Source: a virus (lineage: Duplodnaviria; Heunggongvirae; Uroviricota; Caudoviricetes). Taken from it: 34,082 nucleotides of DNA. Location of the stretch: IMG/VR virus record IMGVR_UViG_3300045988_014597, positions 1-34,082 of that record, one strand, 5' to 3'. This document shows positions 1 through 34,082 of the stretch, piece by piece; the first letter of the stretch is position 1, and each line of letters starts with the position of its first letter. A model generated the notes under the pieces. That model did no database searches, was not told the origin of the DNA, and was given only the letters and a program-made list of their open reading frames with translations. A program made the translations under genes and the position numbers.

Positions 1-23
1 CCCTATTATATTGGGGTGTGCAA
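1..23 (-). promoter_or_regulatory. Partial family B promoter (TTGCAC-N17-[TACTAT outside window]) pointing leftward out of the window
   Basis: Reverse complement of 1-23 is TTGCACACCCCAATATAATAGGG, nearly identical to the -35 and spacer of the promoter at 21236-21258. The -10 would lie just before position 1. Confidence 0.45.
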
Positions 24-130
24 GTAGTGTGCTAGAATAAGTTTGCGCCTAGTGTCGCACACGAAAAGCGGGTGGTTCCCGTCTGGCGCATTAACCTTAA
101 CCTGTAACCTCTTAACCAAAGGATTAAAGA

Positions 131-547
131 ATGAAACTTTCTGATTTTTATTTCGAAGAGAAAGCACTGGTGGGCAAGAAGATGCATATTCTCCTGCCAA
201 ATGGCGAAGACTCAGGTGAGTGGCTTAACGTCGTAAGTCCTGACGCCGATGTCGCCGTTAAAGCAGGGCGTGCTTTCATTATCGCGTACCGCCGCGGGTT
301 GGCGCGCTTTGAAGAACTGGAAAAAGCCGCCAAAGAATCCGGCGACTATACTGAATATAATCTGGCCATTAACGAACTAGCGGAAGACCTCAACCGACAA
401 CTCGCGGCAGAAGTCGTAAACGGCTGGAGCTTTGATGAGCCTTTCTCTAAAGAAGCATTTAACGAATTGCTGGACCAGTTCAAGGTATTAGGGACACAGG
501 TGGCCGCGTTCCATAACGCCGAGCGCAAAGCATTACAGGAAAAGTAG
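131..547 (+). CDS. Tail assembly chaperone (lambda gpG-like), 138 aa
   Basis: ORF directly upstream of the tape measure gene; an overlapping downstream frame is reachable by a -1 shift, the classic G/GT arrangement. Product assigned by synteny, not by motif. Confidence 0.55.
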   Translation: MKLSDFYFEEKALVGKKMHILLPNGEDSGEWLNVVSPDADVAVKAGRAFIIAYRRGLARFEELEKAAKESGDYTEYNLAINELAEDLNRQLAAEVVNGWSFDEPFSKEAFNELLDQFKVLGTQVAAFHNAERKALQEK

Positions 548-912
548 ACGCGCTGTACAGGTTCGCCACCTACGAGTTTGTGGATAAGCATAAAATCAGA
601 GAGTTTGATTCTATAGCTGACGGTCACGAACAGGCGCTTATCGCGATGGGTGTAATCGATAAGAAAAAACGTGCAGCGCGACGGGGCGGGCCAGAATGCC
701 CGCCCCTTTTTATATCCACCTTTGAGACGTATTGCGACATTAAGTTTACGCGACACGTGCGCGAGGACGCTGTAGTATTGTTCGCAAGAGAATCCGTTAC
801 GTGGCAAGACCTGAAAGCCTATCTCGATGTTACGCAAAAACAGCTTAGCCTGTTCGAGATAGACATTATCATGGGCTTAGAAGCAATCTTTGAAGGTAGA
901 AATCATGGCTGA
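541..912 (+). CDS. Frameshift extension of the tail assembly chaperone (gpT-like part of a G-T fusion)
   Basis: The -1 frame is open from 517 to the TGA at 910-912 and overlaps the tape measure start. Candidate slippery site GAAAAG at 539-544, immediately before the TAG stop at 545-547. Confidence 0.45.
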   Translation, partial: KVDALYRFATYEFVDKHKIREFDSIADGHEQALIAMGVIDKKKRAARRGGPECPPLFISTFETYCDIKFTRHVREDAVVLFARESVTWQDLKAYLDVTQKQLSLFEIDIIMGLEAIFEGRNHG

Positions 913-3331
913 TACCGCTAGCTTGATAGTACGAGTATCATCGACCGGCGTCGATAAAACCACATCCCAACTGAACGGGCTTACTAAGGCGGCGGGGGCG
1001 GCCGCCGCTGCCGTTGTCAGCCTGGAAACCGCCAAGCAGGTGTTCAGTGCGCTGGTGGCATCCCAGCGAAACTTCGATAAGCTGAACTCTGGCCTCATCA
1101 CGATGACCGGGAGCGCCGAGAATGCCGCTAAGGCTTTCAGCGTCCTGCAACAGTTCGCAAAAGAGACACCGTACGGGCTTAACCAGGCCGTAGAAGGGTT
1201 TACCAAGCTCGTGGCGCTGGGTCTCAACCCCAGCAAAGAGGCGTTAATCTCCTACGGCAACACTGCCGCGGCGATGGGCAAGGACCTTAATCAGATGATT
1301 GAGGCCGTAGCGGACGCCAGTACCTTTGAATTTGAGCGTCTGAAAGAGTTTGGTATCAAGTCTTCCCAACAGGCGGATACAGTTTCGTTCACGTTCCGCG
1401 GCGTAACAACCACGGTTAAAAAGAACTCCGAAGAGATTCAGAAATACCTGCTAAATATCGGTAACACTGATTTCGCCGGGGCGATGGAAACGCGCTCGAA
1501 GACCTTAGATGGTCAGTTATCGAGCCTGGCGGACTCCTTCGATGGCCTTGTTCTTGCCGTAGCGCAATCCGGTTTTGGCGACGCGGTAGGTGCGCAAGCG
1601 GCAACGGCGGAAGATGCTATCACGGCACTCACCGACGCTATCGCGTCTAATGAGATCGCCGCCACGCTCCAGGATTGGGTGACACTGTTCAATGAATCGT
1701 TCAAGTTTATTTCTGATGCCTTGAATGACCTGGCATATGACACTGAGAACAAATCCACAGATATGTCAGACTCGCTGGGAACTATCCCGGACGCTATCCG
1801 AGAGTGGCTGCCTGACATTCAGCAGACATTCCACGAGGTTATTGCGTGGTTCCAGCGCATTGACGACTACGCAGTAGCATTAGGTCAGACCCTTGCCGAT
1901 GTGTTTGACCCGAGCAAAACGGCGGCGCTCACATTTAAAAACCTGACCGCGGAGGCTGACGCAGCATACACTGCCAGTATAAAACGCGCAGAGGCCGAAT
2001 CACAGGCCATTACCAACAGGTCTAAGCAGCGTAAGAAAGAAATTGAGGAACAGCGCAAGCAGTACGACGAGCGCAAGAAGCAAGAAATTGACCTAGCCAG
2101 CCTTGTTAACGGAAAGGGCGGAAAGGGTGGAACTGGTGGGGCTGGAAGCACCAACGACAAAGACGCGAAAGCCGCCGCTAAGAAAGCGGAGCAATTGCGT
2201 AAACAGGCGCAAGATTATCTCGATACTCTGGCCCGCCAGAACAACGACGAGATAAAGGCTATTGACGCGCAAGAACAACAGAAACTTAAGGAGGCCGCAA
2301 AATATCGGAAAGAAGGGGCACTAACCGCCGAAGAATATGAAAAGGCAAAAACAGCGATAGTTCTTCAATACGGGCAAAAACGGCAAGAAGCTCTCGACAA
2401 AGAATTAGCCGAGGAGCAGAAAAAACTGCAACAAGGCGTAGCGGTGCTGGCGTCAATAGACCCTGTCGCTAACCTACAGCTTGAGCGGCAGAAGAGACTT
2501 GCAGTTATAGAGGAGTATGAGGCCCAAGAAAACTCAATACATGAAGTCGCGTTGCAGGCACGGGCGGAACTGGACAAGCAATATAACGATGGGCTGGCTG
2601 CCGCAGCTGAGGAGCGTTTCCGCAACCAGTCCGAGTGGAACAATATGCTTATGGATTCCCTCGACGCGGTGGGTGCTTCCGCGTCCAGCTCCATAGTCGG
2701 ACTTATTAATGGTACTCAGACCGCTAGCGAAGCAATGGCAAACCTCGGCAACGCAATCCTGTCATCGGTCGTTTCAGGGCTAACACAGATGGGGGTGGAG
2801 TACCTGAAAAACATGATTATAGGCCAAACGGCATCCGCGGCGACTATAGCGACAGCATCGGCTACCGGCGCGGCGATTGCTGCAGCGTATGCCCCCGCCG
2901 CGGCGATGGCTTCTCTGGCGTCATTTGGGGCTAACAGTGTTCCCGCTATGTCGGGCATCACAACCACGGTGGCGAGTACCCAAGCGTTGGCCTTAACTGG
3001 ATTTCGCGAACAGGGCGGGCAAATGAACGCGGGCGGCAGCTATCTTGTTGGCGAACGCGGCCCTGAGATTATCAGGATGCCAGGGGCCGGGCGCGCGGTG
3101 AACGCAAGCCAAACACGACAACAGTTAAATGGCAACAGTAGCAGAAATGGCGGTGATAACGTGACAATCGTCAACAACACCACCGGACGCGTTGATTCCG
3201 CCGTAACAGAACGTGATGACGAAGGGCGTTTACGTATTATAATCAGTGAAACAGTAGCGTCGCAGTTACAGGACAACAACTCACCGATTTCTAAAGCCCG
3301 CCGCTCTACTCGCGGTCGGCCGGGGTATTAA
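905..3331 (+). CDS. Tail tape measure protein
   Basis: Protein of about 800 aa, Ala/Gln/Glu/Lys-rich with coiled-coil character and a Gly-rich stretch (GKGGKGGTGGAG). Sits between chaperone and tail-tip genes. ATG at 905 preferred over the TTG at 890 used by the ORF track. Confidence 0.85.
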   Translation: MADTASLIVRVSSTGVDKTTSQLNGLTKAAGAAAAAVVSLETAKQVFSALVASQRNFDKLNSGLITMTGSAENAAKAFSVLQQFAKETPYGLNQAVEGFTKLVALGLNPSKEALISYGNTAAAMGKDLNQMIEAVADASTFEFERLKEFGIKSSQQADTVSFTFRGVTTTVKKNSEEIQKYLLNIGNTDFAGAMETRSKTLDGQLSSLADSFDGLVLAVAQSGFGDAVGAQAATAEDAITALTDAIASNEIAATLQDWVTLFNESFKFISDALNDLAYDTENKSTDMSDSLGTIPDAIREWLPDIQQTFHEVIAWFQRIDDYAVALGQTLADVFDPSKTAALTFKNLTAEADAAYTASIKRAEAESQAITNRSKQRKKEIEEQRKQYDERKKQEIDLASLVNGKGGKGGTGGAGSTNDKDAKAAAKKAEQLRKQAQDYLDTLARQNNDEIKAIDAQEQQKLKEAAKYRKEGALTAEEYEKAKTAIVLQYGQKRQEALDKELAEEQKKLQQGVAVLASIDPVANLQLERQKRLAVIEEYEAQENSIHEVALQARAELDKQYNDGLAAAAEERFRNQSEWNNMLMDSLDAVGASASSSIVGLINGTQTASEAMANLGNAILSSVVSGLTQMGVEYLKNMIIGQTASAATIATASATGAAIAAAYAPAAAMASLASFGANSVPAMSGITTTVASTQALALTGFREQGGQMNAGGSYLVGERGPEIIRMPGAGRAVNASQTRQQLNGNSSRNGGDNVTIVNNTTGRVDSAVTERDDEGRLRIIISETVASQLQDNNSPISKARRSTRGRPGY

Positions 3332-3334
3332 ACT

Positions 3335-3832
3335 ATGTCTTCTTTAAGATTCCCTATGTCCCTTCGTCCGATAGTGTCGAAGGGGTACTCCCAGACCAGG
3401 GGGAGTAATATCTGGCGCACCGAGGTTCAGGGCGGATTACCTCGTCAGGGGCGAGACACGTACTTTGAACCGGTGCCGATTAGCGTGACGCTCGTCGTAT
3501 CGTCTCTCGGTCGCCAGGCTTTCTATAGCTTCCTGAACAACATCGACGGCGGGGCGTCCTCGTTTATCATGCCGCATGATACGGGTATGGGTATCGAGGA
3601 CCACCAGGTACTTATCACGTCAACGATTAGTGACAGCACCGACGACGGCAAGAACTGGGTAATCTCGTTCACAGCAACAGCAGAACGCACAGCGATTCAG
3701 GAAGACACATGTCTTACGAAGAATCTTCCCGATTTGTTCGGCTGCTACGGCGATTGCTTAGGCGATTTCCTTAAAGCATACGGAGCTGCACAATCAACGT
3801 TTCCACGAATTTGGGACCCAATGCAATCATGA
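3335..3832 (+). CDS. Minor tail protein (lambda gpM-like / distal tail protein), 165 aa
   Basis: First gene after the tape measure in a lambda-like H-M-L-K-J order. Assigned by synteny and size. Confidence 0.55.
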   Translation: MSSLRFPMSLRPIVSKGYSQTRGSNIWRTEVQGGLPRQGRDTYFEPVPISVTLVVSSLGRQAFYSFLNNIDGGASSFIMPHDTGMGIEDHQVLITSTISDSTDDGKNWVISFTATAERTAIQEDTCLTKNLPDLFGCYGDCLGDFLKAYGAAQSTFPRIWDPMQS

Positions 3833-3942
3833 GCAGAAGCAAAGAATTAGTTAACGCCCATATGCGAGGGTGGTTTAATTATTGCCGTCTGCATAGCGAT
3901 ATAGAACGCGCATACCGCAGCGTTAAGAGAGCATATAAATGA
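3829..3942 (+). CDS. Small hypothetical protein, 37 aa
   Basis: ATG overlaps the upstream stop (ATGA) and its TGA overlaps the downstream ATG at 3939 (ATGA), suggesting translational coupling. Too short for the ORF track. Confidence 0.3.
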   Translation: MSRSKELVNAHMRGWFNYCRLHSDIERAYRSVKRAYK

Positions 3943-4454
3943 GCCAGGAATCAGTAGAAGCCGCCTATCGCCGTAAGCTGGCCTCGAATCCCGACGGCGA
4001 GATGGATTACATCACGTTGCAAATCAGCCACCCGTTGCTATCGAAGACGTACTATCTTGTGCGCGGGCTACAGGAACTCACGGCAACACTGGAGACGGGC
4101 GAAACAATCACGTTCGAACCAACCCCAATGGAAGCGTCGGGGGCGGCTAACAACAGTGATATGGACCAGACGACGACGTTTACTCTGCCGGATATTCTCA
4201 ATCAACTTGATGATGAGATGGATAAAATCCCTATGAGTAACACCGAGTTGCCTAAGTTCGTCTTCCGCCGTTACGTCAGCACCGACCTGTCTTATCCGGC
4301 TGACGGCCCGGTCGTGTACGAGTTACAGGCCATCAACCAGGAGAAAGGCGAGTTCTCCGCGGATGTCGGCACACCTATGCTGAACCAACGAAGCACTGGT
4401 ATACTGATGACACCTAAAGAGATACCGTTATTACGCGGCCTGTTGACCACATGA
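3939..4454 (+). CDS. Minor tail protein (lambda gpL-like), 171 aa
   Basis: Position in the tail-tip cluster; stop overlaps the next start. Confidence 0.55.
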   Translation: MSQESVEAAYRRKLASNPDGEMDYITLQISHPLLSKTYYLVRGLQELTATLETGETITFEPTPMEASGAANNSDMDQTTTFTLPDILNQLDDEMDKIPMSNTELPKFVFRRYVSTDLSYPADGPVVYELQAINQEKGEFSADVGTPMLNQRSTGILMTPKEIPLLRGLLTT

Positions 4455-4816
4455 ATATTAACGACTACACGGGCATACCTTACGACTTTCGTAAACGCAA
4501 TTGCTGGCATCACGTGCGCATTGTACGCGCGGATGCCGGGTTAGATACCCCGGCGTTCGATGTTACAAGCCCGACGGCAATTAACGAAGCGTTTGACGAA
4601 GGCCACCGTGACACGAAGGGGCTTACAAAAATAGATAAGCCTGAAAACTTCTGTGCGGTGCTTATGGGGTATCGCCGTGGTGGTCGTATCGTGTGGCACG
4701 CGGGAGTTTACTTCGACGGGATGGTGAGCCATTGCGAGCTTGCATCCCGTCAAGTACGGCTTGACAGGCTGGCGGACCTCAGAGACACGTACACGGAGAT
4801 TGAATTTTGGCGATAA
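4451..4816 (+). CDS. Tail-tip NlpC/P60-type peptidase (lambda gpK-like), 121 aa
   Basis: Cys/His pair typical of NlpC/P60 (RNCWHH ... WHAGVYFDGMVSHC). Sits between the L-like and J-like genes. Confidence 0.55.
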   Translation: MNINDYTGIPYDFRKRNCWHHVRIVRADAGLDTPAFDVTSPTAINEAFDEGHRDTKGLTKIDKPENFCAVLMGYRRGGRIVWHAGVYFDGMVSHCELASRQVRLDRLADLRDTYTEIEFWR

Positions 4817-7362
4817 TCCTGCACTACACGCGAAACGCTGATGGCGCTTTCGACCGTACAAAACACGTCGGGATGCCGATGGAGTTTGTTGTTAACCGTA
4901 TCCCTGACGGCGTGCCTGTGCGCGTCTACCTCGGTGAGATTGGTGATGATACTGACGTAACGGACGACTTCGATGCGCTTAAAGACGATGACGCGGTGTA
5001 CCATATTATTGAGGGTGCCGGTGGTGGGATAGGTAACGCCATTGGTAAGGTATTTGGTTTTATCCTTAAGCCAATTGCCAAGTTATTTGGCCTGAACAGG
5101 TCCACTAACGCCAACTACACGGCGATTAACAACCAGACAACGTCACCGAATAACAGCCTCACAGACCGCTCCAATAAGCCGCGCCCTTACGAGCGCTCCT
5201 ATGACATCTGCGGGACTGTACAGACAATCCCTAATGACCTGATGCAGACGTATAAGGCGTTCAACTCCACAGGCGCTTTGCTGGAGTATTCGTACTATGA
5301 CGCAGGGCGCGGGCATCTGCATATTGAGGCTGATGGCGTCACAGAGGGCGACACCCTGATAAGCGACATCACAGGCTCCTCTGTTGCCGTGTATGCGCCG
5401 TATACGTCGCCGAACAACACCACATCTCCGCAACTACAAATCGGTGACGTCATTGACCAGAAACTCTATGTGACATACTCCAACGACGACGTTGACGGTA
5501 TTGTATTGAAAGCGCCAAACGACATCGGGGCTAACCCAAGCGCCGGTGGCACCGCCAAACGTATTTCAACCACCGGCTACATCTACGACCCGTCAGGCGA
5601 CTCCGCTTTTTCTGAGTTTCTTAGCGTCGGTGATGTCGCGGTGCTGAGCAACTTTGATGTTAAGGACGTCACTAACCTGAACGGCTCGTTTGAGGTTTTA
5701 TATGTCGACGACTTTGAGGTTCGGTTGTACGTCGGGGATATAGGTAACTGGGGCAACCTTAATAGCGGAGAGACTTACGCACTTACAGAGCGTTCAGATA
5801 CGTTTATAGGCCCAAGCAACACGTACGATGTGTCTCTTACAGACTGGTACTACATGGTTCGCGGAGAGGTTGACCGGGTGCTAGCTAATGTTGCCGGGCA
5901 GAACGGCCTCTACAAATACGACGGCGGCTATAACCGCACCAGCGTAACCGTAGAACTCCAGTACCAGATGATTGACTCCCAACGTAACCCGTTGAGCGAT
6001 ATCTACACGGTACAGGCCACAATTACAGGCAATAATACTGACTACGTCGGCACGTCCATTTATGGGCAGTTACCGACAGCATCGCGCTTCCGCGCCCGTA
6101 TGCGCCGTGTGACTAATTTCGACAAGGACTACGACGGTACCGTAAGTGACGAGATAACCTTCATCAACCTGTATGGGCAGTCTCTTGACACAACCCCACA
6201 CTACGGCAACCGAACTACCGTACATTGCGCCCGTAAACAGACGCCGCGGGCCGCGAGTATCGATAACCCGGAACTGCGCATGATTGCAACCGAGATGTGC
6301 TACAAATATCTCGGTAATGGGGTATTCGATACGGTAATGACTCCGAACACGCAGGCGGTGCAGTCACTAATCAGACTGGCACGCGACCCCGCAGTTGGTA
6401 ATCTGGAACTGACAACGGCAAATATGGACAAGTTACTTTCCGTGCAGGAAGAGATTGAGTCCTATTTTGGTAGCGAATTAGCGGGGCAGTTCTGCTACAC
6501 GTTCGACGACTACGACACCACGATGCAGGACATCGTTCAGACTATAGCGGAAGCCGTGTTCTGCACCGCGTACCGTAAAGGCGCGGATATTATGCTGCGA
6601 TTCGACCGTCCGGTTGCTGGGCCTGAGATGGTGTTCACCCACCGCAGCAAAACGACCGGTACGGAGAAATGGACCCGCACGTTCAACGATTCGACAACCT
6701 ACGATAGCCTGTCATTCTCGTACATTGACCCTGATACTAACGTACAGGAAACGATTTATATCCCGGAAGAGCTAGGCGCAAATACGGAGGAATACGAATC
6801 AAAGGGCGTGCGCAACTATCAGCAGGCGTACTGGCTGGCGTGGCGTCGCTACCAACGCAATGCGTTAAGTAAAGTTGTCGTAGAGTTCGAAGCTACGGAA
6901 GAAGGCGCTCTCGCTACCCCGGGTGGCGTAATCAGCGTGGTTAAAGGTTCACGTATCGCACCCCAGGATGGTTATGTTGTTGCCGTTAATGGGCTTACAC
7001 TTACGCTGTCCCAGCCTGTTACGTTTACTCCCGGGGACGACCACGCCATCATCCTCAAGAAGCGCGACGGCTCTGTGCAGAGTATCTCTGTTATAAAAGG
7101 AAGCCATGACCGCGAGGTTATTATGCTATCTGCGCCGGAGGAGGCAATCTACACGGGGAATAGCGCACTAAAAACTGAGTTTTCATTCGGCAACGAAGCA
7201 AGGCATAATGCTCAGAAGATAGTTGTTTCTTCAATCGACCCTGGCGACGACCGCACGGTCAAGATTACTGGCTACAACTATGACGACGGATTCTATAAAT
7301 ACGACGGCGTCGCACCTTTAGGTCGCGGTTTCTCCGACGGATTCAGCAATGGTTTTAATTAA
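4807..7362 (+). CDS. Tail tip / host specificity protein (gpJ-like central fibre), 851 aa
   Basis: Large ORF after the K-like gene. Start uncertain: TTG at 4807 with GGAG upstream, or an internal ATG near 4873. Confidence 0.6.
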   Translation: MAIILHYTRNADGAFDRTKHVGMPMEFVVNRIPDGVPVRVYLGEIGDDTDVTDDFDALKDDDAVYHIIEGAGGGIGNAIGKVFGFILKPIAKLFGLNRSTNANYTAINNQTTSPNNSLTDRSNKPRPYERSYDICGTVQTIPNDLMQTYKAFNSTGALLEYSYYDAGRGHLHIEADGVTEGDTLISDITGSSVAVYAPYTSPNNTTSPQLQIGDVIDQKLYVTYSNDDVDGIVLKAPNDIGANPSAGGTAKRISTTGYIYDPSGDSAFSEFLSVGDVAVLSNFDVKDVTNLNGSFEVLYVDDFEVRLYVGDIGNWGNLNSGETYALTERSDTFIGPSNTYDVSLTDWYYMVRGEVDRVLANVAGQNGLYKYDGGYNRTSVTVELQYQMIDSQRNPLSDIYTVQATITGNNTDYVGTSIYGQLPTASRFRARMRRVTNFDKDYDGTVSDEITFINLYGQSLDTTPHYGNRTTVHCARKQTPRAASIDNPELRMIATEMCYKYLGNGVFDTVMTPNTQAVQSLIRLARDPAVGNLELTTANMDKLLSVQEEIESYFGSELAGQFCYTFDDYDTTMQDIVQTIAEAVFCTAYRKGADIMLRFDRPVAGPEMVFTHRSKTTGTEKWTRTFNDSTTYDSLSFSYIDPDTNVQETIYIPEELGANTEEYESKGVRNYQQAYWLAWRRYQRNALSKVVVEFEATEEGALATPGGVISVVKGSRIAPQDGYVVAVNGLTLTLSQPVTFTPGDDHAIILKKRDGSVQSISVIKGSHDREVIMLSAPEEAIYTGNSALKTEFSFGNEARHNAQKIVVSSIDPGDDRTVKITGYNYDDGFYKYDGVAPLGRGFSDGFSNGFN

Positions 7363-7374
7363 AGAGGACTCTAT

Positions 7375-9255
7375 ATGTCAAGCGGATGTGGTGACGTTTT
7401 AAGCCTGGCGGATTTACAAACCGCCAAGAAACACCAGATTTTCGAGGCCGAGGTTATCACGGGTAAGTCCGGTGGGGTTGCTGGTGGTGCTGATATTGAT
7501 TACGCGACCAATGCGGTTACGGGTCAGACGCAGAAGACACTCCCGGCGATACTGCGCGATACTGGGTTTTCTCCGGTATCGTGGGATTTTTCCACAGGCG
7601 GAACGTTAACAGTTAATGACCGCGACAAAGTGGTTTATGACCCTGTAAGCAAAACGTGGTATTCATACACCGGTACACTGCCGGTGACCGTTCCAGCTGG
7701 GTTTAACCCCGTGGGCAGTGCTGACTGGAAACCCCAGACGGACCCAGATTTGAGGGAAGAACTAGCGGATACCAGTAGTATTGTTAATGGTGATGCTTTA
7801 GTGGGAGTGCGCCAGCCTTTTGCCGGTGCTGTTTCCCGTACTCAGCATGATAAAAATAAAGAATATGTATCTGTTACTGATTTCATCACGCCGGGTGAGT
7901 CAGACTCTGCGGATAAGACTTACGCGTTCCAAGCGGCTGTCGACTCTCTTACATCTGCGGGTGGTGAAATTCACATTCCAAATGGTGGATTTTGGGTAGT
8001 AGAGGGTATTGTAACTCTTAATAAATCAGTAACTATAAGAGGGTCAGGGTCTACCCCAACTACGTTAATTAAAAAAAGTAACACAAATTCCACGTTTTTT
8101 AATGTGGCGGAGGAGTCATGCTCCATCCGCGACCTACGATTGATAGGTGCTGCGGGTTCTACCGGTGGTTTCGCGATCACAACGGCGACAAACGCAAGTC
8201 GTCTCCATATTGATAACGTGCAGATTCGAGCTACGCACAGTGGTATAAATCTTAAAGCAAATTTATTTTCGTTGTCACATATAGAAATCGTGGACATTAA
8301 CTCACCCGGTGGGGTAGGAATTGAGGTAGACCAATCCGGCGTAGTAGACGGGGTTGGCCTCATCACATCAACTGTTATACAGAACGGCGATGGTGTAGAA
8401 CCCTACGCAGGCATATTTCTAAGGCACGCTATCGGCATCCTTATATCTGATACTCAGTTGATGCAGGCAGGTAAAGCGATGGTAATGCAGCCCGGAGCTA
8501 CTCAGGGTGTCAGCTCTATAAAAATAGTTAATACATATTTTGATACATCAGATGATGGTGGGCTTTTTATTGATAATACCTCCGGCGGGGATATCTCCCG
8601 TATAACAATCGCCGATTCTTGGTTAGCAAGCAGTAAAAACAGTTCCGGGTTAGTTATTCAGGCCGGGTCCAATATCCGTGGCCTCAAAGTATCCTCTTGC
8701 GAATTCTATGACAGCATTACCGGATTAAACGTAGGTGATAATACTGTAGTGCAAAATTTAGACGTAAGTGATTGTGTGTTTTCTGGGCACACAGCCGCGG
8801 ATGTTTCAATAGGCACTAACGTTTCAAATTTCTCGTTCACTAATTGTCGTTCTGGTGCCCTAGGTGGTTTCGCCGCTTCCCCATTTGGGTTATATATAAA
8901 CCCTGGCTGCGGCAACTTTAGCGTAATAGGTAATGAATTCCATGCTATAAACGATGCATCATACCCCTCTAGCGGGGTACTTATCGCCGATAACCGCCAA
9001 TGGGGCTTCGCTCAGGTTACATATGACCCTCCCGTAATCGCTCCAGTAACAAGTATAGAGAGCACAATAGGTGTACCGGGGGCCAGGCCAGGCGATGTAG
9101 TTGATATATCGTTTACCACAGATTTACAGGGGGTTCTTCTCCTTGGTTGGGTATCTGGTAACGATGTTGTGTCGTTCAGGATGTTTAATAGCACAGGTGC
9201 TAATAGGGATTTAGGGGCAGGAATAATTAAGGCAAGAATAAAAAGAATGTCATAA
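7375..9255 (+). CDS. Tailspike / tail fibre with pectate-lyase-like right-handed beta-helix (putative depolymerase), 626 aa
   Basis: N-terminal region of about 130 aa followed by repetitive beta-helix-like segments (IRDLRLIG, NVQIRATHSG, SSCEFYDS, SDCVFSGHT). The 3' two thirds is visibly AT-richer than neighbours. Confidence 0.7.
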   Translation: MSSGCGDVLSLADLQTAKKHQIFEAEVITGKSGGVAGGADIDYATNAVTGQTQKTLPAILRDTGFSPVSWDFSTGGTLTVNDRDKVVYDPVSKTWYSYTGTLPVTVPAGFNPVGSADWKPQTDPDLREELADTSSIVNGDALVGVRQPFAGAVSRTQHDKNKEYVSVTDFITPGESDSADKTYAFQAAVDSLTSAGGEIHIPNGGFWVVEGIVTLNKSVTIRGSGSTPTTLIKKSNTNSTFFNVAEESCSIRDLRLIGAAGSTGGFAITTATNASRLHIDNVQIRATHSGINLKANLFSLSHIEIVDINSPGGVGIEVDQSGVVDGVGLITSTVIQNGDGVEPYAGIFLRHAIGILISDTQLMQAGKAMVMQPGATQGVSSIKIVNTYFDTSDDGGLFIDNTSGGDISRITIADSWLASSKNSSGLVIQAGSNIRGLKVSSCEFYDSITGLNVGDNTVVQNLDVSDCVFSGHTAADVSIGTNVSNFSFTNCRSGALGGFAASPFGLYINPGCGNFSVIGNEFHAINDASYPSSGVLIADNRQWGFAQVTYDPPVIAPVTSIESTIGVPGARPGDVVDISFTTDLQGVLLLGWVSGNDVVSFRMFNSTGANRDLGAGIIKARIKRMS

Positions 9256-9260
9256 AACTA

Positions 9261-9285
9261 AGGCCCCGTTTGGGGCCTTTTCTCT
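9261..9285. terminator. Bidirectional intrinsic terminator between convergent tail and replication modules
   Basis: AGGCCCC-GTTT-GGGGCCT hairpin flanked by an A-run upstream and a T-run downstream. Confidence 0.7.
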
Positions 9286-9424
9286 ACTCTTCAGATAACT
9301 TCTCCAGTACAAACGCCAGTTGCGCATTAGCGGCATCCCTCTGTTGCCGTAACCGCAGAACCTCTTCTTCAAGCTCCTTGATACGTTTTTGCAATGCTGG
9401 AATCGGGGCTATGATGTTCATCAT
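9284..9424 (-). CDS. Small coiled-coil hypothetical protein, 46 aa
   Basis: Reverse-strand ORF (MMNIIAPIPALQKRIKELEEEV...) whose ATG overlaps the stop of the upstream gene (ATGA). Too short for the ORF track. Confidence 0.3.
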   Translation of the reverse strand: MMNIIAPIPALQKRIKELEEEVLRLRQQRDAANAQLAFVLEKLSEE

Positions 9425-9612
9425 TCGAACTCCATAAAATCACCATTTACCGACTCTGTGTAAATTAGTCCTGTTCTATCATCGTAGCACGCACCCCAAC
9501 GATTGGCAGTGTTATCCATCACCACGAATTGCCCATCACCTTTGTACTCCGCAGCATAATAATTACCTTCATCGAAAACACCTATAGTAGAACTTACGCA
9601 AAACAGTTTCAT
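9421..9612 (-). CDS. Hypothetical protein, 63 aa
   Basis: ORF in the reverse-strand operon, contiguous with the helicase gene. Confidence 0.45.
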   Translation of the reverse strand: MKLFCVSSTIGVFDEGNYYAAEYKGDGQFVVMDNTANRWGACYDDRTGLIYTESVNGDFMEFE

Positions 9613-11033
9613 TTCTTACCTCGTCTCTTCATGTAATTAAGCAATTCTTCCTGTACTGATTTCTTCTCGTCGGTACGCGCGGCAACAACCTCGTCCAGCG
9701 TGTCTTTAGCGACGATGTGATAGAGGAACACCGGGCGCTCGTGGCCTGCCTGTTTCTGGCGTACGGGACCTATACGCTCGACAACCTGCAAATAGTGCTC
9801 AAGGTTCCAGCCTTGCGAGATGAACGCCAGATGATGCCCGCCGTCCTGTAAATTCAAACCATGGCCCGCTGACGCAGGATGTACGCATAGGATTTCGATT
9901 TCTCCACGGTTCCACGCTTCCATCTGCTTATTACCCTTAGCGCCTTTGGCGAATGCCTGGGCCTGCGGGAATCTCTTAAGGATGCGCTCCAGTTCGTGCT
10001 TAAACTGATAAGCCACAAGCAACGGCGCACCCTGTAACTCCTCGACAATGGACTCAAGCGCATCCAGTTTCGTGTCGTGCACTTTCTCCCAGTCTTTCGT
10101 TGCTTCTCCATCAGGCCCCGACACATACACGGCACCAGAAGCAATCTGCAGACACTTCGACGTCTTCGCCGCCGCGTTAGCCGCTTCAACTTCCCCGCTC
10201 TCGAGTTCCGCGAATAGCTTCTCCTCCATATCGATGTACGCCTGACGCGCTTTCTTCGGCAGGTCGATTTCAACCGGTACAATAATCGGCGCTTCACAGC
10301 CGAACCATTCGGCGGCGTCAATCGTGAGACTAATGTCCTTCATCTTCTGATGAATTTCATTATCTGCGCCCGGGCGTGCATGGTATTCACGGGCCATCGC
10401 TGACTTACCTTTCTGTACCGAGTTGAACCAGCGGTCGGTGAATGCTGTGTACGATGAACCAAGTCGCTCGCCTGCGTCGATAAACCAGTTCTGCCCCCAC
10501 AAGTCCTTGAGGCCGTTCGGTGATGGTGTACCTGTCAGGTTAATGAACCGCTTAACCTTACCGAACGCCACTTTACTAAGCGCCTTTGCCCGCTTGCTGC
10601 CGCCTGAACGGCTGCGGAATGATTTCAGCTTCGTGCTTTCATCGGCAACAATAACTGTAAAAGGCCAGTCGTCTTTGCCGTAGTAGTCAATCAGCCACTC
10701 GATAACTTCGTAGTTGGTACAAATCACATTGGCGTCAGACTCCAGCGCCGCGATACGGCGCTTCTCTGAACCTGTCGCATCTACGACATTCAGACACGGG
10801 AATTGCCATTTCTCTTGTTCTGCTGGCCATGTGCCGGACGCAACGCGCAGCGGGGCGAGTATTAACACGCGGTCATCGTCCGTAAGTTGCCCATTGCGAA
10901 ACAGGCGGTTGAGTACCCACATTGTCGACGAGGTCTTGCCGCCGCCCATACCGCACCAGATATTGCAACGTGGGTGCTGTAGTATAAACGACGTCATTAT
11001 TTTCTGGTACTCGCGCCTTTGAAACTTAGACAT
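9609..11033 (-). CDS. SNF2/DEAD-like ATP-dependent helicase, 474 aa
   Basis: Walker A CGMGGGKTS and a DExx box (VIVADEST), plus a C-terminal helicase region. Confidence 0.8.
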   Translation of the reverse strand: MSKFQRREYQKIMTSFILQHPRCNIWCGMGGGKTSSTMWVLNRLFRNGQLTDDDRVLILAPLRVASGTWPAEQEKWQFPCLNVVDATGSEKRRIAALESDANVICTNYEVIEWLIDYYGKDDWPFTVIVADESTKLKSFRSRSGGSKRAKALSKVAFGKVKRFINLTGTPSPNGLKDLWGQNWFIDAGERLGSSYTAFTDRWFNSVQKGKSAMAREYHARPGADNEIHQKMKDISLTIDAAEWFGCEAPIIVPVEIDLPKKARQAYIDMEEKLFAELESGEVEAANAAAKTSKCLQIASGAVYVSGPDGEATKDWEKVHDTKLDALESIVEELQGAPLLVAYQFKHELERILKRFPQAQAFAKGAKGNKQMEAWNRGEIEILCVHPASAGHGLNLQDGGHHLAFISQGWNLEHYLQVVERIGPVRQKQAGHERPVFLYHIVAKDTLDEVVAARTDEKKSVQEELLNYMKRRGKK

Positions 11034-11709
11034 GATTAGCCTCGTAAACTGCTTTTGCGAAACCCCGCGGAGTAAGGCTGCGGATTGTTTTTGTCCGCAC
11101 TGATTTACCGCCTAATTTATTGTGTTGGTCTGAGTACCCATCACCAACGGCAACACATGATTTAACGGGCATAACAAAACCGTTACCAGCCCAAATACAT
11201 GTCTTCTTAGGGTACGCGTCCCGAGGTTTTATGTATTCAGGGAACATTGGATGCGTGTCGTCTTCCGGTAAATACCCGCCGTATTCGTACGGATTGAATA
11301 CATAATCAGGCTTACGCCATAAAGACGAAAGAACGCTAACCGGGTTCTCAATCATATAAGGTACGTTGTACTTTTTAGCAAGACGCGCCGCCACTTTGCA
11401 TGTAATCACGGCCTCTACCTGAAACGTTGGATTCTTCTTCCGTTTCGTTTCGAAATGCGCAGCACCACTAACGGCTAAATCTGTGCACGGAGGGAACGCG
11501 AAAATAATATCCGGCGCAACGTCGAAGTCGAATTTATTATCAATCCACGCGTTTATATAGTGGATGTTCTCGTGTTCAACTTTCGAACCCAATCGCGCGT
11601 AGTCGCCGTGGTCGGCACCGTCGTAGTTGAAACAATAGCAAGTATGGCCCGCTTCTGCCCACGGTTGGGCCATGAGGCCCGAACCGTCGAACAATGACCA
11701 GATAATCAT
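11026..11709 (-). CDS. Compact DNA (cytosine-5) methyltransferase-like protein, 227 aa
   Basis: C5-methyltransferase signature order: motif I LFDGSG, PC motif FAFPPCTDLAVSG, ENV-like motif MIENP, C-terminal RSLTPRGFAKAV resembling motif IX. Very short, so the target-recognition domain must be minimal. Confidence 0.6.
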   Translation of the reverse strand: MIIWSLFDGSGLMAQPWAEAGHTCYCFNYDGADHGDYARLGSKVEHENIHYINAWIDNKFDFDVAPDIIFAFPPCTDLAVSGAAHFETKRKKNPTFQVEAVITCKVAARLAKKYNVPYMIENPVSVLSSLWRKPDYVFNPYEYGGYLPEDDTHPMFPEYIKPRDAYPKKTCIWAGNGFVMPVKSCVAVGDGYSDQHNKLGGKSVRTKTIRSLTPRGFAKAVYEANHV

Positions 11710-11897
11710 TTCAACACCAGAACTAACTCTTTACGTCCAAACGCCGTAACGTTACCGGTTACATCTTCGATAACCAGTTTACCGTTCGACTCGACGTATA
11801 CCGTATCAACGGCAACAGGACGACGTGTCTTAACGTTGAAAATCATGTCACCCGGTACGATGTCACGTGCTGGTTTGCGGTCGTATTCGTGTTTCAT
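11706..11897 (-). CDS. Hypothetical protein, 63 aa
   Basis: ORF directly downstream of a family A promoter, AAGGA-type RBS; stop overlaps the next start. Confidence 0.5.
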   Translation of the reverse strand: MKHEYDRKPARDIVPGDMIFNVKTRRPVAVDTVYVESNGKLVIEDVTGNVTAFGRKELVLVLK

Positions 11898-11908
11898 TTC
11901 TCAATTCC

Positions 11909-12214
11909 TTATATTGTTGGTGTATGACTACTATAATAGTTCGCTATTAGGTCGTCAACCTGTTTAAACGACCCGACGACAAAAACATTTGCGCCACGTT
12001 TGCGCATACGCTCATGTTCCCTCAGCTGGTGAGGGTCTGGCTTCGTATTTTCGTCTTTCTTAACCTCGACGAACCAGACGATGCCTCCGGGGAGAATTAC
12101 CAGGAGGTCAGGGGCCCCCACTCTATTTTCGTACGACAATTTGCGTACGAGGCCACCGAGGGCCTCAAATCGCTCTTTTGCGTATTTCTGGATGCGCCCC
12201 TCAGGCGTACTCAT
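11909..12214 (-). CDS. VRR-NUC domain nuclease (PD-(D/E)xK), about 101 aa
   Basis: GAPDLLVILPGG...FVEVKK pattern. ATG at 12214 preferred over the upstream alternative start used by the ORF track. Confidence 0.65.
   Translation of the reverse strand: MSTPEGRIQKYAKERFEALGGLVRKLSYENRVGAPDLLVILPGGIVWFVEVKKDENTKPDPHQLREHERMRKRGANVFVVGSFKQVDDLIANYYSSHTPTI
11929..11957 (-). promoter_or_regulatory. Family A sigma70-like promoter (TTGACG-N17-TATAGT) with embedded palindrome AATAG-N4-CTATT
   Basis: Reverse strand reads TTGACGACCTAATAGCGAACTATTATAGT; -35 at 11952-11957, -10 at 11929-11934, palindrome at 11934-11947. Confidence 0.6.
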
Positions 12215-12300
12215 AATACGCACCCCTCACGTTTCGTATGTTCAATACCGCAGCGCGGACAGATTCGACAGTCTTCTTCGTAGAACCAGTAAATTTTCAT
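12211..12300 (-). CDS. Small zinc-ribbon-like protein, 29 aa
   Basis: MKIYWFYEEDCRICPRCGIEHTKREGCVL, with a CxxCxxC cluster; ATGA overlaps at both ends. Confidence 0.3.
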   Translation of the reverse strand: MKIYWFYEEDCRICPRCGIEHTKREGCVL

Positions 12301-12428
12301 TCCAGCACCCACAGATAAATTGCGATGAACATGCCCAATATGGCAACCATCATGCCGTATTGACCCTCGTGACAGTAGATACCGGCGGCGAATCCCGCCA
12401 GTACCGCGATAATCAGTTTACTTGGCAT
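12297..12428 (-). CDS. Small membrane protein, 43 aa, two predicted hydrophobic helices
   Basis: MPSKLIIAVLAGFAAGIYCHEGQYGMMVAILGMFIAIYLWVLE; start overlaps the 3' end of the polymerase gene. Confidence 0.3.
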   Translation of the reverse strand: MPSKLIIAVLAGFAAGIYCHEGQYGMMVAILGMFIAIYLWVLE

Positions 12429-14589
12429 AACGTTTTAACTCCTGACCTTCCGCTACAAGAGGGAAGCCTTCTGCCCACTCAGGTAATTCACACATCAACC
12501 GCTCAAGTTCAGCCACATTGTATTCCGGCGTATCTGGTGTCTCACAGATAATTTCGTCGTGTACGTGAAGCACAATCGGATAGCCGTTAGCTTCTACATT
12601 CAGCAGCGCATTAGCCAGCAAATCACGGCATAGCGCCTGAGTGCAGTTTTCCACCAGTTTACCAGAGTAGGTGTACTGGAAGCCCCACTGACGGGTTAAC
12701 TGGTTCTCCCCCTGGTACTTGATACGCACGTTAGTAGACACCTTTCCGTCTTCGTCTGTCTCTTTCGACACGCTTAACCCGACTCCGGGGTATGACATAA
12801 CACGACCTGACGGCAACGTCATGCGCAACCACCAGCCAGCGACTTTGTTGCCGTTGATGTCTGTCTCCACGTTGCGCGAAAACTTAACGCCGCGCGGCCC
12901 TGCGGTGAACTCTTTACCTGGATTGCGGATAGCTGCCATAGCCGCATCTTCAATATCTCGCCAGAATTGGACTATTGCAGGATTAGCTTCCCGGTACATG
13001 CGTTTTAAAGCGTCACAGGTACGCCACACTTTCTTATCCAGAATATACGACGGTCGGTCATCCTTTTCGCCGGGTCTCGGCGGTCTCTTGGCTTCCTGAA
13101 TGCGTGCCCACTCATATCCGCGTGCGGTAGCGGCCCAGATGTGGTCAGGGAATGACCTGTCTAAAGTGCGGGTCATATCATTCAAATCAAGACCTAAGTT
13201 TTTAGCAAACGTGACGAAAGCACCTACACCCCCCGCGTAGCCGAGGCCCAGAACCATTGCTTTGGCTATTTGTCTTTGGTCCTTTGTTACAGCCTCGTAC
13301 GCAACGTTGAACACAGTTGATGCGAGTTTCTTATACACATCAACCCCGTTTACAAATACTTCTATTAAATCGTCTTCACCAGCCAGCCACGCTAAACCAC
13401 GGCCTTCGACGTTCGAGTAGTCGGCGACGACAAACTTATGCCCCACTTCCGGTATGATGCAGCTTCGCACCGTCGATGCCGTTAGCTTGGCTACATCGAA
13501 ACGGCGATGTGCACGGCCTTTAAGTAACGCTGAAATGCCTTTATCCAGTTCATCATCATGATAGTACCCGCGCGACTGGTTATGCGGCTGGAAGCCTTTA
13601 CCCGCAAACCGTAATGTACGCTTGGCCCCGCCATACTGGATGCAACCGCGGCGTCGGTCGTCAGAAGAACGGCCCAACAACAGTGGTCTATATTTCGTTG
13701 ACGCGGTAGACGCGGCCCCGAGGCGCATTTCGATAATCGTGCGAGCGTCGTCCGGTAAATCATCATCCGCCAGCAGGTCGTTAAGCGTAGACTTCTGCGC
13801 ATTGTGGATGCGGTGCGCTGGCGCAAGTTCACGCAGAATCGGAAGGAAGTCTTTACCAGTCAGCGAGCCGCCGTATTTGCGTTGGGCTTCTTCCTGTAAC
13901 TGTGCCTTGTGCTTCTCCACGGCTTCAATCGCGGCTTCCGCCAGTGCGACGTCAACCTTAAACCCCCTGTCATTGATTAACTGATCCAGTTCCAGTACAC
14001 GGTCCTCGAACTCGGAGTTACCCCACCGCGGCAGCTTATGGAACACTTCACGCATCGCAGTGATGTCACTCACGGCGTACTTGATGAACAGCGCCCATTC
14101 TTCCGGGTGTGTGTCCGCGGTGTAGCGGCGGATTTTGTAGTTCTTCGGTGTCGGTTTAGAGAAACGCTGAATCAGCGCCTTGCCGCGTTTATCTTTTGCG
14201 TTGTCCGCGGATACGCCAAGCACTTCACACAGCGCATCGAGTGACCCCGGCAGCGCGTGACGAAACGCCCAAATCATCGTATCAATGGTGTTGCTTACCG
14301 GAATATCAAAGCCCCAGCAGCGCTTCATGATTAGCCTGTCGAACATTGAGCCGTTATGCCACACCATCTTAATGCGGCTGTTCGGCTTCACCAGGCGGCG
14401 TAGAGCGCGGTGCAAATCTCCTGGCATGTCGCTGCTGTCGGTGCAATCCCATACCCGCACAGGTTCGTCGTCGAAAGCATATGTACAGATAAGCACTTCG
14501 GTAGTCGGGTGTTCGGCATAAGCGTAGGAGCCGACTTTCTTTAAATCGGCCTCGGAGAATGTTTCAAAGTCTAAGAACAGGTAACTCAT
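12418..14589 (-). CDS. DNA polymerase, family A (Pol I-like) with 3'-5' exonuclease domain, 723 aa
   Basis: Exo motifs FLDFETFS and YAVSDI; polymerase motif A VVADYSNVEGR, motif B RQIAKAMVLGLGYAGG, motif C VLHVHDEI. Confidence 0.93.
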   Translation of the reverse strand: MSYLFLDFETFSEADLKKVGSYAYAEHPTTEVLICTYAFDDEPVRVWDCTDSSDMPGDLHRALRRLVKPNSRIKMVWHNGSMFDRLIMKRCWGFDIPVSNTIDTMIWAFRHALPGSLDALCEVLGVSADNAKDKRGKALIQRFSKPTPKNYKIRRYTADTHPEEWALFIKYAVSDITAMREVFHKLPRWGNSEFEDRVLELDQLINDRGFKVDVALAEAAIEAVEKHKAQLQEEAQRKYGGSLTGKDFLPILRELAPAHRIHNAQKSTLNDLLADDDLPDDARTIIEMRLGAASTASTKYRPLLLGRSSDDRRRGCIQYGGAKRTLRFAGKGFQPHNQSRGYYHDDELDKGISALLKGRAHRRFDVAKLTASTVRSCIIPEVGHKFVVADYSNVEGRGLAWLAGEDDLIEVFVNGVDVYKKLASTVFNVAYEAVTKDQRQIAKAMVLGLGYAGGVGAFVTFAKNLGLDLNDMTRTLDRSFPDHIWAATARGYEWARIQEAKRPPRPGEKDDRPSYILDKKVWRTCDALKRMYREANPAIVQFWRDIEDAAMAAIRNPGKEFTAGPRGVKFSRNVETDINGNKVAGWWLRMTLPSGRVMSYPGVGLSVSKETDEDGKVSTNVRIKYQGENQLTRQWGFQYTYSGKLVENCTQALCRDLLANALLNVEANGYPIVLHVHDEIICETPDTPEYNVAELERLMCELPEWAEGFPLVAEGQELKRYAK

Positions 14590-14605
14590 TATTTTCGACC
14601 CCTAG

Positions 14606-14630
14606 TAAAAAGGCCCAATGAAGGGCCTTA
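14606..14630 (-). terminator. Intrinsic terminator between the SSB-like gene and the polymerase gene
   Basis: AGGCCC-AATGAA-GGGCCT hairpin with an A-run on the + strand, giving a U-tract on the reverse-strand transcript. Confidence 0.5.
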
Positions 14631-14648
14631 GTTAAATTGATTCAGATA

Positions 14649-15275
14649 TTAACGGCGACGACGTTCGCGGCGCGGTGCTTCATCTTCTTCGTCGTCTTCC
14701 AGGTCATCGACGCTTGCAGCGACTTTAGAACCGCCGAATGCTTTACCTTCGCCAACATATTTAATCGCCAGCAGGTTAACGCCGAGGACTTTGTATTTCT
14801 GGCTGAACCAGATTTCGACGCTTACGTTAGCGACGCAGCCGCTGTAAACCTGTTCACCTTCAATCTGTTCACCGTCCACATTGAAGTCCTGCTCTACCTG
14901 AGTCTCGCCTTTTTTAGAGGTTACAATCAGCGGCTGTTTCTGTGCCTTCGCTTTGAAGTAGAAGCCTTCCGGGAAGTCTTCAAACGGATTGTCGCGCTCG
15001 GCAATGTCTTTAATCGCGCATTTATCCATATGCTTGCCTTCGCCGTAGTTGGACTTCATCCATTTCTCGGCAGCGGCTGCACCTAACGCCTCTTCAACTA
15101 CAGCATAAACCGTGTCGTAGAGTGCGTCGATTTGAGCATGGTCAGGCGGCAGGATAATAGTCGCGCTGTATTGACCTTTAGTGATTGAGCCATCGTCGTT
15201 TTCACGGTCTTTTTCGCGTTCAAATACGTTAACCCAAGCAGTGTTTACTTTACGCAGATTTAATTTCAGTCCCAC
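14649..15275 (-). CDS. Putative ssDNA-binding protein (SSB-like, DUF2815-like) with a charged C-terminal tail, 208 aa
   Basis: Acidic C-terminus (DDLEDDEEDEA) followed by an Arg run; neighbours a DUF2800-type nuclease and Pol A, a common phage replication trio. Function inferred. Confidence 0.45.
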   Translation of the reverse strand: MGLKLNLRKVNTAWVNVFEREKDRENDDGSITKGQYSATIILPPDHAQIDALYDTVYAVVEEALGAAAAEKWMKSNYGEGKHMDKCAIKDIAERDNPFEDFPEGFYFKAKAQKQPLIVTSKKGETQVEQDFNVDGEQIEGEQVYSGCVANVSVEIWFSQKYKVLGVNLLAIKYVGEGKAFGGSKVAASVDDLEDDEEDEAPRRERRRR

Positions 15276-15338
15276 AGTTCAGCCCTCATTAAGTTTAGAT
15301 TTTAAGTTTACTCCGGGAACTGCCCGGCCAGTGATTTA

Positions 15339-15368
15339 ACTATAATAGCTTACTATTCAGGTTGTCAA
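15339..15368 (-). promoter_or_regulatory. Family A sigma70-like promoter (TTGACA-N18-TATAGT) with embedded palindrome GAATAG-N4-CTATT
   Basis: Reverse strand reads TTGACAACCTGAATAGTAAGCTATTATAGT; palindrome at 15344-15357. A CCGGG-N5-CCCGG hairpin at 15313-15327 lies in the 5' leader. Confidence 0.6.
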
Positions 15369-15372
15369 CACT

Positions 15373-16629
15373 TTATTCCAAATCTTCTTCACTAACCTGA
15401 TTCCACTCAGGCCGTTTGTCGTCCGCCGTTGCGACGCACGGCGCACCGGGCTTACGGGTAATGAAGTCTTTAAGTTCTTCTTCCGGTATGACTTTAACCG
15501 CTTCGGTTGGCGTCATGAGGACTTCTTTAGTCAGCTTGTTGCCGTAGAGTTCTGCCACTTTCTCCGCGTCTTTCCACGCACGATTACCGGGACGACCTTC
15601 AACGAGTTTGTACCCTGGCACTTTCTTGCCGGAGTGCAACGCGGTGGCCATAGCTTTTTCAACCTTGTCTATGTGCTGGCGCAACAACGGCAACTTCTCA
15701 TACTCGGCTACGAGTTGCTCTGGTGTCAGTTCCAGCTCAAAGTCGTCCTCCAGTTCTTCCGCCAGTACAGAATTAACCGTCTTTGTACGCGCGGCGCACT
15801 GTTCCGAGAACCGACACCACTGACAACCATCGACCGACGGCTTGAAGTCCGACGCTTTCAGGTTCTTCTTACCCCGAAAATACGCATCAAGAGCTAACAG
15901 CGCGCGTTTCTGTGCAAACTTAGCGAACAGTTCCAGACCTTCAACCGAAATGTCCCACTCCGACGCACCGCCAGCATACGGCTGAAAGATGACCAGACGA
16001 ACAACCGTGATGTTATAACGTCTCTTGAGTCGGCGATAAACACCGAGAGCGTAAAGCATAAGCTGCTTGTTTTCTTTCGCTTCGACACGGTGTCGCCCAG
16101 TTTTCAGGTCGCCGATAATTAGCATGTGCTCGTCGGTGTTAGCCAGTTCCTGAACGGCAACAAGGTCAGCGGTTCCGAACGTCTCAACGCCTTCATATCC
16201 CGGATGCAATACCTCGGTAAGATTGACGCGCATTTCCAGCTTGGCGTAAGTCGCTACGTCGATAATCGCTTTGCAGTAGTCGGTGTACTTGCGCACCTGC
16301 TCAATCATGCCCGTCGTAATCAGTACCGCACCTTTCATCGGGCTGATTAGGGCCTTAATCTGGCCTTTACCCTCATCCAGCACGTAAGCACCGACTTCAC
16401 GCTCTAACGGCAACGCGGTGCCTTTGATGTACTGGTTTAAATGGACCTCGGCAATAGTGTGGCATGCGGTTCCTGTAACGGCAGATTTACCAGACGCGTT
16501 AGGAATATCTTTTTCACACGCCAGTGACGCAGCGCATGACAGCCACTTTTTAGCGCCTGACGGTGACAGTAAGGCGTGTACATCGTTATTTCCGCCGCGA
16601 TCCTTTAAAATCATACCCTGCTCTCCCAC
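15373..16629 (-). CDS. PD-(D/E)xK nuclease of the Cas4/RecB-like family (DUF2800-like), 418 aa
   Basis: GDLKTG and QLMLYALG motifs, plus a four-cysteine arrangement (one N-terminal Cys and a C-terminal CQWCRFSEQC cluster) typical of Fe-S Cas4/AddB-type nucleases. Confidence 0.7.
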   Translation of the reverse strand: MGEQGMILKDRGGNNDVHALLSPSGAKKWLSCAASLACEKDIPNASGKSAVTGTACHTIAEVHLNQYIKGTALPLEREVGAYVLDEGKGQIKALISPMKGAVLITTGMIEQVRKYTDYCKAIIDVATYAKLEMRVNLTEVLHPGYEGVETFGTADLVAVQELANTDEHMLIIGDLKTGRHRVEAKENKQLMLYALGVYRRLKRRYNITVVRLVIFQPYAGGASEWDISVEGLELFAKFAQKRALLALDAYFRGKKNLKASDFKPSVDGCQWCRFSEQCAARTKTVNSVLAEELEDDFELELTPEQLVAEYEKLPLLRQHIDKVEKAMATALHSGKKVPGYKLVEGRPGNRAWKDAEKVAELYGNKLTKEVLMTPTEAVKVIPEEELKDFITRKPGAPCVATADDKRPEWNQVSEEDLE

Positions 16630-16883
16630 TGGTCAATTAAATGTCGTGTCTTATGGTCGCAATGCATAGCCCACCCATACATCGACTCGAAGACATAAAA
16701 GTCAGGTTTTGCGAAAGTCGTGCGCTTAATCTGCGACACGTGACGGCCTATATCTTTAGGTCGTGGTACTTTGCCTAAGTAAGCCATCTCTTCCATCAGG
16801 TGCGCACCGGACGGCGCACGCAACAGCCATAGCGCCTCTGTGTTATCTCGCCTGTCTACGGCGCGGTAGAGTTGGTAAATCAT
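16611..16883 (-). CDS. Hypothetical protein, 90 aa
   Basis: ORF in the operon, overlapping the downstream gene start. Confidence 0.45.
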   Translation of the reverse strand: MIYQLYRAVDRRDNTEALWLLRAPSGAHLMEEMAYLGKVPRPKDIGRHVSQIKRTTFAKPDFYVFESMYGWAMHCDHKTRHLIDQWESRV

Positions 16884-16925
16884 TCGGCGTCCCTCAGTTA
16901 AAGCGGCCAGAAGGCCGCCGGATAA

Positions 16926-17396
16926 CTATTCTTCTTCGAAATACTTGTTCTTGATTGCTGTCAGGCGTTCCAGATATTCAGCCAGGTCTTCGTCTTTAAT
17001 CGCGGCAATCTTCATCTTCTTACCGGTGAACTCTTCCAGCAGTTCATCGGAATCATCGCACGCGGCATCGCTTGGACCTTCGTTAATTGCATCGTCGATA
17101 GCCTGAATCTGGTCACGAAGAGACTGGTAATCGACTTCTTCTTTCTCTTCTTCCGGCTCTGGCGCAGGTTCCTCTACTTTAGCTTTACGCGGCTTGCGTT
17201 TCGGCTTCTCATCTTCCGCCGGTTTAGTATCGACGATGTCTTCACCTTCGACCGGGATTTCTTTTGTTGCTTCTTTCGCAACGGTGGTCTCGATTGTTGC
17301 GGTTTCAGCAACGACAACCTGTTTTGCACTGTTCTCGGCAATCAGTTCATGGGCAACTACGAAACGTTCCAGTAATACTAAGAATTTCTCTAACAT
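16926..17396 (-). CDS. Acidic hypothetical protein, 156 aa
   Basis: Strongly acidic central and C-terminal regions (EPAPEPEEEKEE, DDSDELLEEF). Confidence 0.55.
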   Translation of the reverse strand: MLEKFLVLLERFVVAHELIAENSAKQVVVAETATIETTVAKEATKEIPVEGEDIVDTKPAEDEKPKRKPRKAKVEEPAPEPEEEKEEVDYQSLRDQIQAIDDAINEGPSDAACDDSDELLEEFTGKKMKIAAIKDEDLAEYLERLTAIKNKYFEEE

Positions 17397-17406
17397 TTGG
17401 TTCTCT

Positions 17407-17562
17407 CCTGTTTATTTATACTTAACGGTTTTAACTAACTGGCCTGTCGCTTTGTCGAAGAAGCCAACACGATTGTTGCTTACGCGATAGCGTGCGGTTT
17501 CTTTAGTTCCAAATGCTATATCAAGGCCCAACAGAATCTTTGCTTTGCGGTTATTGGTCATT
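17407..17562 (-). CDS. Small hypothetical protein, 51 aa
   Basis: Reverse-strand ORF with a GGAGAG RBS, directly downstream of a family A promoter. Too short for the ORF track. Confidence 0.4.
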
Positions 17563-17593
17563 TTGTTTCTCTCCTCTCGTTTGGTATGGGCTA

Positions 17594-17623
17594 ACTATAA
17601 TAGCAAACTATTCATGTTGTCAA
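17594..17623 (-). promoter_or_regulatory. Family A sigma70-like promoter (TTGACA-N18-TATAGT) with embedded palindrome (T)GAATAG-N4-CTATT
   Basis: Reverse strand reads TTGACAACATGAATAGTTTGCTATTATAGT; palindrome at 17599-17612. Divergent from the HTH gene promoter. Confidence 0.6.
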
Positions 17624-17627
17624 TGGG

Positions 17628-17657
17628 CTTTTCTAAAATAATTAATATGGTACTATT
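17628..17657 (+). promoter_or_regulatory. Putative promoter of the XRE gene, with a degenerate palindrome AATAT-N4-CTATT over the -10 (TACTAT)
   Basis: TACTATTCAC at 17651-17660 matches the family B -10 and leader; the -35 is weak (CTTTTC). Confidence 0.35.
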
Positions 17658-17687
17658 CACATATCGGCTAACTAAGGAGTAATTGAC

Positions 17688-17903
17688 ATGCAACCATCTG
17701 AACTAGGCATCCGTGTAGAACAACGCCGCAAAGAACTCGGCATCTCCCAGCGCCGTCTGGCCGTCCTGGCTGGCGTTTCCCAGGGCGCAATTAACCAGCT
17801 GGCACTTGGGGTAACTCAGGACGTCCGCCCGGCGACGCTGTTCAAACTGGCGGAAGTGCTGCAAGTAGACGCCAAGTGGCTGGCGTTAGGTGAAGGGGCT
17901 TAA
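17688..17903 (+). CDS. XRE-family helix-turn-helix transcriptional regulator (Cro/CI-like), 71 aa
   Basis: LGISQRRLAVLAGVSQGAINQLALG helix-turn-helix; AAGGAG RBS; sole + strand gene inside the reverse-strand replication module. Confidence 0.85.
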   Translation: MQPSELGIRVEQRRKELGISQRRLAVLAGVSQGAINQLALGVTQDVRPATLFKLAEVLQVDAKWLALGEGA

Positions 17904-17918
17904 TGCCCCTTTCTTTTT
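17894..17918 (+). terminator. Intrinsic terminator after the XRE gene
   Basis: AGGGGC-TTAAT-GCCCCT hairpin followed by a T-run; the stop codon lies in the loop. Confidence 0.65.
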
Positions 17919-17920
17919 AT

Positions 17921-20188
17921 CTATTCTAAATCCTCCTCTGTCACCACCAGCATTTCATTCGGTTCGTATATTGTCTTCGGTATTTTGTTGTCCGTTATCC
18001 GGGTGTTCAGCCTGTAACGGCCCGGTATTATCTGATTGTTTTCGTCTGTTCCAGGTACAAGATACCCGGCCTCAACCATTTTCTTAATCTTCCCGCGTTC
18101 TATGGCTTCTTTGGAGTTAAACGCCTTCGCGTTGGGGTCAGACTGTGCCAGCTTATTCGCTGCGGCCACCGTGATACCTTCGTTGCCGTTGTAGGTTCCT
18201 TCGGCCAGTTCAAACGCTGCCAGTATCGTGGCCTCCGAACTGTTGACAGCGTTCTCTACGGTTTTGCGTACGTTTTCTTTACCTTCCTTTGTCAGCCCTT
18301 CTTCGCGCTCTTTCTCCTCGTCAGTTTTGAACGGTTCGAAGCCCCACGGCATTAACACAAGTGCCTTATGTGGTTCTGGCAGGTCCAGGTTTACGATTGC
18401 GCCGTATTCCTCTGTGTTACCCAGGAACTCAACCGCGCGATACTCTTTCGGCGGCGGTGCTTCGCGGAACTGTACCGACTCCAGAACCATGCCAACCGTC
18501 TTCTGCTGAGGCCCGTGCTTAAATTTCGAGTGGTATACGTTTATCTGTCGGTCGGTGGCGCGTTCGATTGTTAGTTCGACGTCAACACCAGCATACAACG
18601 CCCCACTGCCACGGGCTTTCTTTCCGCCTTTCGGTGTGTGGTGAACAACGCCTACCGCGGCTTTAGTCGCATCGCGTACTTCTTTCAGGATGGCGATAAC
18701 TTTACCCATGCCGATTGCCGTCGATGAACTGTTCTCGTCGAACTTATCAATCGTCAGGGCCAACGTCTGGTTAAGGGTGTCGAACGCAACCATGCCGATT
18801 GGTTCATCGCCAGCGGTTTCGCGCATTAGCTTAATCAGGCTTTTAAGTTTGCCGACCTCACCCATGTCGATGACATGTACGTAATCTTTACCTTCCTCGC
18901 CGTATTTAGCCGCGAGCGCGTCAATACGTGTACGCGTAGCGGCACCGCCCTCGCCGTCGATATAGAAATGGTGGCAACGCTGGGTGTCCGCCCCCGCAAA
19001 CCGGTATCCGGCGGCGCTAAGGTACATCATCCCCAGCGTATAGAATGATTTGTACGTGCCGGATTCCCCGACGATATCCCAGATACAATCCGACGGCATG
19101 TACCCTTCGACGACGAAATCAGCCTTTACCGGTTCCGGTAATTCGTCCCCCTCTGAGTCCTCGTCGTCTTCCAGGTCGTCCAGGCTGCATGAGACGGATT
19201 CACGCGCGCCCCAACCGATGGCCTCCGCGACTTCACTGAACGGCAGCCCGGTCGCATCGCACGCATATTTCCACACCTCTTTCGGCGACATGCCTTCGGT
19301 AGCCGTAATGTCGGTGTCGTGAATCATGGTCACGTTCGGCGCTTCGTATCCTTCACGCGGGAAGCACAGCAGGAAGTCGTCCGGGCGCGGGGTCGGGTCG
19401 CTGTAGTTCTCTGCGTGTTCCGGTGTAGCTGGCATCTTAAGGCCGCGTGGCGTCATGATACCGCCGTACTCAAACGCCAGTGCCTCGAACGCATCAGTAA
19501 ACGCGGTGCGCAGTTCTTCCGGTATCTGGTAATCAGATGCGCTGCTCACCTCGTAATCCGGGATGCCTTCCAGTAATTCGTCCGGGTCAATCAGGTCATT
19601 GCGACGCGACCAGATAACGGTAGAGCCGACCGGCGGCAGGTACATCGGCTGTGACAGAGTGAACCCGCTGCGGTCCGCGCCCATGCCTTTGAAGAAGTGC
19701 TCCAGCAATCCGTGGCGGGCGCGGATGATGTCACCGCCTTCGACAGGGCGGCCCAGCGGCATGACGACGCGAAAGCGCGGGGACTCGTCGGTATGTGATG
19801 CCGTGGTATAGAGGCACATCGCACGGCGGCTACGCTTAACCAGGCGCACCGCTTCCTGGTACTCTTCCGGCGTTGCGCTGTCAAAGTCCAGATACGCCAG
19901 CGATGATTTACTTACAGACGCATCACAGCGGTAAAAGAAGCCTTTACGCGCTTGCTTAAAGTCTCCAGTTTCCGGGTCTTTTACGGTGCTGTGCGTAGAG
20001 TCGCACGCGGCGGTGATATAGCCGGGTGCGGTCTTAGGGTTAATCCCGTCGCGAACGGCATCGAGCGGCTGAATTAACTCTTTCAGGCCGTCCAGGGTTG
20101 CCGTATGGGTGGTTCTGACGTTTATATCCTTTTTCTCTGCCCGCGCGTTGCGGCGGGACCACGAGTAGGATAAAATTACATCGGACAT
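17921..20188 (-). CDS. Bifunctional DNA primase/helicase (AEP primase-polymerase N-domain plus RecA-like helicase), 755 aa
   Basis: AEP-like LAYLDFDSA (DxD) and CLYTTASH motifs N-terminally; Walker A GESGTYKSF and Walker B-like MVAFDTLNQ centrally. Confidence 0.8.
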   Translation of the reverse strand: MSDVILSYSWSRRNARAEKKDINVRTTHTATLDGLKELIQPLDAVRDGINPKTAPGYITAACDSTHSTVKDPETGDFKQARKGFFYRCDASVSKSSLAYLDFDSATPEEYQEAVRLVKRSRRAMCLYTTASHTDESPRFRVVMPLGRPVEGGDIIRARHGLLEHFFKGMGADRSGFTLSQPMYLPPVGSTVIWSRRNDLIDPDELLEGIPDYEVSSASDYQIPEELRTAFTDAFEALAFEYGGIMTPRGLKMPATPEHAENYSDPTPRPDDFLLCFPREGYEAPNVTMIHDTDITATEGMSPKEVWKYACDATGLPFSEVAEAIGWGARESVSCSLDDLEDDEDSEGDELPEPVKADFVVEGYMPSDCIWDIVGESGTYKSFYTLGMMYLSAAGYRFAGADTQRCHHFYIDGEGGAATRTRIDALAAKYGEEGKDYVHVIDMGEVGKLKSLIKLMRETAGDEPIGMVAFDTLNQTLALTIDKFDENSSSTAIGMGKVIAILKEVRDATKAAVGVVHHTPKGGKKARGSGALYAGVDVELTIERATDRQINVYHSKFKHGPQQKTVGMVLESVQFREAPPPKEYRAVEFLGNTEEYGAIVNLDLPEPHKALVLMPWGFEPFKTDEEKEREEGLTKEGKENVRKTVENAVNSSEATILAAFELAEGTYNGNEGITVAAANKLAQSDPNAKAFNSKEAIERGKIKKMVEAGYLVPGTDENNQIIPGRYRLNTRITDNKIPKTIYEPNEMLVVTEEDLE

Positions 20189-20245
20189 ATTATAATTCCT
20201 TCAGCAAGTAATTTGGCCTCGGCGCCCTAACGTCGGGGCTTTCTT

Positions 20246-20695
20246 TTATTCAGCGTTTGGTACTGCAAGAGCATACACGCCATCCAGCACCTTAATCAAC
20301 AAACCTTTTTTACAAAGCCCGCGCATGGCGGTACAGACATCACCAAGATTAGTGACATCATCTTTTACCATGGCGTATACCGCACTAGGCGTAAAACGTT
20401 GTCCTTGCTGTTCAAGACATTTTCCATAGACTAATTTTTGTAACTCCGTAAGTTGGCCCTTCTCGGGAAAAGGAACGGATATAACATTGGATGGTTTCCC
20501 ACCTTTAACCCAATACAGGTACTTACTCCCATCATAAACACGGTCTATCTCCCCGAAATACCCAAGCAATGAAATCGCGGCGCTAATTGGCCCGTCGAGT
20601 TCTATTGCAGATTTAATGTCATGCAGTGACGCTCCCGGGTTCTCGGCTAATATCATATTTAACGATTTAAGAAACTCGTCTAAGTATTTATGCAT
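20246..20695 (-). CDS. Hypothetical protein, 149 aa, possibly winged-helix DNA-binding
   Basis: Second gene of the reverse-strand operon; C-terminal region resembles a winged helix. Weak assignment. Confidence 0.55.
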   Translation of the reverse strand: MHKYLDEFLKSLNMILAENPGASLHDIKSAIELDGPISAAISLLGYFGEIDRVYDGSKYLYWVKGGKPSNVISVPFPEKGQLTELQKLVYGKCLEQQGQRFTPSAVYAMVKDDVTNLGDVCTAMRGLCKKGLLIKVLDGVYALAVPNAE

Positions 20696-20831
20696 TCTTC
20701 TTAGCCTCTCTTAATTGTTTGCGATATGCATTGAAACATTCACGGCAATAACTGCGTGTGCCTTTTCTGTCATATCGTTTGAGGAATGCACCTTCTTCTT
20801 TTTCTTTCCTACACATCTGGCAAATCTTCAT
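20688..20831 (-). CDS. Small zinc-ribbon protein, 47 aa
   Basis: MKICQMCRKEKEEGAFLKRYDRKGTRSYCRECFNAYRKQLREAKKNA with two CxxC pairs; strong GAGGAG RBS; stop overlaps the downstream ATG. Confidence 0.45.
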   Translation of the reverse strand: MKICQMCRKEKEEGAFLKRYDRKGTRSYCRECFNAYRKQLREAKKNA

Positions 20832-20849
20832 CTAAATACTCCTCGGCGG

Positions 20850-20878
20850 TTGAAGTACCCAATATAATGGTACTTCAA
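20850..20878. promoter_or_regulatory. Perfect 10 bp inverted repeat flanking a TATAAT-containing core (candidate operator and bidirectional promoter core)
   Basis: TTGAAGTACC-CAATATAAT-GGTACTTCAA. Confidence 0.5.
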
Positions 20879-20889
20879 GCAAAAAGCAA
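20861..20889 (-). promoter_or_regulatory. Candidate sigma70 promoter (TTGCTT-N17-TATATT) for the reverse-strand replication operon
   Basis: Reverse strand: -35 from 20884-20889, -10 from 20861-20866. Confidence 0.4.
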
Positions 20890-20926
20890 CAACAAAGTTA
20901 CTAAGATACAAAAGATGCTACTGATA

Positions 20927-20955
20927 TTGACTTTTCACTGAAAATATGCTAAGCT
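20927..20955 (+). promoter_or_regulatory. Strong sigma70-like promoter with extended -10 (TTGACT-N17-TGC-TAAGCT), copy 1
   Basis: TTGACT at 20927-20932, TG at 20947-20948, TAAGCT at 20950-20955. Confidence 0.6.
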
Positions 20956-21037
20956 CCACCTGAGCTTGTGAAGTATGAACAAGCGACCGCGGTGCGGCAG
21001 GAGAACGGAGCGGTGCGTTAGCACTGAGTGTAGTGTC
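20927..21037 (+). repeat. Dispersed direct repeat R1 (promoter plus conserved leader), about 110 bp
   Basis: Aligns with 33971-34082. The first ~66 nt differ at 2 positions; the remainder has two single-base indels and more substitutions. Confidence 0.85.
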
Positions 21038-21155
21038 GCTGCCCGCATTCGGAAGGCCCATAGTCTATTGTTAATCCAGCCTAAATACCCAAGTCACTGA
21101 TAATTAAAAGTTTCTATAGTTGCCGTGAGCAATGTAGAGAGTACTTCACTCCGCT

Positions 21156-21177
21156 GGGGTGGGCTAACGCCCACCCC
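21156..21177 (+). other. GC-rich hairpin GGGGTGGGC-TAAC-GCCCACCCC
   Basis: Perfect 9 bp stem with a 4 nt loop. No immediate U-tract, so either a weak terminator or an RNA structural element downstream of R1. Confidence 0.4.
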
Positions 21178-21235
21178 CTGCGTTGCGTACTCTTTTAAGA
21201 AACGAAAGAATCACAACGGCAACGTAACTATTCTC

Positions 21236-21264
21236 TTGCACACCCCAACATAATAGGATACTAT
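21236..21264 (+). promoter_or_regulatory. Family B sigma70-like promoter (TTGCAC-N17-TACTAT) with embedded palindrome AATAG-N4-CTATT
   Basis: Palindrome at 21252-21265; the promoter, leader and start share about 63 of 66 positions with the reverse-strand copy near 33841-33904. Confidence 0.6.
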
Positions 21265-21298
21265 TCACTTATCGAAACGAGACATAAGGAATTTAGAA

Positions 21299-21517
21299 AT
21301 GAACAAAGCGACCGCAAGCGTAGTTTCCGCAATCAAAGAAGTTTACGGCATCGATATTTCAGAGCGCGTAATCATCGGTAATAAGCGCAACTTCTTTACG
21401 TTCGACACCGACGGAATGGATGAAAATGATTTTATCAACGTACAACGTTTCGCTAATGATAGAGGGCTTCGTAACGAGCCTGCAGGTTACAAGAAATTCG
21501 CTATCTACTTTAAATAA
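21299..21517 (+). CDS. Hypothetical protein, 72 aa
   Basis: First ORF after the family B promoter; AAGGA RBS. Confidence 0.6.
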   Translation: MNKATASVVSAIKEVYGIDISERVIIGNKRNFFTFDTDGMDENDFINVQRFANDRGLRNEPAGYKKFAIYFK

Positions 21518-21535
21518 GACAGAGGAGTGATGGTT

Positions 21536-21724
21536 ATGTTTAAGAAGGGTCAGTTGGTCAAAGCTGTAAATAGCAATTATTTCATTGTTGAAAGCGAGTC
21601 TGCAGTTTTTCCGAGGGCTTATAGAGTAAGTTTTATACGGGAAAGATTAGGAGCGGTAACTTGGTTCCGTGAAGATGAGCTAACACTCATCGGCAACAAT
21701 TTTAAATTCAAAGGGGCGAAGTGA
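21536..21724 (+). CDS. Hypothetical protein, about 62 aa
   Basis: GAGGAG RBS at 21522-21527; ATG at 21536 preferred over the GTG at 21527. Confidence 0.5.
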   Translation: MFKKGQLVKAVNSNYFIVESESAVFPRAYRVSFIRERLGAVTWFREDELTLIGNNFKFKGAK

Positions 21725-21978
21725 TGGAAGAATTAATTTGTATTGAATCTGGTCCAGATGTGCGGCATTGGTTTGTAAAAGGTAACAAGTATTCGTCAGG
21801 GGTATATTACGACGGCCGTCGATACGTTTTAGATGAAGACGGTGATGAATGGGACTTAGAGCAATCACATGGTGAAGCCTTTACCGTGAATTTCCTGGGC
21901 ACACCCGCCATAACATTCACAACGGCATCGAATCATGATGCTCGTGCCGATGACTCTGAGGGAGGTTGCCGTGGATAA
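21724..21978 (+). CDS. Hypothetical protein, about 84 aa
   Basis: ATG overlaps the upstream TGA. Confidence 0.5.
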   Translation: MEELICIESGPDVRHWFVKGNKYSSGVYYDGRRYVLDEDGDEWDLEQSHGEAFTVNFLGTPAITFTTASNHDARADDSEGGCRG

Positions 21979-22000
21979 TATTTTAATGGTGGAGGTTGAT

Positions 22001-22195
22001 ATGAGCCCGTATAACAAATTTCGCTTACGCCGTCTTGTTGGTGGTCTGCGCGCCGCCGAGTTTGGTGTTGAATGTTGGGAAAAGGCGAAATATACCCCAT
22101 GGAAGTCGTGGCATTTGGTTCATGCTAAGGCGGTAGCACAGTACCGTGAGTACAAGTTAAACAGTTTCCTTAAGCACCACGGGGTTGAGTTATGA
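22001..22195 (+). CDS. Hypothetical protein, 64 aa
   Basis: GGAGG RBS five nt upstream of ATG 22001. Confidence 0.45.
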   Translation: MSPYNKFRLRRLVGGLRAAEFGVECWEKAKYTPWKSWHLVHAKAVAQYREYKLNSFLKHHGVEL

Positions 22196-22353
22196 GAGAA
22201 GCATTTGAACGGTGGGCCGTCGTAGAGGGTCTGCCGGTTAACAAGGGTTCGAAGAAAGAGTACCTGACCGTTAAGACACGTCTTGCGTGGCGGGCGTGGA
22301 AAGCTGGTGTGCAATTTCGTGCTGGTGTAACAGGTGGTGTAACAGGTCAATAG
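22192..22353 (+). CDS. Small hypothetical protein, 53 aa
   Basis: ATGA overlap with the upstream stop; too short for the ORF track. Confidence 0.35.
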   Translation: MREAFERWAVVEGLPVNKGSKKEYLTVKTRLAWRAWKAGVQFRAGVTGGVTGQ

Positions 22354-22501
22354 GTTACTATTTGTCTTTGTGTCTTACGCTGCTACACAGCAGCGTACAA
22401 CTTTAACTTAGTGTCGTCAAAAGGCGACACTTTTCACCAAACGCAACAATCGAAGCGACTATTGCAGGAGATGCAACAATACAAACACCAATAAAATTTA
22501 C

Positions 22502-22530
22502 TTGCACACTGGGATAGAATAGACTACTAT
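22502..22530 (+). promoter_or_regulatory. Family B sigma70-like promoter (TTGCAC-N17-TACTAT) with embedded palindrome GAATAG-N4-CTATTC
   Basis: Palindrome at 22517-22532 overlaps the -10. Confidence 0.6.
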
Positions 22531-22561
22531 TCATTTACACGAACGAGAGGATAGACAGAAG

Positions 22562-22711
22562 ATGGTTACTTTGATGATTATGGAATTCGAAAACAGCGCT
22601 GCAACTTACCGCGAGATGACTATGGCGCAGGCGTACCATCTGGCATCAAACGGCAGCTTCTACAAGGCTCAAATCATCAATGAGTTCGGGGTAATTGACT
22701 ATGAATTTTAG
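22562..22711 (+). CDS. Small hypothetical protein, 49 aa
   Basis: First ATG after the promoter and leader; overlaps the next gene start. Confidence 0.4.
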   Translation: MVTLMIMEFENSAATYREMTMAQAYHLASNGSFYKAQIINEFGVIDYEF

Positions 22712-22973
22712 AAGATACACCGTTACCGTTGATTTTGAGGGGCTGGATTTGCCCCTCCCCAACAACTACCGGTATATAACCCGTGACCGTTTCGGGTTTA
22801 TTCAGGGGTGGCGTAACAAGCCGACAGACACTGAGTTCGGGATGTCGGGTGGTGAAGAGTTGCCGATCACGTTCGGGCACCAAAGTAGTAACGAAGAGCT
22901 TAAAACTGTGATTCGTAAGTATCGTCGCCGGGGTAAAACTGAACTTATCGCAATAACAGGCGCTGTTGAATAA
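22701..22973 (+). CDS. Hypothetical protein, 90 aa
   Basis: ATG at 22701 preferred over the TTG at 22695. Confidence 0.5.
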   Translation: MNFRRYTVTVDFEGLDLPLPNNYRYITRDRFGFIQGWRNKPTDTEFGMSGGEELPITFGHQSSNEELKTVIRKYRRRGKTELIAITGAVE

Positions 22974-22992
22974 ACGAGAGGAGAGACGGAAG

Positions 22993-23421
22993 ATGAGTAA
23001 CAAAAACGAAGTATTCGAGTACCTGATTGACCAGCTACGGCAGCAGGTAAATAAGAAAGATGTGACATCTTTCAATGTATCTGTGCAGATATCCGACCTT
23101 GATGAGGTCAAGCAGGTAGTCCACAACCTACAGCAGCATATCGCAGGTAAGGATGACGAAATACGTGCGCTGAAAGACAGTTTACGGCAGCAGGTAAATA
23201 ACAACCAGTGCGAAGACCTGGCGCATGAGGTGCAGTCACTTAAGAATCAGTTACGTGATGCGTCGGCGCTGGTGGCTGAGTTGCAGAAAGAACTTGATGT
23301 CGCGAATAGCACCGTAGCTCGTTTGAGTAAAGAGGGGGTACAGAGGTGCAACCATGTTTGGTACAGGTACAACTTAGGCGGCTACACTAAGATGTGCCTT
23401 AAATGCGGGCTAAAGAAATGA
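22993..23421 (+). CDS. Coiled-coil protein with C-terminal zinc ribbon, 142 aa
   Basis: Strong GAGAGGAGAG RBS; internal repeat LRQQVNK / LRQQVNN; C-terminal CNHVW...CLKCG. Confidence 0.55.
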   Translation: MSNKNEVFEYLIDQLRQQVNKKDVTSFNVSVQISDLDEVKQVVHNLQQHIAGKDDEIRALKDSLRQQVNNNQCEDLAHEVQSLKNQLRDASALVAELQKELDVANSTVARLSKEGVQRCNHVWYRYNLGGYTKMCLKCGLKK

Positions 23422-23621
23422 CCAGCATCTTATTTATCTGGGTACTGGCCGCGGGCCATATGCACCTAGCGGCAACAGAAACGTTTTACTCGATGGAGGC
23501 GTGCCAGTCAGCGGCACGCGCCGCGGAGAACGCGCACTTTCTGTTTCAGGGTGACAAGCCCAACGATTCAGAGGTACGCGCTATCTGCTCACCTAAGCGA
23601 CTTAGCAAACAGGAGAAGTGA
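23418..23621 (+). CDS. Small protein with hydrophobic N-terminus (possible signal peptide or membrane anchor), 67 aa
   Basis: MTSILFIWVLAAGHMHLAA; ATGA overlap with the upstream stop. An alternative ATG exists at 23403. Confidence 0.45.
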   Translation: MTSILFIWVLAAGHMHLAATETFYSMEACQSAARAAENAHFLFQGDKPNDSEVRAICSPKRLSKQEK

Positions 23622-23623
23622 TT

Positions 23624-23875
23624 ATGGTTGTACGATATGACTTAACAGAAGATTTTGCGGGTACAGTAGATATAACGCCTGTCCCGGACTCGCATGAAGG
23701 ACGTTATGTAAGCTACGAAGATTACGCGAAACTCGAAGCCGAACTTCTGGAAATAAAAGCTGCAGCCCGTTGTCTTGTGCGAGAAGCGAGTAAGGTGTAT
23801 AGCGATTATAGTGACGTTATAGCGCCTGAGTTTGTAGACCAGCAAACCATATACGAACTGGGCATTCTGCTATGA
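23624..23875 (+). CDS. Hypothetical protein, about 83 aa
   Basis: AGGAGAAG RBS upstream of ATG 23624. Confidence 0.5.
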   Translation: MVVRYDLTEDFAGTVDITPVPDSHEGRYVSYEDYAKLEAELLEIKAAARCLVREASKVYSDYSDVIAPEFVDQQTIYELGILL

Positions 23876-24165
23876 GCCTCGCAACGGACATCCTGGAACG
23901 AAGCGGCCTTGCGCCGCTGGCACCGAGAGCTAAAACACGGATACACAAGCGTCGCCGTAACGCGCTGTACCCTGAGATTCAGGCCAGACGCAAAGCGGTA
24001 CGCGCCTGTGGATTCCAGAACGGGAAGGCTGTGAACCTCGGTGAGTTTAAAACGCAGGAGCGCGCTGCAATCGCTAATCGGTTATTTAATTACTGGAAAT
24101 CGCTGGGATACGATGATATCCCGACGAAACCACAGAGGCGACAATACATCTGGCGTCATAAATAA
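23872..24165 (+). CDS. Hypothetical basic protein, 97 aa
   Basis: ATGA overlap with the upstream stop; Arg/Lys-rich. Confidence 0.5.
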   Translation: MSLATDILERSGLAPLAPRAKTRIHKRRRNALYPEIQARRKAVRACGFQNGKAVNLGEFKTQERAAIANRLFNYWKSLGYDDIPTKPQRRQYIWRHK

Positions 24166-24195
24166 ACCGTTATTAGGATAATTCCTACCCGTGGT

Positions 24196-24235
24196 ATCCT
24201 CCAGTTACTGCATACTTAATACGCACCTGGAGGAT
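24196..24235 (+). promoter_or_regulatory. Inverted repeat that could sequester the holin ribosome-binding site
   Basis: ATCCTCCAG (24196-24204) and CTGGAGGAT (24227-24235) can pair; the right arm contains the GGAGGA Shine-Dalgarno six nt before the TTG start at 24241. Confidence 0.4.
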
Positions 24236-24240
24236 TCATC

Positions 24241-24549
24241 TTGGATAAATTTACTGAAACAGTGACGGGGTGGCTTCTCGCTGCCGCACTAGCCGGAGGG
24301 GTAATCGGGCTACGACAACATAAGTCCGTTATTTCAGGCCCAATAGACGGCTTCTGCTTTATTGCAACAGGCTTCACCTGCGCCGTATTTGGTGCACCTC
24401 TTGCGGCCCAATGGTTTGGCATCACGGGCGACCGTGAAATCGCAGGCCTGGGCTTCATTATCGCTATTCTCTGGATGCCTATCTATTCCCGCCTTTCTGG
24501 CATCGTCGCCGGAGAATACATTGCACGTCGAGGAGGCCCGGATGAATGA
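24241..24549 (+). CDS. Holin-like membrane protein, 102 aa, TTG start
   Basis: Several hydrophobic segments; immediately upstream of a second membrane protein and the endolysin. Confidence 0.5.
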   Translation: MDKFTETVTGWLLAAALAGGVIGLRQHKSVISGPIDGFCFIATGFTCAVFGAPLAAQWFGITGDREIAGLGFIIAILWMPIYSRLSGIVAGEYIARRGGPDE

Positions 24550-24814
24550 GCTATTCTGGTTCGGTGGTATGCTGGCCATCGGAGGCACATCGCTGTTTAA
24601 TGTGTACCACCCCCGCGTTGACGACGGGCTATTCGGTCGGGTGCTCTATATCCTGACCGCTATTGTCTGCGCCGCCGGATGTATCCACCTGTTACAGGGC
24701 AGCATGTCACCTACGCTGCCCGAGACATTAATCACATTAGTTGCGCTGCGCCAGATTCGTCAGGCGTGGCTGTCATACGGAGGGCATAAGCGTGTCTCGA
24801 AACATTTCAGATAA
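24542..24814 (+). CDS. Second lysis-cassette membrane protein (holin or antiholin-like), 90 aa
   Basis: GGAGG RBS; two hydrophobic helices; overlaps both neighbours. Confidence 0.45.
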   Translation: MNELFWFGGMLAIGGTSLFNVYHPRVDDGLFGRVLYILTAIVCAAGCIHLLQGSMSPTLPETLITLVALRQIRQAWLSYGGHKRVSKHFR

Positions 24815-25298
24815 TGGATTGCAGTTCAAAAAAGCGTGGGAGAAGTTCCGCGGAACCGCTTACAAAGCCACAAAGAACGAAAAATACTGGACTATAGGCT
24901 GGGGCCATACCGGGCCGGATGTGTATGAAGGTCAGAAGATTACCGAAGGCCAGGGGCTTCTGCTACTGAACCGTGATATGCGGTGGGCTGTGAAAGCAGT
25001 CGACGAGGTAGCACACCCCTCACTGACCCAGGCCCAGTTTGATGCTGTTGTTGACCTGGTGTTTAACGCAGGAACCGGCGTTATCGCGGCTACTACCGGA
25101 ACCGGTAAGGCGCTACGGCAGGGTGACATCCCTACCTTACGGCATAAGTTGGGTCAGTTCATCAACCAACGCAACCCGAAAACAGGTAAACTCGAGCCTG
25201 TTCTCGGCTTGCGCCGCCGTACTGCGGGACGACTGGCCCTGTTCGACGGTAAGCCGTGGCAGGAGGCTGAGGCTATCGGACGCGCGGTGAAAGGTTGA
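24792..25298 (+). CDS. Endolysin, GH24 lysozyme (T4 / P22 gp19-like), about 168 aa
   Basis: WEKFRGTAYKATKNEKYWTIGWGH matches the lysozyme catalytic region (Glu, then about 8 residues, then TIGxGH). GTG start at 24792 with a GGAGGG RBS preferred. Confidence 0.8.
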   Translation: MSRNISDNGLQFKKAWEKFRGTAYKATKNEKYWTIGWGHTGPDVYEGQKITEGQGLLLLNRDMRWAVKAVDEVAHPSLTQAQFDAVVDLVFNAGTGVIAATTGTGKALRQGDIPTLRHKLGQFINQRNPKTGKLEPVLGLRRRTAGRLALFDGKPWQEAEAIGRAVKG

Positions 25299-25364
25299 CA
25301 CCTGAGACTAATCCGACGATACTTAAATCACCTCCTGTTCCACACCTCTACTCTCCAGTTTTAT

Positions 25365-25394
25365 CCCGGCCCTGACCCAGCCGGGATTTTTTTA
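25365..25394 (+). terminator. Intrinsic terminator after the lysis cassette
   Basis: CCCGG...CCGGG hairpin followed by ATTTTTTTA. Confidence 0.6.
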
Positions 25395-25415
25395 TCTATT
25401 TTCTGCAATGACTAG

Positions 25416-25444
25416 TTGACTATTACCATCGACCCTATTATATT
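25416..25444 (+). promoter_or_regulatory. Sigma70-like promoter (TTGACT-N17-TATATT)
   Basis: Leader ATCGACAACGAGAAC resembles the family B leaders; a degenerate palindrome ACTAG-N4-CTATT overlaps the -35. Confidence 0.5.
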
Positions 25445-25479
25445 TACTCCATCGACAACGAGAACGGAGTAGAGAGAAA

Positions 25480-25629
25480 ATGAAAATCACAGATATCGAA
25501 GCATTCAAAGACGCGCAACTGATGGCACGCATCGCCGTCAGCAACCTGAGCAACAGCATTCCGGCGGAAGCGTTCTGGTTCGCCGCGATGCAGACACTTA
25601 AAGCAGCTTATGCAGGAGAGAAGAAATGA
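25480..25629 (+). CDS. Small hypothetical protein, 49 aa
   Basis: First ATG after the promoter; ATGA overlap with the next gene. Confidence 0.4.
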   Translation: MKITDIEAFKDAQLMARIAVSNLSNSIPAEAFWFAAMQTLKAAYAGEKK

Positions 25630-25823
25630 AAGTTAAAGCCGCTAAAATTCTCTGGTTAGCCGCCCTTGACTATGTGACAGAGGGTAAAGTGTATGATGTA
25701 TACAACCCGACAGCTACTGGTTTCGGTTATATAGACTCCGACGACGACTGCCATATTTTCATAGACTTTGGTAACGATGACGGTGATGGTTTCCACGGCG
25801 TTAAATGGGAGGTTGTAGAATGA
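25626..25823 (+). CDS. Small acidic protein, 65 aa
   Basis: Asp-rich (DSDDDCHIFIDFGNDDGDGF). Confidence 0.5.
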   Translation: MKVKAAKILWLAALDYVTEGKVYDVYNPTATGFGYIDSDDDCHIFIDFGNDDGDGFHGVKWEVVE

Positions 25824-25981
25824 GTGAACAAGGCCCAATAAACCAACCATTACGAGTAGGTCGTAAAGTCAACCACACCCCGTTCCCGACACGTGAGGAA
25901 CTGATGAAACGCAACAGTTTTCCGGGGCCGGACAAGAACAAGTATCTAAATCGCATGTGGGGAGAGCGTAAAAATGACTGA
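25820..25981 (+). CDS. Small hypothetical protein, 53 aa
   Basis: Overlaps both neighbours; too short for the ORF track. Confidence 0.35.
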   Translation: MSEQGPINQPLRVGRKVNHTPFPTREELMKRNSFPGPDKNKYLNRMWGERKND

Positions 25982-26198
25982 CCGAGACTATGAAAAGATG
26001 ATGGTAGAGGCCGTTAACAGCGGCGTAGACATTAGCTACGTGATGCACGTCCTGAATACTAAAATCGCGGTAGCCGAGCAAATAGTTGAGTCGCTTTACG
26101 AGACACGCCGTGAACTAATTAACCGCTTCAACCTGAACAAAGGTGGCACCAATGCCATCGACACCGACAAAATTCCGGACCTGAACCTGGAGGATTAA
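25974..26198 (+). CDS. Hypothetical protein, 74 aa
   Basis: ATGA-type overlap with the upstream gene. Confidence 0.5.
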   Translation: MTDRDYEKMMVEAVNSGVDISYVMHVLNTKIAVAEQIVESLYETRRELINRFNLNKGGTNAIDTDKIPDLNLED

Positions 26199-26203
26199 CA
26201 AAA

Positions 26204-26503
26204 ATGAGTAGTAGCACATTAGATAAAATTGAAAAAATGCAGGTCATCCTGCGAAATATGAAATCAGACATTAAGCGACAGGACCGGTTGAATTCAATAA
26301 ACAGAATGGAACTAACTACGAAGCAAGCGCAGAAGCGCAATGCTGAAGCGGCATGGATAGCAATGGAACAGATTAAGCGCCGTCATGAATTGCATGCCTT
26401 GTCTGTTGAGTTGGGGTTTGCAGAACGAAGGGATGATTATAGCGCAATAGAGTTAACTGACGGATGGCATTGCTTTACTTACAAACCAAGAGAGCCAGAT
26501 TGA
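26204..26503 (+). CDS. Hypothetical protein, 99 aa
   Basis: ORF with a plausible start context. Confidence 0.55.
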   Translation: MSSSTLDKIEKMQVILRNMKSDIKRQDRLNSINRMELTTKQAQKRNAEAAWIAMEQIKRRHELHALSVELGFAERRDDYSAIELTDGWHCFTYKPREPD

Positions 26504-26602
26504 GCCACAAGAAATTTGCAATTAGCCGTGAGCACGCCGCCGTAGTGGCCGACGATATACGAGAAACGGCGTGGCTTGGTGATGGGATAGTGGGGTGATT
26601 AT

Positions 26603-26773
26603 ATGTTCAGTGACATCAACGCAGCAATAGAAGAAGCAATCTGGCGTCGCTACAACGGCGAACAGCAACGGCACTTCTGCCTGGTGCAACGGGGTAACAT
26701 GATTGCTGTAGTGCAGGACCGCGACAACAAATATCCGAATGCGATGTGGACAACGAGGAATTTCTTAGGATGA
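26603..26773 (+). CDS. Small hypothetical protein, 56 aa
   Basis: GGGGTGA RBS; stop overlaps the next ATG. Confidence 0.4.
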   Translation: MFSDINAAIEEAIWRRYNGEQQRHFCLVQRGNMIAVVQDRDNKYPNAMWTTRNFLG

Positions 26774-27006
26774 TTACCAGCATCCCAAACCTGATTAAAG
26801 AATACGGCACGATGGCCGAGACATGCCGACAAACCGGCATCAACGAAATGACGATTGCGAAGTACAGCAAAGACGTGAATTGCGAGCGCCACGTAATTTA
26901 TAACAACCGTCTTATGACGCATGTTAAGACAAGCCCGGTGCTATTCACGCGCCGTGGTATCACTAAAACTGAGCAACGCATCGCACGAGGGGAGAGCAGG
27001 GAATGA
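26770..27006 (+). CDS. Hypothetical protein with possible helix-turn-helix, 78 aa
   Basis: AETCRQTGINEMTIAKY resembles a DNA-binding helix-turn-helix. Confidence 0.45.
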   Translation: MITSIPNLIKEYGTMAETCRQTGINEMTIAKYSKDVNCERHVIYNNRLMTHVKTSPVLFTRRGITKTEQRIARGESRE

Positions 27007-27182
27007 TTATCTTGAAATTACTTAATAACATCGGTGACCTGGTGTTTTGGCTGTCGTTTCTGGTAGCTTTCACCGCCTATAGTGATGTATTTTACAATTT
27101 GCCGCGGTATATCTGGTGGCCCATGGTTTTAGGCATGGGGCTATCTGGTATCGCCGGAATCCTTTTGTGGGTTTTCAAATGA
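27003..27182 (+). CDS. Small membrane protein, 59 aa
   Basis: Two hydrophobic helices; ATGA overlap with the upstream gene. Confidence 0.4.
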   Translation: MIILKLLNNIGDLVFWLSFLVAFTAYSDVFYNLPRYIWWPMVLGMGLSGIAGILLWVFK

Positions 27183-27283
27183 GGCTGTTAATCGTCCCTA
27201 ACGCATGGGTTATCGCCGCAGCTAACGACCATTACGGCGGCGACGGTAAAAGAGCACCACGACACGGCCTATATAACTGATAC

Positions 27284-27306
27284 AAGCCCTCTACGGAGGG
27301 CTTTTC
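27284..27306 (+). terminator. Intrinsic terminator closing the small-gene block
   Basis: AAGCCCTC-TACG-GAGGGCTT hairpin followed by TTCT. Confidence 0.6.
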
Positions 27307-27401
27307 TGTACATCCTGCCCAATCCCCTTATATAATCCCTTTAGACGCGTAGGGCGCGTCTGGTGCGCTCTGATGATCAGACGCATATGCAAGGGGATTC
27401 T

Positions 27402-27947
27402 ATGAAGCTGAAACTTAAGCAGCCATCGCCAGAGGTGGTGCAAGCTGCACATGAAGAAGCTGTTAGCGCAAACCGTCGCCGTAAACGACCGCGCGGTAAA
27501 CAGAGCCTTTATCAATCGTCCCGTAACTCCGCTGCGCTGTGGGACCCGGACTATTGCGACGAATTGATTAGTTTCTTTGACCGCACGTCATGGGAACTTG
27601 TGCCCACGTCTAAGGGTGACGAACGTCCGCTGATTCAGGATAAGCCACCATCTCTGGCCCGCTTTGCCTTACACATCGGCGTCACTATCCCTATTATCAA
27701 GCTGTGGCTGCGTGAGATTCCCGCATTTGCAGAAGCCTGGGAGACCGCACAGGCGCTTGAAGAGGCGTACTTCACTGAGACCGGGGCCGCAGGCATCTCG
27801 GCTACGTTCGCTGCCGCGAAACTTGGCCTTGGCAAAGAGAAACCGGTTGAATCCACCGAAGAAACAGCACCAACCGAGATTATTTTTAGTGTTGCGGAGC
27901 CTGTAGGTAAAATCGTAACAACGAATATGGGCGAGGTAGAGGAATGA
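27402..27947 (+). CDS. Terminase small subunit, about 181 aa
   Basis: Immediately upstream of and overlapping the large terminase; basic N-terminal region. ATG at 27402 with an AAGGGGA RBS. Confidence 0.6.
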   Translation: MKLKLKQPSPEVVQAAHEEAVSANRRRKRPRGKQSLYQSSRNSAALWDPDYCDELISFFDRTSWELVPTSKGDERPLIQDKPPSLARFALHIGVTIPIIKLWLREIPAFAEAWETAQALEEAYFTETGAAGISATFAAAKLGLGKEKPVESTEETAPTEIIFSVAEPVGKIVTTNMGEVEE

Positions 27948-29194
27948 GTATTCAGCTATCCGCACCACAGGCACTGTTCCTGAATTGCGATAACAAATAC
28001 AAAGCCTATGTTGGAGGCTTCGGAAGCGGCAAGACATTTGTCGGCTGTCTGGACCTGCTTACGTTTATGCTCAAGCACCCCGGTACGCGCCTGGGCTACT
28101 TCGGCCCGACCTATCCCGCCATCCGTGACATCTTCTACCCAACATTCGAGGAAGCGGCTAACCTGCTCGGCCTTGATGTGCTGGTTAAATCCGGCGACAA
28201 AGAAGTCGTGGTTACTCGCGGTAAGACGGTGCTCGGGACCGTTATCTGCCGCTCTATGGATAACCCCGGCTCGATTGTGGGTTTCAAAATCGCCGCAGCA
28301 TGCGTGGATGAGCTGGACGTATTGAGTCGTGAGAAAGCTGAGCTGGCGTGGAACAAAATTGTGGCCCGTATGCGTCTGGTTATCCCAGGTGTAACTAACC
28401 ACATCTCCGTTACCACGACGCCGGAAGGGTTCAAGTTCGTCTACGCCAAGTTCAAGGAGAACCCGACACCGAGTTACTCGATGGTGCAGGCTTCCACACA
28501 TGAGAACGCGCGATTCCTGCCGCCGGATTACATTAGCTCGCTGACTGAGACTTACCCAGCACAGTTGATTAACGCGTATCTGAACGGTGAGTTCGTTAAC
28601 CTGACCTCCGGCAGCGTGTATTACGCATACGACCGCCGTAAGCACCGCAGCAAAGAGACAATTCAACCGGGAGACACTTTGTACATCGGGCAGGACTTCA
28701 ACGTTACGAAGAACGCCAGCGCTGTGTATGTGCAGCGTAAAGACGGCTGGCATGCGGTGGCTGAACTGAAAGGCCTGTTTGATACGCCAGACACCGTGCG
28801 CGTAATTACTGAGAAGTGGAAGTCACAAGGCCACCGCATCGTTGTTTACCCGGACGCCAGCGGCAAGAACCGCAAGACAAACTCGGCATCAATCTCAGAT
28901 ATTGCATTACTCCAGCAGGCCGGGTTCGATGTTCGCGCTAAATCCGCCAACCCCCCGGTTAAAGACCGTGTTTTAGCGGTGAATACCGCGCTGGAAAAAG
29001 GTAAGCTGTGGGTTAATGACCACCTATGTCCTGAGATAGCGAAGACGCTGGAGCAGCAGGCATACGACGATAACGGAGAGCCAGCTAAAGACGGCGTCAT
29101 TGACCATATGGCGGACGCTCTAGGCTATCCTGTAGTTTACGAGATGCCGGTGGTTAAACCAGTAATCAACATCCCGGTGACTTTCGCACTTTAA
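27944..29194 (+). CDS. Terminase large subunit, 416 aa
   Basis: Walker A GGFGSGKTF near the N-terminus; nuclease-sized C-terminal half; position before the portal gene. Confidence 0.9.
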   Translation: MSIQLSAPQALFLNCDNKYKAYVGGFGSGKTFVGCLDLLTFMLKHPGTRLGYFGPTYPAIRDIFYPTFEEAANLLGLDVLVKSGDKEVVVTRGKTVLGTVICRSMDNPGSIVGFKIAAACVDELDVLSREKAELAWNKIVARMRLVIPGVTNHISVTTTPEGFKFVYAKFKENPTPSYSMVQASTHENARFLPPDYISSLTETYPAQLINAYLNGEFVNLTSGSVYYAYDRRKHRSKETIQPGDTLYIGQDFNVTKNASAVYVQRKDGWHAVAELKGLFDTPDTVRVITEKWKSQGHRIVVYPDASGKNRKTNSASISDIALLQQAGFDVRAKSANPPVKDRVLAVNTALEKGKLWVNDHLCPEIAKTLEQQAYDDNGEPAKDGVIDHMADALGYPVVYEMPVVKPVINIPVTFAL

Positions 29195-29206
29195 GAGGAT
29201 TATTCA

Positions 29207-30679
29207 ATGTTAACTATGAACGGTCAGAATCAGGGTGTTAAGACTAAACACCGGGAGTGGCTGCATCACTTCGATAAATGGCAGAAGGTGCGCCATGCGC
29301 TTGAGGGAGACCTTATTCGCTATCTTCGCAACGTCGGAAAGAATGAGCCGGACCCGACCTACGCAGCCCAGCGCCAGGAAGAATACGAGAACGGTGCTAT
29401 CTGTTACAACTTCACTAAACGTACCCTGGCGGGGATGGTGGGGTCGGTGATGCGCAAAGACCCTGAGCAGATTATTCCGCCTGAGCTTGAGTATCTGTTA
29501 CGCAACGCCGACGGTTCCGGTGTCGGGCTGTGGCAGCACGCGCAAGACACGCTGATGGAGATTGACTCGGTGGGCCGTGGCGGGTTGCTGGTGGACGCCC
29601 CGGAGACAGCTGCGGCAACGGCCGCCGAACAGAACGCGGGGTTATTAAACCCGACAATCGCATTCTATACCGCGGAGAACATCATCAACTGGCGACTAAC
29701 CCGCATCGGCTCCGTTAACCGTGTGACGATGGTCGTGTTACGTGAGGTGTGGGAATACTCAGAACCGGGCGCAGAGTTCGAAACAAAATTCGGTGAGCAA
29801 TACCGTGTCCTCGATTTAATTGACGGGCGCTACCGCCAGCGCATTTACCGCTTCGATGCAGAAGGTGGCGCACAGGGTGAAGTAAAAGAAATATTCCCGG
29901 AACTTGGCGAACAGTTGCGCGGTAGAATCCCGTTCACGTTCATTGGGGCGAGCAACAACGATGCGACCATCGATGACGCTCCTTTGCTGCCGTTGGCTGA
30001 ACTTAATATCGGGCACTTCCGTAACAGTGCGGACAATGAAGAATCCAGCTTCGTTGTAGGCCAGCCCACTCTGTTCATCGCCCCCGGCGAGAACATGAGT
30101 ACGGAACAGTGGAAAGAAGCCAACCCTCACGGCGTGCGCATGGGGTCGCGCTCAGGCCATAACATCGGGTATGGCGGTAATGCGTTTCTGGTTCAGGCAG
30201 AGGAGAACAACCTGGCCAAACAGAACATGCTGGATAAAGAGAATCAGGCCATCCAGATTGGCGCGCAGCTTATCACCCCGACGCAGCAAATAACCGCTGA
30301 ATCAGCCCGCCTGCAACGAGGCGCCGACACGTCCGTTATGGCAACAATCGCACGGAACGTAAGCATGGCATATACCGATGCGTTGCGCTGGGTTGCTGCG
30401 ATGCTAGGGTTGAGTGAAGGCACAGAGATTGAGTTCAAACTTAACATGGAGTTCTTCCTGCAACCGATGACCGCTCAGGACCGTGCTCAGTGGATGGCGG
30501 ATATTAACGCGGGCCTGCTACCGGCTACCGCTTACTATGCGGCATTGCGTAAGGCTGGCGTAACTGACTGGACGGACGAGGACATTCAGAACGCTATAGA
30601 GGACGCTCCGTTGCCGTTGGGCGCGGTTACTCAGGTGGCGGGGGAGATTCCTCAGTCGGCGCAGCATCAACAGGAGTAA
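29207..30679 (+). CDS. Portal protein, 490 aa
   Basis: Size and position immediately after the large terminase; acidic C-terminal region. Confidence 0.75.
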   Translation: MLTMNGQNQGVKTKHREWLHHFDKWQKVRHALEGDLIRYLRNVGKNEPDPTYAAQRQEEYENGAICYNFTKRTLAGMVGSVMRKDPEQIIPPELEYLLRNADGSGVGLWQHAQDTLMEIDSVGRGGLLVDAPETAAATAAEQNAGLLNPTIAFYTAENIINWRLTRIGSVNRVTMVVLREVWEYSEPGAEFETKFGEQYRVLDLIDGRYRQRIYRFDAEGGAQGEVKEIFPELGEQLRGRIPFTFIGASNNDATIDDAPLLPLAELNIGHFRNSADNEESSFVVGQPTLFIAPGENMSTEQWKEANPHGVRMGSRSGHNIGYGGNAFLVQAEENNLAKQNMLDKENQAIQIGAQLITPTQQITAESARLQRGADTSVMATIARNVSMAYTDALRWVAAMLGLSEGTEIEFKLNMEFFLQPMTAQDRAQWMADINAGLLPATAYYAALRKAGVTDWTDEDIQNAIEDAPLPLGAVTQVAGEIPQSAQHQQE

Positions 30680-30684
30680 AATGG

Positions 30685-30706
30685 AAAGGCCCCATTATGG
30701 GGCTTT
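30685..30706. terminator. Bidirectional intrinsic terminator between the portal gene and the convergent methyltransferase gene
   Basis: AAAGGCCCC-ATTAT-GGGGCTTT; the methyltransferase stop codon lies in the loop. Confidence 0.65.
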
Positions 30707-31447
30707 AGCTTTATATGCTTCAGATATGCGTCTTCTGGCTATACGGAAGTAGTCGCGGTCTAGTTCCATACCTATAAACTTCCGGTTTGTGTTCGCACAC
30801 GCAACTCCGGTTGTCCCGCTACCCATACAGTTATCAAGAACTGTATCCCCTTCGTTTGTGTATGTTTTAATCAGGTATTCCATGAGTGCTACTGGCTTTT
30901 GTGTCGGGTGTACTGTGCCACCCTCATTATCAAAACGTAAAACAGAATCTGGGTATCCCGTTTGCGTCTGACGATACGTATCTTTGTGAGAAGGCCGGGT
31001 GTTAACGAAGGCCCTGTCTTTCCTAATATTGGTAAGGGTTACGTCACACTGCCTGACCCCTTGCGGGTTGTATGCCATACGGCGTTCACTTTTATTCGCT
31101 GTGGTCCCTTTGCTGAAAACCGCGATTTCCTCATGCCCTCTTAATGGCTTATTTTTAGCATTAAATACATCACCTTTTCTGCTCTTCACCCATATCCAGC
31201 AGTATTTAAACATATCCATATTTGACGCTATAAGGGCTGTGGTGAACGGCTGCGCACAGGTTAAAACTATAGCACCACGGCCCGTTATTATTCGGGAATA
31301 ATGAAACCATAGTTGGTCAAATGGAAGCACACTATCCCACTTACATGAAGTGGTGCCATAAGGTAAATCGCACAGTATAAGGTCGATACTTTTGTCCGGT
31401 ATGCCGGCCATCAACTCCAAACAATCCCCACGTTTCAAAGTAAACAC
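30695..31447 (-). CDS. DNA methyltransferase, N6-adenine / N4-cytosine family, 250 aa, GTG start
   Basis: Catalytic tetrapeptide region LILCDLPYG (a DPPY variant) N-terminal to the SAM motif VLDNCMGSGTTGVA; GGAGG RBS; own family B-type promoter. Confidence 0.8.
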   Translation of the reverse strand: MFTLKRGDCLELMAGIPDKSIDLILCDLPYGTTSCKWDSVLPFDQLWFHYSRIITGRGAIVLTCAQPFTTALIASNMDMFKYCWIWVKSRKGDVFNAKNKPLRGHEEIAVFSKGTTANKSERRMAYNPQGVRQCDVTLTNIRKDRAFVNTRPSHKDTYRQTQTGYPDSVLRFDNEGGTVHPTQKPVALMEYLIKTYTNEGDTVLDNCMGSGTTGVACANTNRKFIGMELDRDYFRIARRRISEAYKAKAP

Positions 31448-31475
31448 TTTAACACCTCCTGTTTAAGTTAGCAGA

Positions 31476-31504
31476 ATAGTACCCTATTATATTGGTGTCT
31501 GCAA
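31476..31504 (-). promoter_or_regulatory. Family B-type promoter (TTGCAG-N17-TACTAT) with embedded palindrome GAATAG-N4-CTATT, driving the methyltransferase
   Basis: Reverse strand reads TTGCAGACACCAATATAATAGGGTACTAT; palindrome at 31474-31488. Confidence 0.6.
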
Positions 31505-31548
31505 ATATTATTTTTATGCGTTACACTGTCGATACTACAGGAGGGCCT

Positions 31549-32592
31549 ATGAGCTTACTTACATCCTTAATCAGCCACCAGATATGGCTGCAACGCGCCG
31601 CATCCGGTGAAGTGAAAGACCTCACACCGTTCATTAAGGAGATGCGGGACGAAATCAAACGGCAGGTGCTGTTATTCGGCGACGATGGCCGTAGCACTGC
31701 GCGACTGAATAAACTGTTACGCGACCTCGAAGAAGCACTGACCGGGCTTACAGGTGACTGGCAAACAAAGCTGACAGAAGACCTTAAGGATCTGGCGGCG
31801 TATGAGGCTGAGTGGAATGTGAAGACACTGACCGCCAACGTTAACACGGAATTTGTTACACCTACCGCCGAACAGGTGTGGGCCGCTGCCGAGTTTCAGC
31901 CTCTGTCACTTAGTGACAAGCCTGTTGACTTCACTAAGCTGATGTCAGGTTGGGGTGAAGCGGAGGTCGCGCGCCTGGTAACTGGCGTTAAGATGGGCTT
32001 TGTACAGGGCCAGACAACGCGGCAGATTGTTAAAAGTGTTGTCGGCGCTGGCGGGCTGGCTGACATCTCCGAGCGTAACGCCGCTACAGTAATACGTACC
32101 GCACTGTCCCACGTATCCAACGAAGCCCGTAACGAGACGTACCGCCAGAACGACGACATCATCGAGAAATACGAGTGGGTGTCGACGCTGGACAGCCGTA
32201 CCAGTACGATTTGCAGGGCCAGAGACGGGATGACGTGGGAAATCGGTAAAGGTCCGAGGCCCCCAGCCCATCCGAATTGCCGAAGTACCACTGCGCCCGT
32301 AATCAGTTCGGAGTTCGACTTCCTCGATAAAGGCGCAAAACGCGCGGCTAAAGGCGCAGACGGCGGCACTCAGGTAAGCGCAGACACCACTTACTACGAG
32401 TTCCTGAAACAACAACCAGCGTGGTTTCAAGATGAAGCGCTCGGCCCGGTGCGAGGTAAGATTTTCCGTAACAGCGGTATAACGCCGGAAGAGTTTCGCG
32501 TAATATCTGTAGATGGTTTCGGGAATCCGCTGACGCTTAAGCAGATGGCGGAACTCGATAAACGTGTTGCTGATTATCTGAAAGGGGAATAA
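31549..32592 (+). CDS. Head morphogenesis protein (SPP1 gp7 / Mu F-like), about 347 aa
   Basis: C-terminal signature YEWVSTLDSRTSTICRARDGMTW...PPAHPNCRSTT; GGAGGG RBS before ATG 31549. Confidence 0.85.
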   Translation: MSLLTSLISHQIWLQRAASGEVKDLTPFIKEMRDEIKRQVLLFGDDGRSTARLNKLLRDLEEALTGLTGDWQTKLTEDLKDLAAYEAEWNVKTLTANVNTEFVTPTAEQVWAAAEFQPLSLSDKPVDFTKLMSGWGEAEVARLVTGVKMGFVQGQTTRQIVKSVVGAGGLADISERNAATVIRTALSHVSNEARNETYRQNDDIIEKYEWVSTLDSRTSTICRARDGMTWEIGKGPRPPAHPNCRSTTAPVISSEFDFLDKGAKRAAKGADGGTQVSADTTYYEFLKQQPAWFQDEALGPVRGKIFRNSGITPEEFRVISVDGFGNPLTLKQMAELDKRVADYLKGE

Positions 32593-33053
32593 TGATGGGC
32601 TTTTTCAAAGTAACTGATGTGCCGTCGCGTCGCGTAGTTCAGTACGCCCGAGTGTCTGGCTCTGGCGAGAACGTGGTATTTATTGAAGATGAAAGTGTAC
32701 TAGGCGCACCAGTAGACGATATGCCGTTTGCAGATAAAACCGGTATTGCGCTGCCAGCGGCGGGTATGCTTTACGAGATTCCGTATCTGGCAGACGCTGG
32801 CGACGTGTATTTCTCTGTGCAACCAAAAGATGCAGAACTGACCGATGGCAGCGCAACCATCACTGTCGAGGTTAAGGCGGGCAAAGCGCCGTATGTGCTG
32901 ACCTGGTACAAAGACGGTAAGGAAGTGGTAAATGCCCCGGAAGAGGCTTTGTCTCTGACGGTTAATGCAGTTGGTGAATACTTCGTTAAAGCCACCGATG
33001 CTGATGGTGTAGAGGCGGTAAGCAAAGCGGCGAAGGTTACTAAGCCAGAATGA
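32592..33053 (+). CDS. Ig-like domain protein, 153 aa
   Basis: C-terminal half resembles an Ig-like fold (ITVEVKAGKAPYVLTWYKDGKEV...EYFVKATDADG). Role as a decoration or structural protein not determinable. Confidence 0.5.
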   Translation: MMGFFKVTDVPSRRVVQYARVSGSGENVVFIEDESVLGAPVDDMPFADKTGIALPAAGMLYEIPYLADAGDVYFSVQPKDAELTDGSATITVEVKAGKAPYVLTWYKDGKEVVNAPEEALSLTVNAVGEYFVKATDADGVEAVSKAAKVTKPE

Positions 33054-33054
33054 T

Positions 33055-33077
33055 AAAAGGCCCCATTACGGGGCCTT
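33055..33077. terminator. Bidirectional intrinsic terminator
   Basis: AAAGGCCCC-ATTAC-GGGGCCTT, nearly identical to the hairpin at 30685-30706; the stop of the convergent reverse-strand gene lies in the loop. Confidence 0.65.
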
Positions 33078-33374
33078 AACTTTCCATACTTCCCTTAGCG
33101 CTACGAGTTTATGATTACCGATATCCCTTGATATTATTGAATCTGTAAAACCATTGAACCATGATTTCATCCAGTCAGACGTTCTGAAATCTGAGTATAG
33201 AATATGTATTGTTTGCGGGGCGTCTACATCGTAATGCTGGCACACATAAACACAACCGCTGGCGAATATAACAGCTTTAAACGTATCGTAGTCTTCTGAA
33301 TCCGGGAACTCGCTAGAGTCCCCGACAAGATATCTGTACGCGTATTTTTTAGTAGTCTTCTTTCTTTTCCGCAT
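33066..33374 (-). CDS. Hypothetical protein, 102 aa
   Basis: ORF in an AT-richer reverse-strand block; basic N-terminus. Confidence 0.5.
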   Translation of the reverse strand: MRKRKKTTKKYAYRYLVGDSSEFPDSEDYDTFKAVIFASGCVYVCQHYDVDAPQTIHILYSDFRTSDWMKSWFNGFTDSIISRDIGNHKLVALREVWKVKAP

Positions 33375-33383
33375 GGCGATTTC

Positions 33384-33623
33384 TCAGAAGTGTATTACTG
33401 GTTGTTTAAACTTCCAGTCACAATCTACCTGTTTAATAACGCCTTTCGCAACAAGGCTGTCTATGAACTCCTGACCTGAATTCGTCTTGTACCATGTATA
33501 TCTGTTCCCGACTTTTACGCCGGGTAGGCTATGGTACACAACACCGTCAACCACCATAAAAGAGACGCCGATAGTACCTTTTTCTGCATAGAGTTTTTTA
33601 CCCGCACTGCTCATGTAGCACAT
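33384..33623 (-). CDS. Hypothetical protein, 79 aa
   Basis: ORF in the same block. Confidence 0.5.
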   Translation of the reverse strand: MCYMSSAGKKLYAEKGTIGVSFMVVDGVVYHSLPGVKVGNRYTWYKTNSGQEFIDSLVAKGVIKQVDCDWKFKQPVIHF

Positions 33624-33655
33624 CTCCCACGTAGATAGTTAGTAAGGTAAGGCCC

Positions 33656-33841
33656 TTAGGCCTTACGAATTGTATACCCATACCCAAGGTAGCCGTTTTT
33701 CTCTTGCATAGCGGAGGCGCGAAGCAGAGCAGCATTCTCACCTTTAACTACGGCGACCACATAATCGGTAGCGTCCGGACCGTTTTCTACAACTTCATAC
33801 GCCTGTACGTTCTTGGTGGTAAGTTCATATGTGTTAGTCAT
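33656..33841 (-). CDS. Hypothetical protein, 61 aa
   Basis: Driven by a family B promoter and leader that matches the + strand cassette at 21236-21301. Confidence 0.55.
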   Translation of the reverse strand: MTNTYELTTKNVQAYEVVENGPDATDYVVAVVKGENAALLRASAMQEKNGYLGYGYTIRKA

Positions 33842-33875
33842 TTCTAAATTCCTTATCTCTCGTTTCGATAAGTGA

Positions 33876-33904
33876 ATAGTACCCTATTATGTTGGTGTGT
33901 GCAA
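33876..33904 (-). promoter_or_regulatory. Family B promoter (TTGCAC-N17-TACTAT) with embedded palindrome GAATAG-N4-CTATT
   Basis: Reverse strand reads TTGCACACACCAACATAATAGGGTACTAT; palindrome at 33874-33888. Confidence 0.6.
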
Positions 33905-33970
33905 ACTATTTATTTACCTATTCCAATTATCCCACTAAATTGTAAATGTTGGAATAAACTATTCGAATAG

Positions 33971-33999
33971 TTGACTTTTCACTAAAAATGTGCTAAGCT
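33971..33999 (+). promoter_or_regulatory. Strong sigma70-like promoter with extended -10 (TTGACT-N17-TGC-TAAGCT), copy 2
   Basis: Same architecture as 20927-20955; preceded by the perfect palindrome CTATTCGAATAG at 33959-33970. Confidence 0.6.
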
Positions 34000-34082
34000 C
34001 CACCTGAGCTTGTGAAGTATGAACAAGCGACCGCGGCGCGGGCAGGTAACGGAGCGGGACGTAAGTCCTGAGTGTAGTTACG
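33971..34082 (+). repeat. Dispersed direct repeat R2 (promoter plus conserved leader), truncated by the window end
   Basis: Aligns with 20927-21037. Confidence 0.85.

Follow-up and report, generated by a model that had tools for sequence, protein, structure and literature searches.

A conserved hairpin predicted to bury the ribosome-binding site of a TTG-initiated holin gene in Kagunavirus and related phages

The lysis cassette and the holin leader

The window analyzed in this study is the whole 34,082 nt record IMGVR_UViG_3300045988_014597 (positions 1 to 34,082), which belongs to a tailed phage (Caudoviricetes). In a megablast search with positions 23600-25400, about 200 phage records were matched, and the closest were Escherichia phages of the genus Kagunavirus (Guernseyvirinae) with 85-93% identity. 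This region contains a lysis cassette in the order holin-holin-lysozyme, with the following features.

24241..24549 (+): holin 1, 102 aa, TTG start, three hydrophobic segments (ORF list; PHROGs)
24542..24814 (+): holin 2 (or antiholin), 90 aa, ATG start, phrog_2508 holin (E 1e-33)
24792..25298 (+): endolysin (phage lysozyme), 168 aa, GTG start, PF00959 (E 3e-24)
25363..25393 (+): intrinsic terminator closing the lysis cassette, ATCCCGGC, 9 nt loop, GCCGGGAT, T7 run (sequence read)

The first gene matched phrog_2359 (holin) with an E value of 3.8e-29 in a PHROGs profile search, and this match, together with its place at the head of the cassette, bears out the initial annotation of the first lysis gene as a holin. 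On the same grounds holin 1 is assigned to the class I holins, and hole formation is predicted. The record of phage Shashou notes three transmembrane segments, and in relatives the gene is annotated as a class I holin/antiholin that starts at TTG behind a ribosome-binding site. No Pfam model matched either holin, and PHROGs alone names them. A 119 aa protein (P0001) considered as a longer form of the holin was discarded as a contig-end artefact. The ATG of holin 2 overlaps the stop codon of holin 1 (ATGAATGA) and has its own GGAGG upstream, and the endolysin gene, whose GTG has GGAGGG 7 nt upstream, overlaps holin 2 by 23 nt; only one of the three lysis genes starts with ATG. With overlaps at 24542-24549 and 24792-24814, the cassette looks translationally coupled. 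A terminator is annotated in phage Shashou at the place matching 25363..25393. In phage 26, an annotated relative, a terminator also follows the lysis cassette, the spanins are encoded elsewhere, and the cassette ends a rightward block of small genes whose beginning, at a divergent intergenic region, lies about 3.2 kb upstream. In a 41 kb ENA metagenome contig (L062, positions 1501-2313), a 67%-identical holin 1 is followed directly by the endolysin, which suggests that holin 1 suffices by itself and that the second holin, missing from L062, acts as an accessory protein or antiholin.

The gene upstream of the cassette ends 76 nt before the holin start and 30 nt before the base of a hairpin. 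The features of this leader are listed below, with nucleotide diversities calculated from 40 unique Kagunavirus sequences.

24165..24240 (+): conserved block of the holin leader, with Kagunavirus loci homologous from about 24165 onward
24192..24200 (+): extended -10-like element TGgTATCCT (TG 24192-24193, hexamer TATCCT 24195-24200), a putative promoter that overlaps the 5' arm
24196..24204 (+): 5' arm of the hairpin, AUCCUCCAG, a mimic in cis of the 16S anti-Shine-Dalgarno; diversity 0.006
24205..24226 (+): loop, 22 nt, with an inner 3 bp helix and the in-frame stop TAA (24217-24219); diversity 0.023
24227..24235 (+): 3' arm, CUGGAGGAU, which holds GGAGGA (24229-24234); invariant, diversity 0.000

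The arms ATCCTCCAG (24196-24204) and CTGGAGGAT (24227-24235) form a perfect 9 bp inverted repeat, 100% complementary and 22 nt apart, as found both by reading the sequence and with a repeat finder. The GGAGGA Shine-Dalgarno sequence lies within the right arm, just as the initial annotation had described, and 6 nt before TTG 24241-24243. It had also taken this TTG as the start in the absence of a nearby in-frame ATG, and this assignment held. The in-frame TAA makes a start upstream of TTG 24241 impossible, and the open reading frame 24241-24549 offers as its next in-frame candidates a codon 8 GTG that lacks a Shine-Dalgarno sequence and an ATG at codon 79. Residue 1 is also where homologues with an ATG start (Dhillonvirus, Cornellvirus, and a Serratia phage) or a GTG start (Jerseyvirus) begin to align (M-D-K / M-D-D-K), indicating that TTG 24241 is the true start. 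The same TTG and its ribosome-binding site are already annotated in the GenBank record of phage Shashou. TTG accounts for three of the 41 mapped starts in the window and for three of 71 in phage 26.

When the hairpin was folded alone, a dG of -14.2 kcal/mol was obtained. In transcripts starting anywhere upstream of 24196, the Shine-Dalgarno sequence was unpaired with a predicted probability of 0.002-0.01, and the computed cost of opening was 11-13 kcal/mol from the Shine-Dalgarno sequence through the start codon and 9-11 kcal/mol for the Shine-Dalgarno sequence alone. The holin start was the costliest to open of the 41 mapped starts in the window (13.1 kcal/mol versus a mean of 5.6, sd 2.5), and the holin start of phage 26 likewise ranked first of 71 (15.8 versus 6.3 +/- 2.7 kcal/mol). 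A transcript starting at 24205-24209, which has no 5' arm, resembled an average gene, as it could be opened for 4.6 kcal/mol and was about 50% unpaired between the Shine-Dalgarno sequence and the start. The duplex of the Shine-Dalgarno sequence with the 16S 3' end was computed at -9.3 kcal/mol, and local folding z-scores for 57-115 nt around the hairpin were -2.0 to -2.4. According to these models, the ribosome-binding site is sequestered by a cis-acting mRNA hairpin, with a perfect 9 bp stem over GGAGGA. Long folds also extended the helix (GGU 24193-24195 with AUC 24238-24240, and CCC with UGG of the start); this extension was rejected because position 24194 is polymorphic (G/C) and the pairing is not conserved.

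A 9 bp inverted repeat is not improbable by itself in 34 kb. Perfect inverted repeats of at least 9 bp with a loop of 3-30 nt were found at eight loci in the window, versus 3.6 +/- 2.5 in Markov shuffles. What places the repeat described here above chance is its exact position on the Shine-Dalgarno sequence, its invariance in relatives, and the compensated arms in other genera.

Conservation of the hairpin and start across lineages

The hairpin and the TTG were kept in all 45 Kagunavirus loci that were read (40 first retrieved and five from metagenomes), indicating that selection acts on both. The leader from -66 to -1 had a diversity of 0.036 versus 0.35 at third codon positions of the holin gene, i.e. 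it was about 10 times less variable, and second codon positions had a diversity of 0.034 (40 unique Kagunavirus sequences). All changes in the 5' arm keep G.U pairing (A24203G in L039; C>U and A>G in L062), and such one-sided changes point to the + strand RNA rather than to a DNA site. The leader of about 76 nt stays with the holin gene whether a 97 aa gene or an HslV-like gene precedes it. The HslV-like protease gene lies between the 97 aa gene and the holin leader in phage Shashou (L001, 2032-2469) and in several IMG/VR loci, and there is none in the window; the leader sequence is identical on either background.

Two neighboring segments were also inspected. A small stem, TAGGA-TAAT-TCCTA (24174-24187), was considered as a structure or operator and rejected, since a TAAGA variant breaks it in 16 of the 40 unique Kagunavirus sequences. 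The first ~35 nt of the holin coding sequence (24241-24275) had a diversity of 0.005-0.05 versus 0.15-0.25 in the remainder, third positions included, which suggests that the early coding region is under nucleotide-level constraint. A local hairpin predicted in this segment is not conserved, the pairing at codons 4-9 (UUACUG/CAGUGA) being broken in L021 and L062.

The holin family reaches other phage groups at 22-67% identity, and in these groups a Shine-Dalgarno-like purine run was again found in the 3' arm of a hairpin, with differing arms and loops. Stem, tail, and start codon of each lineage are listed below.

L062 (uncultured, no second holin): arms AUCCUCUGG / CUGGAGGAU, two G.U pairs, unrelated 15 nt loop; tail UUUAUUUUG; TTG
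Dhillonvirus: arms AGUCCCAGUGAG / CUUACUGGGACU; U6; ATG
Dhillonvirus, Ioannina subgroup: arms as in Dhillonvirus plus a compensated C/G insertion; U6; ATG
Jerseyvirus: 13 bp stem; tail UUUUUAUU; GTG
Cornellvirus: 10 bp stem with compensated upper pairs; no U tract; ATG
Serratia, Klebsiella, and Enterobacter phages: G+C stems of 6-8 bp; U-rich tail in Klebsiella only; ATG

The loops of L062, Dhillonvirus, and Jerseyvirus are entirely different from that of Kagunavirus, and fold z-scores across the lineages ranged from -2.0 to -5.5. MAFFT put the arms out of register across genera; its pair counts were excluded and an arm-anchored alignment was substituted. In this alignment, which is built from the arms and therefore leans toward structure, 96.7% of the cells pair, eight of the nine pairs change on both sides, and the covariation was 0.91, versus 0.28 when shuffled and at most 0.11 when the partners were slid. 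No hairpin was found at the ribosome-binding site in Erwinia phage RF1 (L071) or in a betaproteobacterial contig (L059), implying that the element is confined to the group of Guernseyvirinae and Dhillonvirus.

A second weak element stands beside the hairpin in these phages. It is the TTG in Kagunavirus and L062, the GTG in Jerseyvirus, a GGGA Shine-Dalgarno sequence in Dhillonvirus (-3.9 kcal/mol versus -9.3 in the window), and an over-long spacing of 12-13 nt between Shine-Dalgarno sequence and start in Cornellvirus. This pairing of the hairpin with another weak element in each lineage fits selection for low holin output.

Promoter-like elements at the 5' arm and upstream

In at least eight lineages, a -10-like element either overlaps the 5' arm or borders on it. 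Its forms are as follows.

Kagunavirus: TG(G/C)TATCCT
L062: TGGTATCCT
Dhillonvirus: TGATATAGT, n = A
Two Dhillonvirus contigs: TGATATAAT (TATAGT -> TATAAT), which costs a stem pair
Jerseyvirus: TG(T/C)TAATCT
Cornellvirus: TGCTAACCT and TGATAATCT, n = C/A
Serratia, Klebsiella, and Enterobacter phages: TTGCAG-18 nt-TATACT (spacer sequence variable), its end lying at the base of the hairpin

Within TGn, only n varies in Kagunavirus, L062, Dhillonvirus, Jerseyvirus, and Cornellvirus, as expected of an extended -10 element. The hexamer overlaps the stem by 0 to 5 nt depending on the lineage, which argues that it is not a mere by-product of the stem, although it is partly constrained anyway by its pairing with the Shine-Dalgarno region. 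The hexamer of the window, TATCCT, matches the consensus at four of six positions, no usable -35 accompanies it, the promoter scan made no call on it, and TGNTANNNT alone occurs 44 times in the window. From the conserved motif we infer a sigma-70 promoter at 24192-24200. The predicted start lies about 24207, 3 nt into the loop; a start 7 nt past the hexamer would fall within the last 3 nt of the 5' arm in the other lineages, with at most 3 nt of the arm transcribed. Since transcripts from this conserved element would not contain the 5' arm, the hairpin may act mainly on read-through mRNA. The expectation of the initial annotation that hairpin and TTG both lower holin translation stands in so far as the Shine-Dalgarno sequence is predicted to be sequestered and both features are invariant in Kagunavirus; for the hairpin, it may apply mainly to read-through transcripts.

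Transcripts could enter the leader from the genes on its left. The genes from 21299 to 24165 are all co-oriented, a promoter-like site lies upstream of them, and the terminator scan of the window called no strong + strand terminator between this site and 24196.

20927..20955 (+): likely rightward promoter of the block entering the lysis cassette, TTGACT, 17 nt, TGcTAAGCT

The motif TTGACT-17-TGcTAAGCT occurs twice in the window versus 0.18 expected. The clear promoters of the phage itself are of this form, indicating that TG-extended -10 elements are in use. As a separate observation, the promoter-like unit is repeated at 20927-21066 and 33971-34082 (+), and downstream of each copy lie about 100 nt of sequence that is conserved and transcribed, with a hairpin that differs by two compensatory pair changes between the copies (CGGUGCG...CGCACUG versus CGGGACG...CGUCCUG type). 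These units may represent two small structured RNAs or leaders, and they had no Rfam or tRNA match; in the window as a whole, the Rfam scan at gathering thresholds returned no known RNA family and the tRNA scan zero tRNAs. A strong G+C hairpin without a U tract (GGGGTGGGC, taac, GCCCACCCC) was also noted at 21156-21177 (+), some 230 nt past the promoter-like site at 20927 and ahead of the first rightward ORF (21299).

Possible regulation of the holin gene and comparison with known systems

On balance, we lean toward a design like that of T4 gene e, in which the holin gene is silenced by the hairpin on mRNA read through from upstream, mRNA that can be translated comes from a weak dedicated promoter, and the TTG limits output. 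The lysis cassette ends a 3.3 kb rightward block of small genes, and transcripts would enter from this block. On entering transcripts, the hairpin (dG about -14 kcal/mol) would close the ribosome-binding site and no holin would be made; in the sister genera, the stem-loop followed by a U tract should also terminate them. A weak sigma-70 extended -10 promoter (TGgTATCCT, 24192-24200) overlapping the 5' arm would start transcripts about 24207 with an open ribosome-binding site, and on these the TTG would hold holin output low. The net effect would be a lethal timer protein insulated from upstream transcription, with a low production rate set.

T4 genes e, soc, 49, and I-TevI share this design: on long early transcripts an inhibitory helix forms over the ribosome-binding site, and translatable RNA is made from a late promoter within the DNA of the 5' strand of the hairpin (McPheeters et al. 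1986, reviewed in PMC3014915). The window resembles gene e in that a lysis gene lies behind earlier genes, its Shine-Dalgarno sequence or start is buried in a helix, a promoter-like element in the 5'-strand DNA would give proximal transcripts without the 5' strand, and related phages keep the leader design. It differs in that the gene encodes a holin and not an endolysin and that the hairpin appears to double as a terminator in sister genera. Two further points count against the T4-like design. The putative host-type sigma-70 extended -10 element provides no obvious early/late switch, unlike the T4 late promoter (TATAAATA with gp55/gp33), and the lineages are related, so the repeated geometry does not represent independent events.

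A broader proposal for Guernseyvirinae and Dhillonvirus, which we put forward more tentatively, is that one composite element of ~50 nt merges a host-type promoter, an intrinsic terminator, and a ribosome-binding site, such that only transcripts born in the hairpin make holin and those from upstream are terminated and/or silenced. If true, the lysis clock would be under a T4 gene e-type switch in a sigma-70 version, and TTG, GTG, or a weak Shine-Dalgarno sequence would be interchangeable trims of output. The element would also explain how a strictly lytic phage dependent on host RNA polymerase can park its lysis cassette after an early-looking operon without premature killing, and it would supply a small, transferable module of about 50 nt with which a toxic gene could be uncoupled from transcription arriving from upstream. 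The rate of holin production sets the moment of lysis, and with it burst size and fitness; TTG to ATG changes and mutations of the 5' arm or of the -10 element would be handles for lysis-time engineering. Guernseyvirinae and Dhillonvirus comprise hundreds of coliphages and Salmonella phages, many of them in therapy work, and Kagunavirus, Jerseyvirus, and Dhillonvirus are common candidates for phage therapy and biocontrol whose gene regulation is essentially unstudied. The literature found on these phages consists of generic genome descriptions, with no transcript mapping and no discussion of a leader hairpin, terminator, or promoter, and the leader of Shashou, the one relative annotated with regulatory features, carries no hairpin, terminator, or promoter annotation. 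The class of mechanism is classical and the TTG start is already in public records; the main value of the present analysis is the breadth of conservation and a testable design.

Rather doubtful, in our judgment, is a constitutive brake, in which all holin mRNA carries the hairpin and the hairpin and TTG lower initiation everywhere, delaying the point at which holin reaches its trigger level. The thermodynamics and the first-ranked opening cost fit such a brake, the hairpin is joined to one more weak element in every lineage, and the rate of holin translation shifts and sets lysis time in lambda (bioRxiv 10.1101/2025.05.14.654169). A second -10-like hexamer, GATAAT, lies upstream at 24177-24182, and if it is the real promoter, all transcripts would include the whole hairpin. 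However, the Shine-Dalgarno duplex (-9.3 kcal/mol) falls short of the roughly 13 kcal/mol needed for opening, and very little translation would be expected. A brake of this kind also leaves unexplained the retention of TG-n-TAnnnT or TTGCAG-18-TATACT at the 5' arm in all lineages amid diverging flanks, and the terminator-like U tract that stands right before the start codon in three of them.

These U tracts bear on another explanation, which we regard as unlikely: the hairpin would primarily be an intrinsic terminator or attenuator ending the upstream early operon, its overlap with the Shine-Dalgarno sequence a side effect of packing, and the lysis genes expressed by partial read-through or antitermination. 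Terminator-like calls were made on the homologous hairpins of Jerseyvirus (13 bp stem, 6 nt loop, tail TTTTATT), Dhillonvirus (12 bp stem, 6 nt loop, T6), and L062 (13 bp stem, 7 nt loop, tail TTATTTT), which had the most stem pairs among the sites called in each scanned region, and an antiterminator is annotated downstream of the lysis cassette in one relative's record. The hairpin of the window, in contrast, was not called, its loop being 22 nt and its tail UUCAUCUUG (5 U of 9); a Rho-independent terminator needs a G+C-rich stem, a loop of 3-8 nt, and a U tract directly behind it, and with a 22 nt loop and the tail TCATCTTG this identity was rejected for the window copy. Moreover, the Cornellvirus, Serratia, and Enterobacter copies keep the stem and the Shine-Dalgarno burial without a U tract, so that termination cannot be the conserved function and burial of the ribosome-binding site is the common feature. 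A DNA palindrome serving as operator for a dimeric phage or host regulator, or a chance repeat, is highly improbable: the arms are a perfect palindromic pair in an intergenic position and 9 bp repeats arise by chance 3-4 times in 34 kb, but the arms are anywhere from 6 to 22 nt apart and differ in sequence from genus to genus without losing complementarity, the G.U-compatible changes of L039 and L062 are A-C mismatches on the other strand and meaningless for a DNA site, and invariance in all Kagunavirus loci read excludes chance.

Apart from the T4-like design that we favor, the leader can be set beside three other systems. In MS2, the start of the lysis gene L is closed by a hairpin and opened by ribosome termination and reinitiation in the overlapping gene (van Duin and co-workers). 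The likeness is a lysis gene start closed by RNA structure, with the lethal product kept low; the difference is that the upstream gene in the window does not overlap, as its distances to the holin start and the hairpin base show. In the lambda S gene, an upstream sdi stem-loop and a dual-start motif yield the S107 antiholin and the S105 holin (Blasi, Young and co-workers). Both have an RNA stem-loop at the translation start of a holin setting, or in the window possibly setting, output and lysis timing, but the window hairpin buries the Shine-Dalgarno sequence itself, whereas lambda partitions ribosomes between two AUGs. A dual-start holin of the lambda type was rejected for the window because of the in-frame stop at 24217-24219 and because the next start is the codon 8 GTG without a Shine-Dalgarno sequence; the segment with this GTG is absent from Dhillonvirus homologues.

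In the lambda late operon, the terminator of pR'-tR' lies before the holin gene S and is read through by Q. A terminator-like hairpin likewise stands ahead of the holin gene in Jerseyvirus, Dhillonvirus, and L062; there, unlike in lambda, it extends over the ribosome-binding site up to the start codon. The window copy has no proper U tract, and no Q-type loading site was identified. A separate arrangement was observed after the endolysin stop codon, where a consensus-like promoter, TTGACA-17-GATACT, lies at 25295-25323 (+), with the strong terminator about 40 nt beyond it and a second promoter, TTGACT-17-TATATT, at 25416-25444 (+) after the terminator 25363-25393. Both promoters recur with equal spacing in Jerseyvirus CTH7, the terminator between them having been checked in the window only. 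The promoter-terminator pair at 25295-25393 resembles lambda pR'-tR' and might, by this analogy, mark an antitermination site or a short RNA.

Follow-up and report, generated by a model that had tools for sequence, protein, structure and literature searches.

Why does a phage carry a DNA methyltransferase gene on the reverse strand, between two genes of its head module, and what does this location say about the origin and function of the gene? The question is raised by a stretch of viral DNA of 34,082 nt, analysed here as a whole and called the window. An earlier note on this DNA had placed the gene between the portal and head morphogenesis genes, and a DUF4055 portal gene and a Mu-F-like gene do flank it, in the order small terminase, large terminase, portal, methyltransferase (reverse strand), Mu-F-like head morphogenesis gene and Ig-like protein gene (Table 1). 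The true start of the Mu-F-like gene is the ATG at 31549, with GGAGGG upstream; the TTG at 31492 comes from the ORF-tool listing. Kagunavirus phages (Guernseyvirinae; K1-capsule and other coliphages) match the 10 kb around the methyltransferase gene with 87-91% nucleotide identity, the closest isolate being vB_EcoS-K1_SXAU_B4, and we classify the window as a coliphage of the Kagunavirus type. Nine contigs in public metagenome assemblies encode the identical methyltransferase protein. On contig L023, 100% identity to the window extends to the portal C-terminus and to the neighbouring Mu-F and Ig-like proteins, and the two sequences probably belong to one phage population. Elsewhere in the window, the 99-aa product of 26204-26503 bears a precomputed Pfam tag (PF26859) of a lambda-N-like antiterminator; the tag was not reproduced, and the assignment is at most tentative.

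In our view, the gene probably encodes a functional orphan amino-methyltransferase of the beta class, carried as optional cargo in a socket of the Guernseyvirinae head module that is bounded by a promoter and a hairpin, swapped by recombination, expressed early and directed against restriction. The observation made in the earlier note is confirmed, and its interpretation is partly supported.

Table 1. Positions of the genes and signals at the two slots of the window.
Feature	Position	Strand	Remarks
Large terminase gene	27944-29194		
Portal gene (DUF4055)	29207-30679	+	Left border of slot 1
Hairpin AAAGGCCCCATTATGGGGCTTT	30685..30706	both	Just 3' of the portal stop; terminator-like
Stand-alone beta-class DNA methyltransferase gene	30695..31447	-	250 aa, GTG start
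5' leader TTCTGCTAACTTAAACAGGAGGTGTTAAA	31448..31475	-	Shine-Dalgarno AGGAGG, 31460-31455
Predicted promoter core, TTGCAG-N17-TACTAT	31476..31504	-	TTGCAG 31504-31499, TACTAT 31481-31476
Mu-F-like head morphogenesis gene	31549-32592	+	Right border of slot 1
Ig-like protein gene	32592-33053		
Slot 2, paralogous	33056..33916	-	After the Ig-like gene, 2.4 kb downstream of slot 1
Slot 2 hairpin	33056-33092		84% identical to that of slot 1 over 37 nt
Slot 2 cargo, three small ORFs	33066-33374, 33384-33623, 33656-33841	-	
Slot 2 promoter block	33874-33916	-	84% identical over 43 nt

The reading of the gene as a reverse-strand N6/N4 methyltransferase of 250 aa, with a GTG start and a ribosome-binding site, holds. 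The protein matches the Pfam profile PF01555 (N6_N4_Mtase) with E=2.1e-28 and 100.3 bits (cut-off 26.7) over the whole domain (residues 21-238 aligned to 1-220 of the 221 profile positions), as well as PHROG 67 (E=1e-78). The AGGAGG lies 7 nt ahead of the GTG, and homologues start with an ATG at the codon aligned with it. The catalytic motif IV (residues 27-30, codons 31369-31358) is N-terminal to the SAM-binding motif I region (DNCMGSGTTG, residues 205-214, ~30806-30835), which is the beta order. The cassette, from hairpin to promoter, contains no further minus-strand ORF of at least 40 aa that could encode a cognate endonuclease; the remaining ORFs there are shorter and antisense to the methyltransferase gene, and the neighbours are the portal and Mu-F genes. 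The enzyme is therefore an orphan, lacking the adjoining endonuclease of a type II restriction-modification system.

An AlphaFold model of the protein was built on 28 homologues (pLDDT 78.7) and compared with the PDB using Foldseek. The top matches are beta-class N6-adenine enzymes (E 1e-14 to 1e-16), with CcrM first (6pbd, E=1.6e-16, TM 0.68), then M.BceJIV, M1.HpyAVI, M.MboIIA and M.RsrI. In fold, motif order and size class the protein resembles these enzymes and the PHROG 67 orphans, which likewise have no partner nuclease, but its motif IV reads DLPY instead of their DPPY and its identity to the solved enzymes is only 21-25%. Since these nearest structures are so distant and cover five different specificities, they do not allow the target motif to be assigned. 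The enzyme would most probably be a DNA methyltransferase modifying N6 of adenine in a short sequence motif. Phage T1 Dam, considered as a characterised relative, is unrelated (BLASTP E=5.7), and the 34-kb window holds only 7 GATC sites against ~115 expected; the absence of similarity and the scarcity of sites argue weakly against a Dam-like role, GATC specificity being still possible. Homologues occur in 1,371 phage records, from phages of many hosts. Among 50,697 phage records, no isolated phage has a homologue with more than 65% amino-acid identity, and close copies (88-100%) were found in metagenome assemblies only. The gene is thus an ordinary and intact member of its family.

Two alternatives concern the activity of the enzyme. 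M.EcoGII and Hia5 are phage-derived adenine methyltransferases with relaxed or no sequence specificity, and a similar behaviour here would give broad protection. The small size of the protein, the short region between its catalytic and SAM-binding halves, modelled with low confidence (block-mean pLDDT 53-81 for residues 91-190), and the wide distribution of the subfamily in phages of many hosts are consistent with this alternative, which is nevertheless unlikely, as the closest solved structures are all sequence-specific enzymes. The enzyme might also methylate cytosine at N4, since PF01555 includes both chemistries, the rotifer N4CMT and M.PvuII are also among the fold matches, and one homologue (H46) is annotated as N4-cytosine-specific. 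However, motif IV begins with Asp, as it typically does in adenine enzymes, while Ser is usual in N4-cytosine enzymes, and only N6-adenine enzymes are found at the top of the fold matches. N4-cytosine methylation is therefore improbable.

We then considered whether the gene belongs to the head module or was acquired, as the earlier note had suggested. For this purpose, 77 IMG/VR loci were fetched with the Mu-F protein, a sample unbiased for cargo, and slot 1 (between the portal and Mu-F genes) was scored in the 37 Kagunavirus-like loci in which the portal/Mu-F junction was resolved. In 25 of these 37 loci the slot has no cargo, the portal and Mu-F genes being 69-75 nt apart. The other 12 loci contain 15 different cargo families in slot 1, the methyltransferase being found in none of them, and 36 cargo families were seen in this slot overall. 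In addition, the methyltransferase gene has a GC content of 45.0% (GC3 43.8%), compared with 53-56% (GC3 59-65%) for the terminase, portal and Mu-F genes. The methyltransferase gene is accessory, not ancestral, at slot 1, and the conservation of the gene in the head module that could have refuted its acquisition is not observed. A host origin was also searched for: the 5,426 complete E. coli genomes compared contain no match that covers more than 20% of the gene.

The promoter that had been read upstream of the gene stands as a predicted promoter, of weak sigma-70 type. It matches the sigma-70 consensus at 7 of 12 positions (3/6 and 4/6), a generic sigma-70 scan did not detect it, and the regional matches of that scan were no more numerous than expected by chance. 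The call therefore rests on repetition and conservation. The 29-mer recurs at 33904..33876 with 2 mismatches, where shuffled sequences give an expectation of 0.00, and further copies are found at 21236-21264 (+ strand) and at 1-26, the latter cut by the window edge. The conserved block spans 31474-31516; its upstream part is rich in A/T, and its -10 element is overlapped by an imperfect palindrome (AATAG-GGTA-CTATT). In related loci, 60 copies (26 distinct) yield the consensus TTGCanaCnCCaAtATAATAGGGTACTAT, which is near-invariant, including its 17-nt spacer. This spacer holds a TATAAT and the imperfect palindrome. Such conservation exceeds the need of a plain sigma-70 promoter and hints at an additional function of the spacer, a candidate operator.

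The same predicted promoter precedes genes unrelated to the methyltransferase. In relatives, the cargo behind it is a gene for a clamp-like protein of 173 aa, a gene for a protein of 93 or 94 aa, or a cassette of three ORFs, and in all of these relatives a GGCCCC-loop-GGGGCC hairpin comes after the portal stop. The copy at 21236-21264 heads an operon of ORFs of 53-86 aa, divergent from the replication genes. The leader TTAACTTAAACAGGAG precedes unrelated cargo (the 173-aa and 94-aa proteins) in three relatives (L001, L007 and L009), and it also precedes a methyltransferase in slot 2 of a fourth (L016). In phage fBC-Eco01, the same 20-nt promoter motif lies ahead of seven transcription units; the fBC-Eco01 paper reports the seven occurrences and calls the motif a phage-RNA-polymerase promoter (PMC9825357). 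No phage RNA polymerase is annotated in the fBC-Eco01 genome.

At the other end of the cassette, the claim of a bidirectional terminator is borne out insofar as a terminator-like hairpin is found on both strands, with a better fold on the + strand. It has 9 pairs on the + strand and 6 on the - strand, with a T-rich tail after each. The predicted folding energy is -19 kcal/mol on the + strand (z -2.55) and -12 kcal/mol on the methyltransferase strand (z -1.14), where the 6-bp hairpin is no more stable than shuffled sequence. A hairpin of the form GGCCCC-loop-GGGGCC occurs at the matching place, 3' of the portal stop, in almost all related loci, and empty slots retain the + strand hairpin 3' of the portal gene. 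As the better terminator is on the late (+) strand and is kept in empty slots, late transcription must cope with it anyway, and the idea of the earlier note that this placement leaves late transcription undisturbed is no more than a possibility. The stop codon of the methyltransferase gene sits in the hairpin loop. K-x-K-A-P is the C-terminus of both the methyltransferase and an unrelated 102-aa cargo protein, since the hairpin itself provides the final codons of the two genes (AAA GCC CCA TAA); one recombination junction would thereby be placed inside the coding end.

A second slot with a copy of both signals allows the exchange of cargo to be followed (Table 1). The slot-2 cargo of the window is mostly 86-98% nucleotide-identical to the slot-1 cargo of vB_EcoS-K1_SXAU_B4, with the same boundaries. 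When slot 1 of the window is aligned with slot 2 of a relative carrying a 92%-identical methyltransferase, homology extends from ~31510, in the promoter, to 30685, in the hairpin, and the flanks outside this block are unrelated. In cross-slot alignments, the hairpin marks a step in identity from 40-50% up to 80-100%, and at the promoter identity drops again. At least 7 cargo families were found in both slots, the methyltransferase among them. It occupies slot 1 in the window and in loci L022-L026, and slot 2 in loci L002, L010, L014-L021, L033 and L039. The slot-1 carriers are the window, the contigs with the identical protein and P0006, and the slot-2 carriers are the P0001-P0005 loci (91-95% identical), P0119, two IMG/VR loci and Jerseyvirus S102. 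The Jerseyvirus methyltransferases (S100-S123, dunkel and ER23, annotated as 'adenine-specific methyltransferase' or 'dpnA') belong to the same protein family, with 63% identity, and come from the same phage subfamily. Their genes are also in reverse orientation and have this hairpin and promoter, but they lie in slot 2, with another gene in slot 1, whereas the methyltransferase of the window is in slot 1.

Each genome carries two or three such sockets, the third one lying after the tail-tube gene. On one side, a socket would be bounded by the sigma-70-type promoter of the lineage, followed by the leader with its ribosome-binding site, and on the other by the GC-rich hairpin after the portal stop. 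The cargo seen in sockets includes the methyltransferase, a PAPS-reductase-like protein, a clamp-like protein and dozens of small uncharacterised proteins. Essential genes lie between the two sockets, which are direct repeats, and would be deleted by a simple crossover within one genome. For this reason, we infer that cargo is replaced by a double crossover between the genomes of co-infecting phages. The promoter with its leader and the hairpin, common to both sockets, would serve as short homology arms, and the sequence boundaries suggest that replacement may take place at the same socket or across sockets. We found no description of this socket architecture in Guernseyvirinae in the literature accessible to us.

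These exchanges bear on the origin of the cassette. The earlier note regarded the promoter and the terminator as part of the inserted unit, which would then have come from outside as one self-contained foreign moron. The low GC of the unit and the fact that the promoter-to-hairpin unit is precisely the block common to slot-1 and slot-2 copies of the methyltransferase are in line with such an import. However, relatives have identical promoter, leader and hairpin sequences around other, unrelated cargo at this site, and the promoter also heads the small-ORF operon (21236) and the seven units of fBC-Eco01. Because they flank unrelated cargo, the second slot and the small-ORF operon, the promoter, leader and hairpin are signals of the phage lineage, not of the gene, and the arrival of promoter, gene and terminator as one foreign unit is largely refuted and quite improbable. 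The comparison with the morons of lambdoid phages, reportedly described by Juhala et al. in 2000, is instructive here. As in these, the cassette lies between genes that are adjacent in relatives and has a deviant base composition, with a predicted promoter and a predicted terminator at its ends. Lambdoid morons bring imported signals, whereas the two sequence elements present and conserved here are native and repeated in the lineage; the insertion site is a socket that can be reused and takes many different cargoes, and the phage appears virulent, so that expression from a prophage is not at issue. By these sequence features, the methyltransferase unit is a moron-like cassette in a recombination hotspot.

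A role of the enzyme as a regulator of packaging or of the timing of gene expression, as for Dam at the P1 pac site, instead of anti-restriction, would draw on the proximity of the gene to the terminase, portal and head genes only, and is very doubtful. Slot 1 is either empty or occupied by one or another of at least 36 unrelated cargo families, the methyltransferase is found equally in slot 2, and most relatives package their DNA without the gene. The position of the gene thus reflects the socket and not a function in the head module.

The methyltransferase gene would be transcribed early, from the type of promoter that heads the small-ORF operon. The operon behind the copy at 21236 looks like a typical early operon, and the methyltransferase is therefore likely to be expressed early, as judged by position only. 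The hairpin would halt the minus-strand transcript and so keep it from continuing antisense through the portal gene. Phage DNA would then be methylated as it replicates, and the progeny would resist restriction enzymes cutting the same motif. Other orphan methyltransferases of phages suggest, by analogy, that shielding progeny DNA against restriction is the most likely function. A literature search on the methyltransferases of Kagunavirus, Guernseyvirinae and Jerseyvirus returned nothing relevant, with no report of methylation, expression or plating for this gene or its close homologues. A time-course transcriptome exists for vB_Eco_K1B4 (= SXAU_B4); its gene calls nearly omit the slot genes, its text names only one early gene, and it yielded no timing for the slot genes.

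Finally, we examined the catalytic motif, DLPY, which the earlier note had contrasted with the common DPPY as a difference that may matter for activity or specificity. With Leu at its second position, it departs from the canonical (D/N/S)-P-P-(Y/F/W) motif IV. Among the 120 best homologues, however, DLPY is found in 117, DPPY in 2 and DMPY in 1, so that DLPY is nearly invariant in the subfamily and the motif is not degenerate. D27, L28, P29 and Y30 are invariant in an alignment of 28 homologues (59-95% identity). Ka/Ks values of 0.05-0.09 against six homologues (~12% nucleotide difference, Ks ~0.55) indicate that the gene is under strong purifying selection. DLPY is therefore what selection maintains as the ordinary catalytic motif in a large subfamily of phage enzymes, a motif variant and not a loss or defect. 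Leu at this position is also chemically plausible, because motif IV contacts the target amino group through the Asp side chain and a backbone carbonyl, and such a residue would be compatible with catalysis. A search for DLPY in the literature accessible to us gave nothing relevant. The DLPY subfamily might also act on an unusual range of substrates, although this is a lesser possibility. That the gene is an inactive relic, catalysis having been killed by the Pro-to-Leu change from the textbook (D/N/S)PP(Y/F), is hardly credible given the prevalence and invariance of DLPY, the low Ka/Ks and an intact ORF whose identical protein is encoded on 9 independent metagenome contigs. DLPY can thus be read as a legitimate catalytic motif, which annotation pipelines need not flag as degenerate.

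The methyltransferase alone adds little, as few accessory genes are commoner in phages than orphan methyltransferases, and the identical protein is already present in public metagenome assemblies. The socket architecture is more interesting than the enzyme itself. In T4-like phages, PeSL (promoter-early stem-loop) elements combine repeated sigma-70-like early promoters having A/T-rich upstream sequences with GC-rich stem-loops at the most variable loci; they bracket accessory genes, mostly uncharacterised, and mark the end points of modular shuffling and of swaps among related phages, and their promoter and terminator activity as well as mini-circles have been demonstrated (PMC2839356, PMC4122927). 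Similarly, repeated promoter (1-26, 21236, 31476 and 33876) and hairpin (30685 and 33056) motifs are found here at variable loci, and the end points of cargo swaps coincide with them. Because its regulatory signals are native and reusable, the methyltransferase unit is, by its sequence organisation, closer in logic to the PeSL cassettes than to the lambdoid morons. There are also differences. A PeSL joins promoter and stem-loop in a single intergenic element that separates tandem genes of hyperplastic regions, whereas here the predicted promoter and the terminator-like hairpin stand at opposite ends of a reverse-strand cargo within a late structural operon, in only two or three sockets per genome.

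It is quite possible, and we put this forward tentatively, that the sockets of the head module, with their near-invariant promoter/operator, leader with ribosome-binding site and hairpin, act as built-in homology arms for swapping accessory and anti-defence genes between sockets and between co-infecting Guernseyvirinae phages, as a siphovirus counterpart of PeSL. The parallel suggests that cargo exchange guided by promoters and terminators may be a more general route by which virulent phages trade accessory genes. Kagunavirus and Jerseyvirus phages are popular candidates for phage therapy, and the sockets are the places where accessory genes relevant to host range would come and go; they would also offer natural, pre-equipped sites for the insertion of payload genes.

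The edges of the second reverse-strand cassette of the window (slot 2) are paralogues of the slot-1 hairpin and promoter, and phage vB_EcoS-K1_SXAU_B4 holds the slot-2 cargo of the window in slot 1. In phage fBC-Eco01 (L011), a further reverse-strand cluster, which includes a superinfection-immunity-like gene, is headed by the counterpart of the promoter copy at which the window starts; this cluster, between the tail-tube and tail-chaperone genes, is probably a third socket. Slot 1 also receives other cargo in related phages (see table), including a 173-aa protein whose GenBank annotation varies between DNA polymerase III clamp and RusA resolvase. In some relatives (L015 1411-3348, L017 1411-3270), the neighbouring Mu-F head morphogenesis gene encodes 619-645 aa and contains an intein (Pfam Intein_splicing).

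Coordinates of cargo sites, cargo genes and other features in the window and in related phage loci
Feature	Sequence	Coordinates	Strand	Remarks
Second cassette (slot 2)	window	33056-33916	reverse	ORFs of 102, 79 and 61 aa; GC 41-47%
Third promoter copy	window	1-26		window starts inside the copy
Third reverse-strand cluster	fBC-Eco01 (L011)	13113-15148	reverse	between tail-tube and tail-chaperone genes
PAPS-reductase-like protein (PHROG 33262)	L014	6371-7183		slot-1 cargo
Amidase-like protein (PHROG 6095)	L002	7423-8073		slot-1 cargo; common in Jerseyviruses
173-aa clamp/RusA-like protein (PHROG 3007)	L011	3371-3892		slot-1 cargo
99-aa ORF	window	26204-26503	+	product identical to one on metagenome contig L023
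GATC sites	window (whole)	1654, 8175, 13983, 16599, 22865, 27375, 31789

The small-ORF operon and slot 2 share a 67-nt block in inverted orientation (21236-21302 and 33838-33904, 96% identical), made up of the promoter, the leader and the first codons. Upstream of both promoters lies a separate 108-nt direct repeat (20927-21034 and 33971-34078, 88%), which may be a common plus-strand promoter or leader element. In slot 1, the conserved leader TTAACTTAAACAGGAG (31455-31470, reverse strand), also found in L001, L007, L009 and L016, presumably resembles the T7 gene 10 leader (TTAACTTTAAGAAGGAG), a translational enhancer. At the other end of the cassettes, the last codons and the stop codon (30695-30706 for the methyltransferase, 33066-33077 for the unrelated 102-aa cargo protein) belong to the terminator hairpin, so that both proteins end in ...KAP.

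Three methyltransferase homologues (P0009, P0025 and P0119) are only 62-69% identical overall to the window enzyme, yet their C-terminal ~75 residues (VHPTQKPVALMEYLIKTYTNEGD...YKTKAP) are near-identical to its own (alignment A1). This pattern in the aligned sequences suggests recombination within the methyltransferase gene.

The 99-aa product is a candidate antiterminator. Its copy on contig L023 bears a precomputed Pfam tag, PF26859 (Phage_N_antitermin); a search of the local Pfam copy gave no match for the window product, which matches PHROG 25091, a group without known function. If confirmed as an antiterminator, the 99-aa product could account for read-through of the hairpins in the late operon.

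Over the whole window, GATC is about 16-fold rarer than expected (7 sites vs. ~115; maximal-order Markov model, z = -10), CTAG has an observed/expected ratio of 0.41, and a number of 6-bp palindromes (AAGCTT, GGTACC, GGCGCC) are close to missing. Such scarcity indicates that restriction or Dam sites are strongly avoided in the window, irrespective of the methyltransferase.

Follow-up and report, generated by a model that had tools for sequence, protein, structure and literature searches.

The concept of the moron reportedly arose from comparative genomics of the lambdoid phages HK97 and HK022. Morons in the classical sense are known from temperate phages, and many of them are expressed in the prophage state.

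In T4-like phages, variable ORFan cargo is flanked by conserved sigma-70-like promoter and stem-loop terminator motifs (PeSL). The PeSL is a single composite motif, which in large myoviruses lies in hyperplastic regions, with tandem genes of the same orientation on either side. Where close relatives differ by an insertion, a deletion or a replacement, the difference starts or stops at such motifs; this implies that cargo is shuffled by homologous recombination at the regulatory motifs (PMC2839356, PMC4122927). A further point of comparison are the accessory regions of phage genomes that are enriched in counter-defence genes (bioRxiv 10.1101/2023.04.06.535777, which makes no mention of Guernseyvirinae). 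Within that subfamily, Kagunaviruses are highly sensitive to restriction-modification systems (PMC11990801).

Here, we are discussing an island of three small reverse-strand genes, A, B and C (the “trio”), in the structural module of a phage. The stretch of DNA analysed (“the window”) comprises all 34,082 nucleotides of the IMG/VR record IMGVR_UViG_3300045988_014597. Its part from 32500 to 34082 matched 193 phage records at 80-95% identity, namely siphophages of Escherichia coli and Salmonella of the Guernseyvirinae genera Kagunavirus and Jerseyvirus; judged by its sequence, the source of the window is a virulent, Kagunavirus-like siphophage. This phage encodes recombination proteins of its own, a Gp2.5-like annealing protein and an exonuclease (phrog_112, phrog_69). 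The features of the island and its surroundings are compiled in Table 1. The initial annotation had placed the island between head genes, which is approximately right: the Hoc-like decoration gene lies on its upstream side, but in annotated relatives, the order past the island site (beyond the end of the window) runs from a small ORF via two annotated spanins to the scaffold and the major capsid genes.

Table 1. Coordinates of the island, its expression signals and the neighbouring genes in the window.
Feature	Position	Strand	Remarks
Portal gene	29207-30679	+	Preceded by terminase
Sister cassette, N6/N4 DNA methyltransferase with the same ends	30685-31505	-	Gap between portal and Mu-F genes; repeats D3, D6
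N6/N4 DNA methyltransferase gene	30695-31447	-	PF01555, E 2e-28
Mu-F-like head-morphogenesis gene	31516-32592	+	Start probably ATG 31516
Hoc-like Ig decoration gene, 153 aa	32592-33053	+	Directly upstream of the island
Whole mobile cassette (terminator, genes A-B-C, promoter), 850 bp	33056-33905	-	Aligns as a single block
Bidirectional intrinsic terminator, stem AAGGCCCC/GGGGCCTT	33057-33077	both	Predicted; 8-bp G+C stem
Gene A, 102 aa	33066-33374	-	Stop codon inside the terminator loop
Gene B, 76 aa	33384-33614	-	Start moved from 33623 to ATG 33614
C/B hairpin GTAAGGCC-TAAG-GGCCTTAC	33647-33666	-	Gene C stop codon in the loop; no U-tract
Gene C, 61 aa	33656-33841	-	First gene after the promoter
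5' UTR with ribosome-binding site AAGGA (33850-33854)	33842-33871	-	AAGGA 8 nt before gene C ATG 33841
Leftward sigma-70-like promoter	33876-33905	-	TTTGCA-18-TACTAT, predicted from sequence

The initial annotation listed three reverse ORFs of 61, 79 and 102 aa, all of which are present on the minus strand; the length of the middle one had to be revised. Gene B most likely starts at ATG 33614 and encodes 76 instead of 79 aa, as supported by a GGGAG ribosome-binding site 9 nt upstream of this codon; its full-length homologues have 76-77 aa, with one exception. Transcription of the cassette is predicted to start from a promoter with the elements TTTGCA (-35, at 33900-33905) and TACTAT (-10, at 33876-33881). 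Its description as part of a reused cassette was well founded, given that positions 33874-33916 repeat 31474-31516 (84% identity), with a partial copy at 1-26 of the window, while no match to this repeat is expected in shuffled sequence. Copies of the promoter itself are found at 31472-31505 on the minus strand, upstream of the methyltransferase gene, and at 21235-21268 on the plus strand. At the latter place the likeness includes the untranslated leader: positions 33838-33904 and 21236-21302, upstream of an ORF at 21299-21517, are 95.5% identical over 67 nt, and the signals at about 21235-21301 head a rightward block of small ORFs which precedes the lysis and packaging genes.

At the other end of the cassette, the bidirectional terminator already recognised in the initial annotation folds on both strands (-15.9 and -17.2 kcal/mol) and was detected as a terminator on the minus strand, where the hairpin is followed by the U-rich tail UUUUAUCAUU. 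It is predicted to end the transcript of the Hoc-like gene as well as that of the cassette. A copy of it with 84% identity over 37 nt lies at 30685-30721, and both ends of the cassette coincide with repeats in the window (D6 and D3). The hairpin between genes C and B, the stem of which folds in seven cassette variants and is invariant in sequence across all seven, is possibly an mRNA stabiliser or a partial attenuator between the two genes, and may lift the expression of gene C above that of B and A.

With a GC content of 43.8%, the island is AT-richer than the window (50.5%) and than the flanking portal, Mu-F and Hoc-like genes (51-56%). As suspected initially, the profile is not flat—the island falls into the lowest 4.9% of all 776-nt stretches of the window—and the contrast is real, but moderate. 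Comparison of three to nine distinct cassette variants gave pN/pS values of 0.074 (A), 0.108 (B) and 0.096 (C) at a synonymous divergence of about 23-29%. These values characterise A, B and C as genuine protein-coding genes under strong purifying selection and led us to reject the view that they are spurious ORFs.

For none of the three proteins was a significant match obtained in Pfam, NCBIfam, PADLOC or PDB by phmmer and profile searches, and these searches connected none of them with a known family of anti-defence, host-takeover or toxin proteins, in line with the lack of a recognisable motif stated at the outset; protein C is the sole member of the trio with a family match, the uncharacterised phrog_16707. 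Protein A (102 aa, pI 8.9) has a Lys/Arg-rich N-terminus, MRKRKKTTKK, and is represented by only three clusters in a set of 5.8 billion proteins. When 1.84 billion representatives were searched exhaustively with phmmer, its own cluster came up together with one credible distant family, P0062 (34% identity), with which A has the motifs GDSSEFP, C-x-H, D-x-PQ and DS..-RDIG in common; scans of viral and metagenome contigs for the genomic context of P0062 found none. Three other matches with E < 0.001, which involve short stretches in proteins of 585-2532 aa, are presumably spurious. The AlphaFold2 model of A, built from an alignment of four sequences, was unusable (pLDDT 46). By these searches, protein A is close to an ORFan.

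Protein B is basic (pI 9.3), with relatives confined to eight close clusters and to small early-region ORFs of Drexlerviridae phages, which are 36-41% identical. Weak Pfam matches to DUF6322 (E 0.02) and nSTAND_NTPase4 (E 0.03) were rejected, as they are far below the cut-offs and do not recur in the Drexlerviridae homologue.

Protein C is mildly acidic (pI 5.1) and contains the conserved motif EVVENGPDxxDYVV...NxYLGYGYTIR. Its phrog_16707 family is widespread, with members in Klebsiella, Cronobacter, Pantoea and large Aeromonas phages and in many prophages. In about 20 prophage and temperate-phage loci, the homologue is encoded directly downstream of a CI-type repressor, ahead of the early-left genes, and in Klebsiella phage VLCpiS13e it forms part of another reverse-strand unit, situated between terminase and portal. 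Outside Guernseyvirinae, homologues of C were never found with A or B alongside. An assignment of C to the ClpS adaptors (fold of PDB 4yjm and 3o2o) was considered and dropped: identity is 18%, no Pfam ClpS match appears at E up to 1, and C is shorter than the ClpS fold and differs from it in the order of secondary-structure elements outside the core. The similarity is, moreover, unspecific; Dmd, T7 Gp2, PII-like and other small alpha/beta proteins score alike.

The maximum hydropathy over 19 residues on the Kyte-Doolittle scale amounts to 0.93 for A, 1.36 for B and 0.92 for C, and neither a transmembrane segment nor a signal peptide or lipobox was found in any of them; all three proteins are thus predicted to be soluble. 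An obligate three-component system is thought unlikely, considering the homologues of C that occur without A or B outside Guernseyvirinae. Since C is widespread on its own and natural variants exist without an intact A or B, the three genes probably travel together as cargo without forming one obligate machine.

A presence/absence comparison in related phages, proposed in the initial annotation as a check, revealed a sporadic distribution: the trio is carried by about 2% of them and is absent from about 98%, with empty alleles at both of the gaps described below. Gene A is present in four of 50,697 phage records, representing three phages, and the trio in one of the 38 IMG/VR relatives that were recovered through the Hoc-like protein. 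Neither 5,426 complete E. coli genomes nor a plasmid collection contained it. At 87-92% identity, the stretch 33055-33915 can be aligned over its full length with phiWAO78-1, vB_EcoS-K1_SXAU_B4 and metagenome contigs, and over part of it with Salmonella phage pink. In the three named phages, it is located between the portal and Mu-F genes and not after the Hoc-like gene; altogether, 10 of 12 occurrences of the trio are found in that gap, unlike in the window. Among the metagenome contigs, which all keep the gene order 61-76-102 aa, the trio lies between the portal (DUF4055) and Mu-F genes in L005-L009 and L011, and only L010 shares the arrangement of the window, with the trio after the Hoc-like gene and the methyltransferase between portal and Mu-F genes. 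As this placement is common to the window and L010, it may stem from a single event. OQ696342 (44,581 bp) likewise carries A-B-C. For vB_Eco_K1B4 (44,581 bp), presumably also a carrier and the subject of a published Kagunavirus RNA-seq study, only 57 ORFs are annotated.

Gene C is intact in every variant of the cassette. Gene A is frameshifted in phiWAO78-1 and gene B is largely deleted in phage pink, which indicates that A and B are dispensable in some backgrounds. An origin of the trio from a transposon or a homing endonuclease was rejected, as it is associated with no target-site duplication, transposase or HNH/LAGLIDADG domain; searches of the cassette against Pfam, PHROGs, NCBIfam and PADLOC gave no nuclease, HNH, transposase or toxin-antitoxin signature.

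The two locations of the trio are recombination hot spots with standardised ends, as became evident when four conserved anchors were mapped across 49 related loci. When empty, the gap between the portal and Mu-F genes measures 59 bp in 24 loci (46-62 bp in two), and that between the Hoc-like gene and the downstream promoter 89-90 bp in 10 loci; occupied alleles span about 250 to 1,450 bp. Occupied sites open with the hairpin AAAGGCCCC-N(4-5)-GGGGCCTTA and close with GAATAGTACCCTATTATATTGGTGTCTGCAAA. Both end motifs, i.e., terminator and promoter, were found at 48 of 56 occupied sites, nearly all of which are bounded by the same terminator hairpin, whereas the promoter is present at none of 34 empty ones. 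From the end of the promoter to the right-hand anchor, the distance is fixed for each site (25 nt and 66 nt).

At least 25 cargo families, unrelated to one another, were found between these shared ends. Four of them were seen in both gaps: the trio, the methyltransferase, a sliding-clamp-like protein of 173 aa and another protein of 57-60 aa. The methyltransferase, which in the window sits between the portal and Mu-F genes, occupies the Hoc-side gap in L021 and L024. Recognisable cargo comprises the N6/N4 methyltransferase, a DpdA-like queuine-transferase homologue accompanied by a Vut_1/YhhQ-like transporter, an endonuclease VII-like protein, a KilA-N protein, a lipoprotein and a small membrane protein, while most of the remaining cargo consists of ORFans. 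The last eight codons of the methyltransferase gene and of gene A, E-[AV]-[YW]-K-[AV]-K-A-P-stop, are common to both and continue into the terminator, so that the left end held in common includes some coding sequence. The literature that we searched, which is a part of what has been published, contains no description of these hot spots in Guernseyvirinae.

The cassette resembles a moron in several respects. It is inserted between genes which are adjacent in relatives, as seen from the short empty gaps, and it is non-essential, sporadic and of a base composition unlike that of its flanks; a promoter and a terminator, with which it would also qualify as an additional transcription unit, are predicted from conserved sequence motifs. 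In contrast to the classical moron, it resides in a virulent siphophage, runs antisense to the surrounding operon, comprises three genes and has standardised ends common to many cargoes. With the PeSL it shares promoter and stem-loop motifs that occur more than once in the genome and coincide with the boundaries of indels and replacements, the same cargo being found at both sites. However, the cassette is an inverted unit with the promoter at one end and the terminator at the other, about 800 bp away, and the setting is that of two discrete gaps in the head module of a 44-kb siphophage. As promoter and terminator are unfused and the genomic setting is different, we place the cassette outside the PeSL family. 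Both gaps count as accessory regions in the meaning of bioRxiv 10.1101/2023.04.06.535777, in that conserved core genes flank highly variable small genes and in the co-resident DNA-modification cargo with known anti-restriction roles (the methyltransferase and the DpdA-like gene), but A, B and C are all unlike the anti-defence proteins characterised so far.

The island was initially regarded as an acquired accessory block with autonomous expression, and we consider this likely to be correct: about 98% of relatives lack the trio, its sites exist in an empty state, most carriers have it at the other locus, and it is bounded by predicted expression signals of its own. Low prevalence, opposite orientation and a variable locus also set the three genes apart from conserved core genes with a structural role. 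More specifically, the island is probably a self-contained, moron-like unit of 850 bp, inserted in antisense orientation in one of two recombination hot spots of the head module of a virulent, Kagunavirus-like siphophage. The cassette would be transcribed by the host RNA polymerase, independently of the late head operon. From the coincidence of end points with regulatory motifs we infer that recombination takes place at the shared ends; exchange of cargo, between the sites and between co-infecting phages, would proceed by homologous recombination over these ends of about 20-45 nt, possibly assisted by the Gp2.5-like annealing protein and the exonuclease of the phage. By analogy, such exchange would resemble the PeSL shuffling of T4.

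Concerning the function of the trio, our proposal is a tentative one, namely that it serves host takeover or counter-defence, with three small, soluble, non-structural proteins which may act on the host cell during lytic growth. This is favoured by the combination of small size, predicted solubility, phage-only occurrence and purifying selection with hot spots that are shared with DNA-modification genes, a restriction-sensitive host group and the position of C among early genes of temperate phages. Given the sensitivity of Kagunaviruses to restriction-modification (PMC11990801), anti-restriction cargo would be adaptive. An anti-defence role of the trio is plausible, by association only, from the methyltransferase and the DpdA-like gene in the functionally mixed cargo of the hot spots.

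Alternatively, the cassette could be a module for superinfection exclusion or inter-phage competition, the products of which would shield the infected cell, or the lysogen where the relative is temperate, from other phages. In lambdoid prophages, the homologues of C right after the CI repressor gene are found where exclusion genes of the rexAB type reside, but this position equally fits the first gene of an early-left lytic operon. Some of the other cargo, the lipoprotein and the small membrane protein, is of the exclusion-type kind; A, B and C, however, lack the transmembrane segments, signal peptides and lipoboxes to be expected from the known Imm, Sp, Cor, Llp and SieA-type excluders, which are envelope proteins. 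Without any hydrophobic segment in the three proteins, membrane-based exclusion is disfavoured, and with a virulent carrier phage and zero PADLOC matches, we regard an exclusion module in general as unlikely. The cassette might also be selfish or neutral cargo that confers no benefit on the phage and is kept by its readily recombining promoter and terminator ends. Such a view would accommodate the sporadic distribution, the decay variants of A and B and the near-ORFan status of A, yet it is quite improbable in light of pN/pS values of 0.07-0.11, the limited room in a 44-kb capsid and a unit devoid of nuclease, HNH, transposase and toxin-antitoxin signatures.

A role of A, B and C in head assembly, or elsewhere in the virion, might be suggested by their location between the Hoc-like decoration gene and the genes for scaffold and capsid, and the ORF behind the sister promoter at 21299 bears the PHROG name “internal head protein”. 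It is nevertheless very improbable, as relatives with near-identical head genes mostly lack the trio, which runs in the opposite orientation under its own signals and occupies a different gap in most carriers, and as homologues of C belong to early or immunity regions of unrelated phages. Finally, the unit might act mainly at the RNA level, with incidental ORFs, if its antisense transcription or its terminator tuned the flanking late genes. The cassette is indeed convergent with the portal, Mu-F and Hoc-like genes, and its bidirectional hairpin is stronger than the one at empty sites. But a terminator is already present there, the sites tolerate cargo of any sequence, and purifying selection at the codon level implies that the proteins matter; we attach hardly any credence to this explanation.

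Host takeover or counter-defence by mobile, probably independently transcribed cargo is the function that we tentatively prefer for the trio. A far-reaching extension of it, which we consider doubtful, would see in Guernseyvirinae (Kagunavirus, Jerseyvirus) an undescribed, standardised “plug-in” system, in which antisense cassettes with conserved promoter and bidirectional terminator are exchanged among at least two, probably three, fixed gaps of the structural module, the probable third being located ahead of the tail-assembly chaperone; the methyltransferase and the DpdA-like gene would be its counter-defence cargo, and the trio, including the near-ORFan A, a new host-defence inhibitor or host-takeover set.

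The trio is an ordinary accessory island, with a clear, standardised cassette architecture as a useful extra. Current concepts are left unchanged; the ideas of the moron, the accessory region and the PeSL are extended to another group of phages. As three small, soluble, non-essential, phage-only proteins under purifying selection, A, B and C represent a clean list of candidates, from hot spots where anti-restriction genes are found as well, in phages of a group with a reportedly high sensitivity to restriction. They are directly testable, because the BASEL Kagunaviruses Bas70-76 are without the trio (directly checked for Bas72 only). For the engineering of phages of 41-44 kb, the hot spots offer natural, tolerated insertion sites equipped with predicted expression signals. 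For the phages themselves, standardised promoter and terminator ends would explain how small siphophages swap accessory genes within a conserved structural module.

Elsewhere in the window, the promoter that precedes the trio recurs together with its 5' UTR and ribosome-binding site as a near-exact second copy, with three mismatches to the trio signals in 34 nt and a 95.5% match over 67 nt. This predicted promoter copy would drive the phrog_7673 ORF, which opens a run of small ORFs preceding the holin, endolysin and terminase genes. The cassette promoter occurs a third time, in truncated form, a short distance 5' of the tail-assembly-chaperone gene. This points to a putative third hot spot for cassettes, situated in the tail module and interrupted by the start of the window.

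Positions of the recurring signals and associated genes in the window
Feature	Position	Strand or direction	Remark
Cassette promoter, third copy	1-26		truncated
Tail-assembly-chaperone gene	131-547
626-aa ORF	7375-9255
Terminator copy	9259-9280
Second methyltransferase	11026-11709		apparently core gene
108-nt repeat	20927-21034 and 33971-34078	rightward	TTGACT-17-TAAGCT promoter + conserved ~80-nt leader
Trio promoter, second copy	21235-21301	+
phrog_7673 ORF	21299-21517
DNA methyltransferase cassette, portal/Mu-F gap	30685-31505
Hairpin	33647-33666	-	8-bp

The two copies of the 108-nt repeat are 88% identical and each heads one of two rightward gene blocks. The repeat is conserved at 95-100% in nearly all relatives having this anchor, the two exceptions being at 87% and 92%, and no Rfam family matched it; its leader could be a regulatory leader RNA, e.g., for antitermination.

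The AAAGGCCCC…GGGGCCTTA terminator family is represented by another copy directly 3' of the 626-aa ORF, at the point where the tail genes, read rightward, converge with the leftward replication genes; by its position, this ORF would encode a tailspike. Within the trio, the gene C stop codon is enclosed in a stable hairpin (GTAAGGCC-TAAG-GGCCTTAC) that lacks a U-tract and is unchanged across seven cassette variants, so that no covariation is measurable.

Homologues of protein C are found directly downstream of a CI-type repressor (HTH_3 and Peptidase_S24) in prophage and temperate-phage loci (L053-L056, L060-L070 and others), including Klebsiella, Serratia and Salmonella prophages, and are followed by DUF2303, ParB-like and exonuclease-like early genes.

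The Mu-F-like head-morphogenesis gene has an additional 700-900 bp in about nine relatives (L013, L015, L035, L039, L040 and L042-L045). The L013 gene (2531-4501) codes for a 656-aa product containing an intein-like insert (…TSTT-C|FTAETEL…VKN|C-RARDG…), which is absent from the window's copy; L013 also has a 295-aa ORF on the strand opposite this gene.

The DNA methyltransferase in the gap between the portal and Mu-F genes is likewise a cassette, with the same ends as the trio's. It shares with gene A a homologous stretch of eight terminal codons, both reading frames ending in ...K[AV]KAP-stop and running into the terminator loop, and in the related loci L021 and L024 the same methyltransferase sits in the other gap, after the Hoc-like gene. 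In L023, a further such locus, the portal/Mu-F gap (1,454 bp) holds a DpdA-like queuine tRNA-ribosyltransferase homologue (phrog_887, E 3e-84) beside a Vut_1/YhhQ-like transporter, and a cargo product ends in ...KTKAP, like the methyltransferase and gene A. The pairing of DpdA-like homologue and transporter suggests a cassette-borne module for 7-deazaguanine modification of DNA (anti-restriction).

Follow-up and report, generated by a model that had tools for sequence, protein, structure and literature searches.

The window, by which we mean the whole 34,082-nt stretch of DNA analysed here, is by its sequence about three quarters of a Kagunavirus-like genome (Guernseyvirinae). The Guernseyvirinae are siphophages with genomes of ~44 kb whose hosts are E. 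coli and Salmonella. The R1 and R2 regions described below matched 201–233 records, and the matches were to the Guernseyvirinae group. The window carries two copies, R1 and R2, of an element, R, in which a promoter is fused to a ~92-nt RNA with two stem-loops (P1 and P2) that starts at +3. From the promoter spacing we infer transcription starts at ~34006 for R2 and 20962 for R1. The features of the two loci, together with a regulator gene further upstream, are:

17688 to 17903, plus strand: gene for a 71-aa XRE-family helix-turn-helix (HTH) protein (Pfam HTH_3, E = 1.2e-12), with operator-like sites upstream at 17598 and 17643.
20927 to 20955, plus strand: predicted R1 promoter, TTGACT at 20927-20932 and -10 TAAGCT at 20950-20955, with no operator-like half-site upstream.
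20962 to 21070, plus strand: R1 leader RNA core, with P1 at 20964-20984, the P2 rod at 20987-21052 and the conserved tail GGAAGGCCCATAGTCTATTG.
21071 to 21196, plus strand: R1 3' domain and terminator, with AAGTCACTGA at 21091-21100 and a long hairpin at 21139-21192 (GC core 21156-21177), then TTTT.
21236 to 21264, plus strand: predicted family B promoter downstream of R1, TTGCAC-17-TACTAT, with an embedded operator-like site at 21251-21266.
33876 to 33904, minus strand: predicted family B promoter divergent from R2, -35 at 33904 to 33899 and -10 at 33881 to 33876, with an embedded operator-like site at 33874-33889.
33917 to 33964, no strand assigned: half-site array of the divergent control region, CTATTCC at 33917-33923, GGAATAA at 33951-33957 and CTATTC at 33959-33964.
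33959 to 33970, no strand assigned: perfect 12-bp palindrome CTATTCGAATAG, centred at -41.5 given the inferred start at 34006.
33965 to 33980, no strand assigned: operator-like site of canonical spacing, GAATAGTTGACTTTTC (GAATAG-TTGA-CTTTTC), over the R2 -35 hexamer; one mismatch, the eleventh such site.
33971 to 33999, plus strand: predicted R2 sigma-70 promoter, -35 TTGACT at 33971-33976, 17-bp spacer, TG at 33991-33992 and -10 TAAGCT at 33994-33999.
33995 to 34011, no strand assigned: perfect inverted repeat AAGCTC-N5-GAGCTT, from the -10 hexamer to +6 (-11 to +6).
34006 to 34082, plus strand: R2 leader RNA, with P1 at 34008-34028, a GA linker, the P2 5' strand from 34031 and the apical hairpin at 34055-34070.

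The operon layout was taken from the whole-genome annotation of the relative Golestan. There the rightward R2 operon carries spanin-like genes, scaffold, major head protein, head-tail connectors and tail, and the other rightward operon, that of R1, carries about ten small genes, holin, endolysin, more small genes, terminase, portal and head morphogenesis; leftward-read replication genes separate the two. R is always in the same orientation as a long operon and directly ahead of it. The window starts ~9 kb downstream of the point at which R2 would continue, so that the window end is an arbitrary cut. A scan for tRNA and tmRNA genes found none.

An earlier note on this DNA had described R2 as a second copy of a promoter-leader element that runs from 33971 to the window edge. 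This description was upheld by a repeat finder, in which 33971-34078 matched 20927-21034 over 108 nt at 88% identity (family D1), and by the covariance model match given below. The repeat is clearly beyond chance; the similarity begins exactly at the -35 hexamer TTGACT and extends to the window edge, R2 comprising 33971-34082. The two loci also share family B promoters, which are the arms of inverted repeat I1 (21236-21302 versus 33838-33904, 67 nt, 96% complementary), and the one at 33876 to 33904 on the minus strand serves minus-strand genes from 33841 to 33066. The distance between R2 and this divergent promoter, put at ~65 bp in the note, was measured as 66 bp, and the other I1 arm was indeed found ~200 bp downstream of R1 as the co-directional family B promoter that the note had placed there. 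We agree, too, that the same parts, R and family B modules, are arranged differently at the two loci. That R2 arose in assembly or duplicates the end of a contig was the note's own condition for refutation; the sole point in its favour is that R2 touches the window edge. Against it, R2 and R1 differ at 12% of positions and have different flanks, and the R2 locus, its palindrome and its downstream genes recur in independent complete genomes and in IMG/VR contigs. The artefact reading is refuted by this recurrence, and we give it virtually no chance.

The R promoter is near-consensus for sigma-70, TTGACT-17-TGcTAAGCT, in which TGcTAAGCT would make an extended -10, and its architecture is identical in R1, R2 and all relatives. 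The R promoters are the strongest-looking in the genome. The inverted repeat AAGCTC-N5-GAGCTT has two matches in the window, both in R copies, versus 0.09 expected; in relatives its arms are kept and its spacer varies.

The perfect palindrome CTATTCGAATAG that the note had reported directly upstream of R2 is present at 33959-33970. It is made of the same half-sites as the promoter-embedded palindrome, and it is missing from R1, where CTACTGATA occupies the equivalent place. The upstream flank of R2-type copies is AATTGTAAATGTTGGAATAAACTATTCGAATAG followed by TTGACT, and CTATTCGAATAG is kept in all listed R2-type copies, with the single exception of locus L033 (CTATTTGAATAG); R1-type copies have another conserved upstream sequence, unlike that of the R2 type. 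Taken alone, the 12-bp palindrome is unremarkable and within chance: the window holds three perfect 12-bp palindromes versus 7.9 +/- 2.6 in shuffles, and a match to the 12-mer within two mismatches turned up in 72 of 100 shuffles. The recurrent unit is GAATAG-N4-CTATTC, a 16-bp sequence with half-sites one helical turn apart, which has 11 sites within two mismatches versus 0.95 expected. Thus the everted, spacer-less 12-mer of the note exists, but it is probably not the recognised unit. The site at 33965-33980 overlaps it such that the right half of the 12-mer is the left half of a canonical 16-bp site. When scored with a matrix built from the other ten 16-bp sites, 33965-33980 gave 16.0 bits, more than any other position of the window outside the training set; the next-best position reached 9.5 and the equivalent position in R1 -13.2. 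The left half of the 12-mer (CTATTC, 33959-33964) is probably an extra half-site within the array at 33917 to 33964, which is nearly invariant in 32 distinct R2 loci; the position of its centre, -41.5, allows that the 12-mer may also be a separate site.

The ten other 16-bp sites all lie within promoter cores, with centres at ~-13.5, -18.5 and -33.5. The centre is at ~-18.5 in family A promoters (TTGACA-18-TATAGT) and at ~-13.5 in family B promoters (TTGCAC-17-TACTAT), and the site at 25410 (GACTAGTTGACTATTA) lies over the -35 hexamer of a promoter at 25416, in the register of the R2 site. Nearly every promoter, on both strands, is covered by such a site. The register of the sites relative to the promoter varies, which points to a repressor that occludes it and away from an activator of fixed geometry or a new type of promoter. 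The pattern expected of XRE/Cro-type operators, a fixed-spacing inverted repeat found at promoters and beside the regulator gene, was observed, and the 71-aa XRE protein, the one DNA-binding regulator that can be recognised in the window, is a reasonable candidate for the binder. As in the Cro/CI-type operator arrays of XRE regulators, there are many copies over core promoters and two beside the HTH gene; unlike those arrays, the sites are in a virulent phage, lie on nearly every promoter and on both strands, and are sites of predicted binding only. This motif has been published for Kagunavirus as a PHIRE 'phage promoter', tgAATAGTa-ccTATTat-T, and was not discussed as an operator (PMC9825357); Kagunavirus genome papers list it as seven PHIRE 'phage promoters' and credit it to a phage RNA polymerase (PMC9825357; PMC7203180). 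The annotation of the Golestan genome includes no RNA polymerase. From the sites and their positions, the published 'phage promoter' motif is probably a genome-wide repressor site, and the second R copy, unlike the first, is probably under an operator. If the XRE protein were an early repressor, it would be counter-intuitive for a promoter of late genes to carry an operator.

The RNA encoded by R has the following architecture. P1 is a 6-bp hairpin, GCUUGU / loop GAAGUAUGA / ACAAGC, from +3 to +23, and is followed by a 2-nt GA linker. P2 is a rod of ~67 nt, from +26 to +91/92, formed by CCG/CGG, a bulged base and helices P2b, P2c and P2d, and it contains an asymmetric internal loop, GGAG on the 5' side and an invariant GAGUG(U)AG on the 3' side. 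The apical 6-bp hairpin of P2 varies (GGGAC/GUCC, GGUGC/GCAC, GGGGC/GCCC, CACGU/ACGUG, GUGCC/GGCAC). Single-sequence folds gave one architecture in all but one of 18 variants. In a gap-poor seed alignment with the structure written by hand, 94% of cells were paired and four pairs had changed on both sides, i.e., were compensatory; when the structure was slid by 1-3 columns as a control, ~33% of cells were paired and no pair was compensatory. A covariance model built from the seed retrieved 48 copies from 44 sources. Over 29 distinct sequences, paired cells made up 95.1% and 12 of 30 pairs showed changes on both sides, versus 32–40% and 0–2 pairs in the slid controls. Two columns had three pair types each, C-G/U-A/A-U and U-A/A-U/G-C. 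The 29-sequence alignment leans towards the structure because it was fitted to the model; the hand-made seed agrees with it. The twelve compensatory pairs indicate that RNA pairing in P2 is under selection. The model matched R1 with 116.9 bits (E = 3.8e-25) and R2, at 34006-34082, with 81.8 bits (E = 6.8e-17) over model positions 1-76 of 107, the 3' end being missing; the window ends inside the 3' strand of P2d.

P1 is invariant except in one variant, R1e, in which the loop is altered, one pair has become U-G and there is an extra G-C pair. These changes are compatible with the hairpin and are weak evidence for it. In most copies the P1 loop contains a -10-like AAGTAT at +10 to +15 (NANNAT type), which is absent from R1e. 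Across variants, ORFs of 41, 36, 22 and 17 codons start at an ATG in the P1 loop, and a coding role for the leader was rejected because of a frame-shifting 1-nt indel in Golestan R2 and the lack of a Shine-Dalgarno sequence, as read by eye. Two further assignments made by eye, an RfaH ops-like sequence in the apical hairpin and a k-turn or loop-E motif in the internal loop, were dropped since they were inconsistent across variants.

In λ, the strong, constitutive-looking promoter PR' gives a terminated transcript of ~200 nt, the 6S RNA ending at tR', beyond which lie the lysis and morphogenesis genes. The layout of R resembles this PR'-qut-6S RNA-tR' arrangement, followed by lysis and structural genes, and raises the question of whether R works as DNA: a protein bound at the promoter DNA would load onto a sigma-paused polymerase, as λ Q does at qut, and the RNA would be a by-product like 6S. 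The DNA from -35 to +30 is invariant, the perfect AAGCTC-N5-GAGCTT spans -11 to +6, and the -10-like AAGTAT lies at +10 to +15, all of which would suit such a mechanism. Unlike λ, however, R shows selection on RNA pairing, in the twelve compensatory pairs of P2, and the -10-like element is not kept in R1e. Nor was a Q homologue found: among 30 small ORFs searched against Pfam and PHROGs there was no Q- or N-type antiterminator, and the only hits were to HTH_3, DUF2737, NinH and families of unknown function, though a novel protein could play the part. We judge a Q-like mechanism decidedly unlikely.

R is a previously undescribed structured leader RNA specific to one lineage, the Guernseyvirinae. 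By blastn it was found in 181 phage records, all Guernseyvirinae, of which at least 43 were Kagunaviruses with two copies. An exact-pattern scan of IMG/VR gave 41 loci, on contigs nearly all of 41–45 kb; a degenerate pattern gave many chance matches, and the model confirmed only Guernseyvirinae-type contigs among them, most of 41–45 kb. There was no blastn match to R in 5,426 E. coli genomes, and the one match among 185,579 species genomes was a chance match, negative with the covariance model. We found no paper describing the RNA. The R2 locus is at the same place and nearly invariant in more than 30 related Guernseyvirinae genomes, and in 32 distinct R2 loci the segment from ~-50 to the spanin-like ATG is almost invariant. 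Between Golestan, a Kagunavirus, and ER1, a Jerseyvirus, the R2 locus is 92–98% identical, versus 57–93% for the flanking genes.

ER1 has a single R copy, R2. At the position equivalent to R1 it has another strong-looking promoter, TTGACA-17-TAAGTT, a different leader of ~280 nt, a hairpin and a family B promoter. The 3' halves of this alternative leader, of the R2 leader and of R1 leaders have TCTATT and AGTNACTGA in common, which suggests that the whole leader is an old two-domain unit whose 5' domain exists in at least two forms. In locus L013 an R1-type rod is present at the R2 position, pointing to exchange between the copies. The best explanation is that R2 is the ancestral copy, always present and heading the head-and-tail operon, and that R1 is a paralogue, found in some Kagunaviruses, heading the other rightward operon with its small genes, lysis genes, terminase and portal.

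The lack of R at the R1 position in Jerseyviruses also speaks against the idea that R transcripts prime or activate replication, as at T7-type origins. R1 does lie at the minimum of cumulative GC skew, where the replication and rightward operons diverge; the R core is followed by an AT-rich stretch; and a family A DNA polymerase and a helicase-primase, i.e., a T7-like replisome, are annotated in Golestan. The skew is uninformative on the origin, since it follows gene orientation, and R2 is not at a skew turning point. Repeats of AAGTNACT, considered as iterons, were not enriched. An origin function appears very improbable.

Both leaders continue beyond the R core to a terminator-like hairpin. 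The position of the R1 hairpin is kept in relatives and its sequence differs. In Golestan and ER1 the R2 leader runs for another ~100 nt to the hairpin GCCCCGC-TTTAA-GCGGGGC, then TTTACTT; 18 nt separate the end of the hairpin from the spanin-like ATG, and no promoter intervenes. Relatives thus have, after R2, a conserved 3' domain, a terminator and then the spanin-like, scaffold and capsid genes. In the ~5 kb after R2 in Golestan (5240-10290) there was no consensus plus-strand promoter, and its R2 operon had just three plus-strand terminators, that of the leader, one behind the capsid gene and one at the operon end. A hairpin at 683-706 of the window was rejected as a conserved internal terminator; it is also present in ER1 and is absent from Golestan. 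Every terminator of the R1 operon has a fresh promoter behind it (21236, 25416), and the operon therefore does not strictly require processive antitermination. The U-tracts of the leader terminators are interrupted, and these terminators may simply leak.

The order of a structured, conserved 5' domain, a terminator and a gene is that of a sensor-type attenuator, a riboswitch or protein-binding leader in which a ligand of the 5' domain would decide whether the terminator forms ~100 nt downstream, and the conserved, purine-rich asymmetric internal loop between covarying helices could be a binding site of this kind. Several observations speak against it. The 5' domain and the terminator are ~100 nt apart, and one 5' domain occurs with four unrelated R1 terminator sequences, which makes a conserved alternative pairing unlikely. 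Partial complementarities between P2 and the terminator arms, read by eye, were inconsistent across variants and between R1 and R2, and an antiterminator pairing of these segments was dropped. Rfam 15 gave no match at the gathering score for the whole window; at E ≤ 10 the segment 20900-21300 gave two matches, both at chance level and both outside the R core. An attenuator is, in our estimation, unlikely.

The conservation of the full R2 transcript, almost invariant across genera from promoter to terminator, raises another possibility, that R1 and R2 are free-standing non-coding RNAs of ~215–235 nt, ending at the terminator and acting in trans, for instance by binding or titrating a host or phage protein via the conserved internal loop or by base-pairing. 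The downstream genes would then be expressed from other promoters or by terminator leak. Each copy has its own terminator-like hairpin, that of R1 is followed by a separate promoter, and the operator on the R2 promoter would fit an RNA expressed early. The movement of P2 variants between the R1 and R2 positions (L013) likewise suggests that the RNA itself is the functional unit. On the other hand, R is always co-oriented with, and directly ahead of, a long operon, and the spanin-like gene lies only 18 nt past the R2 terminator with neither its own promoter nor a consensus promoter in the next 5 kb. The 3' tails, CUUUACUU in R2 and UUUU in R1, lack the long uninterrupted U tail of Hfq-dependent small RNAs, and R was rejected as a member of that class. 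A duplex scan of 50 phage translation-initiation regions, which is a crude test, found targets no better than did shuffled RNA. A trans-acting role is the main rival to the reading preferred below and a real possibility, albeit one that we consider somewhat unlikely.

The closest known parallel to R is found in the put RNAs of HK022, which form two stem-loops joined by a linker of 1–2 nt from the first transcript bases and occur as two copies behind two promoters with terminators downstream (PMC9378689). Like putL and putR, R begins with the first transcript bases behind a strong sigma-70 promoter and forms two stem-loops with a short linker, and in Kagunaviruses two similar copies lie behind two promoters, with terminators downstream. 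The second put stem has a conserved middle that is prone to non-Watson-Crick pairing, and P2 of R is similar. In R phages, as with put, one finds no recognisable antiterminator protein dedicated to the task. A parallel to putL would be the -10-like NANNAT element of the P1 loop, which R1e has lost. The two differ in that R is ~92 nt versus ~72 nt for put, and in that R phages are virulent Guernseyvirinae with R on late or structural operons, whereas put phages are temperate lambdoid phages with put on early operons. Neither did the sequences match: the R model had no match in put regions at E ≤ 10, and a put model from 11 putL/putR sequences, which as a control scored HK022 putL at 98.9 bits and putR at 79.2 bits, gave only chance-level matches in coding regions of the window, Golestan, ER1 and L037, and none at R. 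Local alignment of R and put was not significant (14/500 and 79/500 shuffles). Membership of R in the HK022 put family is ruled out by the models in both directions and by the pairwise alignment; the likeness to put is analogy, not membership. R also resembles the λ N/nut and rrn boxB-boxA-boxC leaders in being a hairpin-containing leader near the start of two operons, and by eye its short, conserved, single-stranded (C/G)UCUAUU after the hairpins loosely resembles boxA, GCUCUUUA. Unlike those leaders, R has no convincing boxA and no N-like protein, and its apical loop is unconserved among variants.

The structured RNA at +3, the terminators, the promoterless gene after R2, the co-orientation and the lack of a Q or N protein fit a leader that controls elongation in cis. 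Our tentative preference, which we hold to be quite possible without calling it probable, is therefore a cis-acting leader, put- or nut-like by analogy, that would pass RNA polymerase through the terminator that follows, with the R2 promoter also under the global operator system. The folded leader would act on the RNA polymerase that is transcribing R, either alone, as in HK022 put, or with a phage or Nus factor, as in λ nut, and the polymerase so modified would run past two terminators, that of the leader and that behind the capsid gene. If the phage XRE protein uses the 16-bp sites as its operators, it would throttle R2 and almost every other phage promoter, leaving R1 free. A put-like element predicts that only the 5' domain should matter, whereas the R2 leader is almost invariant throughout, in its 3' domain and terminator as well, and this fits a discrete functional RNA at least as well. 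A broader proposal seems to us doubtful, namely that enterobacterial phages have in R a second class of nascent-RNA processive antiterminator, of independent evolutionary origin. The folded 5' leader would then remain associated with host RNA polymerase, alone or with a small phage factor so far unrecognised, and take it past the leader and post-capsid terminators. An RNA switch, in place of a late sigma factor or a Q-type protein, would thus govern the late genes of these virulent phages, many of which are candidates for therapy.

The Guernseyvirinae, including Kagunavirus and Jerseyvirus, are common phages of E. coli and Salmonella and are often proposed for therapy. We found no transcription study of the subfamily; the genome papers list only PHIRE 'phage promoters'. 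A leader that is supported by covariation, lies at the head of the structural operon and is more conserved than the adjacent capsid gene offers a handle on the timing of late-gene expression. By analogy with put, a role for R in terminator read-through is plausible. If R does act on RNA polymerase, it would be only the second put-type RNA, with a different fold, and the ability of an RNA to make polymerase resistant to termination could be tested in a second system.

Three relatives have features that bear on R1 and R2, the window's two copies of a sigma-70 promoter fused to a folded leader RNA:

IMG/VR contig 3300045988_039442 (L013), 2220-2328: copy at the R2 position, with the 12-bp CTATTC/GAATAG palindrome upstream
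Salmonella phage ER1, 40370-40690: Jerseyvirus leader at the R1-equivalent position
Golestan (a Kagunavirus), 5720-5790, outside the window: second occurrence of the R2 upstream modules, in swapped order, upstream of the scaffold gene

The L013 copy stands at the R2 position and carries a P2 rod (a part of the folded leader) of the type found in the window's R1, a sign that the two copies may have recombined or undergone gene conversion. In Jerseyviruses the R1-equivalent position is occupied by another strong promoter, unlike that of R1, with a different leader of about 280 nt. The 3' half of the ER1 leader contains two CUAUUC motifs and is similar to the R2 leader's 3' domain by local alignment, with a score that was reached in 4 of 300 shuffles. 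In Golestan the modules run GAATAGTTGCCTTGCA, TGTTGGAATAATTTATTC and then TTGACA with a poor -10, and TGTTGGAATAA occurs only twice in the whole genome. The Golestan segment may be an activator-dependent late promoter.

Two kinds of feature adjoin R1 in the window:

20688-20831, minus strand: 47-aa CxxC...CxxC zinc-ribbon ORF, the immediate upstream neighbour of R1, divergently oriented
20895-20902 and 21091-21098: AAGTNACT, on both sides of the R1 promoter-plus-core

The ORF has weak PHROG matches, which fall in the zinc fingers of HNH, endonuclease VII and Lar-like proteins, and its position is occupied by an HTH_17 gene in the relatives Snoke and KMB36. The flanking octamer is also present in the relatives' leaders; it showed no window-wide enrichment (6 sites against 3.6 expected).

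The 16-bp site GAATAG-N4-CTATTC, candidate operator of the XRE-family protein, is embedded in further promoters:

25365-25444, mid R1 operon: terminator CCCGGC...GCCGGG with T-run, followed directly by promoter TTGACT-17-TATATT
15337-15368 and 17592-17623, minus strand: direct repeat D6, two family A promoters (TTGACA-18-TATAGT) whose spacers contain the 16-bp palindrome

Within the R1 operon the site (25410-25425) overlaps the -35 hexamer, and its register matches that of the R2 site. A divergent pair of sites, at 17598 and 17643, lies upstream of the XRE gene itself.

Terminator-like hairpins were found at three other places:

683-706: very strong hairpin, GGGGCGGGC-CAGAAT-GCCCGCCCC, then TTTTT
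30685-30721 and 33056-33092: direct repeat D4, a bidirectional terminator present twice, AAAGGCCCC-loop-GGGGCCTT

The first lies within the second tail-chaperone ORF, with the tape-measure gene downstream; a terminator-like hairpin occupies the corresponding position in ER1, and Golestan has none there. The D4 copies border small cassettes on the minus strand that are inserted between operons of the plus strand.

One more likely promoter lies at the start of the window:

11-130, plus strand: likely promoter TTGGGG-16-TGcTAGAAT (extended -10), with leader

It overlaps, back to back, a truncated family B promoter at 1-26. Between it and the tail chaperone gene at 131 is a leader of about 80 nt with nested hairpins (GCGCC...GGCGC). 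With its leader, this promoter would add a third type of promoter-leader, heading the tail operon.
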